Shown: piece by piece, positions 1-64,000 of the stretch
How positions within the stretch are numbered: the first letter of the stretch is position 1
Layout: each line of letters begins with the position of its first letter
Virus record (IMG/VR): IMGVR_UViG_3300036790_000396
Coordinates: 1-64,000 of that record
Strand: one strand, 5' to 3'
Origin: a virus
Length of the DNA: 64,000 nt
Translations under genes and position numbers: made by a program
Notes under the pieces: generated by a model
What the model was told of the DNA's origin: nothing
The model's input: only the letters and a program-made list of their open reading frames with translations
The model's database searches: none

Positions 1-364
1 CGATCCGCCGCGCCAGCGCGTCGTGATGGTCGTCGAGCTTCGCGCTCAGCCGCTCCTCCATCGCCATCATCTCCGTCGTCACGTGCGCCTTCATCTCCTC
101 GCGCTTGCGCTCGTCATGCTCGGCGTGATGCGAGCGCCACCACGCCGCCAGCCGCCTGCCGACATGATCGCGCCAGTACCAGACCGCTCCCAGGGCGATG
201 AGGTCGTCCTCCAGCCACGCGATCGTGTTCGACCACGTCCCGCCGGAAGGCCAGCCGAAGAACAAGCGAACGACTGCGAACCGGCTCCCGATGAAGGCCC
301 CGGCCGCGACCGCGGCCAGCACGCCCAGCACGATCACGTCGTCGCGGTGCAGCGGCTTGCGCAC
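1..364 (-). CDS. Membrane protein (holin-like candidate), runs off window start
   Basis: Not in the ORF track because there is no stop in the window. GTG at 364 follows AGGAG; reads MRKPLHRDDVIVLGVLAAVAAGAFIGSRFAVVRLFFGWP...IALGAVWYWRD...HDERKREEMKAH, i.e. hydrophobic segments then a charged coiled coil. Confidence 0.7.
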   Translation of the reverse strand, partial: MRKPLHRDDVIVLGVLAAVAAGAFIGSRFAVVRLFFGWPSGGTWSNTIAWLEDDLIALGAVWYWRDHVGRRLAAWWRSHHAEHDERKREEMKAHVTTEMMAMEERLSAKLDDHHDALARRI

Positions 365-377
365 GCTCCTCATACTG

Positions 378-410
378 CTTCCGGGGACCGTGCCGCACGG
401 TCCCCGGAAG
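378..410. promoter_or_regulatory. Perfect 16-bp inverted repeat carrying CCCCGGAAG on both strands (divergent putative late promoter pair)
   Basis: CTTCCGGGGACCGTGC-C-GCACGGTCCCCGGAAG lies between divergent genes starting at 364 (-) and 426 (+). Confidence 0.7.
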
Positions 411-425
411 AAACGGAGGGATGCC

Positions 426-1064
426 GTGACCACCTTTAACCTTTACCGGCAGGCGCAGCTCGCCGCCTGGCTCGCGCAGGTGGACTGGAACAGCGACAAC
501 ATCGTCGTCACCCAGCACACCAGCTCGTACACGCCCAGCCTGGACGCCAACGCCCACGTCTCCGACCTCACGGGCGAGGTCGCCACCGGGAACGGGTACA
601 CCCAGGGCGGCGCGGCCCTCGACGGGCGCGCGGCGGCCTACCATCCGGCCGCGAGCTGGCCCGACACATGGGCAGCGTCTGCCGCCTACGCTGTCGGCGC
701 CGTGGTGCGCCCGGCCTCGTCGCCGGTGCTTCTCTACCGCTGCTCGGCAGCCGGCACCTCCGGGGCGACGGCACCCGCGTGGCCTCAGTCGCCGGGACTG
801 ACCGTCACTGACGGGTCGGTCACCTGGGACGCGGTCGGCGCCGGGGCCGTCGCCCTTACCGCGGACGTGCTGACATGGGAGGAGTACTCCGCGACGTTCC
901 GCTACCTCGTCATCTCCGACCGGACGCCGGATACCGCTGCGGCCCAGCCGCTGCTCGCCGTCGCCGACGCCGGCAGCAGCGTCACCGGGTCGGGAGGCTC
1001 CCTCACCGTCACCTTCGACTCCGGGACAGGCTCCGGCATCGTGATCCCGCTGTGGGCTCCGTGA
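426..1064 (+). CDS. Virion structural protein with a carbohydrate-binding-like insert
   Basis: GTG after GGAGG. WAASAAYAVGAVVRP..LYRCSAAGTSG..PAWP..VTDGSVTW motif typical of tail-associated proteins. Confidence 0.7.
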   Translation: MTTFNLYRQAQLAAWLAQVDWNSDNIVVTQHTSSYTPSLDANAHVSDLTGEVATGNGYTQGGAALDGRAAAYHPAASWPDTWAASAAYAVGAVVRPASSPVLLYRCSAAGTSGATAPAWPQSPGLTVTDGSVTWDAVGAGAVALTADVLTWEEYSATFRYLVISDRTPDTAAAQPLLAVADAGSSVTGSGGSLTVTFDSGTGSGIVIPLWAP

Positions 1065-1070
1065 CCGGTC

Positions 1071-2939
1071 ATGGCCAAGATCACTGACTACGAGGCACTC
1101 GAATCGGCCGCCGGTGCCGATGTCATGCTCATCGTCGACGTCTCCGACACTTCCCAGTCCCAGGCGGGCACCACCAAGAAAGTGCTCGTCTCCGGGCTGC
1201 TGTCCGCCAGCGGCGTGCAGCTGGGCGCGGACCTGGGCGGCACCGACGAGGCTCCCGAGGTCATCAGCACCCACCTGACCGCGCCGCTGCCTCTCGCCCA
1301 GGGCGGCACGGCAGCTGCTACCGGCCCGGCGGCACTGACCTCCCTCGGGGCCGCGTCCGCCTCCGCCCTGTCCGCGGAGACGACCCGCGCGGAGACTGCC
1401 GAGGCCCTCAAGGCTCCCCTCGCTTCCCCCGTGTTCACCGGCACTCCCGCTGCCCCTACGGCCTCTGCGGGAACCGATACCACCCAGCTTGCGACCACGG
1501 CGTTCGTCACTTCCGCAGTCAGTACCGAGACCTCCCGCGCCGAGACCGCCGAGGCACTGAAGGCCCCGCTGGCGTCTCCTGCTCTCAGCGGCACCCCCAC
1601 CGCCCCGACGGCGGCAGCGGGCACTGACACCACCCAGCTGGCCACGACGGCGTTCGTGTCCGCCGCGGCGCTCCCGCTGCCGTCCGGGACGCCCTCCGAC
1701 GGCCAGGTGCCCGCAGTCTCGGCGGTGTCCCCGCTGGCCATGGAATGGGCGGATAACGGCAGCGGCGGCGGGGGCTCCGGCACCGTCACCGACGTCGCCG
1801 TCGAGTCCGCGAACGGCTTCGCGGGGACCGTCGCCGACAGCACGACGACCCCTCAGCTCACCCTGTCCACGACCGTCACCGGCGTGCTGAAGGGCAACGG
1901 GACCGCCGTGTCGGCTGCCACGGCGGGCACCGATTACTCGACGCCTGCCGAAGTCTCCTCGGCTGTCTCCGGCCTCGCCCCGCTCGCCTCTCCCGTGTTC
2001 ACCGGAACTCCGGCCGCTCCTACCGCGGCGGCCGGGACGAACACTGTCCAGCTCGCCACGACCGCGTTCGCGGCAGCGGCGGCAGCATCGGCCCAGTCGG
2101 CGGCGGAAGCCTACGCGGAGGGGCTGCAGCCGACCAGCGGCGCCCCGCTCGCCCTGGCCGACGGCGGCACCGGCGTGAGCGCCGGCTCGGACAGCGCCCT
2201 GCTGACCTCCCTGGGCGCGGCGTCTTCGACGGCCCTGTCCGCGGAGACGAGCCGGGCCGAAGCGGCCGAGGTGCTTCTCGCCCCTCTCGCCTCGCCGGCG
2301 CTGACGGGGACTCCCGCTGCTCCCACGGCTTCAGCCGGGACGAACACGACCCAGCTCGCGACTACTGCCTTCGTGACGTCAGCGGTCAGCACCGAGACCT
2401 CCCGCGCCGAGACGGCAGAGGCCCTCAAGGCGCCCCTCGCCTCTCCTGTGCTGACGGGCACTCCCGCCGCGCCGACGGCGACGGCCGGGACGAATACCAC
2501 CCAGCTCGCCACGACCGCGTTCGTCACGACCGCCGTGTCCGCGGAGGCCAGCCGCGCCGAGACGGCGGAGGCCCTCGCATTCCCGAAGACGGGCGGGGCG
2601 CTCACCGGCCATGTGTCCCCCGCCGTCGTCACCCTCACCGACGGCTCCTCCGTCGCCCTGAACGCGGCGTCCGGAAACGTCTTCGAGTGGGCTCTCGGCG
2701 CTAACGGCCATACTCTCGCGGCCCCGTCCAACCCGGTCGCCGGACAGGTGATCATCATCGACATCGTCCCCAGCGGCGCTTTCACTCCCGCATTCAATGC
2801 CGTCTTCGCGTTCGGCACCGACGGGCAGCCCTCCTGGTCCGCGGCCAGCGGTACCCTCGACGAGATCGCGTTCCGCTACTCCTCCCTGGCCTCGGCCTGG
2901 ATCTGCCAGGGCTGGAAGCTCGGCTTCACGGGAGCGTAA
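1071..2939 (+). CDS. Tail fibre protein with internal repeats
   Basis: Five copies of APLASP(V/A)xxGTPxAPTAxAGT(D/N)TxQLATTAF, a typical phage tail-fibre repeat, with ET(S/T)RAETAEAL linkers. Confidence 0.85.
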   Translation: MAKITDYEALESAAGADVMLIVDVSDTSQSQAGTTKKVLVSGLLSASGVQLGADLGGTDEAPEVISTHLTAPLPLAQGGTAAATGPAALTSLGAASASALSAETTRAETAEALKAPLASPVFTGTPAAPTASAGTDTTQLATTAFVTSAVSTETSRAETAEALKAPLASPALSGTPTAPTAAAGTDTTQLATTAFVSAAALPLPSGTPSDGQVPAVSAVSPLAMEWADNGSGGGGSGTVTDVAVESANGFAGTVADSTTTPQLTLSTTVTGVLKGNGTAVSAATAGTDYSTPAEVSSAVSGLAPLASPVFTGTPAAPTAAAGTNTVQLATTAFAAAAAASAQSAAEAYAEGLQPTSGAPLALADGGTGVSAGSDSALLTSLGAASSTALSAETSRAEAAEVLLAPLASPALTGTPAAPTASAGTNTTQLATTAFVTSAVSTETSRAETAEALKAPLASPVLTGTPAAPTATAGTNTTQLATTAFVTTAVSAEASRAETAEALAFPKTGGALTGHVSPAVVTLTDGSSVALNAASGNVFEWALGANGHTLAAPSNPVAGQVIIIDIVPSGAFTPAFNAVFAFGTDGQPSWSAASGTLDEIAFRYSSLASAWICQGWKLGFTGA

Positions 2940-2940
2940 G

Positions 2941-2990
2941 GCATAACGATATTTTTATATTATTTAATTACTAATAAGAAAAGGCAGGAA
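2941..2990. promoter_or_regulatory. Very AT-rich intergenic stretch (probable promoter of an inserted gene)
   Basis: GATATTTTTATATTATTTAATTACTAATAAGAAAA in a high-GC genome, directly upstream of a lower-GC gene. Confidence 0.5.
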
Positions 2991-3374
2991 ATGACAGCTA
3001 ATTATACAATGATGAAGTACATAGGGATAGGACCGCTTGACTCTGAGGGAAACGGCACTTCGCTAACCTATGTCACTGACGGTACTGCGTCAGTGACGAT
3101 CAAGAATCACGGACCGTCAGCTGTATTCCTGACTGCGTGCGAGGCAGGCGGTGATCCTGACTCTTTTACGGGACAAGGACATCTCTACCCGGCTCAAGCG
3201 GAAGTCCCCGCAGGAACAGTAACATCTCAGGCTCGCATCGAAGCGGGCGAGACGACGCCTCTCATTACCCTTATCGAAACAGATACTTCAGGGAGCACTT
3301 CGTGCATCATAGTCGGCTGCACTGACGGTTCGCCTATGGCGTGGCTCAGCATTTACACAACGCAGACAGCATGA
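2991..3374 (+). CDS. Hypothetical protein, lower GC (moron-like)
   Basis: 127-aa ORF with many A/T-ending codons. Confidence 0.65.
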   Translation: MTANYTMMKYIGIGPLDSEGNGTSLTYVTDGTASVTIKNHGPSAVFLTACEAGGDPDSFTGQGHLYPAQAEVPAGTVTSQARIEAGETTPLITLIETDTSGSTSCIIVGCTDGSPMAWLSIYTTQTA

Positions 3375-3380
3375 TAGCCG

Positions 3381-3899
3381 ATGACCAGCTACAGCCTGCT
3401 TAATCAGGCCGGTACGCCGTCGGAGCTGGACTCCCAGACGAATCAGGTGAACGGGGTCAAGTTCACTGTTTCCTCGGCCGTGACCCTGACGGCGATCTGG
3501 GTGTATTCCTATGCAGGAGCACACCTCCCCGCCGCAGCGGGCCTGTATAGCGGCAGCGGGACGCTGGTGTTCTCCAACACGTCGCCGACGTGGTCCGGGG
3601 CAGCCGGATCGGGCTGGGTCAGCTGCGCGTGCTCTCAGCCCCTGACTTCGGGGATCACGTACACGGCTGCCGCCGTCGGCCCGGCAGGAGACTCCTGGTA
3701 CGCGCTCACGTCCGGCGCATGGGGCCCGGTTACCAGCGGGCCGCTGTCGTGCACCTCGAATCCCAACTGCTATGTACTGGGGTCGTCGCTGGCGTACCCG
3801 TCAAATCCCTATGCGGCGTACAACATCTGGATGGACGTCGAGGTATCTGCCGGCAGCACGCCCGGACGCGGGTCCCTGCTGCTGGGGGCGGTCCTGTGA
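3381..3899 (+). CDS. DUF4082-like beta-sandwich protein
   Basis: GVKFTVSSAVTLTAIWVY...SGWV...PL..GITY.A...YNIWMDVEV pattern. Confidence 0.65.
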   Translation: MTSYSLLNQAGTPSELDSQTNQVNGVKFTVSSAVTLTAIWVYSYAGAHLPAAAGLYSGSGTLVFSNTSPTWSGAAGSGWVSCACSQPLTSGITYTAAAVGPAGDSWYALTSGAWGPVTSGPLSCTSNPNCYVLGSSLAYPSNPYAAYNIWMDVEVSAGSTPGRGSLLLGAVL

Positions 3900-5038
3900 T
3901 CGGCATCCTCGACGAGGCCGGGAACGCGGTCCTCGACCAGGCCGGCAGCACTGTCAGCGACGAGACCGGACCGGTTCCCGTCACGCTGCCTCCGGCCGGG
4001 GCAGCAGGCAGCGCTCTCCCCGCACTGGTCTTCACCGGCCCCCTCGTCACGCTGCCGCCGGCGGGGACCGGCGGCGCGGTCCCGGGCATCGTCCTCGTCT
4101 TCGGCACCGCCGTCGCGCTGCACCCTGCTTCCGGCGGGGCCTCGTTCGCCCCGGCGCTGATCCGTCCCTACATCGACATGGTCGTGACCGGAGCCGGGGG
4201 GGGCGCCGCCGCAGGCTCTCCTCCTGTCATCCGCTTCGAGATCCCGCCCCCTCCGGCACCGGTCCTCCCCGCGTGGCAGCGGGACCACGAGGGCTGGGCC
4301 GTGGCCCGCGAGCGCCTGTCCCACGTGCAGGCCCTGTGGCAGTACGGTGAGCTGTCCTACTTCGCGCTGCAGTGGCACATCCAGGACCACGAGGCGGGAC
4401 TCGTGCCGCGCTGCTGGCGCTGCTGGGACGGCGAGAACTCCGCCGCGCCCGTCGAGGACGCCGAGAACCTCATCGCCTCCGCCTACGGGCAGGGCAACCA
4501 GTACCTGTGCCCCGTCTGCTACGGGACCACGTTCGCGCTCCCGGAGGGCGCTTCCCCGCTCCCCGGGCTGCGCGCCCTCATCGTCCGCCCGGCGGTGTGG
4601 AGCGAGTTCGACCGCAGTCAGCAGTACCAGGCCCGCGGCGTCTACGACTCCGCATCCGTGAACGTCGAGTCGGTGCCGGACTTCCGGGTCCGCGCCGGGG
4701 ACTGGGCGTTCCGCGCGGACGGGGCCCGGTTCTACCTGCGGGCGCCCAGGCGCACGACGCTGCGCACCGGGTTCGGGGACCCGTGGCAGCAGACGGCGGC
4801 GATCACCTACAACATGATGCAGGCCGCCCTGGAGTCCCCGCAGTCCGCGGCCTACCGGGTGCCCCCCGCGCCTGCCGTCCTGGCAAGGGTGCTCGGCTCC
4901 TACACCCGCGTCCCGGCGGACTACTCGTGGGCCGAGACCGTCAACGCCGCCCTGATCCCGCTGGAGTCACCGCCCCCGGCGGCTTCCGGGTCGCCGCAGG
5001 GCCCCGTCACGTTCCCGCTGGCCGGAGGGGTGACTTAG
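3896..5038 (+). CDS. Virion neck / head-tail joining protein (putative)
   Basis: GTG overlaps the previous stop; CWRC and CPVC motifs; located upstream of tail completion and sheath genes. Confidence 0.6.
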   Translation: MIGILDEAGNAVLDQAGSTVSDETGPVPVTLPPAGAAGSALPALVFTGPLVTLPPAGTGGAVPGIVLVFGTAVALHPASGGASFAPALIRPYIDMVVTGAGGGAAAGSPPVIRFEIPPPPAPVLPAWQRDHEGWAVARERLSHVQALWQYGELSYFALQWHIQDHEAGLVPRCWRCWDGENSAAPVEDAENLIASAYGQGNQYLCPVCYGTTFALPEGASPLPGLRALIVRPAVWSEFDRSQQYQARGVYDSASVNVESVPDFRVRAGDWAFRADGARFYLRAPRRTTLRTGFGDPWQQTAAITYNMMQAALESPQSAAYRVPPAPAVLARVLGSYTRVPADYSWAETVNAALIPLESPPPAASGSPQGPVTFPLAGGVT

Positions 5039-5040
5039 CA

Positions 5041-5109
5041 GTGCCCCCCGCTGCCGGGCCGGTCCAGAACGAGACCGCCGAGCTGCAGATCAGCAATCAC
5101 CCGGACAGG
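5041..5109 (+). pseudogene. Remnant original 5' end of the 5711..6424 gene, now in frame with the HNH gene
   Basis: VPPAAGPVQNETAELQISNHPDR aligns with MPPAFGALNNETAEMILSKNPDR at 5711; GGAGG upstream at about 5024. Confidence 0.75.
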
Positions 5110-5115
5110 GCGCGC

Positions 5116-5190
5116 TACGCTGTGCTCATCAGGATGCCCGGGCACCGCGCCAACGGCCCCGGGCTGGTCAGCCTGCCAGGAGGCTTCCCC
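5116..5190 (+). promoter_or_regulatory. HNH cassette leader copy 1: -10 box TACGCT, hairpin, sequestered RBS
   Basis: 5128-5193 is 62/66 nt identical to 9249-9314 (-). Confidence 0.75.
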
Positions 5191-5739
5191 ATGGCGCGAG
5201 CATACGTAGAGATCCCGCTGAACGGCAAGAAGGCTGCCGGGCGTGTGGCACTCGTGGACATCGACGACTACTCGAAGGTAATGCCTTACCGGTGGTTCTG
5301 TCGAGAAGAAATCAGCGAAGGAAAGCAGAATGTAGGGCCTTATGCTACTACTAATTTCTGGAAAGAAGGAAAACATCTTTCGTTTAGCATGCATAAGATC
5401 ATTACTGGATACCTGAAGACAGATCATCATGACGGAAACGGTCTTAACAACAGGAAGAATAATCTGCGTCCTGGATCTAAAGGGCGTAACGAGATGAACA
5501 AGCGTGCTCATAAAAATAGCACTTCATCTTATAAGGGAGTATCATGGCATCGAAGAGGAAGTAAGTGGACTGCTAACATAACTGTAGACTACAAGCTCAT
5601 TTACCTTGGATTGTTTTCTTATGAACTGGATGCAGCTCGCGCTTACGACAGAGCTGCATGCTCTCTATTTAAGGAATACGCTCTATTCAACTTTCCTGAG
5701 GAGCATCAGCATGCCGCCAGCGTTTGGTGCCCTAAATAA
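5191..5739 (+). CDS. HNH-AP2 homing endonuclease
   Basis: ALVDIDDY...MHKII...DHHDGNGLNNRKNNLR (HNH) followed by SSYKGVSW..KWTANI..IYLGLF..ELDAARAYD (AP2); low GC. Confidence 0.92.
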   Translation: MARAYVEIPLNGKKAAGRVALVDIDDYSKVMPYRWFCREEISEGKQNVGPYATTNFWKEGKHLSFSMHKIITGYLKTDHHDGNGLNNRKNNLRPGSKGRNEMNKRAHKNSTSSYKGVSWHRRGSKWTANITVDYKLIYLGLFSYELDAARAYDRAACSLFKEYALFNFPEEHQHAASVWCPK

Positions 5740-6424
5740 CGAGACTGCTGAAATGATTCTCAGCAAGAATCCAGATCGAATACTGATGATAGTTCCTAGG
5801 CTCAACCCAAATAGAGCCCGCAGGTGCGCAAATTCTGCCGCTAGTCTTACTCGGAAAATAATGCCAAAGCTTTCCGGGAGAGCTGCCAGTAGAATATTTC
5901 CTATTTACGGAAAAGGATACTTCGGAGTCGGGTGGCTAGACAGCTATGTTTACTTTCAGGAAAGAGGAATTTCCCCGTTCACCATGACGAAGCTCGCCGG
6001 CAAGACGATTCCCATGTGGGTCAATGACGAGTTCGGCACCGAGCGCCAGAAGAACCCGAAGGCGAAGACCCGCGTCACCCTGTCCGGCATTACGCAGGTG
6101 CTGATCTTCCGCAGGGCCGCGAACGTCGGCGAGACCAGGACGGTCCGCACGAAGGTCGCCGGCCAGTGGGTGACGCGCACCGTCCCGAAATCTTACCCCG
6201 GTGCTCCCGGCCGGATCTCCGCCCGCGAGGCCGGGCGCCCGCAGACGACGCCCGGCCGCCGTCCCGGCGCGATTGCCCCCGGCAACGTCGGGATCCGGTG
6301 GCGCCACCCCGGGCTCGCGCCGCGGCTGTTCATCAACCACGCCATTACTCTTGCTGCCCAGCAGAACGGCATTCTTCCCGTGCGCCTGTACGTCGCCAAC
6401 CGCGACTGGCGCCAGCATTTCTGA
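5711..6424 (+). CDS. Virion morphogenesis / neck protein with AT-rich recoded N-terminus
   Basis: ATG after GAGGAG; basic protein ending WRHPGLAPRLFINHAI; first ~90 codons AT-rich, remainder high GC3. Confidence 0.75.
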   Translation: MPPAFGALNNETAEMILSKNPDRILMIVPRLNPNRARRCANSAASLTRKIMPKLSGRAASRIFPIYGKGYFGVGWLDSYVYFQERGISPFTMTKLAGKTIPMWVNDEFGTERQKNPKAKTRVTLSGITQVLIFRRAANVGETRTVRTKVAGQWVTRTVPKSYPGAPGRISAREAGRPQTTPGRRPGAIAPGNVGIRWRHPGLAPRLFINHAITLAAQQNGILPVRLYVANRDWRQHF

Positions 6425-6442
6425 CCTGGCCCCGGAAGCATC

Positions 6443-7114
6443 GTGACCCTTCCGACGCCGCCGCCGGTCCCGGGGTTCCTGCGGACTGTCAGGACCGGGA
6501 TCCGCGATGCCCTGGAGCAGTCGTTCGGCTACTCCTACCCCGAGCAGGACGCTAGCGGCGGCACGAAGAGATCGTTCGTCTCCCTGTCCTACCCGAGGAG
6601 GGAAGCCGACTACCCGGGCGTGTGGCTGGACTTCGAGGTCAGCCTGCTGCAGACCGTCGGCCTGGACCACACCGAGATCGACTCCTCCGGCAACGCCGTC
6701 ACCCGCTGGCGGTTCCAGGGCTATGCCACGTTCACCGTCGTGGCTCTCAATGACAACGAGTGCGACGCGATCTGGGACCAGCTCGTCGGCCTGACCGCGT
6801 TCGCGGCCCAGTCCGATTACCCCTCCGCGTTCCGCTCGGCGGTGGAGGGCAATCCCCTCGTCTCGCTGACGCTGGCCACCGACACCGTCGACATGCGCGG
6901 CAGCGGTGCCTCCCCCGGCACTCCCTGGGGCAGCGACGAGGTGATCTACGAGCGCGGCATGGGGCTGAAGGCGGTCGGGGAGTTCGTCACGGTCCCGCAG
7001 GCGCAGGCTCTCGTCCCGCTGAGCGAGATCATCGTCACCGGCCAGCCGTCCGACATCGCCGGCGACCCGGTCGGCAGTCCCTGGACCCTGACGATCGGCC
7101 CGGACAGCCCCTAG
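6443..7114 (+). CDS. Tail completion / terminator protein (putative)
   Basis: Directly upstream of sheath; YP...YPGVWLDF motif; preceded by CCCCGGAAG (6430). Confidence 0.65.
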   Translation: MTLPTPPPVPGFLRTVRTGIRDALEQSFGYSYPEQDASGGTKRSFVSLSYPRREADYPGVWLDFEVSLLQTVGLDHTEIDSSGNAVTRWRFQGYATFTVVALNDNECDAIWDQLVGLTAFAAQSDYPSAFRSAVEGNPLVSLTLATDTVDMRGSGASPGTPWGSDEVIYERGMGLKAVGEFVTVPQAQALVPLSEIIVTGQPSDIAGDPVGSPWTLTIGPDSP

Positions 7115-7160
7115 GGCCAGCCCCGGAAGGAACAGAGCCGTCGCTGCAGGAGGAGCCCAG

Positions 7161-8708
7161 ATGTCAATTCCGACATTCGCGTCATATACCCCGCCCGGGG
7201 TGTACGTGGCTCCCACGAACACGCCCATCGTCACGGTATCCGGATCGACGCCGCAGGTCATGGCGCTCGCCGGCCCGGCCCTGGGCTACCGCACCGCCGT
7301 GCAGTCGTTCCTGATCTACGCCGCGACCGGTGCCCTCCTGAACTTCAGCGGCGTGTTCACCACCGCCCAGGACGGCCCGCCCGCGATCTCGGCCCCGGTC
7401 CTCACGATCACCGGCACCTCGACCGTCCTGGTGGAGGGCACTGACTACACCTTCACCGTCACTGCCGACCCGTCCGGGAACACGGCCCTGGCCACGACCT
7501 CGGTCTCCCGCGTGGCGGAATCCGAGACGGTTACCGACGGCACGCAGGTGACGGCCACCTACAACTACGCCGACGGCACCTACTACCAGCCGACGCTGTT
7601 CACCAGCCTGCAGTCGGTCATCTCCGCCTACGGCCAGCCCCTGGTCACTGCGGCCCCGACGACGCCGAACACCAGCCAGGTCGCGAACCCGCTGTCGTTC
7701 GGCGCGCAGGTCGCGTTCTCCTCCGGTGCCAGCCAGGTCTACTGCGTGGCGACCGACCCGTCTGACGGGACGTTCGACGAGCAGCTGACGGCGGCCTGGG
7801 CCAAGCTCGCCACCAATCCCAACGTGACTCTCCTCGTGCCGGTGTTCCCCGATTACCTGGACCCGCTCGCGACGCCGACGAGCGTCCCGGCGTTCGCCCA
7901 GGTGATCGCCTCCGACCTGGATGCGGCCTGCACCACCGCCGCTGCCGCCGGCTACCCGCGGATCGGGTTCATGGGGCTGCCCGTCGACTACTCCGAGTCG
8001 GTTCTGTCGGTTCCGGCGTTCGCGACCGCGATCAGCGACGAGCGCCTCGTTGTCGCCTACCCGGAGATCGTGCAGACCTACAATCCTTCGACCCGGCAGA
8101 CGTTCCAGGCATGCGGCTGCCACCTGGCCGCGTCGCTGGCCGCGATCCTGTCGGCGCTGCCGGTCAATACCGGCCTGACGGGGCAGGCGGTGCCGGTCTT
8201 CACCCTGACTCCCACCGAGCTGCAGAACATGACCGTGGCGGCCATGAACACGATCGCCGCCGCGGGCGTCACGATCGTCGCGCAGAACCGCGCCGGGGCG
8301 CTGCAGGTACGGCAGGGCCTGACGACCGACATGGCGGACCTGAACACCCGCGAGATCTCGGTGGTGCGCCAGTCCGACACGCTGATGCTGCTGCTGGAGG
8401 CGGGCCTGGAGGCGTCGGGGCTGATCGGGTCCCCGATCACCGCGACGATGGTGGCGACGGTGCAGGGCGCGATCTCGTCGATCCTGCAGCAGGCGGTGAA
8501 CTCCGCCGTCATCGTGGCGTGGCTGAACCTGTCGGTGCAGCAGGAGGCGTACCCGGGCGGGGACCCGACGATCATCACCGCGTCGTTCTCCTACGCCCCG
8601 GCGTTCCCCCTGAACTACATCACGGTGACGTACTCCATCGACCTGTCCAACGGCCTGGTGGCCACGGCCGAGGCTGCGGCATCGGGCACCGCCAGTACCG
8701 CCGGCTGA
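7161..8708 (+). CDS. Contractile tail sheath protein
   Basis: N-terminal YTPPGVYV; C-terminal VRQGLTTD..TREISVVRQ.D...YAPAFPLNYITV. Confidence 0.92.
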   Translation: MSIPTFASYTPPGVYVAPTNTPIVTVSGSTPQVMALAGPALGYRTAVQSFLIYAATGALLNFSGVFTTAQDGPPAISAPVLTITGTSTVLVEGTDYTFTVTADPSGNTALATTSVSRVAESETVTDGTQVTATYNYADGTYYQPTLFTSLQSVISAYGQPLVTAAPTTPNTSQVANPLSFGAQVAFSSGASQVYCVATDPSDGTFDEQLTAAWAKLATNPNVTLLVPVFPDYLDPLATPTSVPAFAQVIASDLDAACTTAAAAGYPRIGFMGLPVDYSESVLSVPAFATAISDERLVVAYPEIVQTYNPSTRQTFQACGCHLAASLAAILSALPVNTGLTGQAVPVFTLTPTELQNMTVAAMNTIAAAGVTIVAQNRAGALQVRQGLTTDMADLNTREISVVRQSDTLMLLLEAGLEASGLIGSPITATMVATVQGAISSILQQAVNSAVIVAWLNLSVQQEAYPGGDPTIITASFSYAPAFPLNYITVTYSIDLSNGLVATAEAAASGTASTAG

Positions 8709-9251
8709 TCAGCCCTTGACGACGTTCAGCAGGGCATACTCGCCAAACAGTTCCATGGCGGCAGCGTTGTACGCCCGTGCTGCGTCGTCTTCCTGCTCGA
8801 AGATACCGAGATACCTCGTCTTTCCCTCGAAGGTGATCCGGGCCATCCACTTATTACTCTGAGCGGCCCAGTGGACGCCCTTGTAGCGGGAGGTCTTTCC
8901 CGTGCTCTTGCGGGCGCGCTGATTGTGGGTGTTTCCCTTCGTTCCGTCGCGCAAGTTTGAGCGCCGGTTGTCCAGGGTGTTCCCGTTAATGACGTGATCG
9001 ACAACCCGCCAGCGGTCTCCGCCAGGCATCGCGCGGCCGACCATGGTGTGCATGAAGACGGACGTGCGCGTGCCGTCCTGGCGCCGGATGTGGGTGATGG
9101 CGTAGGGGCCGGCAGTGTTGCCTTCGCGTTCCTGCTCCCAGACGTTCCACGTATATAGCGAGACCAGCTCATAATCCTGCTGGTCTACAAGAGCTATGCG
9201 GCCTGCAGCTTTGTCGCCGCGAAGCTTGATCTCTGCATACCCTGATGACAT
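8709..9251 (-). CDS. HNH-AP2 homing endonuclease (paralogue of 5191..5739, opposite strand)
   Basis: ALVDQQDY..VFMHTMV..VDHVINGNTLDNRRSNLR plus SRYKGVHW..KWMARI..RYLGIF..DDAARAYN; ATG at 9251 after GGAGG. Confidence 0.92.
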   Translation of the reverse strand: MSSGYAEIKLRGDKAAGRIALVDQQDYELVSLYTWNVWEQEREGNTAGPYAITHIRRQDGTRTSVFMHTMVGRAMPGGDRWRVVDHVINGNTLDNRRSNLRDGTKGNTHNQRARKSTGKTSRYKGVHWAAQSNKWMARITFEGKTRYLGIFEQEDDAARAYNAAAMELFGEYALLNVVKG

Positions 9252-9325
9252 GGGGAAGCCTCCTTGCGGGCTGACCAGCCCGGGACCGTTGGCGCGGTGC
9301 CCGGGCATTCTGATATTCCAGATTA
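9252..9325 (-). promoter_or_regulatory. HNH cassette leader copy 2: -10 box TAATCT, hairpin, sequestered RBS
   Basis: Near-identical to 5128-5190. Confidence 0.75.
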
Positions 9326-9414
9326 GCACGAGGAGATCGTTAGCCCGGAAGTAACGACAGCGCGGAACGGCAGCAAGAGCTACCGGCTGAATCGGACAAA
9401 GGAGGTGATTTGGA

Positions 9415-9956
9415 ATGGCAACTACTAATGTTCGCGTCGTGGGATCAGGGTACACAGTCCTCTCATATAACAACAAAGCTATCGCTTACTGCGAAGGCTG
9501 GGAGGACTCTGGACAAAGGGCCTTCTCAGACGCAGGACAGCCATTCCAGTTACTTAGTTCATCCAGCCTATTGGTGCCACATATCCGGTCGAAATCGCTA
9601 CCTCCCGCGTCCTGGCCGGGGGCACCCTCATGCTGACCATCCGCGAGCTGTGGAACCAGCCCGTGTGGTGGCAGCTGGCCGGCCTGGCAGGGACCTGGTC
9701 CATCGTCGACATCTTCGCGGCCCTGGCCGCCAACCCGCAGTACGTCACGGCGTCCCTGATCATCAAGCCGCCGGGCACCGAGAACACCCCGTCCGCCTGG
9801 CGCGGCAAGCTGTACCAGAACGTGACGGTAGTGGACATCAATGACGGGGACACGGTCACGGTAGGAGCCCTTGCTGTCACCAAGGGCATCACATGCGCGT
9901 ACACCAACTACCTGCCGTTGAACTCGAACCAGTACAGCGCACTCACAGGGCAATAA
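9415..9956 (+). CDS. Tail tube protein, frame broken by an 8-bp insertion at 9550-9557
   Basis: MATTNVRVVGSGYT...GQPFQ continues as FIQPIGATYPVEIATSRVLAGGTLMLTIRELWNQPVW... only if TTACTTAG is removed; position after sheath and size fit a tube protein. Confidence 0.75.
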
Positions 9957-9966
9957 AACGGATATA

Positions 9967-10000
9967 AGGAAGGCCCGCAGTATTTCCTGCGGGCCTTCCT
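9967..10000. terminator. Stem-loop terminator
   Basis: AGGAAGGCCCGCAG-TATTTC-CTGCGGGCCTTCCT, 14-bp perfect stem after the tube gene. Confidence 0.8.
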
Positions 10001-10117
10001 GCACTAGCTCAGCTCAGGGAAACGCTGACTGGTGCCAGAGCCCGGATCGCCGGCATCAGCCTGCTGCGCTGCCGAGCCCACGGAAGCAATAAGAGACCGC
10101 CTACCCCGGGGAGCCGC

Positions 10118-10465
10118 ATGAGCACGCCCGCACAGCCCGCCACTCCGACGCTGACCCTGTCCACCGACAAGCAGGTCTACGTCACCGGCGACACCCTCAC
10201 CCTCACCGCCGCCTATGCCGACGACGCCTCCAGCCCGGTCCAGCTGACCATCACGGCCACCGCGACCGACGCGTCCGGCAGCACCGTCAACGCGACCAGC
10301 CAGGTCACCGTCACCGAGTCGGCCCCGCAGCCGATGACCGTCACCGCGGCCGACTCCTTCGGCGACACCTACTCTCTGGTGTCCAACGACAGCGCGGGGA
10401 CCGCCGTCCTCACCGCCGTCGTCGGCACGCCCCCGGCCGCCCCGGCCCCTGCTCCCGCGAGCTGA
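10118..10465 (+). CDS. Ig-like virion decoration protein
   Basis: TLTLSTDKQVYVTGDTLTLTA; Thr-rich beta strands. Confidence 0.65.
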   Translation: MSTPAQPATPTLTLSTDKQVYVTGDTLTLTAAYADDASSPVQLTITATATDASGSTVNATSQVTVTESAPQPMTVTAADSFGDTYSLVSNDSAGTAVLTAVVGTPPAAPAPAPAS

Positions 10466-10779
10466 TGAGCGAGCTGACCATCACCGCGACCGCCACCGCG
10501 GCGGACGGCTCCCAGGCGGAGTCCTCCGTCACGGTGGAGGTCAGCGCGGCAGTCCCGGTGCTGGCCGCGCGGGAGGCGCGCAACCCTGACGTGCTCCTGC
10601 GGCCGGAGGGATACGCCGCGCTGCGCCCGGAGATGACGGCCGACCAGCCGCAGGCCCCCCTCTCCGGCCTGGAGTCCCCCAGCGGGATCACCGGGACAGG
10701 GGGCACCTTCTCGCCGCCCAGGGTCACGCAGGCCCGGCGGTCCCAGACCTACGCGAAATTCACGGGAGGATACCGGTGA
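10465..10779 (+). CDS. Hypothetical protein; N-terminus paralogous to the preceding Ig-like gene
   Basis: ELTITATATAADGSQAESSVTVEV vs QLTITATATDASGSTVNATSQVTV; TGATG coupling. Confidence 0.6.
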   Translation: MSELTITATATAADGSQAESSVTVEVSAAVPVLAAREARNPDVLLRPEGYAALRPEMTADQPQAPLSGLESPSGITGTGGTFSPPRVTQARRSQTYAKFTGGYR

Positions 10780-10964
10780 GCACGCCGCTTCACAGGGTCA
10801 GCGCCAAGACCGGCGTCGAAATCGAGGGAGCCGAGGCTGACCTGAAGGTCACCGTCCCCGAGCCCGGCACCGTCGCCTGCGAGCTTGCCGTCAACGGGCG
10901 CACGGTGAGGCTCCGCTTCCCTGCTGACGGCGACGTCGACGTGGACGTGCAGCCCGCCTCATGA
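10776..10964 (+). CDS. Small hypothetical protein
   Basis: GTGA/ATGA overlaps with both neighbours; GGAGG RBS. Confidence 0.6.
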   Translation: MSTPLHRVSAKTGVEIEGAEADLKVTVPEPGTVACELAVNGRTVRLRFPADGDVDVDVQPAS

Positions 10965-11560
10965 GCTTCCCCGCGCCGCCGCCCTTCGAGCCCGGCAGCC
11001 AGATGCCTCCCCCGCCGCCGGACCCGGTCCCCCTGGGCGACGCTGACGTGCCCGACGAGGGCCAGGCGATCGGCATCGGGGAAGCCGACCCGCGCTGGAA
11101 GATCGACTATCACGGGCTGCTGTTCACCGGCGCGCTGCGCGGGTACTTCCGCTACCTCGGGCACCGGATCGACATCCGGACGCTGCGCTCCAGCGACGAG
11201 CTGACCCTCGGCCTCCTCACCAGGGAGTACAGCGACACCGTCGCCTATGCCCGCGCGCACGCCCAGGGGATCGCCGCCCTCGCCGTGGAGGCCGTCGACG
11301 GGAAGCCGATGCCCGTCCCGCTCGGCGAGAACGGCGACAGCTACGCCTGGGCGCGGGACCGCTACGCCTACGCAGGCCGCTGGTACCCGTTCGTCATCGA
11401 CGCGATCTTCGAGCGCTACCTGGAGCTGGAGCAGCGCGCCCGCGCAGTGCTGGACGAGCTGGGAAAAGGTCCGGCCCGGACCGGGCCGCTGCAGACCCCT
11501 GGCTCGCCTTCACCGTCCGGTACGCCGGACGGCGGGGAATCTTCGCCCGTCCCTGCCTGA
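10961..11560 (+). CDS. Tail assembly chaperone (G form)
   Basis: Lies between tube and tape measure; slippery G-GGA-AAA at 11461-11467. Confidence 0.85.
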   Translation: MSFPAPPPFEPGSQMPPPPPDPVPLGDADVPDEGQAIGIGEADPRWKIDYHGLLFTGALRGYFRYLGHRIDIRTLRSSDELTLGLLTREYSDTVAYARAHAQGIAALAVEAVDGKPMPVPLGENGDSYAWARDRYAYAGRWYPFVIDAIFERYLELEQRARAVLDELGKGPARTGPLQTPGSPSPSGTPDGGESSPVPA

Positions 11561-11973
11561 ACGCCGTCCAGGAGGCGTCCCTGCACATCCTGATGTTCCT
11601 GGAAGGGCAGGACCGGCTGCGGGACCACTACTCCCGCGTTGCCTACGCCGCAGTGGCGGGCCGCTGGATGGAGCCGCGCGACGTCTGGCCCGACATCTTC
11701 CCCCGCGACGACGGAACCGGGAACGCGGTGCCGTCCGAGGGCGCGGACATGAGCCAGTTCACGTGGGAGCATCCCGCCGAGGACCGGGCTCAGGCGGAAC
11801 TGGAGCAGCTGCTTCGCGGCGCCAAGGTGACGATGCCCGCCGGGCCGGACCCGGCCGAGGGGATGGCACCCCCGCCGGTCCTGCCGCCGGCACCGCCCTC
11901 TCCTCCCGTTTCCCTGCGCCCGGACGCGCCGGTGGCACCGCTGCAGGACCCGAACGAGACCCAGTGGCTCTGA
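11461..11973 (+). CDS. Tail assembly chaperone -1 frameshift extension (GT form)
   Basis: The -1 frame from GGGAAAA is open (RSGPDRAAADPWLAFTVRYAGRRG...) into the 11593..11973 ORF. Confidence 0.85.
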   Translation, partial: GKRSGPDRAAADPWLAFTVRYAGRRGIFARPCLNAVQEASLHILMFLEGQDRLRDHYSRVAYAAVAGRWMEPRDVWPDIFPRDDGTGNAVPSEGADMSQFTWEHPAEDRAQAELEQLLRGAKVTMPAGPDPAEGMAPPPVLPPAPPSPPVSLRPDAPVAPLQDPNETQWL

Positions 11974-12014
11974 CGGGCCTCCCCGGAAGGTAAGACCAGG
12001 ACCGAGGAGGACCG

Positions 12015-14597
12015 ATGCCCCCGCAGCCGCCCAACCCGGGGACGGACCCGGGCGAGGATTTCGACCTCGCCTCCTCGTTCCAGGTGCTCATCCGCTCGAT
12101 CCAGTCCCTCGAAGGGGCGATTGCCAGCCAGTCCGGCATGATGCGCACGGTCTACGAGAGCCAGCGGCGGTTCTCCACCGGCGGCAAGAGCGGCGGCGAG
12201 TCGGCCGGCATGGCGGGCCTGATCAGCAGCCAGTACCAGCCCCGGATGCAGGAGAGCGTCCTGCGGCAGCTGTCCGCCCAGGGCGCGCTGCCTGCCGACA
12301 CCTCCGGCGGCATGCACGCCGTCAGCAAGATGAATGCCCTGGCGTCCATGCAGGGACTGCAGCGCTACGGGGCGCAGTACCTCGGGCAGATGATCGCCGG
12401 GGCGGGCAGCCCCCTGTACGAGCCGCAGAACAGCTCCCAGTCCGAGCAGGGCAGCCGGGGCGGTTCCAACTCCGGCGGCGGCACTCCGGGCGCGGGAGCC
12501 CCTCCCGGGAGCCGCCCGGCCGGTCCTACCGCGAGCGGCACCGGAGAGCCGGCTTCGGGCTGGCCCTCATCGCCGTTCAATGCGGGCGCGTTCCCGACGG
12601 CCTACAACACGACCGGTGCGGGGCGCGGCTACGGGCCGTCCCCGCTCGGTCCGCCGCCGGCACCGTCCGGGGGCTCCGGCAGTGCCCTTCCCCGTCGCGG
12701 CGGCGGCATCGTCATCCCTGCAGGCGGCATCCCGGTGCCCCCCATCGGGGGCGCGGGCGGCCAGGGGGGCGGCAGCGCCGGCGGGGGCATCCCCGCGGCC
12801 GGGGCAGGCGGAGGTCCCCGGGGGCGCCGCTGGAGCATGCAGGGCATCCGCGCGAACGTCGGGGCGCGGGTGGCGATGACCGGCGGCACGCTCGGCGGCC
12901 TGACGGGCGCGCTGAAGAAAGTCCCCGTCCTGGGCACCGCCGTCGACGCCGTGCAGGGCGGCGTGGACTTCTACCAGAACCAGCGGGAGGCCGGGCGCAC
13001 TTACCAGGAAGCCGAGGGCGGCTCGAATATCCAGGGTCAGGAGGAGCGGTACAACAGCCTCTTCTACCAGGCGCGGATGTTCGGGCGGCTGCCGTCGGGT
13101 GCCGCCGCCCAGGCGTTCGGCCAGGTGACGGCGATGGGCTACAACGACGCTGCGAATGACCAGGGCAACCAGCTCCAGAACCGCTCCAGCGCCCTGAACT
13201 TCGCCTACACCAACTACCAGCAGCAGGGCACGAGCATCCAGCAGTCAATGCAGATCCTGCAGACTGCGTCGCAGAATGCCGAGGTGTCCCTCACCCGCGT
13301 GTCCAGCGCGATGTCGACCCTGTCCAAGACCGCGGGCGAGGCCGGGACGAACGCCGAGCAGGCCCGGGATAATTTCAACAGCCTGCTGTCGGCCTCGATC
13401 TCATCAGGTGCCGGATCCTCCTCGCCGCAGCTGGCGGGGTCGATCGCCACGTACCAGGCGCAGCTCGGCAAGTCGTTCAGCGGCTCGAATTTCTCGTCCC
13501 TGGTGTCGCCGAACATGCAGTACATGATGGCCGGCGCCTACGGGATGGCGCCCTCGGCCGTGCAGTCCGTCATGACGTCCAACCCGCAGCAGTACAACCA
13601 GATGACGGCGTCGTTCGCCAAGCAGCAGATCAGCAACGTCCTGACCCCGCAGGAGACATCGGGACTGCAGCAGATGATCGCCGGTGCGGGAGGCTACGCG
13701 GCGCTGAACACCAACCCGAACCTGGCCCAGTCGGTATTCTCCCAGTTCCTGCAGAAGTACCAGGCGTCCAACCCGAACCTGGACACCAATGTGCTCGCGC
13801 AGCAGCTGTCCCAGTTCTCCGGCACCCAGCTCAACCAGAACACGGTCGGCACGTGGATCACCGACATGTATGCGGGCGTCAACCAGGCCGACACGGGGGC
13901 CGGGGGCAGCGCGCCGGGATCGAGCGTCTCCGCCTCGAAGCAGGCTCCCGCGTCGGCTCCCACCGGCAAGTACGGCCTCGCGGTGCCCGTCAAGCCGACG
14001 CTGGGCCCGAGTTTCAACAAGACCGGGCAGCCCCAGACTCCGGGCCAGTCGTGGCAGCAGGTGCTGCAGCGTTCCTCCGGGGGCTCGGCCGCAGCGGGCA
14101 ACTACCTCTCGCAGGTGAAGTCCAGCGGGCAGCGGAACCCGGTCCTGGAGAGCCTGATGCAGAACGTCAGCTCCAGCGACCAGGTGTCCGTGCAGACGTC
14201 GTCGGGCAGCCGCGTCATGAGCTTCGCCGACGCGATGAAGTACTACCCGTCCGAGCTGGAATCCGGCAACACGGACTTCTACAACTCCAAGGGCCAGTCC
14301 CTGGGAACCACCTCCCAGTTCACCAACGGCCTGGTGAACACCGCCAACGCCGCAGCGGTCACGGCGGAGGAGAAGCAGAAGCAGGGAACGAACGCCGGCG
14401 TCTCGATCACGGCGTGGGACAAGGCGCACCCGTCCACGACGGGCAGCGGCAGCGGAAGCGGCACCGGGCAGGCGTACACCCTGGGCCTGACGCAGGAAGC
14501 GTCGCAGCTCGTGAAGCTGATGCAGTCCCAGTCCGACACCGCAGCGGCCACGGGGACCCCTGCCGCGACGACGTACGTGGCCTCCCCGAGCCGCTAG
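12015..14597 (+). CDS. Tape measure protein
   Basis: 860 aa, Ala/Gly/Ser/Gln-rich, directly after the frameshifted chaperone. Confidence 0.8.
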   Translation: MPPQPPNPGTDPGEDFDLASSFQVLIRSIQSLEGAIASQSGMMRTVYESQRRFSTGGKSGGESAGMAGLISSQYQPRMQESVLRQLSAQGALPADTSGGMHAVSKMNALASMQGLQRYGAQYLGQMIAGAGSPLYEPQNSSQSEQGSRGGSNSGGGTPGAGAPPGSRPAGPTASGTGEPASGWPSSPFNAGAFPTAYNTTGAGRGYGPSPLGPPPAPSGGSGSALPRRGGGIVIPAGGIPVPPIGGAGGQGGGSAGGGIPAAGAGGGPRGRRWSMQGIRANVGARVAMTGGTLGGLTGALKKVPVLGTAVDAVQGGVDFYQNQREAGRTYQEAEGGSNIQGQEERYNSLFYQARMFGRLPSGAAAQAFGQVTAMGYNDAANDQGNQLQNRSSALNFAYTNYQQQGTSIQQSMQILQTASQNAEVSLTRVSSAMSTLSKTAGEAGTNAEQARDNFNSLLSASISSGAGSSSPQLAGSIATYQAQLGKSFSGSNFSSLVSPNMQYMMAGAYGMAPSAVQSVMTSNPQQYNQMTASFAKQQISNVLTPQETSGLQQMIAGAGGYAALNTNPNLAQSVFSQFLQKYQASNPNLDTNVLAQQLSQFSGTQLNQNTVGTWITDMYAGVNQADTGAGGSAPGSSVSASKQAPASAPTGKYGLAVPVKPTLGPSFNKTGQPQTPGQSWQQVLQRSSGGSAAAGNYLSQVKSSGQRNPVLESLMQNVSSSDQVSVQTSSGSRVMSFADAMKYYPSELESGNTDFYNSKGQSLGTTSQFTNGLVNTANAAAVTAEEKQKQGTNAGVSITAWDKAHPSTTGSGSGSGTGQAYTLGLTQEASQLVKLMQSQSDTAAATGTPAATTYVASPSR

Positions 14598-14736
14598 CTG
14601 TAGCGGGTTTCTTGAGTTTTTCGCTGACAAGGCCTTGACGGGCTTGCTAGCGTCCCTTCAGAAGGCGCTAAGGACATCAGCGCCGCGGCTTACTGCGCGG
14701 CGGTCCCCGGGCGCACACTCTGAGCATTGGACAGGC

Positions 14737-15537
14737 ATGTCTCGTGTCGCGAAGACCGTTTCCGTGATCACCGGCGCTGCCCTCTCGGCCGCCTCCTTCC
14801 TCTTCCCGGTCTTTTTCCCCTCAATCTTCTCCGCTGCCAGCGCGAGCACCGCCGTCCCGGCGCGCTCGGCCCGCACCACCCAGGATTTCCCGGCCATCCC
14901 GGCCGCTCCCTCTTACGTCTCGCACACGGCGAAGGCCGTCACCACGGCGAAGACGGCGAAGGCCGTCAAGGCGCCCTACACCTCAGTCGAGGTCCGCAGC
15001 GGCGACACCCTGACGAAGATCTCCGAGGCGGCCTACGGGACCGCCGGCGACTGGGGCAACGTCTGGGACGCCAACAAGTCCGAGATCAGCGATCCCGACC
15101 TGATCTACCCCGGCCAGTCCCTGGAGATCCCGGCGGACCCGCAGGATTACCCGGCGCCCTCGTATTCCCCTCCCGCGCCGGCTCCGGCTCCCGTCCAGCA
15201 GGCCGCTCCGGCTGCTGCCCCCGCCGCTGCCGCGAGCACCGACTCCTCTTCCTCTCAGGGGACTTCCTCGTCCTACGGCTCGTCCCCGGTGTCCTACTCG
15301 GGTGACAGCAGCTTCCAGCAGTGCGTGATCTCCCATGAGTCCGGCGGCAATGCGGACATCTGGAACGCATCGGGGCATTGGGGACTTTACCAGTTCTCCG
15401 CGAGCACCTGGGCCGCGTACGGCGGCAGCCCCTCCGACTTCGGGAACGCGAGCGCCGCGGAGCAGACTCAGGTCTTCGACAACGCGATGGCCACCGCCGG
15501 GGGTGCCGATAACTGGTCACCGTACGATGGATGCTAG
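14737..15537 (+). CDS. Secreted LysM + Rpf-like (resuscitation-promoting factor) transglycosylase
   Basis: Signal-peptide-like N-terminus; LysM VEVRSGDTLTKIS...NKSEISDPDLIYPGQSL; Rpf-type CVISHESGGN...GLYQFSASTWAAYGG...AAEQ...NW...C. Confidence 0.88.
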   Translation: MSRVAKTVSVITGAALSAASFLFPVFFPSIFSAASASTAVPARSARTTQDFPAIPAAPSYVSHTAKAVTTAKTAKAVKAPYTSVEVRSGDTLTKISEAAYGTAGDWGNVWDANKSEISDPDLIYPGQSLEIPADPQDYPAPSYSPPAPAPAPVQQAAPAAAPAAAASTDSSSSQGTSSSYGSSPVSYSGDSSFQQCVISHESGGNADIWNASGHWGLYQFSASTWAAYGGSPSDFGNASAAEQTQVFDNAMATAGGADNWSPYDGC

Positions 15538-15588
15538 GCGTTTTAGTCTTTCGATGAAATAAGGCTTCCGCTGCGCTAACATGGTTGC

Positions 15589-16146
15589 ATGAGGGCACAG
15601 CGGAAGCCTCCTCCTATCGTCGGCGAGAAGTTCGGGCGCTGGACGGTAACGGGGGAAGTCACTCATTCATTCGTCGGCGGCCAGGCTCGCCAGGCAGTTC
15701 TGTGCCAGTGTGAATGCGGAACCGAACGTATTGTCCTGGTCCAGACTCTCCGGCGCAGTGACCGCGGGAACCTGAGCTGCGGCTGCTGGAAACGTGAGCA
15801 GACCGCTACGCTTGTGTCTCGCACAAGATGGGCTGATTCTCACGGGCATGCGGCTAACGGGAAAGATGAGCTGTACCGTCTGTGGAGAAATGTCAATCGT
15901 CGCTGCCATAACCCGAAAGCTCACAATTACCGCTGGTACGGTGCTCGCGGAGTTCAGGTCTTCGGGGAGTGGCGCAAGGATTCCGGAGCCTTTATCCGCT
16001 ACATAGAACAGGCTCTGGGGCCGCGCCCGGACGGACGCTCTCTCGATCGCATCGACAGTGAGGGCGACTACGAGCCCGGGAACCTGAAGTGGTCCACGGC
16101 TGCGGAGCAGGCAGCCAATCGCAGGCCCCGTCAGCCCGGGGAATGA
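15589..16146 (+). CDS. HNH-type endonuclease-like protein, probably leaderless
   Basis: KFGRWTV..CQCECG..SCGC..YGARGVQV..LDRIDSEGDYEPGNLKW; -10 box TAACAT 6 nt before the ATG, no RBS. Confidence 0.85.
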   Translation: MRAQRKPPPIVGEKFGRWTVTGEVTHSFVGGQARQAVLCQCECGTERIVLVQTLRRSDRGNLSCGCWKREQTATLVSRTRWADSHGHAANGKDELYRLWRNVNRRCHNPKAHNYRWYGARGVQVFGEWRKDSGAFIRYIEQALGPRPDGRSLDRIDSEGDYEPGNLKWSTAAEQAANRRPRQPGE

Positions 16147-16181
16147 GAGAGGCCCCGCAGGAGACGTCTGGCGGGGCCTCT
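16147..16181. terminator. Bidirectional terminator between convergent genes
   Basis: AGAGGCCCCGC...GCGGGGCCTCT stem. Confidence 0.7.
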
Positions 16182-16303
16182 TCCGTTCGCCCTACTTGCC
16201 CTTCGGCTTCTCGTGCGCTCCTCCGCCCTGGCTGGGCTTGGAGTCGGCCGCGCCGGGCTTGGCGTGAGATCCCATGACGATCACCTCCTCTCTCACGGTC
16301 TTC

Positions 16304-16969
16304 CTAGAAGTGCGACGGGTGCCTGTGCCGCTGCACCTCGTCGTACCGGGCCTTCAGCACGACGTCCTCCATGTGGCGGTGCCGCATTTCCCTCTCGGCG
16401 ATGTACCCGGCCCAGGCCGCCGCAGCCTCGGCTGCCTCCACCCTGGCGCGCTCCTCAGGAGACAGGCTGGCCAGCCAGCGGCTGTGCTCCTCGCCGCCGA
16501 CCGTCGCCTCGCGGGCGATGATCCCGATCCACATGAGCAGCGGGACGGCGATCAGGAATCCTGCGGCCCCGAGCTGCATGTGCGCCAGCAGGATGGCGGC
16601 GCCTGTCAGCGACAGGAGCGTGCCGCCCGCGCACCACGCCACGGCCTTCCCGGTGATGTGCCGCTCGCGGGCCGACCCGTCGGGCCACCGGTCTGCGGGA
16701 ACGTCCGCGGTGATCGCGGGAGCGTCCTGCTCCGGCTCGGGAGGCGGGGCGATCCCGGCGGCGGCCAGTGCCTCCTCGTACGGGCTGTACCACGCGGCCA
16801 GCGGCTCGATCGCGAACATCGACGGGGTGCCGTCGTACAGCAGGCGCGCGCAGAGGTGGCAGCAGGCCAGCCTGGCACCGGAAGGGCACGCCACCGTCAC
16901 CATGGCCTGCGCTCCGTACGGGCAGGCCCAGCCGCCCTCTCCGCTTCCCTGGCACATCATGAGGTTCAT
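16304..16969 (-). CDS. Membrane protein with N-terminal Cys-rich region
   Basis: AAGGAG RBS; two hydrophobic helices; own sigma70-like promoter. Confidence 0.75.
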   Translation of the reverse strand: MNLMMCQGSGEGGWACPYGAQAMVTVACPSGARLACCHLCARLLYDGTPSMFAIEPLAAWYSPYEEALAAAGIAPPPEPEQDAPAITADVPADRWPDGSARERHITGKAVAWCAGGTLLSLTGAAILLAHMQLGAAGFLIAVPLLMWIGIIAREATVGGEEHSRWLASLSPEERARVEAAEAAAAWAGYIAEREMRHRHMEDVVLKARYDEVQRHRHPSHF

Positions 16970-16992
16970 GACCGTCTCCTTCTCTTGCCTCC

Positions 16993-17020
16993 ACTATACC
17001 AAGGTTTATTGGTATTTCAA
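16993..17020 (-). promoter_or_regulatory. Sigma70-type promoter TTGAAA-N16-TATAGT with embedded palindromic operator
   Basis: Operator ATACCAAGGTTTATTGGTAT (16996-17015) is identical to 38047-38066. Confidence 0.75.
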
Positions 17021-17061
17021 GTGGACCCCGGAAGCATGGGAGACAAGGCGGGAGGTGAGGC

Positions 17062-17751
17062 ATGGGCACTGCTACCCTCGGGTACGATGGCGGACCACTT
17101 ATTACATTCAGGATCGACCCGGACAATATATCGTGGAACTTCCAAATACTAACAAATGTGATAGATACGATCGGCGGCCGGGTCGTCCAGATCATCGGCT
17201 CCCAGCTGCAGGACATGACCGTCACCGGCAGCTTCGGCCAGGATCACACCACTGCCCAGGGCGAGAGCTGGCGACAGGCTGAAGCCTTCCTGCAGCTCAT
17301 GACCAAGATCATGAACCAGCAGTCGGCGGACGCCACCAGCCAGGCTGCCATGCAGACGCCGCCCGTGTTCAGCTACCCGCCCCGGGGCTGGCGTTTCCAG
17401 GTGTACGTGAAGGATTTCTCCGATGCCGGCATGCCGGGAACGTCGATCCGCATGTCCCCCGGGATTTTCAACCAGCGCTGGATGCTGACGCTGTTCATCG
17501 TCCAGGACGCGAGCACCACCCTGGTCAAGGCCGGGGAATCCAGCGGCGTCGTCAACCAGCAGGCCGCAGCGGCGATTGCCGCCTACATGGCCCGGATCTC
17601 CGATGGCTTCGGCTGGAGCTACTCCCAGTACGTCTCCGTCAGCCCGCAGGGCATCAGCCAGTCGTCTCCGCAGCCGGCCGCCGCCCCGTCCCCGTCCGCT
17701 TCCACCGGGGCCGTCGCCACCGGCACCGGCAGGAACATCATCCCCGGCTGA
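17062..17751 (+). CDS. Tail/baseplate protein (tube-initiator-like)
   Basis: FRIDPDNISW...DTIGGRVVQI...MTVTGSFG; follows the tape measure region; preceded by CCCCGGAAG. Confidence 0.7.
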   Translation: MGTATLGYDGGPLITFRIDPDNISWNFQILTNVIDTIGGRVVQIIGSQLQDMTVTGSFGQDHTTAQGESWRQAEAFLQLMTKIMNQQSADATSQAAMQTPPVFSYPPRGWRFQVYVKDFSDAGMPGTSIRMSPGIFNQRWMLTLFIVQDASTTLVKAGESSGVVNQQAAAAIAAYMARISDGFGWSYSQYVSVSPQGISQSSPQPAAAPSPSASTGAVATGTGRNIIPG

Positions 17752-17763
17752 GAGAGGCCCCTC

Positions 17764-17991
17764 ATGTCCAACCCGGTTCCCAAGCCCGTATGGGGTGCTG
17801 ACTGCCCCGTCTCGATGCCGCTGCCCGTTCCCCAGTCCGAGACGAAGCTCGTCGGGATGCACGGATTCTCGATGACGCAGTACAGGATGGTGCATGACAT
17901 CACCCAGGCCGAGTACGAGGGCCTCGCCGTGCCCGTCTACTCTCCCGTGAACCCCGGCGCGCAGGTGGCCGGCGACGTGAACGTGAGCTGA
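17764..17991 (+). CDS. Small hypothetical virion protein
   Basis: GAGG RBS; fills the operon gap. Confidence 0.6.
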   Translation: MSNPVPKPVWGADCPVSMPLPVPQSETKLVGMHGFSMTQYRMVHDITQAEYEGLAVPVYSPVNPGAQVAGDVNVS

Positions 17992-17992
17992 C

Positions 17993-18661
17993 GTGCCCCG
18001 GGCCGGCCTGAACTGCTCGCTCTCGTACCCGGACTCAGCGGGGAACACGCGCACGTACTCCGTGCGCACGGGAACGATCGCGCACGGCATCCAGATGGTG
18101 TTCGAGGAGTCCGAGGCGCGCACCGCCCGGGCGTTCTATCCCCACCGCGCCGCGATGGAGCAGTTCCAGCTCACCGTGCTGCTGAAGGACTGGAACGAGC
18201 GCAATGACTTCGTGAACTGGATGTCCACCTACGCCAACTACGCGATCGACCCCGACATCGTGCAGACGACGTTCCCGTGGATGACTGTCTCAGTCCCCAG
18301 CCGCGGGTTCAGCCAGGTCGGGATCCCTCTCACCGGCTACGAGTGGGGCGCCCATACCGGGATGATGATGTTCGAGCCGGTGATCGTCTTCGAGTCCGCG
18401 CAGTCGCCTGGCTCCTCGGGGCAGCCCCAGGTCTCTTCCGTCATCAACCAGTGGTCGGCGTTCTCCAGCGACCCGGCGATTCAGTACTTCTACCCGTTCG
18501 GGACGCAGCTGTCGGGCAGCCAGGCCCCGCCGAACGTGACGTACTACAACGGCAGCCCGGCTGCCTACAACACTGCGAACCCGGGGCCCGGCACCGTCAT
18601 CAGTACGGGACCAGGGTCGGCTACCGTCGTCGGAGGCGGCGGCCGGCGCATTGTCTCGTAG
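17993..18661 (+). CDS. Tail/baseplate protein
   Basis: High-GC3 ORF in the baseplate operon. Confidence 0.7.
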   Translation: MPRAGLNCSLSYPDSAGNTRTYSVRTGTIAHGIQMVFEESEARTARAFYPHRAAMEQFQLTVLLKDWNERNDFVNWMSTYANYAIDPDIVQTTFPWMTVSVPSRGFSQVGIPLTGYEWGAHTGMMMFEPVIVFESAQSPGSSGQPQVSSVINQWSAFSSDPAIQYFYPFGTQLSGSQAPPNVTYYNGSPAAYNTANPGPGTVISTGPGSATVVGGGGRRIVS

Positions 18662-18691
18662 CAGGAAGGGAGATGTCCTATTTCCGTATTT

Positions 18692-21193
18692 ATGTACGCT
18701 CCTGGATTGAAAGTTTACATAAGCACTGCCAGCAACGGAATTATAGACATAAGCGATGATGTCACCCAGGGCACCCTCGTGCGCCGCAGCAGCGGCGTGT
18801 CCACGTTCCAGTTCATGCTGCAGAACGCGCGCCGGAAGTACGACGGCGTCTTCACGCCGAACGACCGCATTATCGTCATGATGAAGCGGCTGGCATGGAT
18901 GCGCGTCTTCACCGGCTACCTCAATTCCGTGCCCCTCGTCACCGCATGGCCCACCGCCGTCCAGATCACGGCCTCCTGCAGCCTCAAGCGCCTGCAGTAC
19001 TGGTACTGGGATCCGGGCCTGGCAGCCTCGCAGGCGATGATAGGGCAGGCCATCGGCGCCGCCAAGGGCGCCGATGACGGCGGCACCTCCGCCGCGGCCA
19101 TGGCGATCCTCAACAACGTGGTGGGCTGGCCCTCCTCCAAGGTCCACATCGCGGGAATCCCCCAGGAGTGGATGACCTGGGCGTACAAGATCGCCAAGAA
19201 CGTCAACGCCCAGCTGGAGCAGGCTGACCAGCTCGCCCAGCAGTTCTACGCCCAGCTCGGCGCCAACGGCATTGTCGGCGGCGTCCTGCAGGGAGGCGCC
19301 GTCGCGTCCAACGCCCTGAAGGGCGGCACTTACGGAACCAGCCCGGCCGCCACCATCACCTCCGCGCAGGCCGCCGTCGCCGTGACGGTGTTCAACGCCG
19401 GCGTCTCCCTCGGCGCGGAAGCCCGCGACCAGGTCGTCGCCATCGCCGTCTGCTACCAGGAATCCCGGCTCGGGGCCAATGAGGGCACCCCGGGCGGCAC
19501 CGGCGGATCGGTCGGCATCTTCCAGCAGACGCCGGACAACGGATGGGGAACCGCCGCGCAGCTCGCGAACAACACCTATGCCGCCGCGCAGTTCTACAAG
19601 GCGCTGCTGAAGATCAGCAGCCGCGACTCGATGACGGTCGGCGCCGAGGGGCAGGCCGTCCAGAGGTCCGGCGTAGGCGCCGCTGCCTACCAGCAGTGGT
19701 CGTCCATGGCCACGTCCATCGTCAACGTGCTCTCGGGGGGGCAGGGAAGCGGCAGCGGGGCGGTCACGGCCCCGGCCGTGCAGGGAGCCTCCTCGACGAA
19801 GACCGGCAAGGCGGAAGGAGCCGCGCTCCTGCAGACCGCCGTCAGCTTCGTCGAGGAGCACCCGCACATTCCCTACCAGTACGGCGGCGACAGCGCCCCG
19901 CAGACTCCCGCCGCGCAGGTCACCTGCTTCGACTGCTCGTCCTTCGTGCAGTGGGTGTACTACCACACCCTCGGCTCCCTGGGCCAGTGCCCGCGCACCA
20001 GCGAGGACCAGTCATCCTGGTGCAAGTCGTCCGGCACGATCGTCACCGCCGCGCAGGGGATGAACATCCAGGGCGCGCTGATGTTCAAGGGCTCCCCGGG
20101 GCAGGCCACGCACGTCGAGATCAGCCTCGGCGACGGGCAGCACACGGTGGGATTCCACTACACGGGGACGGACGGCAGCGTCGTCGCCTCGGACGCGAGC
20201 TACTGGACGTGCGGCGGCCTGGCACCGTCCGTCGACTACTCCGGCGCCACGGGGTACTCCCCCTCGGCAACGTCCTCCACCTCCGGGTTCCAGATCGTGA
20301 ACGCCTCCCAGGAGCCGTGGTACAACCCGTCGGACCGGTTCGACTCGCTGTTCGGGGGAACCCCCTGGGTGGCGTCCTACAGCGAGGCCAGCGACTACAT
20401 CGGCACCTACCTGTCGGGACCGCGGGCCCTGCTGGCCGACCAGCCGCTGCTGCCGTACCTGAAGAACCTGATGTCGAGCTGCATGCGCATGTTCTCCTCC
20501 GCGCCGAACGGGGATTTCATCGCCTGGTTTCCCGACTACTACGGGATCTGGGGCACTGCCGCGATCATGCAGGTCGAGCCGATCGAGCTGCAGGACTTCT
20601 CCGTCTGGTGGGATGACACGCAGCTCGTCACCCACCAGTTCACGGTGGCACCGTACACGCAGGAGCAGCTTGACCTCACGACGGGCCAGGTCGCGTCCTC
20701 GTCGGACTCCCAGGTGACGGAGTGGCTGCTGATGACCACGTCCGGTGTGGCCACCATCGACATCCCGGCGATCATGTACGCGCTGTTCGGGCTGGAGGCG
20801 ACGACCGCCCAGGCGCAGAAGTTCATCGCGTGGGTCTACCAGCGGTTCGGGGCGCGGCCGAACTTCCAGCAGATGCCCGGCGTCATCGGCCCGCAGGGCG
20901 AGTTCTTCAGCGCCCTGTTCCTGTTCATGCAGTCGTGGGCCTACCAGTACGGCGCGGACATCCCGATCACCTTCATGCCGGAGCTGTGGCCGGGGATGCT
21001 GATCCAGATTCCGTCATTCGGCTTCCAGGCGTACGTTACGACCGTTACGCACCAATTTCAGATGGGACCGGGGGGCGGATTCACGACCGTGGTCAACATC
21101 GCCGCGCCCGCGCGCCTTCCCGGCAATGACGCCAATAGCGGGTCAAATCTCATCGGAATGCCCATAGCCGGAGGATTGGTGACACCATCCTGA
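18692..21193 (+). CDS. Baseplate hub protein with lysozyme-like and NlpC/P60 peptidoglycan-hydrolase domains
   Basis: QESRLG...SVGIFQQTPDNGWGT (transglycosylase-like); YQYGG...FDCSSFVQWVY...HVEISLGDG (NlpC/P60); hub-like C-terminus FMPELWPGMLI..YVTTVTH. Confidence 0.85.
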   Translation: MYAPGLKVYISTASNGIIDISDDVTQGTLVRRSSGVSTFQFMLQNARRKYDGVFTPNDRIIVMMKRLAWMRVFTGYLNSVPLVTAWPTAVQITASCSLKRLQYWYWDPGLAASQAMIGQAIGAAKGADDGGTSAAAMAILNNVVGWPSSKVHIAGIPQEWMTWAYKIAKNVNAQLEQADQLAQQFYAQLGANGIVGGVLQGGAVASNALKGGTYGTSPAATITSAQAAVAVTVFNAGVSLGAEARDQVVAIAVCYQESRLGANEGTPGGTGGSVGIFQQTPDNGWGTAAQLANNTYAAAQFYKALLKISSRDSMTVGAEGQAVQRSGVGAAAYQQWSSMATSIVNVLSGGQGSGSGAVTAPAVQGASSTKTGKAEGAALLQTAVSFVEEHPHIPYQYGGDSAPQTPAAQVTCFDCSSFVQWVYYHTLGSLGQCPRTSEDQSSWCKSSGTIVTAAQGMNIQGALMFKGSPGQATHVEISLGDGQHTVGFHYTGTDGSVVASDASYWTCGGLAPSVDYSGATGYSPSATSSTSGFQIVNASQEPWYNPSDRFDSLFGGTPWVASYSEASDYIGTYLSGPRALLADQPLLPYLKNLMSSCMRMFSSAPNGDFIAWFPDYYGIWGTAAIMQVEPIELQDFSVWWDDTQLVTHQFTVAPYTQEQLDLTTGQVASSSDSQVTEWLLMTTSGVATIDIPAIMYALFGLEATTAQAQKFIAWVYQRFGARPNFQQMPGVIGPQGEFFSALFLFMQSWAYQYGADIPITFMPELWPGMLIQIPSFGFQAYVTTVTHQFQMGPGGGFTTVVNIAAPARLPGNDANSGSNLIGMPIAGGLVTPS

Positions 21194-21335
21194 GTTGACT
21201 TTCCCCTGATATTCCCTAAGATTATTGATGACTCCGGGCCAGGTTCTGAGGGGGACTGAACCGGATGAGGAAGGCCCCGGCGCGTGCGCTCGCCTGCCGC
21301 GCCGGGGCCGGGCTATTTCCGCCCCCGGAAGGCTT

Positions 21336-21884
21336 GTGAGCCTTGCTGCGTCCTCGGCGTCCCCGAATACCGTCTCCACCGGTTTCACGACGCGCCGCAT
21401 CGTCGTCTCCTCAGTGTCCGCAGACGGCGCTACCGCCGTCTGCCTGGACGGCGGCGGCACTGAAGTGCGCGTCTCCCTGCTCTGGCAGCGGGCGAAGGGC
21501 GTCCTCCCGCAGCCCGGCGAGCAGTGGATCATCGCCCAGGACATGACTGCCTCCTGGTCGTTTGCGACGTTCATCGGAACCTCTGCCGCCCAGTTCCCTG
21601 CCGTTCCCGGCAGCTGGACGGCACTGGCCTTCAGCGGGGCCGGGACGTTCACGGGCACGTCGCGCTGCCGGCAGCAGGAGGACGGGATCCTGGTCCAGGT
21701 ATCAGGCGAGTTCTCAGCCGCGGGCAGTCCCTCGGCCTCGCTCGGCTCGGACGTCGCCGTCGCCTTTCCCTGGGCGGTGTCGGGCGCCGGGCACGCGTCA
21801 GTGACCACGTCGGGCACCGTGACGATCGCCGGCGTCACGGCATCAGCCGCTCTCGGGTTCTGCCAGCTCATCCCCCTCACCTAG
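21336..21884 (+). CDS. Baseplate spike-like protein (putative)
   Basis: GTG at 21336 after CCCCGGAAG; OB-fold-like N-terminus with LPQPGEQWII; follows the hub. Confidence 0.6.
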   Translation: MSLAASSASPNTVSTGFTTRRIVVSSVSADGATAVCLDGGGTEVRVSLLWQRAKGVLPQPGEQWIIAQDMTASWSFATFIGTSAAQFPAVPGSWTALAFSGAGTFTGTSRCRQQEDGILVQVSGEFSAAGSPSASLGSDVAVAFPWAVSGAGHASVTTSGTVTIAGVTASAALGFCQLIPLT

Positions 21885-21892
21885 GAGAGACC

Positions 21893-22351
21893 ATGCGCGA
21901 CCTCGCGTGCCAGGGCGGCGACCTGGCCCTGTCCGGCAGCCAGCTCGCCACCGTTACCGGCGAGTCCTACATCAGGCAGCGGCTGGCCACTGCTCTCGCA
22001 GAACCATTCGATTCCGACCCGTATGAGACAGGATGGGGAAGTTATCTTGATTCGTGGCTTGGCTCCCCTCTTACGTCCTCCACGCCCGCGCTGGTCGCCT
22101 CCGAGGCGTCCCGCGTGATCAGCATCCTGATCGCGGCCCAGCGGCTGATGATCACCACATGGTCCCTCACGGGCTCCAAGGCCCAGCTCGCTGCCGCCGA
22201 CACGATTGCCGCAGTCCTGTCAGTCAGCGCGCAGCCCAGCGCCGCCGACCCGTCGGCCATGGCCGTGTCCGCTCAGCTCGTCACGCAGGCCGGCGCGCAG
22301 CTGACGGTCATCCGCACGGTGGCCTCGCAGCTCGGCCTGAACCTGTCGTAG
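21893..22351 (+). CDS. Baseplate wedge protein, gp25/gpW-like
   Basis: MRDLACQGGDL..VTG..IRQRL..AL.EP..SDPY..GWGSYL pattern. Confidence 0.8.
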   Translation: MRDLACQGGDLALSGSQLATVTGESYIRQRLATALAEPFDSDPYETGWGSYLDSWLGSPLTSSTPALVASEASRVISILIAAQRLMITTWSLTGSKAQLAAADTIAAVLSVSAQPSAADPSAMAVSAQLVTQAGAQLTVIRTVASQLGLNLS

Positions 22352-22359
22352 AATGCGGC

Positions 22360-22434
22360 TGCGGAGTGGAGGAGCTAGGTTACCTCGTCGGACTCATAAT
22401 CCGAAGATCGCGTGTTCGAATCACGTCTCCGCAA
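22360..22434 (+). tRNA. tRNA-Met(CAT), initiator-like; CCA not encoded
   Basis: Acceptor TGCGGAG/CTCCGCA, D-stem GAGG/CCTC, anticodon stem TCGGA-CTCATAA-TCCGA, T-loop TTCGAAT; TAGAAT -10 box at 22349. Confidence 0.93.
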
Positions 22435-22617
22435 CGTGCGGTAGAGGGGCCCCTGTAGCCGTCGCGGCATGAGGCGCAAGCCGAAGTCTTGAAACCGGGG
22501 TACAGCGCTGAGCGAGTGCAGCGCGCTATCAAGAAAGCGCTGGTCCCTGCGGGGGCGGCTGCCAGGAGGATGAGCAGCCTGAAATAATGCGTCCTCCTCC
22601 CCCTCTTTCCCTGCGCG
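22435..22617 (+). ncRNA. Unidentified structured RNA candidate downstream of the tRNA
   Basis: Nested long-range stems and a possible TCTTGA/TCAAGA pseudoknot; no credible ORF. Confidence 0.5.
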
Positions 22618-22655
22618 CCCCGGAAGCATGAGAGATTCTTCCGGGAGGGACCTGC

Positions 22656-24488
22656 GTGACGACCACTGCGGACGTGAGCAGCCAGATCATCCAGCTGCTG
22701 CAGGTGACGATCCCCGATCTGGACACTTCGGTCGGAAGCGTATCGCGGAAGATCATTGACGCAGTTTCCAGCCAGATAGCGGACGCGTCCATCGATACGC
22801 AGCTACTGACATACTCCTACGACATCTACTCGATGACCGGGGCAAACCTGGATTCTTTCGTCCAGCTGTTCGGCATGACCCGGATCCCCGCAGCCAGGGC
22901 GACGGGCACCGTCACATTCACGCGCACGTCCTCCACGGATACCGTGACCATCCCCGTCGGGACCCAGGTCGCCACCTCCGATTCCTCGGTCATCGTGCAG
23001 ACTCTCACCACGGCGATCCTGCCGCCGGGATCAGCCTCGGCCGCCGTTCCCGTCCAGGCTGTCACCGCGGGACCGGACGGAAACGTATCGGCAGGCTCGC
23101 TGACCGTGATCCTCACGCCCGTCGCGGAAATCACCGCAGCGACGAACCTGGGCGCGCTGACCGGCGGCACCAACCAGGAGACGGATTCCCAGCTGCAGGC
23201 CCGCTGGGTCGCGACGGTCTTCCGCAACATGGCGGGCACCAGCGCCATGTTCGAGGGCATCGCCCTGAACAACCCCGCCGTCACCGCCGCCAACGTGGTC
23301 GGCGCCTCCTCGCAGTGGACCGAGCAGCTGCAGGTCGTGAGCGGCGCTGCCACCTCCACCATCACCGACGCCCAGTACGTCTACCCGGCCGGCGAGACCG
23401 CGGGCAATGACATCGAGGGCGGCGACGTTGCCGTCCCCGGACTGCAGTACACGTGGAACTACGCATCCATCCCGCCGTCCATCACGGTGATCGACTCCAG
23501 CTACTTCCCCTCCGGCGATATCTTCACCCTGCAGTACCAGTACATCGACGCGTGGTCCCGTAACAGCGCGGCGAACGGGATATTCAACCGGGTTGACGTG
23601 TGGTGCGCCGGCCAGGTGGCGACCGCAGCCTCGCAGACGGTGGCGTGGCTCGGCCCCGCAGCGTTTTCCGCGACCTCGACGAACGCTTACTACAATGAGG
23701 ACTTCGTGCGCCCGGACGGCTCTAGCCCTGCCGTGGGGAACTACTTCATCCCGCTGTCGTTCGTGCCGGTCCTCACCATGGACCCCGTCCTGACTATCGG
23801 AGCCCAGCAGTACGGGCTTGCCACTGCTGCCCACCCCCTGGGGACTTCCTCGGGAGACGTCGACTACGCATACCAGATCGTGCACCGCAATGACGCGAGC
23901 GGCTGGGGCCCGTACTCCGAGGCGGGCCTTGAGTGGGAGGCGTCGATGGGACTGGCCTCCGGCACGGCGATACCGGCGGGCTCGTCGGGCGACTACACCT
24001 ACAACGCGGTGCCCCTTCAGGTGCAGCAGGCGATCGACAACTGGCGCCTGGCGAGCATCGACGTGATCGCGCACCAGGCGATCGAGACCTACCTGCGCTT
24101 CTCCCTGGCGGTCATCTTCGACCCGTCGGTCACCTCGTCGGTCACGGTGACCGCCGTCCAGCAGGCTCTTTCCTCGTGGCTGAGCCAGCTCGGGTTCGGC
24201 GCTACCGTCTACCCCTCCAGCGTCATCCAGCAGGTGGAGAACGTGGCGGGAGTCACTGCTGCCCGGTTCCTGACCGGCTCTGACTGGAGCGGCTGGAACT
24301 CCTCGGATCCTGACAGCTTCGACGTGGGCATCCAGCAGACGGCCTCGGACGGCACGACGGTGCTCTCCTCCTACGTGGACACCAACGGCGCCCCGGTGGA
24401 CATCATCCTCGGGGCTGCCCAGATACCGGCGTTCGGGTCCCTGTACTACATCGCCAAAGCCGGGAACTCCTTCGGGTCCTTTGCCTGA
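22656..24488 (+). CDS. Baseplate J-like protein
   Basis: GANLDSFVQLFGMTRIPAARATGTVTF..VTIPVGTQV..AGPDGNV..GGTNQETDSQLQAR. Confidence 0.92.
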   Translation: MTTTADVSSQIIQLLQVTIPDLDTSVGSVSRKIIDAVSSQIADASIDTQLLTYSYDIYSMTGANLDSFVQLFGMTRIPAARATGTVTFTRTSSTDTVTIPVGTQVATSDSSVIVQTLTTAILPPGSASAAVPVQAVTAGPDGNVSAGSLTVILTPVAEITAATNLGALTGGTNQETDSQLQARWVATVFRNMAGTSAMFEGIALNNPAVTAANVVGASSQWTEQLQVVSGAATSTITDAQYVYPAGETAGNDIEGGDVAVPGLQYTWNYASIPPSITVIDSSYFPSGDIFTLQYQYIDAWSRNSAANGIFNRVDVWCAGQVATAASQTVAWLGPAAFSATSTNAYYNEDFVRPDGSSPAVGNYFIPLSFVPVLTMDPVLTIGAQQYGLATAAHPLGTSSGDVDYAYQIVHRNDASGWGPYSEAGLEWEASMGLASGTAIPAGSSGDYTYNAVPLQVQQAIDNWRLASIDVIAHQAIETYLRFSLAVIFDPSVTSSVTVTAVQQALSSWLSQLGFGATVYPSSVIQQVENVAGVTAARFLTGSDWSGWNSSDPDSFDVGIQQTASDGTTVLSSYVDTNGAPVDIILGAAQIPAFGSLYYIAKAGNSFGSFA

Positions 24489-24515
24489 TGTCCTCGGAAG
24501 AACAGAGGAGGTGCC

Positions 24516-25898
24516 ATGCCGTCCGTCGTCAGCGACCCGTCCCTGCAGCCGGGGATCGTCAACCAGAACTCCAGCCTGGGGGATTATCCTGATAGTCCCG
24601 TTCAGTCCCTCATGGCGCTGCAGGGGAACCCGGCCCAGCCGCTTGCCGACCGCACCGCCACCGCCACCGGGCTGCTGTTCCCGGACCTGCTCCTGCAGCA
24701 GCGGCTCGCGAACTTCCCCGGGGAAGTGTGGGACCTCACTCCCTCGTCCTACCTGTGGCGCTTCATGTTCGCGCTCATGGGGCCGGCCGGGGCCGGGCAG
24801 CTCCGCAGCCGCCAGCAGTTTGCCCGGCTGGCCACCGCCGTGGCGGGAACTCACTTCTATGACCTCGACGCGTTCTACGGCGCGATCTTCGGCGCCACCC
24901 GCAACGATGCCGCGGCGCTTCCGGTCAACCCTGCCACCGGGACCACGTTCAACCCCTATACCGACGTGGCCACGCAGGACGGCTGGGACGAGATCGGCTC
25001 CCTGGACGCCGTCTACCGCGAGCGCGTCATCCAGCTCGCCCGCGCCATCACGCTGGGCGGCACGGTACCCGGCATGCAGGCCCTTGCCGAGGCGGTCCTG
25101 TCCTGCACCTGCGAGGTGTACGAGACGTGGAAGCTCATCGACTGGCAGGGACCGGAGGGATCCGACGGCAACACCTGGGCCACCATCGAGGCCGACTACG
25201 CCGCCTGGTCAGCATTCGGCACGCTCGTGTGGAGCGATCTCGGCGGCGGCGTGAACTACGGCGGCATGGGCATCAGCGCCCGCTCCGAGATCATCATCAT
25301 GCCGCAGAAAACCTACTCCGGGTCGATCGCCGACCAGCAGCAGGCCGCCTCCGACGCCCAGGCGGTCATGGCCGTCGCCCGCACGCTGGCCCCTTCCTCC
25401 GCCATCGTCTCCGTCAACACCACCGGCTCCCTCGCTGACCAGGAGGTGGGCATCGCCGCGGTCACCTCCGACAGCGACTACTGGGAAGTCATCGCCAAGG
25501 TGCAGGTTCCCTCTGCCGCCGACCCGCTCTACCAGAACTACATCAACGCCTACGACCGCGGCGGCCAGCGCGCTGACCTGGCGACATCCCTGCAGGCCGG
25601 CACTGCGGCATTCACCCAGTCACAGGGCACGCAGTACAGCTACACCGCGTCTGCGTCAGCCGTCTTCTCCTCCAGCTGGGAGCCGAAGACGAGTCCCGTT
25701 GCCGTCCTCGAAGCGCCCAAGACCAACAGCAACGACTACCAGACTGTCGTCTTTCCCGGCGGCAAGCCCGTATCCTGGGTGCCGGCCTGGGGGATCGCCG
25801 ACCCGGCGGTCGCGACCGCGGGCCGGGTGTCCTCTCCCGTCTCGGCCGCCGCCGCTCCCTACTCGGGCCCCCGCGCCCCCGTCACGACGGCAGGATAG
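24516..25898 (+). CDS. Baseplate wedge / tail protein (gpI-like)
   Basis: Follows baseplate J; DAVYRERVIQLARAITLGGT motif. Confidence 0.7.
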   Translation: MPSVVSDPSLQPGIVNQNSSLGDYPDSPVQSLMALQGNPAQPLADRTATATGLLFPDLLLQQRLANFPGEVWDLTPSSYLWRFMFALMGPAGAGQLRSRQQFARLATAVAGTHFYDLDAFYGAIFGATRNDAAALPVNPATGTTFNPYTDVATQDGWDEIGSLDAVYRERVIQLARAITLGGTVPGMQALAEAVLSCTCEVYETWKLIDWQGPEGSDGNTWATIEADYAAWSAFGTLVWSDLGGGVNYGGMGISARSEIIIMPQKTYSGSIADQQQAASDAQAVMAVARTLAPSSAIVSVNTTGSLADQEVGIAAVTSDSDYWEVIAKVQVPSAADPLYQNYINAYDRGGQRADLATSLQAGTAAFTQSQGTQYSYTASASAVFSSSWEPKTSPVAVLEAPKTNSNDYQTVVFPGGKPVSWVPAWGIADPAVATAGRVSSPVSAAAAPYSGPRAPVTTAG

Positions 25899-25901
25899 AC
25901 A

Positions 25902-28900
25902 GTGGCCTCCGTTCCTCCCGCCGTCACGCTGCCCGGCTCCATCGCGGTGGCCGCCCGGTCCCCGGTCACGGTGGACGGCATCCCGCTGGCCCTGCAGGCT
26001 GCCGTCTCGCAGTCGCCGGCCCCCCAGGCTCCCTCCGGGCAGCAGTTCTGGTCCAGCCAGCTGCGCTCCTACGGCGATCCGGCCAACGACATGATGGTCA
26101 TCCAGCTTGCCTCCCCCCGCCTGATCAATTACGTCAGCCTCTCCCTGCCGCATTTCCCCGCGCAGTACTCCATCGCGTGGCAGGGCGCGAACGGGAAATG
26201 GAACTGGGTCAACGGGCCGAACGGGGTCGTGCTGCAGTTCATCATCACCGGGTCACTGCCGGCGCTCGTCGACTCGGCTGCAGCGCTCACCTCCGGGCTG
26301 AACCCCTACCATTACGGGGCCAACCACTGGATTCGCTACGACGAGAACATCAAGCCCGTCACCGCGTCCGCCCTCCTCGTCGCCGGAACGCGGGCTGTCG
26401 GCCTCGTCACGACGCAGAATCCGGGAAACCTCCCGTCCAATACGGCCGGGAAGGCGGTCCCCTACCCCCTCGGCGTGCAGGGCTTCGATTTCGGCTATCG
26501 GGTCCTGGCCGCCTCCGATGTGCCCTACACGGTGCGCGCGGCCGGGGTCACCACTGAACGCGAATCGTTCGCAGTAGCGGATGACATCAACGGCAACCCC
26601 GTGCAGCTCACGATGCGAGAGAACCGCGCCAGCGACCTGCTGAACGGCCTCCCGTGGAAGTGCGCTCCGCAGCCGTCGTCCGCGGCAGTGGTCAACCTGT
26701 ACGTCGACAGCCGGGACCCTAACGGGAACGCGCAGGTCATCGACCGGTTCTACGTCGCGCCCACCACGAGCGGCGTCACGCTCAACCTCTACACCGCGCC
26801 GTCGGCCCCGCCTGCCGGAGCAGGATTCCAGGCCGTGGACACGCCGCTCGGGTTTCCGGCCGTCAGCACCGCCGGAGCCGTTCCGCCCGTCATCAGCGGG
26901 GGCGGCCTGCTGTTCGCGGGCCAGCCCGGCTGGTGCGATGTCGCGGACGCCAACACCAGCATCGACTTCACGCAGCCATGGTGGACCGGCCTGGAGATCC
27001 AGCCCCAGTTCGGCTCGTCCGACGGCGGCAGCTACTTCATCGCCGACTTCGGCGTGGTGCAGCTGTGGTACTCGGGAGGCACCTGGTATGCCTCCCGGGC
27101 CGGGGGCGCCACGTTCGCGGAGTGGGACGCCGCCCACGCTGCGGGGGACCGGATCCAGTTCGTGCTCGGGTGGGACGGCACTTCCCTTACCGCCTGGAAC
27201 GCCCAGGACGGCGCGATGTGGTCCGTGCCGGTTTCCTCGTCGTCACCGGCCCCGCCGCCGATGACCCCGGTCGGCCTGGGCACCCCGCTGAATCCCAACC
27301 CGTTCTTCCTCGCAGGCACGGAGGAGTGGGAGGGATATGACGGCGCGATCACGATCACGCCCTCGCCGTCCCAGCCGTCTCCGGTCTCGCAGGCGCTCGT
27401 CCTCACTCCTGACGGCACTGACTCGACCGTGGCGATCGAGTCGTCCGGTACTGTCATCAGCGCCGTCCCCGGATCCGTCTACGGGTGGGCCGGGTGGGTG
27501 TACCCCCAGGCGAGCGGTGCCTGCGACCTGGGATTCGACTGGCTGGACAGCGGCGCGTACGTCTCCACGTCGACGGACCTGGTCGACCTTCCCGTCAGCA
27601 CCTGGTCCTTCGTCACCTTCACGTTCACCGCGCCGTCCTCGGGCATCAACCAGCTCGTGATCCGCGCCGGCCGCGACGGTGCCGGGTCTGCGGTTCCCTC
27701 CTCGGATGTCCTCCTGGCCGGTGCGCTGCTCGCCTATGCCGACCCGCCGTCGGGGTTCGTGCAGGCTCCCGTCTCCTATGACGGCGCTCCGCCTTCCGTC
27801 ATGCGCTTCGGCGCCCCGCAGGGAGCCGAGGTGCTGCCGACGCTGTGGCCCGGCAACTACCGGCTCACCAGCTGGATCCTCAAGCAGGAGGCTCCGGCTG
27901 CGGGCACCTCCGGCCTCCCGGCCCAGTACGCCGCCTACGCTGACGGGCCGCCGCAGCAGTACACCGCGCCGCCTGCCGGGCCGGGACCCACTACCGTCAA
28001 TGCCGTAGGCCGGTTCGACGCGTCATTCGCCAACACGGTCCTGTCTCCCCAGGGCTTCGTGGGCGGCCTCGGCGACAGCTGGTCGCTGGCTACGTGGACG
28101 CCCCTCACCTCGGATTTCAAGCTCGCGTCAGGCTACCTGCAGTTCCGCCCGGTCGCTGCGGCAGCATTCCGGTTCGAGTTCACCAACCTGCTCGCGCAGC
28201 CCTACAGCTACTACGCCGGGACTCCCCAGGCCGCGCAGTACTTCCCGCCGTCAGCGGTCACGCCGCCGGTGCTGGCGCTCCCGTCGGCGACCGTTTCCGC
28301 GTCCAGCGCCCGGCTGTCCGGCGCGAACTACTCCCCGGGGCAGCCCCAGCCGCCAGCGAACATGGACCCTGGCCTCGCCGTCGGCCAGTCCGTGTCGGCG
28401 CCGTCCTACGCGACGACAGCATCTCCCCAGCAGCCCTACGCCCAGGGTGCCGCGCTGCCGACTGAGACCATCTACGCGACCGACCCGCAGGGCGCCGAGC
28501 AGATGACCGCCACGGGCGGATCGCTCCTGAACTTCCAGCCGTGGCAGGCCCCGGCGCAGTCCTCTGCCAAGCAGGCAGCCGCCGGGACGACCGCCTACCA
28601 GGAGATCTCCGTCACGCAGCAGTCGTCGGTTGCGTACTTCGCGGGACTGTCGCAGCTGGCGATGTTCAAGGCCGACTACACGACGGCCACCGACACTCCC
28701 GAGTACATCGAGACATTCGGCGACATCTCCGGTATTGACCCGGCAACTCTCGCGCAGCCGCCGGACGGCGGCACGACCGTGCCGTGGGAGTGGGGGCCGG
28801 GACTGCTGACCACTCCCGCGCAGATCCCCCCGGGCGGCTACGCGCAGGTTTCCAGCCCTGTCTACAACAGCGCGCACCAGGTGACCGGCGTGCAGTTCGC

Positions 28901-30059
28901 CGCAGTTACCTCCGGGGCCGTCCAGCTGATGCCCGATCCGTCGTTCACCCGCGGCCTCGCGGACGTGTCCCCGGCCGGGGATGCCCTCCCCCTGACGTAC
29001 GCTGCCTCCTCCTCCCTCCCGCTGGGGTCCCTGGTCACGGTAACGCGGCTGCCCGGGCAGCAGTCATGGGCGGCGGTCATGTCCTCCTACCCGCTGTGGT
29101 CGGCGCTGCTCAGCCCGGCTCTTACCTGGAGCCAGCTGCAGGGGACTCCGGAGGCGAGCCCCTACGGCGGCGTGGCCTATTCCGGCACGCCCGTTCCGAC
29201 GGCGGCTCCGGGCCAGGTGACAATCGCGGCACGGGTATTCTCCTCGGTCGCCCTGACGTTCCCGCTCGTCCTGCAGCTCCTGGACGGGGCAACCGGGAGC
29301 GTGCTCGCCGAGGAGCCCGCCACCGTCTCGGGCGGTACCGTCACCGAGTGGTACGCCCAGTGCACCGTCGGCGAGAGCACCCAGGGAACTGCCACGTGGG
29401 CTCAGGTCGAGGCTGCTTATCCAGCCTGGTCCGCAGTTAACGGCGCCTCATGGTCGGCTGTGGACGACACTGTCCTGGCCCTGGGCGCCACCCTGTCCTG
29501 GCAGATCATCCAGCAGGGCCTGTCGGACGACACCTGGGGCATCGACAACGTCAGCATCTTCGACAGCGCCATCACCTGGGAGTTCTCCGGGGACGGCGGC
29601 CAGTCCTGGTATGCGGCCCTCAACGTGAACGCCAACCCGAACGGCGCCCTGGCACTGCCCCCGCCGGTATCAGGGTCCGGCGCCCAGCTGATGTGGCGCG
29701 TTACCGGCTACCGCCCGGGCCTGACGGTCGCGTCGCTGGCGATCCGCCCGTGGTACAGCATCTACCCCCGGGGCGTGCCGCCGCGGGTCCAGGGGGTCCC
29801 GCACGGCCCGAACGTCTCCGCCCAGGACTATTACGGCCCGATCGCCTCCGACCCCTACTGGCAGCAGTGGTCCGGGCCCGTGCCGCAGGCGTGGTACTGG
29901 GCGTACCAGCAGCAGCTCCTGTCCCAGACCGCCTACCAGCCCGTTACCCCGCCGCCGCCTCCCCTGCCGCAGGCGCAGGTCTATCTCGGGCGCGCGCTCA
30001 TCACCGGCGTCCCGGTGTCCGATGTCCTCCCCGGCCGCGCCCTGGCCCCGCCCGCTTAG
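25902..30059 (+). CDS. Large minor tail / baseplate protein with carbohydrate-binding-like domains
   Basis: 1385 aa, beta-rich; LNPNPFF..GTEEW CBM-like segment. Confidence 0.75.
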   Translation: MASVPPAVTLPGSIAVAARSPVTVDGIPLALQAAVSQSPAPQAPSGQQFWSSQLRSYGDPANDMMVIQLASPRLINYVSLSLPHFPAQYSIAWQGANGKWNWVNGPNGVVLQFIITGSLPALVDSAAALTSGLNPYHYGANHWIRYDENIKPVTASALLVAGTRAVGLVTTQNPGNLPSNTAGKAVPYPLGVQGFDFGYRVLAASDVPYTVRAAGVTTERESFAVADDINGNPVQLTMRENRASDLLNGLPWKCAPQPSSAAVVNLYVDSRDPNGNAQVIDRFYVAPTTSGVTLNLYTAPSAPPAGAGFQAVDTPLGFPAVSTAGAVPPVISGGGLLFAGQPGWCDVADANTSIDFTQPWWTGLEIQPQFGSSDGGSYFIADFGVVQLWYSGGTWYASRAGGATFAEWDAAHAAGDRIQFVLGWDGTSLTAWNAQDGAMWSVPVSSSSPAPPPMTPVGLGTPLNPNPFFLAGTEEWEGYDGAITITPSPSQPSPVSQALVLTPDGTDSTVAIESSGTVISAVPGSVYGWAGWVYPQASGACDLGFDWLDSGAYVSTSTDLVDLPVSTWSFVTFTFTAPSSGINQLVIRAGRDGAGSAVPSSDVLLAGALLAYADPPSGFVQAPVSYDGAPPSVMRFGAPQGAEVLPTLWPGNYRLTSWILKQEAPAAGTSGLPAQYAAYADGPPQQYTAPPAGPGPTTVNAVGRFDASFANTVLSPQGFVGGLGDSWSLATWTPLTSDFKLASGYLQFRPVAAAAFRFEFTNLLAQPYSYYAGTPQAAQYFPPSAVTPPVLALPSATVSASSARLSGANYSPGQPQPPANMDPGLAVGQSVSAPSYATTASPQQPYAQGAALPTETIYATDPQGAEQMTATGGSLLNFQPWQAPAQSSAKQAAAGTTAYQEISVTQQSSVAYFAGLSQLAMFKADYTTATDTPEYIETFGDISGIDPATLAQPPDGGTTVPWEWGPGLLTTPAQIPPGGYAQVSSPVYNSAHQVTGVQFAAVTSGAVQLMPDPSFTRGLADVSPAGDALPLTYAASSSLPLGSLVTVTRLPGQQSWAAVMSSYPLWSALLSPALTWSQLQGTPEASPYGGVAYSGTPVPTAAPGQVTIAARVFSSVALTFPLVLQLLDGATGSVLAEEPATVSGGTVTEWYAQCTVGESTQGTATWAQVEAAYPAWSAVNGASWSAVDDTVLALGATLSWQIIQQGLSDDTWGIDNVSIFDSAITWEFSGDGGQSWYAALNVNANPNGALALPPPVSGSGAQLMWRVTGYRPGLTVASLAIRPWYSIYPRGVPPRVQGVPHGPNVSAQDYYGPIASDPYWQQWSGPVPQAWYWAYQQQLLSQTAYQPVTPPPPPLPQAQVYLGRALITGVPVSDVLPGRALAPPA

Positions 30060-30067
30060 GAGACCCC

Positions 30068-30820
30068 GTGCTCGCTCATTACTCCGCCCCCGCCCAGTCC
30101 TCGGCCGGCGCGCTGCAGCCGGGGACGCAGGTCGCCGTCTACCAGGAGGGCACCACGGACGGCGGCACGCAGGCCGGTACCCTCATCGGCGGCACCGTGT
30201 ACGCGGATGCCGCCGGCGCGACCCCGCTCGGGAACCCTTTCACGACCGGGAACGGCGAGATCAGCTTCTACCTCGACGCCCCGCTGCGCGTCGACCTGGG
30301 CATGACGCTGCCGGGCGCGTCAGAGGCGCGCTTCCCCGACATCGACGTGCTGATCCCGGCGCAGCCGGTCGACGCGGACGCCGGGGACATCCAGCCCCTC
30401 GGGTCCGCTGCGGCTGCGGGCTCCGTCGGACTTCCCGCGGATGCCGGGCACGTCCACCCGCTGGCGGGGATCACGTCCCTGGTGGCTTCCACCGGCACCG
30501 GCGGGTACTCGCTGGCCAACGGGACCGGCACCATCCTGGCCTGGACCGCCCCGTCTGACGGCGCCCTGCATTACGTGACGGTCGCGGCAGGGCTCGATGT
30601 CAGCGCGAGCGAGACGGGAGGAGCCGTCACGGTCTCCTACCCGCTGCCCGGGGGAGCGACAGCCGGCGCCCAGCCGCTGCTCGCGGGGGGCGCCTCTGCA
30701 GGGGCGCTTACCGCCGCCAGTGCCGGGATCGTCGCTTCCGGCGGCACCGTTACCGTTTCCCAGTCGTCGGCGCTGACTGCGGGAGCCGCGACCCTGTGGG
30801 CCCAGGTCTGGGGCTACTGA
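30068..30820 (+). CDS. Tail adhesin/fibre protein A
   Basis: GTG after AGGAG; shares ~125-aa N-terminus with the next gene. Confidence 0.75.
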   Translation: MLAHYSAPAQSSAGALQPGTQVAVYQEGTTDGGTQAGTLIGGTVYADAAGATPLGNPFTTGNGEISFYLDAPLRVDLGMTLPGASEARFPDIDVLIPAQPVDADAGDIQPLGSAAAAGSVGLPADAGHVHPLAGITSLVASTGTGGYSLANGTGTILAWTAPSDGALHYVTVAAGLDVSASETGGAVTVSYPLPGGATAGAQPLLAGGASAGALTAASAGIVASGGTVTVSQSSALTAGAATLWAQVWGY

Positions 30821-30834
30821 ACCGAGGAGATTCC

Positions 30835-32355
30835 ATGCGATCCCATTACCTTGCCCCGGCCCAGTCCCCGTCGGGAGCCATCCAGTCCGGGGCCGTCGTT
30901 TCGGTCTACCAGGAGGGCACCACGGACAACGGCGCCCAGGCGGGCACCCTCATCGCGGGCACCGTCTATGCCGACGCGACGTCGTCGAGCCAGCTCGGCA
31001 ACCCGTTCACTGCCTCGTCGGGCGAGATCAGCTTCTACCTCGACGCCCCGCTGCGCGTCGACCTGGGGATCAGCATCTCCGGGGCCGGGGCCGTTTACTA
31101 CCCTGACGTTGACGTGCTGACGCCCTCCGCCGCCGCCATCGACGCGGACGCCGGGGACATCCAGGCCCTCGGGTCCGCCGCCGTGGCGGGCGCCGTCGGC
31201 CTGGCCGCCGACGCGGGGCACGTTCACCCCTGGGACGGCCTTGGCCTCGCCGTCAACTCCCCGGCGTGGCTCAACGTCAGGGCCGCCCCCTACGGTGCCG
31301 CGGGCGACGGGGCCACCGATGACACGGCGGCCCTCCAGGGGGCCCTCACCGCCGCCGGGGCCGCTTCCCCTCCGGCGTCCGTCTACCTGCCGCCCGGGGT
31401 GTACGGCACGTCGGCCCCGCTCGTCGTCCCCTCCGGCGTTACCCTGCGGGGGGACAAGGGGAACGTCTACGACAGTGCTCACTACGGTGCCGTGATCTAC
31501 CCGCTGAGCACCTGGGGACAGGGGAGCGCCGCCCAGGAGGCGGTCATCATCCTCGGCGCGGGCACCGCGGCGGCCAGCGAGTGCGCGGTCCGCAGCCTCA
31601 GCATCGACACCACCGGCACGTCCGTCACCTGCGACGGCATCGACGGCAACGGCTCTGCTGACAACGTCCTCCTCGACGACGTCTACATCTACTACGCCAA
31701 TTCCGGCGTCAACCCGAAGGGCGGCAACACCTGGTACGGCAGCCGGGTGCACTGCTACCAGTGCTACATCGGGTTCGACGGCTGGGGCACCGACAGCAGC
31801 TGGACCGACTGCCTGGCGGAGGGATGCTCGGGTCCCGGGTGGACGACGACGAACGCGATCAACACCACCCTGACGGCATGCCGGTCAGAGTGGAGCGCCG
31901 GCAACGGCTTCACCGTCGCGGGCACCTCGGCAGCGACCGGCGGCGTCTCCCTCGTCGGCTGCTCCACCGACCGCAACGGCAGCAACGGCATCGAGGTCAG
32001 CTCCACCGGGACGTTCCCGGTGCTGATCAGCGGCTACCAGTCCCGCCGCGACGGGGCGTCGTCGTCCAGCGGCAACTACGCGGGCCTGCAGGTGGACGCG
32101 ACGTGCACGAGCCCCGTCATCGTCGACGGCATGACCTGCTTCCCCGGCTACAACGACCAGGGCACCGGCACCGAGTCACCCGAGTACGGGATCCGGGTGG
32201 TGTCCGGCGCGACGTTCGTGCAGGTGACTAACGCCTACCTGCACGCCATCACGGCAGGGGTGAACGGGACGATCACCTGCACCCGCGCGGTCGCGTCCCG
32301 TACAGGCCACTGGAACGCCTCCGGCGCGATCACGGTCGCCACGGACGCGTCCTGA
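30835..32355 (+). CDS. Tailspike with pectate-lyase-like right-handed beta-helix (putative depolymerase)
   Basis: NVRAAPYGAAGDGATDDTAALQGAL...VYLPPGVY...VTLRG then beta-helix repeats. Confidence 0.88.
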   Translation: MRSHYLAPAQSPSGAIQSGAVVSVYQEGTTDNGAQAGTLIAGTVYADATSSSQLGNPFTASSGEISFYLDAPLRVDLGISISGAGAVYYPDVDVLTPSAAAIDADAGDIQALGSAAVAGAVGLAADAGHVHPWDGLGLAVNSPAWLNVRAAPYGAAGDGATDDTAALQGALTAAGAASPPASVYLPPGVYGTSAPLVVPSGVTLRGDKGNVYDSAHYGAVIYPLSTWGQGSAAQEAVIILGAGTAAASECAVRSLSIDTTGTSVTCDGIDGNGSADNVLLDDVYIYYANSGVNPKGGNTWYGSRVHCYQCYIGFDGWGTDSSWTDCLAEGCSGPGWTTTNAINTTLTACRSEWSAGNGFTVAGTSAATGGVSLVGCSTDRNGSNGIEVSSTGTFPVLISGYQSRRDGASSSSGNYAGLQVDATCTSPVIVDGMTCFPGYNDQGTGTESPEYGIRVVSGATFVQVTNAYLHAITAGVNGTITCTRAVASRTGHWNASGAITVATDAS

Positions 32356-32357
32356 GA

Positions 32358-32399
32358 TGCCGGGAGCCCGGAGAGGACCGTGCTCTCCGGGCTCCCGGC
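32358..32399. terminator. Bidirectional terminator
   Basis: GCCGGGAGCCCGGAGAG...CTCTCCGGGCTCCCGGC, 17-bp stem between convergent genes. Confidence 0.8.
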
Positions 32400-32406
32400 C
32401 TGCACG

Positions 32407-34422
32407 CTACCTGCTGCGGCCGAGGAACTTCGCTGCCTCGCGGATGTCCGTCGTAGACCGCGCCGGGGGCAGCGCCCGCAGGATATCCCAGCCGTAGCTC
32501 TTGATGGACAGCCGCGGGTCCAGGATCGCGACGACGCCCCGGTCGGACTCGTGGCGCAGCAGGCGCCCCATCGCCTGCAGCAGCGGCCACGTCATCATCG
32601 GGATGGACAGCTGCCGGAAGGAATTGCCGCCCCGGCTCGTGACGGCCTCCTCGCGGGCCGCGAACTGCAGGTCGGAGGGGACCGGGAAGGGGAGCTTGTC
32701 GATGACCACGAGGCGGAGCGCGTCGCCGGGGATGTTGACTCCCTCGAAGAACGTCCGCAGCCCGAAGATGACCCCGTTGCCGCTGCGGCGGAACCGCTCC
32801 ACCAGGACCTGCGGTGCCGCGTCGCCCTGCTTCATGATGTCCAGGTCCATCTGCCCGAAGGTCATCTGCAGCGCGCCGTAGGCGGCGTCCATCGCCGAGC
32901 GGGAGGTGAACAGCAGGAGCGCGCCGCCGCCGGATTCCCGCACCAGCTCGGACATGGTGGCCTGCGCCCAGCCCTGCCACTCGTTCCGCGTGGATCCCGA
33001 GGGGACGGGGACGTCCGCCCTCGGGATGAACAGGAGCGCCTGGCTCCGGTAGTCGAACGGGCTGCCCGCGTCGAACGCGGTCATCCGGTCCGCGGGAATC
33101 CCGAACGTCCGCGCCGGGTAGGAGAAGTCGGGCTTCCCGGAATGGTCCTTGCCGGCCGCCAGGGTAGCGGACATCAGGATGACCGGGAATTCCTCGGACC
33201 ACACCCTGTCGCGCAGGAACGGGGCCGGGCTGACGGGGATGCTTGCCAGCATCACCTTGGAGTCGTGCTCCTCCACCCAGCGGACGGTGACGTCGTCCGG
33301 GTCGTCGAGGTAGGCGCGCAGCCGGGTGCGCAGGGAGGAGAGGCGGCGCACGATCCGGTCCTTGCGCCGCTGGACGTCCCGGTCAGCGTCGAAGCGCAGG
33401 GACAGCAGGACGTCGGTCACGGAGCCGGCGATGGCCTCGAAGCCGGGGCGCAGCATCGCGTCGCGCATTTCCTGCGGCAGCGGGAGCTGCCGGCTGTCGG
33501 CGCGGCGGCGCTGCTGTTCCTTCTGCCAGCGGGCGAACTCGGTCCCCACCGCCTCCCACAGCTTCTGCCCGTAGTAGCCGAGCCGGACGGCGGCCTCCGC
33601 GTCGGCGCCGTGCTGCATCAGCATCGCCTGCGCGTCGCCGGACAGGCGCGCGATCGTCCCGGCCGAGACCTGGTCCGACAGGGCGGAGCTGATCGCGCTG
33701 TCCAGGTTGTGGGCCTCGTCGAGGACCAGCTGGTCGATGCGGCCGAGCAGGTTCACGGCGCCCCCGGTCTCGGCTTTCAGCTTCAGGTCCGTCGCCAGGT
33801 ACGCGAGGTTGGTGATGATGATGTCGGACTGCGCGGCCTTCTCCTTGGCCTTCTCCACCATGCACTTGCCCTCCCGGCCGAAGGGGCAGTCCTTCGCGCC
33901 GGGGCACTCGCTGGAGGAGATCGACAGCTGGTACCACTCCCGGTCCTCGACCAGCGGGAGGGACTCCCGGCTCGCCACCTCGCCGTCGCTGAGGCCGTCC
34001 ACGACCGCGAGCAGCGCCCGCTGGGCCGCCGACGGGGCTGCCAGGTCCGCGATCCGGCTGGCGCACGGGTAGTTGCTGCGCCCCTTGATCTCGGCGTACG
34101 TGAAGTCCGCTCCGAGGTGCTGCGCCAGGAAGGGGAGATCGGACTCGATGTACTGGCGCTGCAGCATCTTGGTGGCCGTGGCGATGACGGTCTTGCGCCC
34201 GCTCAGGATCGCGGGGATCAGGGCGGCGAAGCTCTTGCCGATGCCGGTCCCGGCCTCGGCGAGGAGGATGCCGCCGCCGCCGAGAGTGTCCTCGATCGCG
34301 GCGGCGAGCGCCTGCTGGCGGGGGCGCACCTGGTAGGCATCCAGCGCCCCGGCGAGCTGCCGCTCGGCATCGGCGAAGGTGAGCATTTCCAGGAGGCTGT
34401 CTGCCGGGTCTGCCGTGTTCAT
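32407..34422 (-). CDS. dinG: DinG/YoaA-family Fe-S helicase
   Basis: EAGTGIGKS, KGRSNYPC, Cys cluster, LVLDEAH, MSATL, FFEGVNIPG, IDKLPFP, QAMGRLLR. Confidence 0.93.
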   Translation of the reverse strand: MNTADPADSLLEMLTFADAERQLAGALDAYQVRPRQQALAAAIEDTLGGGGILLAEAGTGIGKSFAALIPAILSGRKTVIATATKMLQRQYIESDLPFLAQHLGADFTYAEIKGRSNYPCASRIADLAAPSAAQRALLAVVDGLSDGEVASRESLPLVEDREWYQLSISSSECPGAKDCPFGREGKCMVEKAKEKAAQSDIIITNLAYLATDLKLKAETGGAVNLLGRIDQLVLDEAHNLDSAISSALSDQVSAGTIARLSGDAQAMLMQHGADAEAAVRLGYYGQKLWEAVGTEFARWQKEQQRRRADSRQLPLPQEMRDAMLRPGFEAIAGSVTDVLLSLRFDADRDVQRRKDRIVRRLSSLRTRLRAYLDDPDDVTVRWVEEHDSKVMLASIPVSPAPFLRDRVWSEEFPVILMSATLAAGKDHSGKPDFSYPARTFGIPADRMTAFDAGSPFDYRSQALLFIPRADVPVPSGSTRNEWQGWAQATMSELVRESGGGALLLFTSRSAMDAAYGALQMTFGQMDLDIMKQGDAAPQVLVERFRRSGNGVIFGLRTFFEGVNIPGDALRLVVIDKLPFPVPSDLQFAAREEAVTSRGGNSFRQLSIPMMTWPLLQAMGRLLRHESDRGVVAILDPRLSIKSYGWDILRALPPARSTTDIREAAKFLGRSR

Positions 34423-34477
34423 CGTGCTCCCTCTCATCGGGCGATTCATTGCTCTGATAATATCAAGGATTATTGTG

Positions 34478-36037
34478 ATGATGCAAGCGGAAATACCGGA
34501 ATCACGGCCCCTGTACCATCCGCCGTGGCACGTCCCCTACCAGCTCGACCTCGCCGCCCGTGCCGAGGCCCTCAGGCGCTGCGCCCTGATCGCCGATCCC
34601 GGTACCGGGAAGACCAGTGTCGCGTTCGCCGTCGCCTGCTACTGCATCGGCACCGGCGAACGCGACATCCTGCTCGTCGTCTGCGAGAAGGCGAAGCTGC
34701 CCGACTGGAAGGAGGAAGCAGCTAAATTTACCGACCTGGGCCCCGTGCTGGCCTACGCCGGAACGGGCCGGGACGCGAAGCTCGCCGCCTCCGGTGCCCA
34801 GGTGGTGATCACCTCGTGGGAGACCGCACGGGAGAGCCTCGTCCGCAGGGTACCCGGGAAAAAGCGCACGCTGGAGAACGGCCCGCTGCTGGACTGGCTG
34901 GCCGCCCGCAGGCCCGTCGTCGTCTGGGACGAGGCGTCGGCCAAGCTGAAGAACCGCTCCAGCGCCCTCTACAAGGCTCATGCCCGCAGCGTGAAGGTAC
35001 TCGGCGCCGACCCCGGGCTGCGGCTGCTCGCGCTCACCGGGACGCCGCTGGAGCGCGACTACGAGACCGCCTACAATATGCTGCGCCTCACCGGCCCTGA
35101 CGGCTACATGCCGCTGGTGAAGGAGTTCGACGGGTTCATCCAGTACCGCGACGACTACGGGCGCCCGAAATTCCGCAGGGAACTCATGCCGGAGTTCGCC
35201 GCCCGCGCGGCCCCGAGGATCCTGCGCAAGCGCAAGACCGATCCTGACGTCCGTGACCAGTTCCCGCCCAAGACCGAGATCTTCGAGACGGTCGAGATGC
35301 ATTCCGACCAGATGCAGCTTTACCGCAAGTGCGAAGACCTCGCATGGAAGAACGGCGTGCCCCAGCAGGTTCCCGGCCTCTTCCTGGTCCTGCGGATGCT
35401 CGCCGGCCATCCCGCTGCCGTCCTGCGGGGGAAGTCTGCCCTGTCCCGGATCATGGCCGAGGAGATCGGGCCGCTGCTGCGCGGCTCCTCCTCGGCCAAG
35501 ACCGAGTTCCTGGTTTCCTACCTCACCCAGTCCCTGGACTGCGACCTCAAGTCGGTCGTGTTCACGTTCTTCGGCCAGACCGTCCTCCCGGTTCTCGCGG
35601 AGGAACTGCGCAGGAACGGGATGCCCGTGTTCGCCGTCCACGGGGGGATGAGCGCCGCTGACCAGCACGAGGAGCGGCAGCAGTTCCGGCGGGCAGACGG
35701 GGGTGCCGTGCTAGTCTCGTCCGATGCCGGGTCCCGCGGCGTGAACCTGCCCGAGGCCGCCTCCGTGACCGAGTACGAGTCCGGGCTGTCCAGCGCGGTG
35801 CGCACGCAGCGGTTCGACCGGGCCCACCGCCTGGGCCGCGGCGAGATTCCCCTCACCTGCCTCACCCTGGCCCTGGAGGGCACCTGCGAGATCCCTCTCC
35901 TGTCCAGTGCCCTCGACCGCAACGCCCAGCAGGATGTTCTCCTGGGCGATGATTCCGATGAGGCCCGCGCGGACGGCCTCGTCACCGCCGAGACAAGGAA
36001 GTGGCTGTTCAGTTGTTCGAGGAAGCGCCCGCGGTGA
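34478..36037 (+). CDS. SNF2/SF2 helicase
   Basis: ADPGTGKT, WDEAS, LTGTPLE, DAGSRGVNL, QRFDRAHRLG. Confidence 0.9.
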   Translation: MMQAEIPESRPLYHPPWHVPYQLDLAARAEALRRCALIADPGTGKTSVAFAVACYCIGTGERDILLVVCEKAKLPDWKEEAAKFTDLGPVLAYAGTGRDAKLAASGAQVVITSWETARESLVRRVPGKKRTLENGPLLDWLAARRPVVVWDEASAKLKNRSSALYKAHARSVKVLGADPGLRLLALTGTPLERDYETAYNMLRLTGPDGYMPLVKEFDGFIQYRDDYGRPKFRRELMPEFAARAAPRILRKRKTDPDVRDQFPPKTEIFETVEMHSDQMQLYRKCEDLAWKNGVPQQVPGLFLVLRMLAGHPAAVLRGKSALSRIMAEEIGPLLRGSSSAKTEFLVSYLTQSLDCDLKSVVFTFFGQTVLPVLAEELRRNGMPVFAVHGGMSAADQHEERQQFRRADGGAVLVSSDAGSRGVNLPEAASVTEYESGLSSAVRTQRFDRAHRLGRGEIPLTCLTLALEGTCEIPLLSSALDRNAQQDVLLGDDSDEARADGLVTAETRKWLFSCSRKRPR

Positions 36038-36300
36038 TCGGGTACGAGCGCCTGAAGAACCTGGTGGACATCGGCCTGGTCCGCTATGACGGAGGACAGC
36101 CGGTAATGCTTGCCAGCACCGAGGCAATCGACACCCTGAAGGCCGTCTGCGCCGTTCCCGGCCCGGAGTGCGTGCCGGCTGCCGCCGCCCTGACCGGCGT
36201 GCCTGTCATCGCCGACGCGACGCTCCCGTCCGGTGCGTGGAAGATCAAGCGCGGCGACCGCACGGTCCTGGAAGGGAATGTCCTCGGCTCGGAAGGATAG
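36034..36300 (+). CDS. Hypothetical protein
   Basis: GTGA overlap with the helicase stop. Confidence 0.6.
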   Translation: MIGYERLKNLVDIGLVRYDGGQPVMLASTEAIDTLKAVCAVPGPECVPAAAALTGVPVIADATLPSGAWKIKRGDRTVLEGNVLGSEG

Positions 36301-36327
36301 AGACCTGCAGTCCACTGAGGGAGTCCC

Positions 36328-36672
36328 GTGCGGATCAGCGGCAAGTTCGAGGAGCGCTTCCTGGAGGCGCTCAGGTCCCTGGCGAGCGAGAGGCAGCTCG
36401 CCGAGATCGATCACGAGTGCACTGCGGTGCAGTACCCGGTGCAGCAGCCCGACGGCACGATGTCCGCTGCCCTGGGCATCTCCGTCACCCTGGCCTGCCC
36501 GTCCGGCGTGATCGGCGACTGGGTGATGGTCACCGGCCTGTTCGAGGACCCGTACGGCACCCCCGAGTCGCTGAAGGCGAAGACGGGCATCCTCATCCAG
36601 GGCCTCTACCGCCAGCGCGCCGCGGCCCTGGCCCAGGGCGACGGCGGCCTGCTCATCCCGCAGGGTGCCTGA
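36328..36672 (+). CDS. Hypothetical protein
   Basis: GAGGGAG RBS; GCTCGGAAG motif upstream. Confidence 0.65.
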   Translation: MRISGKFEERFLEALRSLASERQLAEIDHECTAVQYPVQQPDGTMSAALGISVTLACPSGVIGDWVMVTGLFEDPYGTPESLKAKTGILIQGLYRQRAAALAQGDGGLLIPQGA

Positions 36673-37523
36673 TGGCGACCGCGACCGTCCTGGGCTACGA
36701 CGCCACCACCTACAACGAGTCCCGGCTCCCGAAGGGGCAGGCCGCGGGCTACGACACGGGCAGCGGGATCGCCTGGACGGGCGCCCAGTGGGCTGCTCAC
36801 CCCGGCGCGCTGCACATCGACCAGGAGCCGTACGGCACTGACGCCACCGCCGACTACTTCGACGTGGAGAACGGCGCCGGGAGGATCAGCGATGTCGCCT
36901 CCTGGGCGGAGAAGGCGCTCGCCGCCTTCAGGGCCGGGAAGCGCCCCGGCCAGCGCTCGCCCGCTGTTTACTGCTCTGCGTCGAACGTCACCCCGGTCGC
37001 CAACGCCCTCGTCGCCGGCCGAGTCAAGTCCGGCGTGGGGCTCGTCGTCGCGAACTGGAACCTGAGCCAGGCCCAGGCGCAGGCCGAGGTGGCAGCCGGG
37101 TCCGGGCCCTACCCGGTCGTGGGCGTCCAGTTCCACGACGCGGGGCTGTACGACATCAACGTGTTCTCCGTGAACTGGCTGAATACCGTGTCTGAGGGGC
37201 CGCAGGCCCAGAACCTCTGGACGTACCCGGCCCCGTCCGGGCTGAAGGTCACTAAGATCACCGGTGACGGCTACGACCTCGCGTGGGACGCGGTGAAGGG
37301 GCCGAAGGGGCAGGCGCCCTCCGGCTACACGGTGCAGACCTTCCTGATCGGCACGCGCAGCGCCACCCAGGTCAACGAGCACACCTGCACGGGCACGTCC
37401 ACGTCCGAGTACGGGAAGGCCGGCAGCGGGCTGCCCGCAGGGGAGTACGCCTCGCACGTGTGGGGCAATGACGCGCCGGCTGCTCCCCCTCACGCCTCTG
37501 TCACCCTCACCCTGAGCAAGTAG
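36672..37523 (+). CDS. Putative endolysin (GH25-like muramidase plus FN3-like C-terminal domain)
   Basis: GYD at N-terminus, FDVENG (DxE), PAVYCSAS, VANW, GVQF, YDIN; C-terminal PAPSGLKV..LAWDAV..GYTV (FN3). Confidence 0.65.
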   Translation: MATATVLGYDATTYNESRLPKGQAAGYDTGSGIAWTGAQWAAHPGALHIDQEPYGTDATADYFDVENGAGRISDVASWAEKALAAFRAGKRPGQRSPAVYCSASNVTPVANALVAGRVKSGVGLVVANWNLSQAQAQAEVAAGSGPYPVVGVQFHDAGLYDINVFSVNWLNTVSEGPQAQNLWTYPAPSGLKVTKITGDGYDLAWDAVKGPKGQAPSGYTVQTFLIGTRSATQVNEHTCTGTSTSEYGKAGSGLPAGEYASHVWGNDAPAAPPHASVTLTLSK

Positions 37524-37530
37524 GAGAGCC

Positions 37531-37764
37531 ATGAGCGTTACCTGGCCCGAGGATTACGGCGACGGGCAGCCGGCTGCGCTCGACTACCGGCCGGCGGACA
37601 CGACCCTCGTGCAGGCTGGCCACGACCTGGGCGAGCAGGCCGAGTGCGTGCTCGGCAGCGGCAGCAACTTCGCCTCCGGCACCAGCAGCACGGGCATGGT
37701 CGATACCTCCTACCTGCCGACGGAGGCGCAGATCCTGCACCAGACGACGACAGGCATGTACTGA
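37531..37764 (+). CDS. Small hypothetical protein
   Basis: AGGAG RBS. Confidence 0.65.
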   Translation: MSVTWPEDYGDGQPAALDYRPADTTLVQAGHDLGEQAECVLGSGSNFASGTSSTGMVDTSYLPTEAQILHQTTTGMY

Positions 37765-38045
37765 TGGCCCGCGAGATCATCATCGCCCCGTCGGCGAAGG
37801 CGCCTCCCGCTGCGGTGGCCGACGGGGACGAGTACGGCGAGCCGGGAGGGCCCTGGGAACCGTCGGAGGTGACGGTCCCGGCCGTGACGGACGGCCAGTA
37901 CGAGTTAGGAGCTGACTTCCCGCGTCGCCCCGCACTGGCACACTTCCACGCGGATCCTCTTGCCCTGGGCGTTCGTGTACTCGCGGCTCGGGCGCCACTG
38001 GTGCGTGTGGTTCTCATCGGGCATGATTTCCTCCAGGTGGTTTAA
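37764..38045 (+). CDS. Hypothetical protein; 3' half overlaps an antisense gene
   Basis: TGATG coupling with the previous gene. Confidence 0.45.
   Translation: MAREIIIAPSAKAPPAAVADGDEYGEPGGPWEPSEVTVPAVTDGQYELGADFPRRPALAHFHADPLALGVRVLAARAPLVRVVLIGHDFLQVV
37905..38024 (-). CDS. 39-aa putative Zn-binding microprotein
   Basis: GGAGG-N5-ATG; MPDENHTHQWRPSREYTNAQGKRIRVEVCQCGATREVSS; below the ORF-track size cutoff. Confidence 0.65.
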   Translation of the reverse strand: MPDENHTHQWRPSREYTNAQGKRIRVEVCQCGATREVSS

Positions 38046-38069
38046 AATACCAAGGTTTATTGGTATAGT
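38041..38069 (+). promoter_or_regulatory. Sigma70-type promoter TTTAAA-N17-TATAGT with the same palindromic operator as 16996
   Basis: Identical 20-mer at 38047-38066, between divergent genes. Confidence 0.75.
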
Positions 38070-38104
38070 GGAGTCATCAGCCTACACCAACCCGAGGAGA
38101 TCCG

Positions 38105-38839
38105 ATGACTGCCGAACTCAGCCCCGTCATCAGGGACGCAATCGCCTTCCTGCGCCGCAAGCCGGAGGCGACGCTTGACGAGCTGGCCGAGCAGGTCTAC
38201 CCGGCCCCGGCTCCGGCCCCGGCGGCTGAGGCCGTCCCCTTCCCGGCGCTCCCGGAAGCGAAGGCGCTCGGGGACGCTCAGCAGGATGCCCTGCACGAGC
38301 TGCCGCGCGTCTTCGGCCTCGTCGCCATGAAGGAGCGCCGCGAGCTGAGCCGCGCGGAGCTGAGGGCGCTGGAGCACGAGACCGAGATCCTGAAGACGAT
38401 CAAGACGATGGCCGCTGCCCGCGAGGAGGCCGTCAAGACCCTCGTCCGCACCTCGATCGACGTGCAGGCCGAGCGCGAGGGCATCGCCTTCCCGGCCGAC
38501 ACCCCCGGGCACGCCGCCACGCCGCGCGACCAGCACGGCCACTACCTGCTCGCCGCGCAGGGCGAGCCCTACAAGCTCCGCGCGGAGAGCCACGAGTGGT
38601 CCCAGCAGTACACCTCCGGCAGGGCCCTCCCCGTGGAGGGGACGCTCGGCGACCTGGCCGAGAAGGGGGAGATCGAGCGCGAGGAGTACCTCGCCTTCAC
38701 CGAGGCGAAGCGCGTCTTCTCCCGCGAGAAGGCCCTCCGGTTCATCGCGAGGAACCCGGCCCGCGGCATGGCGATCCTGCGCTCGATCACGACGCGCACC
38801 GCCCCCGGGTCCACGCTCACTTTCCGCAAGGCCAAGTAA
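38105..38839 (+). CDS. Hypothetical early protein
   Basis: GAGGAG RBS; high GC3. Confidence 0.75.
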   Translation: MTAELSPVIRDAIAFLRRKPEATLDELAEQVYPAPAPAPAAEAVPFPALPEAKALGDAQQDALHELPRVFGLVAMKERRELSRAELRALEHETEILKTIKTMAAAREEAVKTLVRTSIDVQAEREGIAFPADTPGHAATPRDQHGHYLLAAQGEPYKLRAESHEWSQQYTSGRALPVEGTLGDLAEKGEIEREEYLAFTEAKRVFSREKALRFIARNPARGMAILRSITTRTAPGSTLTFRKAK

Positions 38840-38854
38840 GGTATCAATAATCTC

Positions 38855-39307
38855 ATGAATGACATCAGCAGGGCGGCGCCCGGGTTCATCCCCCTGGCGC
38901 CGCCTTCCGGGCGTTTCTGGCTGCACGCCGAGGACTTCAGGCGCGGCCGGGACGGCAAGATCAAGCCCTCGTTCTCCACCTCCGTGGTGGCGACGGCGTT
39001 CTTCGGCCGCAGCGCGGCCTGGATGCGCAAGGCGATGCGCCCCGACGCCGACCGCCCCGCCGGCAGCCTCATCCTCGACGGCAGGCCGTTCTCCGTGGCG
39101 CGGTCCGAGGCCGATGACCGCAAGTTCAGCCTCGTCGACATCGAGCGCGTGGCGCACGCGCTGCGGCAGCAGGACGTCATCGACGACGCGCGCCTCGCGG
39201 CGGCGGTCGCCTCCGTGGTGTCCTGCGCGGTCAGCTACAAGATCATCCCGGCCCCGTGGCCCGCGGAGCGCGCTCCCGCGAGCGCAGAGGCCTCCCCGGA
39301 TGAGTGA
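38855..39307 (+). CDS. HTH DNA-binding protein (MerR/excisionase-like)
   Basis: FSTSVVATAFFGRSAAWMRK...RKFSLVDIERV. Confidence 0.65.
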   Translation: MNDISRAAPGFIPLAPPSGRFWLHAEDFRRGRDGKIKPSFSTSVVATAFFGRSAAWMRKAMRPDADRPAGSLILDGRPFSVARSEADDRKFSLVDIERVAHALRQQDVIDDARLAAAVASVVSCAVSYKIIPAPWPAERAPASAEASPDE

Positions 39308-40244
39308 GGGGGCAGAGGAGCACGTCGTCCTCATCGACGGCACCGGGCTGCTGGTGCGCTGCCTGCGGGCCGCACGGCATGCACCCCGCCTCTCCTACGA
39401 GGAAGCGGACACGACGGTCCTGACATTCTTCGCCGGCTCGCTGACGGCCGCCCTGGGCGACCTGGCCCCCACGCATGCCGTGACGTGCTGGGACGGCCCG
39501 AAGTTCATGACATGGCGCCGTGACGTGTGGCCGGAGTACAAGCCCCCGCGCAGCGGCTTCCTCGCCCCGGCCGCCATTTCCCCCGACGAGTCCCTGTGCC
39601 GGAGCTTCTGCGGGGAAGGCGGCCTCACGGTCAGCGAGAGCCTCCGCTTCGAGGGCGACGACCTGATCGCCGCCTGGTGGCGCCGGGCCCGCAGGGCAAT
39701 GCCGGAGGCACGGGTCACGATCCTCACTGCCGACCGGGACCTGTTCCAGCTGTGCGACGAGCGCACGGCAGTCCGCGACCTTGGAACGAAAGACCCCCAG
39801 GTCACCACGGAGCAGGACGTCCGGGACCACTGGGGGTGCGAGCCGCGGCGGCTGCCGCTGCTGCGCGCCCTCGCCGGCGACCCCGCAGACGGGATCCCCG
39901 GCGTCCGGGGCATCGGCGAGACAGGGGCCGTCAAGCTGGCAGCGGCTCATACGGGCGACGATGCCGCCCTGCTGGCCGGGATCATCGAGCAGCACGAGCG
40001 CCGTTACCCCGGTGACGAGAGCGCGAAGATGGCCGCGGTGTGGCGGGACCTGATGGACCTGCGCGAGCCCGCCCAGCGCCCGTGGGATGATGACGGGGAC
40101 GCGCCGCTGCTCTCCGCGGCGCGATGGGATCCCTCACGCCACGCCCGGCAGCTGGATGCCTTTCTCGCGGCCTTCGGCCTGAAGCGCCTGCGGGAACGCC
40201 TGTCGCGCGGGGATCTCCCGTGGCCTTCCCCGCCTCCTGACTAG
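39300..40244 (+). CDS. 5'-3' exonuclease (Pol I N-terminal / FEN-like)
   Basis: LIDGTGLLVR, WRRDVWPEYK, FEGDDLIA, TADRDLFQL, ALAGDPADGIPGVRGIGE. Confidence 0.92.
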   Translation: MSEGAEEHVVLIDGTGLLVRCLRAARHAPRLSYEEADTTVLTFFAGSLTAALGDLAPTHAVTCWDGPKFMTWRRDVWPEYKPPRSGFLAPAAISPDESLCRSFCGEGGLTVSESLRFEGDDLIAAWWRRARRAMPEARVTILTADRDLFQLCDERTAVRDLGTKDPQVTTEQDVRDHWGCEPRRLPLLRALAGDPADGIPGVRGIGETGAVKLAAAHTGDDAALLAGIIEQHERRYPGDESAKMAAVWRDLMDLREPAQRPWDDDGDAPLLSAARWDPSRHARQLDAFLAAFGLKRLRERLSRGDLPWPSPPPD

Positions 40245-40268
40245 CATTTATTGATATAACAAGGATGC

Positions 40269-40297
40269 TTGACCGGCAGCGCGGCCCGTCTTACGCT
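40269..40297 (+). promoter_or_regulatory. Sigma70-type promoter TTGACC-N17-TACGCT
   Basis: Near-consensus boxes and spacing, upstream of the primase operon. Confidence 0.75.
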
Positions 40298-40372
40298 GCC
40301 GGATAGAGTTCCTCATCCCGGCGCCCTGCCTTCCCTGCGGCAGGGCATCCCTTCGTCACGCCAGGAGGAAGC

Positions 40373-40660
40373 ATGGCCACGCCTATGCCCGAGTGCCTTC
40401 TCAGGACGGGGGACGTGCTCGCGTACGTCACCGCGTCACTGTCATCCCGCTGGGGAGCCCAGCTTCCCGGCCCGGACCCGGAGAAGGTCATCGGGGAGTT
40501 CTGCGAGCGGTTCGGTCCCGACAAGGCGATGATCATCGCCCGTGCCGCGTTCGAGGACCACGGCGGCCTGTGGCAGGGAGCGCCTGTCACCATCCGCCGT
40601 TTCACCGAGGCCCATGACGGTTTCTTCGCCATCCCGCTGCTGTCCGGAGGCCATCTCTAA
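40373..40660 (+). CDS. Hypothetical protein
   Basis: AGGAGG RBS; coupled to the primase gene. Confidence 0.7.
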   Translation: MATPMPECLLRTGDVLAYVTASLSSRWGAQLPGPDPEKVIGEFCERFGPDKAMIIARAAFEDHGGLWQGAPVTIRRFTEAHDGFFAIPLLSGGHL

Positions 40661-43150
40661 ATGACCGGCAAAGAAAACACCCCCGCGCCCCGTCCAGAGG
40701 GCGCGGGGGCAGTAAACCATTCCTCCGTCGAGCCCGACGATAGCATAATGCCAGCGGAAGTGTCAGCGGCCGAGGGGAATAATTTCCTCGCCGATGACTT
40801 CGTCGGCAACATCAGCCTCGATGACCTCGGCGGTTCCCCCGAGCGCCGCGCGGAGCTGCGAGAGGCGGCGGATCGCTACCGGCAGGCCGGGTACCGCATC
40901 ATCCCCGTGCACGACGTGGAAAGCGGCCGGTGCTCCTGCGGGGCCGCTGAAGGCGACTGCGCGGCCGGCAAGCACCCCGTCGAGCAGCAGTGGCAGAAGC
41001 CGAAAGAGGACCCGGCCTCTGACCTGCGGTGGTGGCGCGAGACCTCCGGCGAGAGCTATCCGCCGGATTCCCGCCCGGACGCGAATATCGGCATTCTCAC
41101 GGGAGAGCCCAGCGGGATCGTCGTCATCGATATCGATCCCGCTAACGGCGGCGATCTCCTGTGGGAAAGGCTGACCGCCCAGCACGGGGATATCCCTTCC
41201 ACCACTATTGCCCAGACCGGATCAGGAGGACGGCACTACCTCTTCCAGATGCCGTCTTTTCCCGTCCGCAACTGCAATCCCTGGGGCACCGGGATCGATG
41301 TCCGCGGCACCGGCGGCCAGGTCGTCGCCGCGCCGAGCATCTCGGGCAAGGGGCCGTACTCGGTCATCGACAGCTCGCCCCCGGCCCCGCTGCCCGAGTG
41401 GATCCGCGAGACGCTCGCCGCCTACCAGAAGGCCCAGCGCGGGGAGCCGTCCCCGCTCGCGCCCAAGGCAGCGCCGAACGGCATCCGGCGTGCCTACGGG
41501 CTGTCGGTCGTCGCGGCGCGGGCGAAGATGCTGAAGGAGACCGCGAAGGGCGGCCGGAACCAGGCCCTCAACGATGCCGCGTTCGCGTGCGGCCAGCTCG
41601 CGCCCGACCGGATCATCTCCGAGGCCGACGCCTGGGCGGCGCTGTCCGAGGCGGTGCTCGCGCCCGACTTCGGGATGGAGGAGGCCCGCCGCACGTTCCA
41701 CTCCGGCTGGTCCAGCGGCATGCTGCAGCCGTTTCATCCCCAGTGGACGGAGCGCGGCCATTTCGAGCCCCGCTCCTGGGACGATTTCGGGCTCGGCGAC
41801 CGGATGGGCGACCACTTCGGCGACATGCTCCGCTGGAACACCGACGTCGGGGTGTGGATGTTCTACCAGGCCGGGGTGTGGGTCAGCGAGGACGCGATGG
41901 CCGAGTGCCTCGCCCAGGCGATGATCGCCAGCCTCCCCGAGACCGAGGGCCCGGCCTACAGCAAGGACATCGACCCGAGCCAGGACGAGAAAGACTCGCC
42001 GCGGGACAGCTTCGAGGAGCAGTGCCGCAAGTGGCGCACGGCCGAGACGCCGGCCAAGGCAGTGAAGGTGGCCCGGCGCATGACGCTGATGGGGCTGCGC
42101 AAGTCCCATCTCGACATCGACCCTCTCGTGGTGAACCTCGCCAACGGCGCGTGGGACGCCCGGCGCCGTGCCTTCGCCGAGCACGCGCCCACCCAGTACC
42201 TGACGATGCAGTGCAGCTCCGTCTACGACCCGCACGCGGCGTGCCCGCAGTGGGATGCCTTCCTGGAGCGGGTGCAGCCCGACCCGGAGATGCGGGCGTA
42301 CCTGTACCGGATCTGGGGGTACTCGCTGACCGCGAGCCTGTCCGAGCAGGCGATGTTCCTGCACCACGGCTCCGGTGCCAACGGCAAGTCCGTCGCGAAC
42401 GACATCATCTCCCGGATCGCCGGGAGCTATGCCCAGATCGTGCCGGTGGAGACGCTGATCCTGTCCAGCAAGACCGGCCAGGTCCCGGTGGACATCGCCC
42501 GGATGGACGGGCGCCGCTACCTCGCCGCCAGCGAGACGAAGGCCGGCAAGCAGCTCAACGAGGCACTGATCAAGCAGCTCACCGGCGGCGACACCATCGC
42601 GGCCCGGTACCTGTACCGCGATTTCTTCGAGTTCAAGCCGACCGGCAAGATCCACCTGTTCTCCAACCACCTCGTGCACATCTCAGCCGACCCGGCGACC
42701 CACCGGCGGCTGCACCTGATCAAGTGGGGGGAATCCATCCCCGCAGCGGAGCAGGACAAGGATCTCGCGAAGAAAATCCTGGAGTCCGAGGGATCCGGCG
42801 TCCTCAACCGCCTCCTGGGCGGCCTCGCCGACTGGCTGGCCCTCGGTGATCTCGCGATGCCCGCCTGCGCGGTCGAGAGCAAGCAGGAGTACGTCCGCGA
42901 GGAGGACTGGCGCTACGCCTTCGTGGAGTCCTGCTGCGACGTCACAGAGCCCCAGGAGGGCGCTCCGGGCCGCAGCACCAGCGAGCTGTACGCCGTCTAC
43001 AAGATCTGGTACTCCCAGAACCAGCCGGGCAGCAAGCCCATGAGCATCAACGCCTTCTCGGCCAACCTCGCCGGAATGTATCCGCGGACGCGTATCGAGC
43101 GCTGGCGCGGATTCCCCACGCTGCAGGTGAAGCAGAATCCGGTTCAGTGA
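40661..43150 (+). CDS. Bifunctional primase-polymerase / D5-P4 alpha-type SF3 helicase
   Basis: NIGILTG..VVIDID..TGSGGRHY..DVRGTGGQVVAAPS (Prim-Pol); GSGANGKS, IKQLTGGD (D5 helicase). Confidence 0.93.
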   Translation: MTGKENTPAPRPEGAGAVNHSSVEPDDSIMPAEVSAAEGNNFLADDFVGNISLDDLGGSPERRAELREAADRYRQAGYRIIPVHDVESGRCSCGAAEGDCAAGKHPVEQQWQKPKEDPASDLRWWRETSGESYPPDSRPDANIGILTGEPSGIVVIDIDPANGGDLLWERLTAQHGDIPSTTIAQTGSGGRHYLFQMPSFPVRNCNPWGTGIDVRGTGGQVVAAPSISGKGPYSVIDSSPPAPLPEWIRETLAAYQKAQRGEPSPLAPKAAPNGIRRAYGLSVVAARAKMLKETAKGGRNQALNDAAFACGQLAPDRIISEADAWAALSEAVLAPDFGMEEARRTFHSGWSSGMLQPFHPQWTERGHFEPRSWDDFGLGDRMGDHFGDMLRWNTDVGVWMFYQAGVWVSEDAMAECLAQAMIASLPETEGPAYSKDIDPSQDEKDSPRDSFEEQCRKWRTAETPAKAVKVARRMTLMGLRKSHLDIDPLVVNLANGAWDARRRAFAEHAPTQYLTMQCSSVYDPHAACPQWDAFLERVQPDPEMRAYLYRIWGYSLTASLSEQAMFLHHGSGANGKSVANDIISRIAGSYAQIVPVETLILSSKTGQVPVDIARMDGRRYLAASETKAGKQLNEALIKQLTGGDTIAARYLYRDFFEFKPTGKIHLFSNHLVHISADPATHRRLHLIKWGESIPAAEQDKDLAKKILESEGSGVLNRLLGGLADWLALGDLAMPACAVESKQEYVREEDWRYAFVESCCDVTEPQEGAPGRSTSELYAVYKIWYSQNQPGSKPMSINAFSANLAGMYPRTRIERWRGFPTLQVKQNPVQ

Positions 43151-43206
43151 CAATGAGTCACCGGGGGCATGTAGGGAAACGGACATTTCTTATCCCTCCC
43201 TCCCCC

Positions 43207-43568
43207 GGTGACGCACCCGGTGACGCACTTTAGTGACGCATCAAAGACAATTAATGATATGCCTGACCTGCAGTTATATGTTGGTGACGCAGGTGACGCA
43301 ACTTTTGGGAAACTACCCTGAGCGGCCATCGGCCGCTCTTTTTGATTACTTAGGGTAATATCATATCGAGCCAAAAGTTACCCGACAGTAGTGATAACAG
43401 CAACTAAGTCTAGAAGTAGCAATGGATACATCTGGCATCGCGCGTGCGTGCGCGAGAGAGTTTCCCAAAAGTTGCGTCACCTGCGTCACCTTCGACAAAA
43501 CTCCAGCTCAGACCCTACGAAATACCGACTCTGCTGCGTCACTCGGGTGCGTCACCGGGTGCGTCACC
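43207..43568. repeat. Putative replication origin: ten (G/A)GTGACGCA iterons in mirror symmetry around an AT-rich core
   Basis: Forward copies at 43207, 43219, 43232, 43283, 43292; inverted copies at 43473, 43482, 43535, 43548, 43560; perfect 32-bp inverted repeat 43283-43314 / 43459-43490. Confidence 0.85.
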
Positions 43569-43746
43569 TCTATGAATCTTCAACTTCATCTTCCGGCGTG
43601 GATACATTTTTCTTTACGCGTACGGAAAAGAAAAGGATGACGGAGAGAGAAGGTGCCCTCGGCTCCCGGTCTCCAGGTTCCGCGCTGCTGCGCCACCTGC
43701 GCCCGCCGGGTAGCCGCACGCGCGCTGGAAGGCTAGCTTTATTGAG

Positions 43747-44151
43747 ATGAGGCTCCCGCCGTACAATCCGCAGGATGTGTGCCCCAAGTGCAGTGCCGAG
43801 ATGCCTGACGTGACATGGCACCCGAGCCGCGTCGCCGGCAGCACCTTCCCCTGCGCGCGCGGCTGGCCCGCCGTTGCGCGCGAGCATCTGTGCCTGACGT
43901 GCCCGCGGTGCGATTACGGCTGGATGACTCTCACGGCAGACGCGGTTACGCTGCCTCAGGACGACGATGAAGGAGACGACATGCCGATCCGGAAGACCGG
44001 TGCCGCTGCCGACCAGCAGGTGACCGAAGTCAGCGAGGAGGAGCTGCCGCTGCAGTTCACCGCTTCCTCCCCCTCCTCCTCATCCCCCTGGTCCGCAGAG
44101 GACGAGGCCGGGCTGCAGGAGGAGAACCAGGAGGCGGACGGCGGCCGGTGA
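43747..44151 (+). CDS. Zn-ribbon protein with a probable in-frame internal start at 43981
   Basis: CPKC...C...CPRC; GAAGGAG before ATG 43981. Confidence 0.6.
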   Translation: MRLPPYNPQDVCPKCSAEMPDVTWHPSRVAGSTFPCARGWPAVAREHLCLTCPRCDYGWMTLTADAVTLPQDDDEGDDMPIRKTGAAADQQVTEVSEEELPLQFTASSPSSSSPWSAEDEAGLQEENQEADGGR

Positions 44152-45137
44152 GCCGCGATGACCGCGAGGGCCTGATGGCGTGGCTGACGGGGGCTGTGCG
44201 CCACGCGCCTGACGAGCGCCCCCGCCAGCGCCCTGATCTCGACCTGGGAGGCATCCTCGGCGGCGACCGGTCCCATTACGACGGCGTCCTGGGGCGCTCC
44301 GGGCTGTTCATCCTGGACTCGCCCGGCGAGTGGACGTGGGACCTGCAGGCCCTCCCTGGCGAGCGGTCCCCGTCGCACGCCGTCGCCCTCCCCGGTATCG
44401 AGCGGGCCGGCGGCCCCGCCGAGACGGCGTCCTCGTGCACGGCGCTGCAGCCATACCCGGCGGCGTGCTGGGACGTCTGCGGCTATTACCGGCGCCTGGG
44501 CATCGGCTGGCGCGCCGGCTGGAAGGAGATGCGCGAGGCGTACACCCGCCTGGGCGGCCAGGACGACCCGGACCTGACGTACGCGATGAAGCAGCTCCTC
44601 GACCCTGGCCTGCGCCGCGAGTACGACGCCCTCCCCCTGGGCGCCCTGTGGCTCCGCGACAGGGATACCGCCGACCGGGTGCGGCGCGACTCGATCCGGG
44701 AGTCAGCGCGCCGCCGCAGCCGGGGCTCCGGTATCTCCGCCGACGAGGTACTGGACGAGTGGGGCTACGGCACGACGCAGGACCGCCCGGACGCCGCGGA
44801 GGCCGCGGTCCTCCCGGACTGGGCGCGGCAGCGGGGCAGCCGCCCCTGGGACTGTGACTGGTCCTATTACGTCCTCGGCGACCCGGCAGCCCGGGGAGCC
44901 TTCGATCCGGTGCGCGTCCGTGAGGCGCTGCTGCCGCGCTGGCAGCAGGCCCTGGCCGCCGCGCTGTCCCGCGCGGGAAAGCACGTCTCGTTCGCGGTGG
45001 GCGTCAGTCCCGACACGCCGGACGGATTCTTCCTCGCCACTTCCCCTTACACGGATTCTTTGATAATCTTCCTCGCGAGCGACTACCCCGAAGGCATCAC
45101 CGCGGAACGTGCCGCGCAGGCAGTCAGCAGGGACTAG
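44148..45137 (+). CDS. Protein with a degenerate J-domain
   Basis: YYRRLGI...KEMREAY...AMKQLLDPGLRREYD; no HPD motif. Confidence 0.65.
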   Translation: MSRDDREGLMAWLTGAVRHAPDERPRQRPDLDLGGILGGDRSHYDGVLGRSGLFILDSPGEWTWDLQALPGERSPSHAVALPGIERAGGPAETASSCTALQPYPAACWDVCGYYRRLGIGWRAGWKEMREAYTRLGGQDDPDLTYAMKQLLDPGLRREYDALPLGALWLRDRDTADRVRRDSIRESARRRSRGSGISADEVLDEWGYGTTQDRPDAAEAAVLPDWARQRGSRPWDCDWSYYVLGDPAARGAFDPVRVREALLPRWQQALAAALSRAGKHVSFAVGVSPDTPDGFFLATSPYTDSLIIFLASDYPEGITAERAAQAVSRD

Positions 45138-45181
45138 CTCACTTCACTTCAGGCCATCAGGTTCACCAGGGAGAAGGCTTC

Positions 45182-46129
45182 ATGCCGAGTTTCAGCAAGG
45201 GTGCCGCGTCCGCAAAGGCTGCCGCCGAGGCGGCTTCCGGCGGCGGCCGGGTCTCGTTCTTCCGCCTCAAGAGCGGCGAGGCCCCCAGGTACGTCCGGTT
45301 CATCACGGACCTGGACGATCTCATTCACGTCCAGATGCACAACGGCGTCCCGACGAGGGACGCTCCGAAGGGCGCCACCAACTGGCCCAAGCAGATGGGC
45401 GCCGTCTGCCAGAACGACATCGCGTTCCGGCTCCTGCACGCTGAGGGGGAGCCCCTCGATCCCCCGCAGTGGGAGGACGGCAAGGGATCCTGCTACATCT
45501 GCGAGTTCAAGAAAGGCGTGAAGGGCACCTACGGCGGCAGCGTCGCCGACACGCGCCCGTACGTCTGGGGGCTCGGCGTCGAGCGCCAGCCCGTCACGAA
45601 GGACCCCAAGAGCGGCAAGTTCCGCCCGGCCGCGCCCGATGAGAAGATCAGCGCCTTCGCCGACGTGACGGAGACCGTCAAGACCGATGACGGGGAAGTC
45701 AGGATCCCCAAGATCCTCGTCTTCACGCAGGGGTGGAGCAACTTCTGGGGCACCCTGTCGCAGGTCACCTACATGGCCGGCTCGGTGTGCCTGACCGACT
45801 TCCGGATCACCCGCCAGGACAACGCCTACGAGTTCGGCATGGGCCTGGAGACCCCGGACCTCAAGCCGGGTACCGAGGCGTGGGAGAAATACTCCGGGGC
45901 CCTGGAGATCCGCAAGCTCACGCTGGAGGACGCGGTCCTGGACCAGGCCAGCTCCGCGTACTACGGGCGGTTCTTCGACCACCGGGTCAAGCACGAGGAC
46001 AGCGACGACTCGCAGTCCGCCGGCGCGAAGGACGAGGGCGCGAAGGTGTCGGAAGAGGACGTCGCCGACGTGCGCGCCCGCATGGCCGAGACTTTCGGCT
46101 CCTCGGACGTGTTCGCCACGAAGTCCTGA
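45182..46129 (+). CDS. Single-stranded DNA-binding protein (gp32-like)
   Basis: FFRLKSGE..YVRF, C...CYIC Zn site, acidic tail, directly before dnaE. Confidence 0.7.
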   Translation: MPSFSKGAASAKAAAEAASGGGRVSFFRLKSGEAPRYVRFITDLDDLIHVQMHNGVPTRDAPKGATNWPKQMGAVCQNDIAFRLLHAEGEPLDPPQWEDGKGSCYICEFKKGVKGTYGGSVADTRPYVWGLGVERQPVTKDPKSGKFRPAAPDEKISAFADVTETVKTDDGEVRIPKILVFTQGWSNFWGTLSQVTYMAGSVCLTDFRITRQDNAYEFGMGLETPDLKPGTEAWEKYSGALEIRKLTLEDAVLDQASSAYYGRFFDHRVKHEDSDDSQSAGAKDEGAKVSEEDVADVRARMAETFGSSDVFATKS

Positions 46130-46210
46130 TCCTCCGGGCTCCTCTCGCCGGAAGCGGGGGCCAGGGTGCACGCCGGGAAACCGGGCCTGGCACTCCCCGG
46201 CGAGAGGGAC

Positions 46211-46253
46211 CGCGCGGGAGCCCGTCCATGGGTGCGGGCTCCCGCGCTTTTTC
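46211..46253 (+). terminator. Intrinsic terminator between ssb and dnaE
   Basis: GCGCGGGAGCCCG...CGGGCTCCCGCGC followed by TTTTT. Confidence 0.8.
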
Positions 46254-46269
46254 ATGAAAAGGGACTTTC

Positions 46270-49200
46270 ATGGCTTTTGCACATATTCATACGCACAGTG
46301 AGTACTGTGTAGCACCTGAGACCAAGATAGCGCTTGCTTCTCTTTCATGGAAGAAAGCGAGTGACATAGAAGTAGGAGAAGAAATCGTTGGATTTGACGA
46401 AGATCTTCGCCCTCTGGAGGGAGAAAAAGGTAATAGTCGATCAAAGATGCGTCGAGCTGTAGTCACCGGAAAAAAATCTGTTTTCCGCGAATGCTGGCGC
46501 ATATCTCTGGAGGACGGAACTGAAATAGTAGCTTCCAGTCTCCATGGATGGATATCTAACGGAACTACCAAGGGCTCTCTCGTGCGCCCAGGCGGCCCCA
46601 AGGGCGGCTATGGTACCAATACGCGTCGCTGGGTAATGACTCAGGACCTTACTCCGGGCAAAAGCCGTCTTATCAAGTGGGCATCCCCATGGGGAGATCT
46701 TCCGTCGGATCTTGCTCATGACGCGGGCTGGCTAGCAGGAATCGCAGATGGAGAAGCATGGCTGAACGGAGGCCAGTTTTCTTTTGCCCAGAATCCTGGA
46801 GTCGTGCTTGATCGCATCAAGGCGACATGTGAAAAGCTGGGATACGGGATCACTGCTGATCGTGCGCAATGGTCTGCTTCTCCTACGGACTGCCGTACGT
46901 TCCGGCTGAACGGATACGAGACTGTCCTGCGCTTTCTTTCTCAGTGCCGTCCTTCCCGGTTCATTGGCCGGTCCGACGAGGTATGGGCTGGCCGGCGAGC
47001 GGGGAGCAGGAACACTCGCCCTGTGCTGGTTTCTTCTCTAGAATACATAGGAGAAGCCGAGACTATAGCACTGGAAACTTCCACTGGGACTCTGGTAGCA
47101 GAAGGATTTCTCAGCCATAACTCCCCGATGGACGGTCTTTCCCGCTGCCGGGAGATCGCGGCCCGCGCGGCAGCCGACGGCCATGCTCACACCGCGATCA
47201 CCGATCATGGTAATTGCTCAGGGCACCCCGACTTCCAGCGGGCCTGCGACGAGTACGGCATCTCCCCCGTGTTCGGCATGGAGGGGTACTTCATCGCCGA
47301 CCGGACGGAGCAGCCCGGCCCGGGCGACAAGGAGGCCCAGAAGCGGCGCCGCTCCTACGCCCACCTGATTCTCCTCGCCCGTGACAACGCCGGGCTCCGC
47401 AACCTCTACTCCCTGTCCAGCGAGGCGTACACCAGCGGCTTCTACGCGAAGCCGTGCCTGGACTGGGAGCTGCTGGAAAAGTACGGCGCGGGCCTCACCG
47501 CCACCACCGCGTGCTTGGGCGGCATCATCAGCAAGCCGCTCCTCGCCGGGGACTGGGACACCGCCGCCGCCACGCTGCGGCGCATGCGCGGCATCTTCGG
47601 CGAGAACTTCTACCTCGAAGTGCAGCCCAACCTGATCCCCGAGCAGCAGCGCCTGAACATGCTGCTGAAGGAGGTCTCCGCTTCCTCCGGAATCCCCCTC
47701 GCCGCCGCCTCCGACGCGCATTACCCGTCCCCTGCCGAGGAGTCATTGCACCGCACCTGGATGGCCTGCCAGACCGGTACCGGCAACGACGATTACTGGC
47801 AGATGGATCCCATGCACGACGAGGCAGTCGTCCGCGACCGCCTCTCGCGTGCCCTCGGCCCCGATGCCGCCCGGCAGGCATGCGATAACACCGTCCGCAT
47901 CGCGGAGCAGTGCACCGCCAGGATCGGCGGCGAGATCGTGCCCCCGGTGTTCTCGTCCTCCTACGAGGAGGACAGCCGCGCCCTGTACCAGCGGGCCAGT
48001 GACGCGCTTGCTGACCGCCATTCCGCCGGGCTGCTGGCCGGCGGCAGCCTGGACGACTACGCGCGCCGGCTCGGCGAGGAGTTCTGCCTCGTCCGCGACA
48101 AGCGGCTGTCCGGCTGCTACCTGATGGTGGAGGACATCACCACCTGGGCGCGGGGCGAGGGCATCCTCGTGGGTCCCGGCCGCGGATCGGCCGCCGGATC
48201 CCTCATGTCGTGGCTGCTGGACATTACCGTGTCCGACCCGATCGACGCGGGCCTGATGTTCTCCCGGTTCCTCACCCCGGGCCGCGTGAGCCTCCCCGAC
48301 TTCGACCTGGACTTCCCCAGCTCCCAGCGCGGGAAGATCCAGGACCGGGTCATCGGCAAGTACGGCGCGGACAGCGTGGTCCGCGTCGGCACCCACATGC
48401 GCTACCGCGCCAAGTCGGTCCTGGACAAGCTCGCCGGCGTCGCCGTCAGCCGCGGCGAGCTGCCCGCCGAGGCCAGGACCGACATGAAGGCCGTCAGCGC
48501 CCTGATCGAGGAAGCCGAGTCTCACACCGCCGGCCTGGGCCTGCCGTGGGATGACCTGATGAGCCAGCTCTCGGACGGGCTGGAGCCGTACGTGCAGAAG
48601 TACCCGGAGATCTTCTCCACCGCCGCCGTGCTCGTCGGGCGCGTCCGCGGGTACGGCACGCACCCCGCCGGCCTGGTCATCTCCACCGGCCAGCCGCTGG
48701 AGGGCACGCTCCCCATGCGGATCGCCTCCGCCCAGGACCGGACCGTCGTCTCCCAGTGGGACTTCCGGGACATGGAGGCCCAGGGGCTCCTCAAGCTCGA
48801 CTTCCTCACCCTCCGCACGCTGGACAGCATCCAGGAGGCCGTCCGGCTGATCGGGCAGCGCACCGGTCACCGCCCGGACCCCTCACGGTGGACTGCCGAG
48901 TACCGGGACCCGCAGGTGTGGGAGGAGATCGGCACCGGCCGCACCCTCGGCATGTTCCAGGTGGAGACGAGCCTGGGTGCCCGGTTCTGCGGGGACATGA
49001 AGCCCCGCAGCATCGCGGAGCTGGCCCACCTCGTCGCCCTCGTCCGCCCCGGCCCGCGCAACTCCGGGATGGACCAGGCGTACCTGCGCCGCCGCGCCGG
49101 GAAGGAGGAGGTGCAGTACCCCCACCCGGCACTGGAGGACCGGCTGCGCGGCCAGCAGGGCATCATGATCTTCCAGGAGGACATCCTCTACGCCTGCACC

Positions 49201-50484
49201 GAGCTGGCCGGCTACGACGGCGCCGAGGCCGACGGCGTCCGCAAGATCCTCGGCAAGAAACTCACCGCGAAGATCGCCGCCGCCGGGGAGGAGTTTGCCA
49301 GGCGCTGCGAGGAAAACGGACATATCTCCCGTAAAGAGGCAGAAGACATATGGGAGACAATGGCGACCTTCGGGAAATACGGTTTCAACGCAAGCCATGC
49401 TTTTTCCTATTCTGTTCTTGCATTCTGGACGGGATGGCTTAAATCGCATTATCCCGCCGAAACGCTGGCCGCGATCTGCACCACCCTGTCCGAGAAGGAG
49501 AAGGACCGTATCGGCCTGTACGTGAACGAGGCGCGCCGCCTGGGCATCGACGTGCGCCCCCCCGACGTGAACCACCACGCCCGCGGGTTCGCCGTCGAGT
49601 GGCCCCGCGACGGGGAGGAGTCCCGCCCCTCGGTCCGCTACGGGCTCGACGCCATCACCGGCGTCGGCGACAGCGCCCTGAAGGCCCTCGCCGCCGGCGC
49701 CCCGTTCGCGAGCTGGGACGCGGTCCGCGGCACCGTCAACTCCGGCGTGCTGCGCGCCCTCGTCACCGGGGGCGCCCTCGATGCCCTCGTGCCGTCCCGC
49801 CGTGCCCTCGCCGAGCACCTCGACGCCGACCGGGCCGGCGACCTCGTCCGCTGCGTCCACAAGGACGAGACCGTCTCCGGTCCCAACGGGCTGCCCTGTA
49901 CCTATGAGTGGGACAAGGAGCCGGTGATCGAGCGCCTCAGCGAGAGGACGGGCCGCAGGCTGCAGCCCCTGATCAAGCCCCCCCCGGCCCGCTGCACGCG
50001 CTCCTGCCGCCGTTACCAGCCCCCGGACCTGTCCGGCCTCGACGGATCCCTGTCCTACGCCCCGGACGTGCTGTGGCGCCTGGAGACGGGGCTGTTCGGC
50101 ACGTGGCTGTCCCCGGACGCCTTCACCGCGCTCGACGCCCGGCTGCCCGGTGCCTCCAGGCTGGGCGCCGAGCTGACCGACATGTGGGACGATCTCCCGG
50201 CCGGCATCTACCAGGTTCCCGCGGTCTTCCAGGGACTGCGCGAGACGGTCACGAAGGCCGGGAACACGATGGGCTGGCTCACTCTCGCTTCCGTGACAGG
50301 GATTATTGATATAAGCTGCTTCCGGCCGCGTGATCCCGGCGAACCCGACCTGCTTGCCGTCGCCGGGCGCATCCGGCCCGGTACCCCCGTCGCGGTCCTT
50401 GCCGAGCGGTCCCGGTACCGTACCTCCTCCGGCTGGCGCACGTCAGGCCGGCTGCGCGACATCAGGAGCATCAGTGCCCGCTAA
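46270..50484 (+). CDS. dnaE: DNA polymerase III alpha subunit (intein-containing)
   Basis: PHP HIHTHSEY/S, AITDHG, GPGRGSAAGSL, PDFDLDF, HPAGLVI, KLDFLTL, YGFNASHA. Confidence 0.96.
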   Translation: MAFAHIHTHSEYCVAPETKIALASLSWKKASDIEVGEEIVGFDEDLRPLEGEKGNSRSKMRRAVVTGKKSVFRECWRISLEDGTEIVASSLHGWISNGTTKGSLVRPGGPKGGYGTNTRRWVMTQDLTPGKSRLIKWASPWGDLPSDLAHDAGWLAGIADGEAWLNGGQFSFAQNPGVVLDRIKATCEKLGYGITADRAQWSASPTDCRTFRLNGYETVLRFLSQCRPSRFIGRSDEVWAGRRAGSRNTRPVLVSSLEYIGEAETIALETSTGTLVAEGFLSHNSPMDGLSRCREIAARAAADGHAHTAITDHGNCSGHPDFQRACDEYGISPVFGMEGYFIADRTEQPGPGDKEAQKRRRSYAHLILLARDNAGLRNLYSLSSEAYTSGFYAKPCLDWELLEKYGAGLTATTACLGGIISKPLLAGDWDTAAATLRRMRGIFGENFYLEVQPNLIPEQQRLNMLLKEVSASSGIPLAAASDAHYPSPAEESLHRTWMACQTGTGNDDYWQMDPMHDEAVVRDRLSRALGPDAARQACDNTVRIAEQCTARIGGEIVPPVFSSSYEEDSRALYQRASDALADRHSAGLLAGGSLDDYARRLGEEFCLVRDKRLSGCYLMVEDITTWARGEGILVGPGRGSAAGSLMSWLLDITVSDPIDAGLMFSRFLTPGRVSLPDFDLDFPSSQRGKIQDRVIGKYGADSVVRVGTHMRYRAKSVLDKLAGVAVSRGELPAEARTDMKAVSALIEEAESHTAGLGLPWDDLMSQLSDGLEPYVQKYPEIFSTAAVLVGRVRGYGTHPAGLVISTGQPLEGTLPMRIASAQDRTVVSQWDFRDMEAQGLLKLDFLTLRTLDSIQEAVRLIGQRTGHRPDPSRWTAEYRDPQVWEEIGTGRTLGMFQVETSLGARFCGDMKPRSIAELAHLVALVRPGPRNSGMDQAYLRRRAGKEEVQYPHPALEDRLRGQQGIMIFQEDILYACTELAGYDGAEADGVRKILGKKLTAKIAAAGEEFARRCEENGHISRKEAEDIWETMATFGKYGFNASHAFSYSVLAFWTGWLKSHYPAETLAAICTTLSEKEKDRIGLYVNEARRLGIDVRPPDVNHHARGFAVEWPRDGEESRPSVRYGLDAITGVGDSALKALAAGAPFASWDAVRGTVNSGVLRALVTGGALDALVPSRRALAEHLDADRAGDLVRCVHKDETVSGPNGLPCTYEWDKEPVIERLSERTGRRLQPLIKPPPARCTRSCRRYQPPDLSGLDGSLSYAPDVLWRLETGLFGTWLSPDAFTALDARLPGASRLGAELTDMWDDLPAGIYQVPAVFQGLRETVTKAGNTMGWLTLASVTGIIDISCFRPRDPGEPDLLAVAGRIRPGTPVAVLAERSRYRTSSGWRTSGRLRDIRSISAR
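46306..47121 (+). mobile_element. Intein in the DnaE PHP domain (272 aa, LAGLIDADG-type)
   Basis: HSEY|CVAPETKI...WLAGIADGE...EGFLSHN|SPMDG; lower GC. Confidence 0.92.
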
Positions 50485-52516
50485 GCCCAGGCAGACCCCC
50501 CTGGAGAAGTTCCAGGAGGAGACCGACAAGCGCTACTCGGCCCAGGTCAAGGCTCCCGACGCCACCGCCGCGCGCTATGACGTGATCAGCACGGGCGTGT
50601 GGTCCCTGGACCGGGCGCTCATTCACGGCGGCTGGATCCGCGGCCGGATCCACGAGCTGGTCGGCCCCCCGGACAGCGGGAAAGGCCATCCTCTCGGCAC
50701 GAGGATCATGACTCCCTCCGGATGGGAGAAGCTGGGCAATCTCCGTCCTGGAGATGAAGCATCAGGATCAGACGGGAAGCCCACCCGGATATCTGATGTT
50801 TACAAGCGCGGCGTGCTGCCGGTGTACCGGGTCACCTTTTCGGATGGGGCGTCCGTACGGTGCGACGGTGATCATCTGTGGCGCGTGCAGACTCCCAAGA
50901 TGAAGAACACTTCCGGTGGCTCCTACGTGAAGTCCGTCAGGGATATTGCTTCCGGGTCTCTGCTCACTTCTGACGGCAGGAAGAAATGGTGGATCCCGGT
51001 CTGCTCCCCGGTATGGCATCCTCAGTCAGAGCTTCCCGTAGATTCTTACCTGGCCGGAGTTCTCCTGGGAAACGGTGGCTTCACGAGCAGAGGCTCTCTC
51101 GCTCTGCACTGGGATGACAGGAACATAATAGAGAGGATCGAGAGGAGGACTGGCCTGCGCGCTTCTGAATATAACCCTACTACTGCTCTCCGCTTCTACT
51201 TCCCGGGGAGTCCGTCGATGATAAGGAAACTCGGGCAGGAAGGGTGCAAGAGCGCTGATAAATTCATTCCTGAAGAATATCTTCGCGCTTCTGAACAGGA
51301 CAGGCGAGATCTCCTTGCCGGCCTGATGGACACGGACGGATCAGTTGTTCCTATTTCTAGCAACTCCGCCGGAAACGCTAGCTTCAGCTCTACGAGCCGC
51401 GATCTGGCAGAAGGCGTAATAGAAATAGTAAGGTCTCTCGGAGGAATATCCAGGATATACGAGAATACCTACGGAGACAGGGAAAACATTCTCTACGAAG
51501 TGTCTGTTCTTCTCCCTGAATGCCCTTTCTACTCTCCCCGCAAGGCTGAGAAATGGACGCCTCCCAAGCGCGGGATATCACGGGCCATCACGTCCGTCGA
51601 GCTTGAGTCTGAAGAGGAGGTCTGGTGCATCCGGGTAGAAGCAGATGATTCCCTTTACATTACTGAGGATTACCTGGTCACGCATAACACCACTCTCATG
51701 ATCAGCACCGCCGTGCAGGCCCAGGCCCTGAAGGACGGCCGGGCCGGGTACGTCGACATGGAGGGCACCTTCGATGACTTCTGGGCCCAGCAGAACGGCC
51801 TGGACCTGTCCCGGGGCAAGTGGGAGCACCAGTACCCCATGGACAGCGAGGACGCCTCGGACATGGCCCGCAAGCTCACCGGCAGCGGCCTGTTCCCCCT
51901 CGTCATCGTCGACTCGGTCGGTGGCATGGAATCCCGCAAGGCCCTCGCCCGCGACGCTGCCGACGACCTGGTCGGGAAGAACGCCCAGGTCATCAGCCGG
52001 ATGGTCAAGCACCTCGCCGCGCTGGCCCGCGAGGCGAACACTGCCGTGATCCTCGTCAACCAGCCGCGCTCCGCGATCGGCTCCATGGGCGGCGACGTCT
52101 CCGCCGGCCCGAAGGCGATGCAGCATTCCACCACCACCCGCGTCCAGATGGCGCGCTCCGGCGGTGGCGAGGGCTACGTGCAGATGGTGCTGGAGGAGGG
52201 CGAGAAGCCGGAGACCGTCTCCCAGGAGTTCACGGCCCGCATCACCCGGTCCAAGGCGTTCCCGGTCTCGCGCCGGGCCACGTTCTGGGTCAACAGGATG
52301 GACACCGGCGAGTACGGGCCCGCGGGCATCAACCACGTCCACGACTATGCCGAGACGGGCATCAAGGCGAAGGTGATCACCCAGTCGGGCTCGTTCTACA
52401 CGCTGCCCGGCGGCGGCAAGGTACAGGGGCGCAAGGCGGTCACCGAGCGCCTGCGCGACGACGAGAAAGAGCGCGCCCTGGTGCGCAGGCTGATCCTGGA
52501 GGCATCCAAGCTGTGA
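50474..52516 (+). CDS. recA: RecA-like recombinase (intein-containing)
   Basis: ISTGVWSLDRAL..GRIHELVGPPDSGK|TT, YVDMEG, IVDSVG, ILVNQ. Confidence 0.93.
   Translation: MPAKPRQTPLEKFQEETDKRYSAQVKAPDATAARYDVISTGVWSLDRALIHGGWIRGRIHELVGPPDSGKGHPLGTRIMTPSGWEKLGNLRPGDEASGSDGKPTRISDVYKRGVLPVYRVTFSDGASVRCDGDHLWRVQTPKMKNTSGGSYVKSVRDIASGSLLTSDGRKKWWIPVCSPVWHPQSELPVDSYLAGVLLGNGGFTSRGSLALHWDDRNIIERIERRTGLRASEYNPTTALRFYFPGSPSMIRKLGQEGCKSADKFIPEEYLRASEQDRRDLLAGLMDTDGSVVPISSNSAGNASFSSTSRDLAEGVIEIVRSLGGISRIYENTYGDRENILYEVSVLLPECPFYSPRKAEKWTPPKRGISRAITSVELESEEEVWCIRVEADDSLYITEDYLVTHNTTLMISTAVQAQALKDGRAGYVDMEGTFDDFWAQQNGLDLSRGKWEHQYPMDSEDASDMARKLTGSGLFPLVIVDSVGGMESRKALARDAADDLVGKNAQVISRMVKHLAALAREANTAVILVNQPRSAIGSMGGDVSAGPKAMQHSTTTRVQMARSGGGEGYVQMVLEEGEKPETVSQEFTARITRSKAFPVSRRATFWVNRMDTGEYGPAGINHVHDYAETGIKAKVITQSGSFYTLPGGGKVQGRKAVTERLRDDEKERALVRRLILEASKL
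50684..51688 (+). mobile_element. Class 3 intein in the RecA P-loop (335 aa, starts with Gly)
   Basis: GK|GHPLGTRIMTP...CDGDHLW...LLAGLMDTDG...VWCIRV...YLVTHN|TT; WCT triplet present. Confidence 0.92.
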
Positions 52517-53628
52517 CTGCAGACCGTACCAAAATGTCGAGAATGCACGAGGAGCATGTCTCCGAGCGCCTGGGAGGAAGCCGCCACAAGGGCAGCGGCA
52601 ACCAGTGGAACAGCCCCGGCGACGGCAGCGCCTCGGCCATGAAGCATCCCTACGGGTTCAACGTCGAGTGCAAGGCCACTTCCGGCAAGGCCGTCCCGAT
52701 GACCCGCGAGCTGGTGGAGAAGATCACCGAGGAGGCCAGCGGCGGCGACCGCCCGGCGATGGCGTTCCGCTGGTACGCGGACGAGTCGCTGCGCACCGTC
52801 GACCATGAGTGGTTCGCCCTCTCCTTCGAGGACTTCCTGGAGATCCTCCACGACGCCGGGCAGGCACAGCTGCTTGCCGGCCAGGTGACGGCCATGCAGG
52901 GCGAGCTGCAGGCCCTCCGGGCAGGGCAGGAATCTTCCCGGGCGCAGAGCGCCCGGGAGGTGATCACGAGCCTGCAGTCCGATCTTCGCGACCGCACGGC
53001 CGAGGTGCAGGATCTGCGCCGCCTGGCCGGGGAACACCAGTGCCCTCCTGCTGAGCAGGAATACCCGCGGCACGAGGGAGACATCACCGTCCTCGGCCCG
53101 GAGATCTTCGCTGACGCCGCGGGCGGCGTCATCGCGTGGAAGGGCGAGAACTATACCCGGCAGGCGGCTCCCGCGCCTCCCTCCGTCCCGGGGGACGGCA
53201 CGCGCTTGCTGCTGGACGAGATCCGCGCTCTCCAGGAGCGCGGGGATGCGTACGCGAGCCAGATCATAGCCCTGGAGGAGCAGCTAAGCGCCCTGGCGCT
53301 CCGCGCAGCCGTCGCCGAGCGCGGTCCTGCCGCCCCGCAGTCCGTGGCCGCGCCGAGCAGCGCCCTCCTGGAGATGCGGGAGGTGTTCGAGCCTTCTCCG
53401 CAGCTGTACCCCTGGACGGTGATCGACTTGCGCAATGGCGTTCACGCCGCCGAGCATGTCCTCCGCGCCTGGCACGTGGACGCCCGCGGCGAGGTGAGCC
53501 GGCTGGAGGCGCGCACGGTGCGGATCGATTCCGTCTCCGGCGGCAGCCGCCTGATGCTCAACGACGAGATAGTGCACCGCGGCACGCTGCTCGTCAACGG
53601 GCGCGTCTACTACCCGGTGCCGGCCTGA
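52513..53628 (+). CDS. Holliday-junction-resolvase-like PD-(D/E)XK nuclease with coiled-coil extension
   Basis: HE..V..RLGG.RHKGSGN..PGDG..VECKAT. Confidence 0.7.
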   Translation: MTADRTKMSRMHEEHVSERLGGSRHKGSGNQWNSPGDGSASAMKHPYGFNVECKATSGKAVPMTRELVEKITEEASGGDRPAMAFRWYADESLRTVDHEWFALSFEDFLEILHDAGQAQLLAGQVTAMQGELQALRAGQESSRAQSAREVITSLQSDLRDRTAEVQDLRRLAGEHQCPPAEQEYPRHEGDITVLGPEIFADAAGGVIAWKGENYTRQAAPAPPSVPGDGTRLLLDEIRALQERGDAYASQIIALEEQLSALALRAAVAERGPAAPQSVAAPSSALLEMREVFEPSPQLYPWTVIDLRNGVHAAEHVLRAWHVDARGEVSRLEARTVRIDSVSGGSRLMLNDEIVHRGTLLVNGRVYYPVPA

Positions 53629-54404
53629 TGCCGTCCTTCTCCAGGCCGCCGGACCTGGGCGCGGCAGGCTGCCTCGTCAAGCCGGTCCTCATGGCGTTCA
53701 TGTGCTCCGACCAGGCCGCCGAGCTGAAGGTACGCGCCGGGAAACCGGTCGAGCGCGCTCCGGACCGGTGGTTCCACTGCAGCACCCACGCGGTGATGCC
53801 CGAGGACAGGCTCGTCGCCTACCTCCGGCAGCCGGCGGAGACGCCCCCGGCCTCGCGGGACTATCCCCTGTCGATGTCGTTCGCGATGGGCACGATCATG
53901 GGGGACGTCGCCCGCCAGGTCCTGGAGAAGACCGGCTTCGCGATCGTGCCGTCCCGGGAGCCCTGCGATGTCTGCGGCCAGCAGCGCCCGAAGTGCCGCG
54001 AGCACGCGGCCAGCCAGCCGGAGCTGCGCTCCCGCGGCCACCTGGACAGCATCCTCAACTTCACCGGGCTGCCGACGGAGGGAATGCCGCGCACTGTCGC
54101 CGGGATGAATGAAGCGGGTATTATGTCCCTTCTACACGGTTATGATCACAAAACTGCCAACCCGATGACGCTGCGGGAGCTGCCCGAGATGGACGAGGAG
54201 GCGTTCAAGGCGAAGTACCCGAAGTACTGGTGGCAGTTCCAGGAGTACATGCGGCTGACCGGGCTGCGGAAGTACATCTGCCTCATCCAGGCCCTGGGCA
54301 GCCCGTGGACGGTGAAGGAGTACCACATCCCCTTCGACCCGGACGCTGCCGCCGACATCGAGCGCCGCTACAAGGGAGCCCTGGTGGCCTGTGGACTTGC
54401 CTGA
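53628..54404 (+). CDS. PD-(D/E)XK (Cas4/RecB-like) exonuclease
   Basis: FHCS..GTIM..RGHLD..YDHKT..QFQEYM. Confidence 0.7.
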   Translation: MPSFSRPPDLGAAGCLVKPVLMAFMCSDQAAELKVRAGKPVERAPDRWFHCSTHAVMPEDRLVAYLRQPAETPPASRDYPLSMSFAMGTIMGDVARQVLEKTGFAIVPSREPCDVCGQQRPKCREHAASQPELRSRGHLDSILNFTGLPTEGMPRTVAGMNEAGIMSLLHGYDHKTANPMTLRELPEMDEEAFKAKYPKYWWQFQEYMRLTGLRKYICLIQALGSPWTVKEYHIPFDPDAAADIERRYKGALVACGLA

Positions 54405-54669
54405 CCCGCGCAGCCCCGGTATCCCCCCGTCCGGAACCCCGGAGCACGCCTGGTGGAAGCGCGGGGCGCAGGACGAGGCCGCCGCCGTCAGCGACGGCAT
54501 CAGCGATGCCAGCCAGCAGGTGATCGAGTACGCGCGTGTTCTTGCGCGCGCCCGGCCCGAGTGGACTTCTGAGCGGCTCGCACAGGCAATCGTGGCTGTC
54601 TTCGCCCCGTCGCTGCTGCGCCGGAGGTACCGCGCCCGTTCTTCCTGCCGCTGGCCCCGCCGTGGGTGA
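54391..54669 (+). CDS. Hypothetical protein
   Basis: Overlaps both neighbours in the operon. Confidence 0.55.
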   Translation: MDLPDPRSPGIPPSGTPEHAWWKRGAQDEAAAVSDGISDASQQVIEYARVLARARPEWTSERLAQAIVAVFAPSLLRRRYRARSSCRWPRRG

Positions 54670-55273
54670 ATGGGAGCAGGAGGTCCGCGGGCAGCTGGCT
54701 GCCGTGCCCGTGCCTGCGCCGTGGGAGCCGCCGCAGCTCGCGGACTTCCGCCGCGACCACGAGACGATCGCCTTCGACCCGTCGCTGTCCTCGACCGGAT
54801 GGGTGCACTTCTGCGTGACCGCCGCTGCCGGCCTCCAGGTCTACGGGCACGGCACCCTGCGCGCGTCCTCGGACCGAACTGGGTACTGGGGCACCTACGA
54901 CAAGGCCCTGCAGATCAGTGACCAGGCGCAGGACGCTCTCATCACCGCCGCGCAGAAGGCGCTGCGCAGGGGGCGCACGGCAGACCGGGTATGGGAGGCT
55001 CCCGCTGTCCGCGGGCACCGCACCGAGTCCAGCCTCATCGCCGGGTACGCCGTCTGGCAGGCGTCCGGGTGCCACGGCACGACCGTGAACGCCCAGCACG
55101 CCAGCCGGGTGCTGTGCGGCAACCCGCGCCATGACAAGAAAGAGATCGGCGCCGCCGTCGCCCGCTACGTGCCGGAGACGGCGCGGCGGCCGTGGACAGA
55201 GCACGAGAGAGACGCTTTCGCCGTCGGCCTGGCCTACCTCTGGGACCTGGAGCACCCTGGTAAGCTTTCCTAG
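54662..55273 (+). CDS. RuvC-like resolvase
   Basis: IAFDPSLSSTGW...VWEAP...GN...KKEI...HERDAFAVG. Confidence 0.8.
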   Translation: MGEWEQEVRGQLAAVPVPAPWEPPQLADFRRDHETIAFDPSLSSTGWVHFCVTAAAGLQVYGHGTLRASSDRTGYWGTYDKALQISDQAQDALITAAQKALRRGRTADRVWEAPAVRGHRTESSLIAGYAVWQASGCHGTTVNAQHASRVLCGNPRHDKKEIGAAVARYVPETARRPWTEHERDAFAVGLAYLWDLEHPGKLS

Positions 55274-55311
55274 GATTTATTGTTACACAAGAAAGAGGCA
55301 CTGTGGGAGCC

Positions 55312-55533
55312 GTGGAAAAGCGCATCGTCACCATCACCTGCGATACCCCGGGCTGCATCATGCAGTTCACTACCGAGGACGTCCCGTCCTCGTCTTTCCG
55401 CACCGCGCGCAGGCAGGCCGCCGCCCAGGGATGGACCTGGCTGCGCAGCCCGCGCGACGGCGTGTACGCCGACACGTGCCCGGTGCACGTCCTGCTCGCG
55501 GCCCAGGGCGCCCCGGACAGGGCGGCCTCCTGA
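55312..55533 (+). CDS. Small Zn-binding protein
   Basis: ITCDTPGC...GW...DTCPVH. Confidence 0.65.
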   Translation: MEKRIVTITCDTPGCIMQFTTEDVPSSSFRTARRQAAAQGWTWLRSPRDGVYADTCPVHVLLAAQGAPDRAAS

Positions 55534-56240
55534 TGCCCGCCCGCAAGCCCCGCGGCAGCGAGGACCAGAAGGCGGACCAGGTTGAGCGCGTCCTGAAGGA
55601 CGCCGAGGGCACCGTCGACGCTCCCGACGGTCCCGTCGAGCCCGACATTGCGCCGGACCGCACCAGGTTCAGCCGGCTGAACTTCTCCCGCATGAAGCTG
55701 GCCTGGAACCCGTCTGAGATGGTGCTGATGCAGCAGATCGGCCTCATGGCCGACCGGGCGCTGAAGGATGCCTTCCCGGACGTGTACTGGTTCCTTGACA
55801 CCGAGCTGTACCCCCTCGTCCGCGAGCCGGCCGTCAATGAGGCAGGGGAGCAGGCCCGGAGCCCTCTCGGGCTCCTGGAGTGGCAGCGCGACGAGCACGG
55901 CCACTACATCGAGCGCTGGGCGCGCATCACCGACGGCGACCGGAGGCAGCTGCTGCACGTGATCACTGTCAGCCTGATCGCCTGGCGCCAGCAGCGCGAC
56001 ATGATGTGGTCCTCGGCGATGTTCGCGAAAGGACAGTGGGAGGAAGTGTATGCGAGGGGATACATAGAGCCAGAAGGAAGCAAGCTCACCATCGACGACC
56101 GCACGAACATGGCGAGAAGCTCCAGCATGGATCAGAGATATTTCGCGATCTTCGAGTCCGTGCTGTCCCGCCGCGCCGACTCTCTCGTGAAGTCAATGGA
56201 GCGTATCGAGGAGATGCTGCTGAAGACGGTGGGCTCGTGA
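55533..56240 (+). CDS. Hypothetical protein
   Basis: TGATG coupling; helical; high GC3. Confidence 0.7.
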   Translation: MPARKPRGSEDQKADQVERVLKDAEGTVDAPDGPVEPDIAPDRTRFSRLNFSRMKLAWNPSEMVLMQQIGLMADRALKDAFPDVYWFLDTELYPLVREPAVNEAGEQARSPLGLLEWQRDEHGHYIERWARITDGDRRQLLHVITVSLIAWRQQRDMMWSSAMFAKGQWEEVYARGYIEPEGSKLTIDDRTNMARSSSMDQRYFAIFESVLSRRADSLVKSMERIEEMLLKTVGS

Positions 56241-56536
56241 GGGATCCCGAATGGATGATCATCGGCATCCGCGACACTCTTCCTGACGGCACGGAGAGGG
56301 TGATGCTGACCGCCAGTTCCTCAGTGCGGCAGTTCGAGATGAAAACCAGCCTGGGAATGATCTCCTCGGCCTTCGGCTCGGCCTGGAGCTTCTCCTGCAT
56401 GCTGGGCGATTTCACGGTCGCGTACGGTAATGATTACGCCGAGGCACTGTCGAGGCTGTTCGGCACCTGGCAGCCTCCGGAGGCTTCCCCGGACGTGAAA
56501 GGGATCACTCAGGGTCCCGGAGAGCTTCCCGCATAA
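56237..56536 (+). CDS. Hypothetical protein
   Basis: GTGA overlap with the previous gene. Confidence 0.55.
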   Translation: MRDPEWMIIGIRDTLPDGTERVMLTASSSVRQFEMKTSLGMISSAFGSAWSFSCMLGDFTVAYGNDYAEALSRLFGTWQPPEASPDVKGITQGPGELPA

Positions 56537-56645
56537 GCTGCTATCTGCGGATAAATATCCTTGCCTGCGGCGACACGCGGTGCCGTTTTACGGTCCCCGT
56601 CTATGCTCATCCTTCCGAGGTGTTGCATACTCATGACAATGAATC

Positions 56646-57023
56646 ATGTCAGGAGGCCCCAGGTTGACCGATCCCGCTTACCTCGGCAGCATGCTCGCGC
56701 ACCTGCAGGACTTCCGCGTGCTGCACGAGACTGAGGGGATCAGTTTCCTCACCGGCCCGGGGGGAGAGACGTGGTCGCTCGCGGACATGGACCGCCTCGC
56801 CGCCCTGGCACCGCTGTTCCTGCCGGCGTGCCAGGCCGGGGCGGTCGAGGCGGCTATTGCGGGCCTGGACCCGCTGCCGTGCCTGCCGTCCGCGGTTTCC
56901 TCCCTCTCTCGCCTGTATGACATGGAGGGAATATGGAGGGAGACTCATGGGCCTGTACGAGATATCACCGGAGTTCGATGGCAGCCTGATCCCTGTCCCG
57001 GTCATCAAAGCGAGGCTGCGTAA
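56646..57023 (+). CDS. Hypothetical protein
   Basis: ORF after an intergenic gap; overlaps the next gene's start. Confidence 0.5.
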   Translation: MSGGPRLTDPAYLGSMLAHLQDFRVLHETEGISFLTGPGGETWSLADMDRLAALAPLFLPACQAGAVEAAIAGLDPLPCLPSAVSSLSRLYDMEGIWRETHGPVRDITGVRWQPDPCPGHQSEAA

Positions 57024-57330
57024 CGGCACCTGCCGTGCCCTCGAAGACGCCGCTGACGAGTGGCTTTTCGGCTCCCTGAAGGGCGTCACCTCCCGCTCGG
57101 CCAAGGCTGACATCCTCACGCCCTGGAAGGCCGAGGACCGCGAGAAGCGCGAGATCCTCACCGGCACCGGCTACGCCGACCCTGCCGTGCGCCGCGGCAT
57201 GTACCACCGGGCCTGGAACAGCCGCCATGCCCACCTCAACAGCCGCGACGGCCACTACCCGTCGCGCCGCATTCCCGACTCGCCGGACTTCGCCTCCTCG
57301 GACGGCGATTACGACGCGCTAGCCGAATGA
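56947..57330 (+). CDS. Hypothetical protein
   Basis: ATG after GGAGGGAG. Confidence 0.65.
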   Translation: MGLYEISPEFDGSLIPVPVIKARLRNGTCRALEDAADEWLFGSLKGVTSRSAKADILTPWKAEDREKREILTGTGYADPAVRRGMYHRAWNSRHAHLNSRDGHYPSRRIPDSPDFASSDGDYDALAE

Positions 57331-57953
57331 CCCGCACCGTTCCCGTCATGATCGACGGCGTCGAGCACCAGAAAGAGCACGACGACGCGTGCCCGGTGTG
57401 CGTCCATCCCCTGGGATTCCGCTCCGAGGGGCTCATCGCCCGGGGCCAGTCTTACGCGAAGGTCAGCGAGTTCACCCGCGAGTCCGGCGAGAGAGTCCTC
57501 ACGCCGTCCCAGCTCCGCGCGCACCTGCCGCACATGGTGGCGTTCCAGCGCATCGAGCGCGAGGCCCTCGACGCCGCCTCCGGCAGCCTCAACGACGAGC
57601 GCGGCTCCCTCGTCACGCCGGCCCAGCTGACGCGCCTGGCGCTGCAGAAGGCGTACGAGCGCCTCGCTGACGGCGCCGAGGTGCAGGTCCGCGACATCAC
57701 GGCGCTGCTGCGGCTGGAGCAGCAGGCCCAGGCCGGCGAGTCGGATGCCCGTGCCACGTCCCTGCAGTGGGAGTCTGCCGTCCGCGAGCTGATGTGGATC
57801 GTGCACCGGCACCTGCGCGGGGGCGCCTGGGGCGCGTTCATCGCCGACGTGAAGAACAGCGAGACCCTCAATGCCCTGATGCCCCAGTCCCCGGAAGGAG
57901 AGAAGTCTTCTCCGGCCGAAGGGAACGCGAGTGGCAGTCCAGCAGGAGCCTGA
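57327..57953 (+). CDS. Terminase small subunit candidate
   Basis: CPVCVHP plus HTH-like segment then helices; two genes upstream of TerL. Confidence 0.5.
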   Translation: MTRTVPVMIDGVEHQKEHDDACPVCVHPLGFRSEGLIARGQSYAKVSEFTRESGERVLTPSQLRAHLPHMVAFQRIEREALDAASGSLNDERGSLVTPAQLTRLALQKAYERLADGAEVQVRDITALLRLEQQAQAGESDARATSLQWESAVRELMWIVHRHLRGGAWGAFIADVKNSETLNALMPQSPEGEKSSPAEGNASGSPAGA

Positions 57954-58347
57954 TCTTTTCAACCTGCTCGATTCGGAGGTTGACCAGATCCACATGGTGC
58001 TCGATGCGATGCGCCGCAAGTACGAGGGATCGGCGCATAACTACGAGACGTTCAGCCGCGAGGCGGAAGACCGGTTCGGGAAGCTCGGCTTCACCGTCAG
58101 CGTGAAGTGGTACGAGTACTCCGTGGAGGGCGCGAGGCAGGAGGGCGCCATGCCGGAGATCGAGATCACCGGCCGCACCGCCCCGAAGGCATTCGACCAC
58201 GACCAGATGGTGCACGAGGTCACGAATGACATCCTCGGCCTGGGTGACAAGGGCGTGATCACGACCGACCGCGACACCCTGAAGAACTTCCTGGGCAGCG
58301 GCCAGGGCAGCCACTCCCACGGCGACGGACACGCCCACTCCCACTAG
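57931..58347 (+). CDS. Hypothetical protein
   Basis: High GC3; preceded by CCCCGGAAG at 57889. Confidence 0.7.
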   Translation: MAVQQEPDLFNLLDSEVDQIHMVLDAMRRKYEGSAHNYETFSREAEDRFGKLGFTVSVKWYEYSVEGARQEGAMPEIEITGRTAPKAFDHDQMVHEVTNDILGLGDKGVITTDRDTLKNFLGSGQGSHSHGDGHAHSH

Positions 58348-58349
58348 CG

Positions 58350-61300
58350 ATGACCTCCGGCTTCTGGGACATCGTGCAGGAGGCCGACGGCCTGCCGATC
58401 CCCGACATCATCACCTTCACCACCGGGCCGCAGTGGCTCGCGCGCCCGAACCTGTACCCGCGGCAGGCCACCCTGCTGAAGGTGATCTTCCTCCGCTCGG
58501 ACCTGTTCACCGACTATGACCGCCAGGTCATCGGCGAGTGGATCGCCGCGTTCGGGGCCACCAACCCCAACGCGGGCGGCGACAACAAGTTCGAGGCGCA
58601 CACCAACGGAATCCAGCCTGACATCTACGAGCGCATCGAGTGGCTGCGCGCTCACGGCTACCGCTGGTTCAAGGAAGTCATTCTCGCGATCGGCCGCCGC
58701 GGGTCGAAGGGCTATACCTGCGCGATTGCCATGGCCTACGTGCTGTACCACTACCTGGCCAAGGGCAACCCGCAGGACTACTACGGGATCATGGACGACA
58801 AGGTCATCCAGGCGCTGATCTTCGCCGGAAAGAAAGACCAGGCCAAGGCCAACCTGTGGGGCGACCTCAACAATGTCATCACCGCGGCGCCGTGCTTCAC
58901 CGATTACATCTCGACTCCCCAGGCCGAGTCGCTGACCGTGTTCGCCCCGCATGACTTCGCCCGGATCGAGGCGATGGCCGCCCGCGGCATCCGGTCGACG
59001 AAGGACATGGCCAGCTTCGCCGTGCTGCCCAAGGAGTCCACGCTCCTGTCGAGCCGCGGCCCGACCACCGCGATCCTCGGTTTCGACGAGGCCGCGCACG
59101 TCAAGAACTCCGGCACGTCCCGCTCGTTCGGCGACGTCTACAACGCCGCCACCCCGAGCCTCGACCAGTTCGGCGCCGACGCCTTCATCTGCATCCCGTC
59201 CTCCACCTGGGAGATGACGGGCATGTTCTACGAGCTGTGGGTCCAGTCCCTGTCGGCCGAGCCCGACGCCTCGGGCGCGATGCATGGCATCTACGCCAAC
59301 AAGCTCATGGTCCAGCTGGAGTCCTGGGCGCCGTACATCGACTGGGAGCGCGCCCCGGAGCTGCCGCTGTTCCCGCCGGATTTCAGGGGGGACCTCGGCG
59401 AGTACTCCGACGGCAACCTCCCCCGCCTGCGGGAGATGCGCGGCCCGATCCAGTCCTATGACGATGAAATGCGCCGTCTTGAGCGTGCTAATCCCGATAT
59501 GTTCGCAGTCGAGCGCCGATCTCACTGGGCGACCAGCCTCGACGCCTACCTGAACCCGACGAAGGTCGACGAGATCTTCCATCCCTGGGCGGAGCGCAGC
59601 CCCCGGTTCGGCCCTCCGGAGATCAGCGCCCAGCAGCGCGGCATCATGACCATGAGCTACCGCGCCCACGGGGATCCGAGTAATGTCGGAGCGCGCTTCG
59701 GATTTGCAATTGCCCATAAAGAGCCTGATGATAGCGGGATGCAGCATTGCCTGGGCGCTGAGACGCGCTACCTCACTGACAAAGGAGTCAGGACCCTCGG
59801 AGAGACGGCAGGGACGGTGCAGAATGTTCTCACCTCTGATCATGAGGGAGGATTTACCGGAAAATGGGTTAAAGCAGAAATAAAGTCATTCGGGGTACAG
59901 AAGCTTTACAAGGTTACTCTGCAGCGCAACAAGAAAGAAAAGGTAATATACGCCACTGAGGGTCACCGGTGGATCGGGAGGACTGCCGGGCGTCCTGCTT
60001 CAGTGAGAAGTACTTCTGGCCTGAAGAGAAGCTCCCCGTTCTCCCTGACCGCTACTTTCACGCCCGGATGTGATGCCGGACTGACTCCGGATGAGGCCGG
60101 GATACGGCACGGAATGATGACCGGGGACGGAACCGTCTACGATGGTTACGGAGTGCTGCGGCTATTCGGTAAGAAAATAGAGCTTTCCAGGTATTTCGAG
60201 GATCTTGCGGGATATAAGCCCCGCTACTCATCTCTTCCCAGCGGATGCCCCGCCCTGTTCATGAACGGGATCGGCCGCCTCCTGACGAGAAAGAGCCCTC
60301 CCTTGCAGGAGGAAAGCGACGAGTATCTCCTCGGATGGCTATGCGGCTACTTCGCTACAGACGGGAACATTAACGAGCAGGGACAGGCGAGGATCTCATG
60401 CGCTGACAGGAACATCCTGGAAGAAACTCGCAGCATCGCGCAGCGCATAGGAATATCCTGCTACGGAATATCCGAAACAGTACGGCGGGGACTCGGGAAA
60501 GAAAATACCTCTCTTTACACGATTGAATTTATCGTCCCGACTCTTCCGGGAGCATCGTTCTTCATAAGATCGGATCAGAGAGAACGTTATGAGGCCGCCT
60601 GGGTAGAGAAGAAAAAGAAATTCCTCCAGGTTTCCTGGCGAGTGCGCTCCGTGGAGCCCACGGACCGTTGCGAGGAGGTATTCTGCGCCGTCGTGCCGGG
60701 AACGCAGGCATTCGTGCTGGAAGACAACGTGCTCACGGGAAACTGCGTTTTCGACCTAGTTAAATACTGGGACCCGGCCGACTACGAAGATCACTTCATC
60801 GACTATGACGAGGTAACCGACTGGATATTCACTAACGGAGTGAAGCCGTTCTGTCCTTCGCTCCTGACGTTCGACCAGTTCAATGTTCCGGCTACGGTCC
60901 GCGTGCTGCAGAAGAAAGTGCGGCAGGAGCGCCTGCCGAAGCAGGTAATGGTCGACGAGCGCGTCGCCACGCGGGATAACAGCTGGCGTGCCTACGAGAC
61001 GTTCAAGGGCGCCGTGAACATGGGATTCGTGCACGCGCCCTTCCATGAGGAAGCGCGTGACGAGCTGAAGTTCCTGCAGAAGAAAGCGGGAGCGCCGGTC
61101 GTAATACCGCCTGATTCCGGCCCTGTCGTGACAAAAGACATAGCCGACTGCATGGCCATCATCGTCTACGAGCTGATCGGCGACCAGATGGCCATGCTGG
61201 ACGACACCCTGGGCGGCATGCTCCCGGTCGGCGCGATGCACACGTCCGATACGGACCCCATGAACCGCTTCGATCCCGGCATGTCCGCTGCCAACCCTTA

Positions 61301-61448
61301 TGCTAACTCGCTCGGAGGGATGGCGCTGTCCCGCGGCGGCAGGCCGGGCCCCCAGGGGCAGTTCCGTCCCGGCACCGTCGGCACCCGCAGCTCCCAGTCC
61401 CGGATGCCGGGCCGCTCCGGCGCGTCGTTCCGCCGGGGGCGCTCGTAG
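58350..61448 (+). CDS. terL: Terminase large subunit (intein-containing)
   Basis: LYPRQ, IGRRGSKG (Walker A), GFDEAAH (Walker B), HGDPS, TFDQFN, TKDIAD. Confidence 0.9.
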   Translation: MTSGFWDIVQEADGLPIPDIITFTTGPQWLARPNLYPRQATLLKVIFLRSDLFTDYDRQVIGEWIAAFGATNPNAGGDNKFEAHTNGIQPDIYERIEWLRAHGYRWFKEVILAIGRRGSKGYTCAIAMAYVLYHYLAKGNPQDYYGIMDDKVIQALIFAGKKDQAKANLWGDLNNVITAAPCFTDYISTPQAESLTVFAPHDFARIEAMAARGIRSTKDMASFAVLPKESTLLSSRGPTTAILGFDEAAHVKNSGTSRSFGDVYNAATPSLDQFGADAFICIPSSTWEMTGMFYELWVQSLSAEPDASGAMHGIYANKLMVQLESWAPYIDWERAPELPLFPPDFRGDLGEYSDGNLPRLREMRGPIQSYDDEMRRLERANPDMFAVERRSHWATSLDAYLNPTKVDEIFHPWAERSPRFGPPEISAQQRGIMTMSYRAHGDPSNVGARFGFAIAHKEPDDSGMQHCLGAETRYLTDKGVRTLGETAGTVQNVLTSDHEGGFTGKWVKAEIKSFGVQKLYKVTLQRNKKEKVIYATEGHRWIGRTAGRPASVRSTSGLKRSSPFSLTATFTPGCDAGLTPDEAGIRHGMMTGDGTVYDGYGVLRLFGKKIELSRYFEDLAGYKPRYSSLPSGCPALFMNGIGRLLTRKSPPLQEESDEYLLGWLCGYFATDGNINEQGQARISCADRNILEETRSIAQRIGISCYGISETVRRGLGKENTSLYTIEFIVPTLPGASFFIRSDQRERYEAAWVEKKKKFLQVSWRVRSVEPTDRCEEVFCAVVPGTQAFVLEDNVLTGNCVFDLVKYWDPADYEDHFIDYDEVTDWIFTNGVKPFCPSLLTFDQFNVPATVRVLQKKVRQERLPKQVMVDERVATRDNSWRAYETFKGAVNMGFVHAPFHEEARDELKFLQKKAGAPVVIPPDSGPVVTKDIADCMAIIVYELIGDQMAMLDDTLGGMLPVGAMHTSDTDPMNRFDPGMSAANPYANSLGGMALSRGGRPGPQGQFRPGTVGTRSSQSRMPGRSGASFRRGRS
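59748..60743 (+). mobile_element. Intein in the TerL nuclease domain (332 aa, LAGLIDADG, ends Gly-Asn)
   Basis: MQH|CLGAETRYLT...ATEGHRW...WLCGYFATDG...VFCAVV...NVLTGN|CVFD. Confidence 0.92.
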
Positions 61449-61526
61449 CCCGGGAAGCAGCAGAGCCCGATCTGTTATTATCAAAAGATGTAGGGAAGGC
61501 TCTGCTGCGGGAGGAAGGAGACGACA

Positions 61527-61724
61527 ATGACCGCAGGAAGAATGATCTGCGCGGCGTGCCGCCACCCCAAGCCGCTCCACGGCAACGGGAAGACGGCATG
61601 CTCTGCCAAGGGCTGCCATTCCGGCCCGGAGGGGGCACCCTGCGCCGGCTTCGTGACCTCGATCCAGGAAGTGCCCGACGTGCCCCCGGTCATGTTCCAG
61701 CCGGCGCTCCCGCGGGCAGTCTGA
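61527..61724 (+). CDS. Small Cys/His-rich protein
   Basis: CAACRH...H...C...C...CAGF; AAGGAG RBS. Confidence 0.7.
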   Translation: MTAGRMICAACRHPKPLHGNGKTACSAKGCHSGPEGAPCAGFVTSIQEVPDVPPVMFQPALPRAV

Positions 61725-61855
61725 CTTTCCCCTCACGGGCAGCCTGCCATCCGCAGGCGAGGGCGGCGCGGTGACCCGGGGCGACGCGGATTCCGCATGC
61801 GCCGGTCATGCCGAGGTCCCGGGTCCTGCGCCCCCGGAAGCTGCAGGAGGCACTG

Positions 61856-64000
61856 GTGACGACTGACATTCTCGCCCACTTCGAGGACGAGGGCGTGCGC
61901 AAGGCGGGGGGGCGTCCGCTGCAGCCGCTGCCCGTGGAGGACGGCCTGTACTACCGGGCTCACCATAAGGACGCGCCGTTCGGCCGCGAGCACGCCAGCA
62001 CGCAGAACATCGGCGAGCCGCCGTCCCCTGAGATGGCGAAGTACTGGGAACCGAAGCCGGGATACTCGGCCTTCTGGCATCCGCACCACCTGCGCCAGTA
62101 TCTCGATGAGATGGGCTGGTCAGATGCTGACGACATGAAAGGTCGGCGCGTGCTGATGTTCCGCGGTGCCCCGGTCGGTGAGGGCGCGGACGGAGAGCCG
62201 CGCGTGGTGCCGCATGCCGACAAGCCGGAAGCGTCGATGTCCCCGGGCCAGTTCCGCAGGCGGCTGGAGATCACGCCCGAGCCGGGCACGCGCTGGGACG
62301 ATCACACCTGGGGTCAGGGACCGTCCGGCCAGGTGGCAGATGACGGGTACCGCACTATCCTCGGGGCTGCCCGGCCCGGGCGCGGCCAGGAGACCTGCGG
62401 CTGCTGCCAGGGAAACGGCGAGCACCCTGACGGCACGGAATGCGACCGCTGCGACGGCTTCGGCCTGATGCACCGCGGCGACGACGCTCCGTACTGCCCC
62501 GGGCAGCCGCAGCCCCGCCGCCGGCACTGGCGCGAGGGTGCTGTCATCCCCGAGCCGAAGTGGGATCCGGAGCGCTATGAGAATGAGGGCCGCTCCTACT
62601 CCTCAGAGATGCTCGACAAGGGACACGAGTGGAAGCGCCAGGTCCGCAGGTCCCTCTCCCTGGGCACCATGACCAATGACGAGGCCCGCGAGTCCGGGTA
62701 TCACGGCCAGGGCCATGACCAGGGTGACGACGGGAGCGCGCGCCTGTCCTGGGAGCCGCTGCCGCAGCGCCTCTATCACGTCACCACTGACCTCGCCGGA
62801 GTCCGCGAGCACGGCCTGAAATCCCGCGACGAGCTGGGCCAGCAGCGCGGCGGCGGCCACGGCCTGGGCGGCGGGGAGGACGACACGATCTCCTTCACCG
62901 GTGATCCCGGCACCGCCCGCGGCATCCTGTCGTCCCTGCACGAGTTTCACCGCGCCCTCACCGGCCGCCTGTCCCCGCAGGCGATGTGGGACATGGCCCG
63001 CTCCGGCACCGGCGCCGCCCGTCCCTACCACGAGGGCATCGCGGAGAACTACCGGAGCGGGTGGAAGGACGGTGACCCGCTGCCCCTTCGCCTGCGCCAC
63101 GTCCTGAACGGGCGGGAGGGGGAACGCGAGCTGGCCACCCGCGAGGACATGGAACGCAGGAAAGGTCCCGGCTGGGAGCCCGAGGGCGAGCCCCTCATCG
63201 GAGATCACATGTTCAGCGAATGGTCCCGTCCCGCCTCGGAGGACTCCCGGCGCGAGTCAGCCGCCAGCCTCTACAAGGCATTCGCCTTCCACCGGATGCA
63301 CGCCGGCGGCCGGGAGGACCCGCTGTTCTTCGCGACGGACACGAAGTCGCTCGCGCGCAAGGATCCCCGCAACTTCGCCATCGTCCACGCCTCCCCCCGC
63401 CCCGGGGCCCGCGGCTACCGGGTCCACTCCCTGGGCGAGTGGCGCACCGCGGCCGGCGACGCCGTCAGCGTCCACCACTACGAGCGCCTGCGCGACAAGG
63501 GACAGCAGCGCGAGGCCGTTCGCGTCTCGGACGCTCCTCCTCCCGACCACGCGGAGTACTGCGGCCCCGGGGCGCGCACCGTCTGGCTGCACGAGGACGA
63601 CCGTGACCCGCGCTGCTCCGAGTGCGGCCACCGCGTCGCGGATCCCGCCACCGGGAAGCCGCCCGCCCGGACCCGCGAGCGTCCCCCTCGCCAGTGGGGT
63701 GCCGAGGTCGTCAACCGGCAGCGGGCGAAGCGCGCCCAGGGAGCACGCGGTCACTGGTCCCCGATGGACTGGGCAGCGGAGAACCCGCACCGGGCGGTCA
63801 CCCGCATCGCCCAGGACTCCCTCGCGGAGCAGTACCCGGACCTGGCCCGCACCATGCAGCTCCCGGACGAGCATGACATCTACCAGGAGAGCATGGAGGG
63901 GAACAGGCTGCTGCGCCGCATGCTCGGCCGCAACGGCTACCCGCAGCGGGAGGCTGCCCGGGCATTCGTCATGCCGCATGACCACCCGGAGGCCGGCGTC
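61856..64000 (+). CDS. Large multi-domain protein with ADP-ribosyltransferase-like and Zn-finger domains, runs off window end
   Basis: Not in the ORF track (no stop). GTG after AGGAGG and CCCCGGAAG; frame open for 715 codons; YYRAH...GYSAF...DGEP; CGCCQGNG...CDRCDG; LYHVTT...EHGLKS...ISFT...GEW. Confidence 0.8.
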   Translation, partial: MTTDILAHFEDEGVRKAGGRPLQPLPVEDGLYYRAHHKDAPFGREHASTQNIGEPPSPEMAKYWEPKPGYSAFWHPHHLRQYLDEMGWSDADDMKGRRVLMFRGAPVGEGADGEPRVVPHADKPEASMSPGQFRRRLEITPEPGTRWDDHTWGQGPSGQVADDGYRTILGAARPGRGQETCGCCQGNGEHPDGTECDRCDGFGLMHRGDDAPYCPGQPQPRRRHWREGAVIPEPKWDPERYENEGRSYSSEMLDKGHEWKRQVRRSLSLGTMTNDEARESGYHGQGHDQGDDGSARLSWEPLPQRLYHVTTDLAGVREHGLKSRDELGQQRGGGHGLGGGEDDTISFTGDPGTARGILSSLHEFHRALTGRLSPQAMWDMARSGTGAARPYHEGIAENYRSGWKDGDPLPLRLRHVLNGREGERELATREDMERRKGPGWEPEGEPLIGDHMFSEWSRPASEDSRRESAASLYKAFAFHRMHAGGREDPLFFATDTKSLARKDPRNFAIVHASPRPGARGYRVHSLGEWRTAAGDAVSVHHYERLRDKGQQREAVRVSDAPPPDHAEYCGPGARTVWLHEDDRDPRCSECGHRVADPATGKPPARTRERPPRQWGAEVVNRQRAKRAQGARGHWSPMDWAAENPHRAVTRIAQDSLAEQYPDLARTMQLPDEHDIYQESMEGNRLLRRMLGRNGYPQREAARAFVMPHDHPEAGV

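Follow-up and report, generated by a model that had tools for sequence, protein, structure and literature searches.

How can a nuclease gene come to lie at the very start of a conserved phage gene and leave that gene whole? The question is raised by a locus in the contractile-tail module of a virus from soil metagenomes, the source of both sequencing runs that hold the record. The window analysed here is the first 64 kb (64,000 nucleotides, GC content ~69%) of a 146,944-bp IMG/VR virus record with direct terminal repeats. The start of one gene, here called X, is found twice at this locus, once as a short GC-rich stub ahead of a predicted homing endonuclease gene and once, in a different spelling, as the beginning of X itself. 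A blastn search with window positions 3500-7200 against 50,697 phage records returned zero matches. The features of the locus and its neighbourhood are as follows.

1071-2939: tail-fibre gene.
3590-5038, plus strand: conserved gene U, upstream of X, from the open reading frame list; true start uncertain, TAG stop codon at 5036-5038.
5024-5030, plus strand: Shine-Dalgarno-like GGAGGGG of the ancestral X start, read from the sequence.
5041-5109, plus strand: stub with the native codons 1-23 of X, GC3 0.91, its last residues the family-invariant Pro-Asp-Arg.
5110-5190, plus strand: GC-rich spacer and leader, with an ATG at 5134, an inverted repeat GCCCGGG/CCCGGGC and AGGAGG at 5178-5183.
5191-5739, plus strand: predicted free-standing HNH-AP2 homing endonuclease gene, intact, 182 aa (Pfam AP2, PHROG 99).
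5285-5985, plus strand: foreign low-GC tract, GC ~0.42-0.47, from inside the HNH gene to about codon 90 of X.
5698-5703, plus strand: GAGGAG ribosome-binding site of the new X start, within the 3' end of the HNH gene, read from the sequence.
5711-6424, plus strand: gene X, complete, 237 aa; codons 1-23 (5711-5779) are the low-GC duplicate of the stub, and native high-GC sequence runs from about codon 93.
6443-7114: gene Y, conserved.
7161-8708: tail sheath gene (PHROG 2839, E 5e-46).
8709-9384, minus strand: second HNH-AP2 cassette, HNH2, made up of ORF 9251-8709 and its leader and flanked by the tail sheath and tail tube genes.
9415-9956: tail-tube-like gene.

The stub begins with a GTG codon at 5041, 3 nt past the TAG of U and downstream of the GGAGGGG motif. 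A profile of the X family, built from 22 homologues with the window's own protein left out, matched it from profile position 1 at E 0.02, against E 1.6 for the runner-up among 3183 six-frame pieces of the genome, and the stub was the only match of this profile in the six frames other than X itself. Its position is that of the syntenic X start in three cassette-free loci (L003, L004 and L115), the nearest relatives with DNA, in which U is followed directly by X, 0-3 nt from the U stop and with no nuclease gene between them, making this a case of presence and absence at one locus. U matches PHROG 2806 (function unknown), and its 3' end aligns with the gene preceding X in L004; the end of U and the stub together align with the U-X junction of the cassette-free relatives, and the similarity ends directly after Pro-Asp-Arg. 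Nucleotide identity to L003 and L004 is 0.68 and 0.72 for the stub, against 0.52 and 0.55 for the low-GC copy, and the two copies are 58% identical to each other. The same test, whether relatives are closer to the native end, has also been applied to fungal mitochondrial gene hybrids (PMC3630166). These comparisons identify the stub as the ancestral start of X. An earlier note on this DNA had described a high-GC 23-codon stub with its own ribosome-binding site at 5041-5109, in frame with the HNH ATG at 5191. Base composition and the GGAGGGG motif agree with this description, and the frame is indeed open through that ATG as far as 5739 (ORF 4372-5739). The likeness of the stub to the X start goes beyond chance, both by profile score and by syntenic position, and alignment to the cassette-free relatives gave the single high-GC X that the note had expected.

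Gene X begins anew with ATG 5711. Codons 1-92 have a GC3 of 0.45 and the later ones 0.88, with the switch at ~5975-5985; values within the low-GC tract are 0.41-0.45, those of its flanks 0.88-0.96. Simple decay cannot explain the tract, because codons 1-92 of X include four AGA and four ATA codons and the following 145 include none of either. An origin of the tract by deamination around repeated breaks was likewise rejected, since AGA and ATA codons need transversions. Nearly all of the 968 X homologues are 233-237 aa long, and the N-terminus of the family is conserved, closing with an invariant Pro-Asp-Arg at residues 21-23. The recoded 92 codons are open and in frame and keep every residue that is invariant among 22 homologues. 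The best match to X is 77% identical. Compared with the nearest homologue (P0001), the recoded N-terminal part is 71% and the C-terminal part 81% identical, and the lower figure is about that predicted from the higher, because the N-terminal third is generally less conserved in the family (mean conservation 0.57 vs 0.69). Around the Pro-Asp-Arg codons, the recoded copy differs from the stub at several synonymous positions. Codon usage and base composition thus mark the new N-terminus of X as foreign low-GC DNA, continuous with the rest of the gene.

X belongs to no Pfam family, and its PHROG (2819) has no known function. An AlphaFold model of low confidence (mean pLDDT 64.7) gave nothing at E <=0.001 in Foldseek against the PDB, and its best Z in VIA-align, 6.5, did not rise above background. 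Gene order alone suggests a virion role for X. No close relatives of X were confirmed in IMG/VR and JGI metagenome contigs, and a search with short X protein fragments for a cassette-free allele with a stub-like start returned six distant matches only. A degenerate DNA pattern of the stub peptide had one chance match among metagenome contigs, in an unrelated contig (L063). Neither a donor lineage of the low-GC start, in the databases searched, nor a second carrier of the HNH-AP2/X cassette, in IMG/VR, JGI metagenomes and a set of 5.8 billion proteins, was found.

The gene between the two copies has the marks of an intact nuclease gene. Its C-terminal AP2 domain scores 34.7 bits in Pfam (cut-off 33.3), the protein matches PHROG 99, annotated as HNH endonuclease, at E 7.7e-30, and Pfam HNH_3 reaches 17.1 bits, under its cut-off of 24.8; every invariant His, Asn and Arg column is kept in an alignment of 13 homologues. 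The nearest homologue outside this genome is 54% identical and the second copy within it, HNH2, is 46% identical. Homologues in relatives are free-standing genes amid tail-module genes, as in L010. An intron- or intein-borne nuclease was considered and rejected: Rfam at E up to 1 gave zero matches over the nuclease gene, the stub and the recoded start, the product of 5041-5739 has no Hint or intein domain, and X is complete without splicing of a group I or II intron or an intein. Over 4500-10200, Rfam at the same threshold returned only two weak Thr_leader matches at ~9964-10076, where there is a terminator-like hairpin near 9965-10003.

The 81 nt between the stub and the HNH ATG are GC-rich and include a 66-nt leader (5125-5190) that is ~94% identical to the leader of HNH2 (9252-9317, minus strand) and is found nowhere else in the genome. 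Folding of both leaders was no better than that of shuffled sequences. High GC extends from the leader through the first ~25-45 codons of the HNH gene, and the low-GC tract sets in only at ~5260-5330. With the left edge of the tract inside the HNH gene and a leader common to HNH2, the locus is a mosaic, for which the simplest origin would be recombination between two HNH-AP2 genes inside their conserved 5' end; at least two recombination events shaped it. These results change the earlier picture in several respects. The note had placed the restart of X at 5711 with a diverged low-GC N-terminus, its ribosome-binding site inside the HNH 3' end and a return to high GC3 near 5985, all of which the measurements above bear out. 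It had, however, ended the HNH reading frame at 5713, and the gene runs to a TAA at 5737-5739, so that its final 29 nt overlap X. The split virion gene that it described is a single complete reading frame, and the promoter that it assigned to the mobile unit was not found in a scan of 4800-10200 for sigma-70-like promoters. Nor does a single unit of promoter, nuclease and recoded fragment describe a low-GC tract that is one part of a mosaic.

A second gene of this genome, with a different nuclease, shows the same design. At genome positions 110822-111833, the reading frame of a 44-codon stub (GC3 1.0) from a prohead-protease-like gene runs on into a low-GC HNH gene that belongs to a different family (HNH_5, E 7.6e-11). 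The 3' end of this HNH gene overlaps a GGAGG, a GTG and a low-GC copy of those ~40 codons, which continues into the GC-rich remainder of the protease-like gene; in six IMG/VR relatives that gene is seamless and GC-rich. This second case is a clean cassette, because both low-GC edges coincide with the insertion point. A genome-wide self-comparison for pairs of stub and duplicate yielded no real pair beyond these two; a lead at 141059/141659 proved to be a repeat inside a fibre-like ORF, and one at 93481/95071 an intein-like region. The stub and nuclease are fused in frame in both cases, which lends weak support to a function of the fusion because the probability of this by chance is ~1 in 9.

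The HNH2 cassette, in turn, is present or absent within the sampled populations, and in two runs contigs join 8708 to 9385 via 46 other letters. Contigs without HNH2 bear the same low-GC start of the tube gene, and the recoded start is therefore not strictly tied to carriage of the nuclease there.

Several other explanations of the X locus have to be weighed. The most ordinary is a one-off patch, in which homeologous or illegitimate recombination with a lower-GC relative would have carried the nuclease along with no element-like mobility and left the stub as an accidental scar. The position of the left edge of the tract inside the HNH gene, the match of the leader to the second HNH-AP2 copy, the failure to find a second carrier or a donor, and the low-GC start on nuclease-free contigs at the tube locus all fit such a patch. 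It does not readily account for the order of stub, nuclease and recoded start being repeated in the genome with an unrelated HNH, for both events falling within the first tens of codons of conserved genes and adjoining intact nuclease genes, or for a nuclease in frame with both stubs, and we regard it as rather unlikely, if still deserving of serious weight. The same element was not found at the same site in several genomes; it is the design alone that recurs.

The remaining alternatives fare less well. X might now be a truncated protein of 146 aa starting at Met-92 (5984), with the 92 low-GC codons as a decaying piece of pseudogene, and the record's own gene call (P0098) does cover only these last 146 aa. 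We consider this improbable, given that the 92 codons are open and in frame behind a GAGGAG, that all residues invariant among the 22 homologues are kept at an identity close to expectation, and that the 968 homologues are all about full length. If the X start had been duplicated locally in tandem and the copies had then diverged in situ, this would explain why the same 23 codons occur twice, 670 nt apart on one strand. A GC3 of 0.45 against 0.91, AGA and ATA codons and an identity of 58% cannot develop in situ within a genome of 69% GC whose flanks stay at GC3 ~0.9, however, and the body of the nuclease gene is of the same foreign make-up, which renders this explanation very improbable. The record is a metagenome assembly, and so a chimera of a high-GC and a low-GC phage was also considered; it is the least probable of all. 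An independently assembled contig of 4864 nt, from run X1 (probably the source sample, with the same reads and a different assembler), spans 3832-8695 and thus both junctions at a depth of ~197 with zero differences, and copies that are 58% identical are too unlike to mislead an assembler. In run X2, positions 5372-5839 were without cover and one contig began near 5965; we did not count this gap as a cassette-free allele, because contigs cannot show absence.

On balance we regard the locus as probably a homing element of the terminus-replacing kind, placed at the 5' end of X. The sequences themselves show the architecture, the ancestry of the stub, the foreign tract, relatives that lack the cassette and the recurrence of the design within the genome; the cut site, resistance, mobility and mode of expression we infer. 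The nuclease would cut nuclease-free X alleles near the invariant Pro-Asp-Arg codons (21-23), and the break would be repaired from a carrier genome, with U and the stub serving as the left homology arm and X from about codon 90 onwards as the right arm. Repair would copy the nuclease gene together with the differently spelled, presumably uncuttable start of X. Splicing would not be needed, because X is whole. Since the stub and the nuclease ORF share a reading frame, read-through from the old X start is possible: ribosomes that initiate at the stub may run on into the nuclease and terminate next to the new X start. As to its origin, the arrangement probably began with a one-sided repair from a diverged relative of lower GC that had a nuclease gene upstream of its X, in which the right end would have invaded by homology and the left end would have been joined illegitimately, without homology. 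The diverged spelling may also guard the arrangement against deletion by recombination between the two copies of the X start.

The tail tube gene next to HNH2 has a peculiarity of its own. It is interrupted at 9550-9557 by an 8-nt frame-breaking insert, the first bases of which are TTA, lying exactly at the boundary between low-GC (GC3 0.53) and high-GC (0.86) sequence; the insert is found in the dominant population (depth ~161), and each half shares 95% identity with the tube protein of L004, which is unbroken. TTA occurs in this genome at 0.35 per 1000 codons. Two relatives have similar inserts: the tube gene of L009 has one of 8 nt at a different codon, also led by TTAC, and that of L096 one of 6 nt with an in-frame TAG. 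In each of the three, the ancestral protein would be restored exactly if the peptidyl-tRNA re-paired with the final three insert bases, and all three have a nuclease-like gene in the adjoining gap between sheath and tube genes. Seven distinct loci have a long insert in this gap, one of them (L069) GC-rich and with no evident gene; tube-gene inserts were found in three of these seven, against none of the ~55 loci with an empty gap. The region of the 8-nt insert folded no better than shuffled sequences.

Comparable cases are known from other phages. The mobA/gene 60 bypass cassette of T4 likewise combines an HNH gene with a short insert, left untranslated, in a neighbouring essential gene (10.1101/2022.08.31.505936; PMC2988022), and the terminase gene of phiHau3 has UUA-led 10-nt inserts with the rare UUA at the 5' end and matching take-off and landing codons (PMC10732093); the term "homing endonuclease" is absent from the phiHau3 paper. 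The tube inserts differ from both in being 6-8 nt long and in lying in the tail tube gene. They could be repair scars at microhomologies. Alternatively, and we offer this tentatively, nucleases of this lineage may inhabit essential virion genes by two routes that need no splicing. One would be gene-start capture, with a stub-nuclease fusion expressed from the host start, a resistant recoded re-initiation, and the stub as left arm for intron-like homing into codon 23. The other would be an insert of 6-8 nt in the tube gene, led by TTA or a stop codon, that destroys the target and is hopped by ribosomes, both being heritable parts of mobile cassettes rather than repair scars.

The closest parallel to the terminus-replacing element proposed here comes from yeasts. 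WHO endonucleases of Torulaspora and Lachancea cut FBA1, and repair copies the WHO gene together with a resistant 3' end of FBA1, the old end remaining as a fragment that acts as a second homology arm (Coughlan et al. 2020, eLife; PMC7282813). The phage locus shares with this system a nuclease gene beside a replacement end of the host gene, a displaced native end that is kept, the lack of splicing and a chimeric host gene (PMC7282813). It differs in that the 5' rather than the 3' end is replaced, in the nuclease, which is of the HNH-AP2 type here and an intein-derived LAGLIDADG zinc-finger protein in WHO, and in having a phage host and an in-frame fusion of stub and nuclease; the WHO mechanism was shown experimentally (PMC7282813), whereas in the phage we infer cleavage. 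Endonuclease ORFs of fungal mitochondria also make gene hybrids, in Allomyces atp6 and in Glomus atp6, atp9, cox2 and nad3 (PMC3630166). There too a foreign terminus and an endonuclease ORF lie in phase, and the adjoining native terminus is closer to relatives (PMC3630166). Those hybrids are C-terminal, involve LAGLIDADG or GIY-YIG nucleases and occur in organelles, in contrast to the N-terminal replacement with an HNH-AP2 nuclease in a high-GC phage.

Among phages, the locus resembles intronless homing by the Seg and Mob nucleases of T4, with a free-standing nuclease gene by a conserved gene and co-conversion of flanks, promoter-less cassettes that use upstream signals, and a nuclease gene that contains the start signals of the next gene downstream (PMC2988022). 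The T4 cases are intergenic with seamless flanks, or split a gene into two polypeptides, as mobE does in nrdA of Aeh1, and none of the free-standing nucleases has been described with a left-over native start and a replacement start (PMC2988022). Unlike nrdA of Aeh1, whose two polypeptides reassemble, X is one full-length ORF of 237 aa, and the stub duplicates its start rather than supplying a missing part. Replacement of a 5' gene start by a nuclease element was not found in the phage literature searched.

If the proposed reading is right, a conserved phage gene can host a homing endonuclease at its coding start with neither an intron nor an intein, and the mechanism known from WHO elements and fungal mitochondria would then hold for tailed phages, and for 5' ends, as well. 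Automatic annotation was misled by the arrangement, calling X at 146 aa and the nuclease at 201 aa in the record's own gene calls. Such elements would give rise to chimeric essential genes and to local exchange between phages that differ strongly in base composition. As the design is found more than once, stubs that adjoin nuclease genes could also reveal the natural cleavage sites of these enzymes.

The genome carries a second gene-start capture at 110822-111833 (L064:1323-2334). Here, a GC-rich stub of 44 codons from a prohead-protease-like gene continues in frame into a low-GC HNH_5 nuclease, and a low-GC duplicate start of the protease-like gene comes after the nuclease. The gene is seamless in six relatives. 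At the first capture, the gene calls given in the record place the start of the nuclease at the ATG at 5134 (201 aa; window 5134-5739) and that of the conserved gene X at Met-92 (146 aa; window 5984-6424), leaving the low-GC 91 codons of X out of the annotation. In the cassette-free relative L115, X (L115:2932-3645) shows a local GC3 dip, to 0.38, at codons 17-24, surrounding the invariant Pro-Asp-Arg codons at which the stub in the window ends; this dip may represent target-site variation.

Both HNH-AP2 genes in the window are preceded by a 66-nt GC-rich leader (5125-5190 and, on the minus strand, 9252-9317) that contains an inverted repeat, GCCCGGG/CCCGGGC, and AGGAGG. The two leaders share ~94% identity, whereas the coding parts share only ~46% at the protein level, and the leader has no further copy in the genome. 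The leader may be a regulatory element or reflect recent gene conversion.

The second HNH-AP2 cassette (window 8709-9384, 676 nt) lies between the tail sheath and tail tube genes, and the tube gene itself is interrupted by a short insert in the window and in two related loci, as follows:

Window, 9550-9557: 8-nt insert TTACTTAG in the tube gene (9415-9956; site 9541-9566)
L009, about 6427-6442: TGG codon, then insert TTACCTGG
L096, about 1822-1836: TCT codon, then insert TAGTCC

In all three, a hop off the codon just ahead of the insert and onto the insert's last three bases would regain the ancestral tube protein. Inserts were confined to loci whose sheath-tube gap contains a nuclease-like gene, being present in three of the seven loci with an occupied gap versus none of the ~55 with an empty one. 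The inserts are candidates for short ribosomal bypass tied to homing endonucleases. The cassette is variable within sampled populations, as minor contigs from two runs join 8708 to 9385 via 46 other letters. The minor contig with this junction from X1, a soil metagenome run, has eight gaps across 9385-9614 and so probably lacks the 8-nt insert.

Elsewhere in the window, at 43207-43568, a low-GC region of 500 nt contains nested inverted repeats made of GGTGACGCA units; the region may be regulatory or origin-like. A 35-nt AT-rich inverted pair with a TATACCAAGGTTTATTGGTAT core occupies two far-apart intergenic sites (16986-17020 and 38042-38076).

In two IMG/VR contigs of 129-185 kb (L005 and L006), two HNH-AP2 copies and a partial third are packed into the 2.6 kb at positions 930-3495, and one of the copies sits in a 42% GC island of a 58% GC region. 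In the present genome, intein-like segments occur within two very long ORFs (about 89668-96839), a region that also contains low-GC islands (93981-95060); together, these features point to more selfish elements in head-region genes.

Follow-up and report, generated by a model that had tools for sequence, protein, structure and literature searches.

The stretch of approximately 180 nt that lies between a tRNA-Met gene and the baseplate J gene of an uncultured virus (22435–22617 of the analysed window, which covers the initial 64 kb of a virus record of 146,944 bp) had been put forward in an initial annotation as one structured RNA with a possible pseudoknot. As a single structured RNA or ribozyme this stretch was not supported, failing alike in comparison with folds of shuffled sequence, in covariation and in searches of Rfam. 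The reading that we prefer, at a probability of about 0.6, is that neutral filler, a small cis-element restricted to the lineage and a generic gene leader together make up the region, which is located in a slot that varies between related phages, and that the cis-element, a module of about 70 nt, would serve as an expression signal for baseplate J. The finding is an ordinary one, namely a composite intergenic region with a small hairpin and promoter-like signal that is real but occurs in two phages only.

The source record had direct terminal repeats, was rated complete and contained about 68% G+C. The same phage was present in a second metagenome (locus L110, JGI sample 3300036818), with 8 mismatches over 8,833 bases and an identical spacer between the tRNA and baseplate J. 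The baseplate J protein was 32% identical to its counterparts in cluster C mycobacteriophages and, when window DNA was compared with a phage collection, the tRNA part alone was matched, by cluster C mycobacteriophage tRNA-Met at 82% identity; because of these two likenesses, the host of the phage is likely to be actinobacterial. The last gene before the tRNA (21893–22351, + strand, 152 aa, with limits taken from gene calls on the same phage in L110) matched phrog_2669 "baseplate protein" (E 2e-11), and JGI annotates its homologues as "phage baseplate assembly protein W". The gene after the spacer (22656–24488, + strand, GTG start) encoded a baseplate J (gp47/JayE-like) protein (Pfam PF04865, E 3.4e-29), for which 460 homologues were found. 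The placement of the proposed element amid baseplate genes was therefore correct. The tRNA-Met gene itself (22360–22435, + strand, anticodon CAT) began 8 nt past the stop codon of the W-like gene and was separated from the GTG start of baseplate J by 220 nt. Its limits were 22360–22434/5 by both ARAGORN and Rfam (RF00005, 61.9 bits), and the discriminator A was followed by CGT, so that CCA was not encoded and the proposed element did begin right after the discriminator, as had been stated.

Essentially all of the helices that had been listed for the element were present in the MFE fold of 22436–22655, i.e., both closing helices, a helix between 22455–22463 and 22554–22562, a GCAA hairpin, a helix between 22503–22509 and 22536–22542 and a side hairpin. 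This fold was no better than expected from shuffled sequence, the z-score being -1.41 and 18 of 200 dinucleotide shuffles being as stable. Corresponding z-scores were 0.04 for the minus strand of the same stretch, -1.49 for the spacer of L098, the one informative relative, and +1.55 for the 5′ half alone (22436–22527), which was less stable than its shuffles. Of all pieces, the side hairpin alone folded notably well, its z-score in the window being -3.0. Closure of the whole stretch, i.e., pairing of its 5′ end with its 3′ end, was reached by 1 of 200 shuffles for the window and by 137 of 200 for L098; we tentatively attribute the above-chance closure in the window to the choice of boundaries by means of those same helices.

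No Rfam family could be assigned to the spacer. Thus, in searches of the window and of L098, RF00005 (tRNA) alone passed at permissive E-values, and all non-tRNA matches from Rfam 15 had E-values above 2, far under gathering thresholds. Hammerhead_II (RF02276) was the one ribozyme family to score at all in the element, but its match at 22510–22583 was rejected, with a score of 14.4 bits versus a gathering score of 37 and an E-value of 2.3 in the 251-nt search; the core GAAA of this match was GAUA in L098. A T-box-like reading, in which an AUG would be displayed in a loop beside tRNA-Met, was also rejected, there being no Rfam T-box signal up to an E-value of 10. Likewise, an intrinsic terminator was rejected, as no terminator-like sites were found in this region of the window or in L098, the loop of the side hairpin was 17 nt long and no T run was present.

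Comparative results were obtained with L098, the only relative with a homologous spacer, whose baseplate J was 75% identical to that of the window, and all covariation reported here rests on these two sequences. Neutral divergence between the two phages is saturated, as judged from four-fold synonymous sites of a neighbouring gene, which were 48% identical. After optimal alignment, the 5′ part of the spacer, from 22436 to about 22527–22529, was 51% identical, as compared to 58 of 73 aligned columns in 22530–22617 and 83% identity in the leader of baseplate J (22618–22655). Pairs of the MFE fold inside 22436–22617 were pairable in L098 in 29 of 55 cases, most of the pairs kept being invariant, and those outside 22528–22600 in 20 of 44. 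Both outer, closing helices fell in a 12-nt deletion of L098, and the 5′ partner of the possible pseudoknot was absent from that phage. Thus, with its closing helices deleted, one pseudoknot arm missing and its 5′ half at the neutral level, the 180-nt unit was not conserved even in the closest relative.

What remained of the proposed structure was its 3′ part. Covariation was noted for the side hairpin, where 4 of 8 pairs were changed on both sides in L098, but not for most of the other helices; similarly, the idea of a structured RNA of about 180 nt failed for the whole unit but had support in a 3′ module of about 70 nt, which consisted of the side hairpin with an adjacent short G+C helix and was conserved and covarying between the two phages. 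That the 3′ portion of this region adopts some structure as RNA is therefore plausible.

The GCAA hairpin fell in the G+C-rich 5′ half of the proposed element (22436–22527, + strand), which also supplied one strand, the 5′ one, to each closing helix and the 5′ arm to the possible pseudoknot. From the comparison with L098, the first 95 nt or so after the tRNA are judged to be unconstrained, diverging at the neutral rate and folding as would any sequence of 68% G+C. The spacer contained no ORFs on the + strand, stops being present in all three + frames, and an 84-aa ORF on the minus strand was rejected, as it overlapped the tRNA, lacked similarity to the cargo proteins of relatives and would be shifted in frame by a 2-nt indel that distinguished the module of L098. 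No remnants of HNH or membrane-protein genes were detected by tblastn in the spacers of the window and L098 (all E > 0.08), and neither an endonuclease ORF nor a tblastn trace of one, as expected for a cassette of tRNA and endonuclease, was found in the window spacer. At the other end of the element, a C/T-rich linker (22601–22617, + strand), which carried the 3′ strands of both closing helices, had 12 of its bases deleted in L098.

Between these segments, the two-hairpin module (22528–22600, + strand) showed a mean column identity of 84% with L098. Its first helix, between 22537–22542 and 22556–22562, enclosed a 3-bp stem, while its second hairpin, i.e., the side hairpin, consisted of 8 bp between 22565–22572 and 22590–22597 and a 17-nt A/T-rich loop. 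All 17 pairs of the module were standard in both phages and 5 of these were compensatory (i.e., both sides were changed). By comparison, slid controls were 44–68% paired with 0–2 compensatory pairs, and 21 of 500 shuffles reached the observed values; with two sequences, the covariation of the module is suggestive. Four G.U cells in the alignment of the module would pair on the + strand only. The loop of the second hairpin was identical in L098 at 16 of 17 positions, including a perfect block of 14 bases. Comparison of the two sequences indicates that the module is under selection.

The distribution of the module was narrow. Matches to a covariance model were limited to the window, L110 (the same phage) and L098, and blastn of the 220-nt spacer against 96 related loci (L002–L097) found nothing. 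Exact scans for the loop motif returned 7 matches in IMG/VR, all on unrelated low-G+C contigs, and 19 in GTDB genomes, which were scattered over taxa and about as numerous as estimated for chance. A repeated, MITE-like mobile element was rejected, as the stretch occurred just once in the 147-kb genome and the phage collection matched the tRNA part alone. From its conservation and distribution, the module looks to be functional as a small lineage-restricted cis-acting signal, confined to two phages.

The conserved loop also contained a promoter-like element, TGnAATAAT (22580–22588, + strand), of the extended -10 kind. The promoter scan flagged 22559–22588, with 9 of 12 matches plus the TG, where shuffles averaged 0.1 sites. 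The -10 hexamer, located 67 nt before the start codon, had 5 of 6 matches, including the A at position 2 and the T at position 6, and the 14-base block around it, being identical in L098, preserved a sequence that qualifies as an extended -10 in both phages. The -35 had 4 of 6 matches in the window and was absent in L098; because of its poor -35, the site in L098 was not flagged by the promoter scan. Extended -10 (TGn) promoters of the sigma-70/SigA type are common in actinobacteria and their phages. The element resembles these in its TG, single base and hexamer, conserved in both phages, but differs in its location in the loop of a covarying hairpin, in its poor or absent -35 and in its unlikeness to the phage's own promoter type. 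Extended -10 sites numbered 14 in the 147-kb genome as compared with about 6.6 expected by chance, and about 10 of the 14 shared an obvious phage promoter consensus. The site at 22580 was rejected as a member of this main promoter class, as the upstream consensus was absent. Members of this family of strong promoter-like sites were noted at 17001, 34465, 38061 and 47070 in the window and at 86073, 112953, 120205, 121368, 130267 and 136468/136477 in the genome; most shared an upstream GGTTTAT-type consensus and several were palindromic between divergent genes. The members of the family are probably early or host-read promoters with an operator.

Downstream of the linker, a gene-start leader (22618–22655, + strand) contained the motif CCCCGGAAG, a hairpin, a ribosome-binding site and then the GTG start of baseplate J; the 3′ arm of the hairpin (22619–22645) ran into the ribosome-binding site. 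Exact copies of CCCCGGAAG numbered 10 in the window (378–61840) versus 1.4 expected, and none of 100 shuffles reached 10. In the whole genome the motif, or the looser CYCGGAAG, was found just before many start codons, often directly after the preceding stop; it often formed one arm of a hairpin reaching the ribosome-binding site, and it also headed genes in the relatives L023, L099, L100 and L131. The motif is a candidate late promoter, but where it sits, in the narrow gaps between cistrons, may also fit a signal that acts in RNA or translation. Several other copies of the motif were located 10–30 nt downstream of A/T-rich promoter-like sequence (e.g., at 17027, 77030, 82476, 90246 and 124800).

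Just 10 nt separated the second tRNA of the phage, tRNA-Asp (GTC; genome 97118–97195), from a CTCGGAAG leader, after which came a ribosome-binding site and the GTG start of a gene; as the long spacer had no counterpart here, a large appendage is no general companion of the tRNAs of this phage. Hairpins in mRNA 5′ leaders are known to mask the ribosome-binding site, and 5′-terminal stem-loops to stabilise processed mRNAs. Like hairpins of the former kind, the one at 22619–22645 extends into the ribosome-binding site, and it is found again at other genes. The hairpins of the module are like the latter in their location in the 5′ part of the mRNA predicted to be left after excision of the tRNA; unlike in those cases, the hairpin immediately beside the tRNA end was not conserved here.

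The context of the spacer was apparent from the junction between the W-like and baseplate J genes, which was collected from more than 100 loci of baseplate J relatives. In most of these relatives the W-like gene abutted baseplate J with a gap of about 5–40 nt, while a minority had inserts of 200–700 nt. A tRNA-Met was located at the same junction on the + strand in L098, L003/4, L109, L131 and L132 and on the - strand in L099 and L100, and the junction tRNAs had diverged to a mean column identity of 77%. Because a + strand tRNA-Met recurred right after the W gene in the former loci, the tRNA is considered on this comparison to be an old resident of the junction, and a variable cargo slot follows it. 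Contents of the junction included HNH endonuclease genes beside tRNA-Met, on the - strand in L099 and L100 and on the + strand in L109 (phrog_4234 for L099 and L109, E 3e-34 and 1e-24; a weak HNH match for L100), a GIY-YIG-like ORF in L048 that was recognised solely from an N-terminal motif, ORFs for membrane proteins on the - strand in L003, L006, L008 and L131 and a 91-aa ORF in L132. Other inserts were small 70-aa ORFs, a DUF397 gene (L099), AP2-like ORFs and a possible tRNA-Val (L038). Judged from these loci (L003–L133), insertions recur at the W/J junction throughout the phage group, which makes it a hotspot. In phage T4, segB is a free-standing homing endonuclease within the tRNA cluster of a large lytic phage (PMC2330249). 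Like that locus, the nearest relatives L099, L100 and L109 have a tRNA directly beside a free-standing endonuclease gene, and the junction varies between related phages as would a hotspot for homing or cargo; unlike it, the endonucleases are HNH rather than GIY-YIG, and the phage of the window has the tRNA but no endonuclease or detectable remnant of one.

In the reading that we prefer, the module would act in cis as a signal for expression of baseplate J, and would be needed since the tRNA interrupts the tight W-J junction that is typical of most relatives. Two main modes of action can be envisaged. An internal promoter is slightly favoured, though at less than an even chance, because the loop matches an extended -10 promoter whose -10 is invariant; transcription would start near 22595 and feed the standard leader. 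A plain promoter, on the other hand, needs no covarying stem around its -10, and by direct reading of the other relatives with an insert, no consistent promoter-like element was seen ahead of the leader motif. Nearly as likely is action as an RNA hairpin in the read-through transcript, with the A/U-rich loop serving as a site for a nuclease or other protein, and the hairpin could alternatively shield the downstream mRNA once the tRNA had been excised. The RNA mode draws support from a stem that covaries, from G.U pairs and from conservation of the loop. An extension of this mode, which we regard as unlikely, is that the module is a previously undescribed RNA element that acts in cis in soil actinophage-like myoviruses; in it, a covarying hairpin with a near-invariant 17-nt A/U-rich loop, and perhaps a short leader ORF, would connect the removal of a tRNA lying within an operon with how stable, or how well translated, the baseplate J message is.

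Several other explanations of the region were weighed against this one. That the whole of the approximately 180 nt is one structured non-coding RNA (i.e., a ribozyme, large ncRNA or pseudoknot), co-transcribed with the tRNA and freed by tRNA 3′ processing, accords with the existence of the helices, with an MFE fold that closes the ends at a level reached by so few shuffles of the window, with the start of the element at the processing site of a tRNA without CCA and with the weak Hammerhead_II match. Against it are the unremarkable stability of the whole and the instability of the 5′ half, the neutral divergence of that half from L098 with loss of the closing helices and pseudoknot partner, the ease with which shuffles of L098 reach closure, the score and altered core of the hammerhead match, the tRNA-Asp without such a partner and the failure to find a second copy, whether elsewhere in the genome, in the phage collection, in IMG/VR or among GTDB genomes; this explanation is accordingly the least probable of those considered.

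Only marginally less improbable is a short leader ORF, starting in the conserved loop, whose translation would open the hairpin over the baseplate J ribosome-binding site and so couple translation of J to its own. The possible ORF (22587–22631, + strand) comprised 14 codons in the window and 10 in L098, with its ATG in the A-rich unpaired loop of the module and its TGA in the loop of the leader hairpin, the 3′ arm of which enters the ribosome-binding site. Both codons were in invariant blocks and were in frame in both phages, because the deletion in L098 is of 12 nt, a multiple of three; by our estimate, however, both would be in frame by chance in about 1 of 9 cases. Moreover, neither the sequence nor the length of the peptide (14 versus 10 residues) was conserved, no ribosome-binding site was present at normal spacing, the conserved block reached well upstream of the ATG, and L100, in which the same leader with its TGA was present, offered no start in frame. 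Less remote, though still unlikely, is the explanation that the spacer is what decay has left of a cargo gene for an HNH or membrane protein, or of a small mobile element bounded by terminal inverted repeats, and has no present function. Such genes do occupy the same slot in relatives, the 5′ half of the spacer was neutral and the ends of the proposed element formed an inverted repeat. This origin is opposed by the tblastn results with HNH and membrane proteins, by the lack of other copies of the stretch in the collections searched and, above all, by conservation of the 3′ module far above the saturated neutral level, which decay cannot explain.

If the composite reading is true, there is no tRNA-linked ribozyme or large ncRNA at this locus and the candidate can leave lists of novel RNAs, while the W/J baseplate junction would be a place where tRNAs, homing endonucleases and small genes have been acquired time and again. 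The small conserved signal, in turn, may illustrate the way in which an essential structural gene of a phage regains expression once a tRNA has interrupted its operon, a matter of local interest.

Minor features of the tRNA and its immediate surroundings were also noted. The stop codon of the W-like gene overlapped a -10-like hexamer, TAGAAT (22349–22354), from which a start would fall at about the first base of the tRNA; this hexamer was not conserved in L098. Bacterial initiator tRNAs characteristically have an anticodon stem with three G-C pairs at its base, together with a 1:72 pair that is weak or mismatched. The tRNA-Met of several relatives (L098, 3212–3286; L109, 1262–1340; L003, 2846–2923) had three initiator-like G-C pairs and a weak or mismatched 1:72 pair, and the tRNA of the window (22360–22435) had a U1:A72 pair and just two of the three initiator-type G-C pairs.
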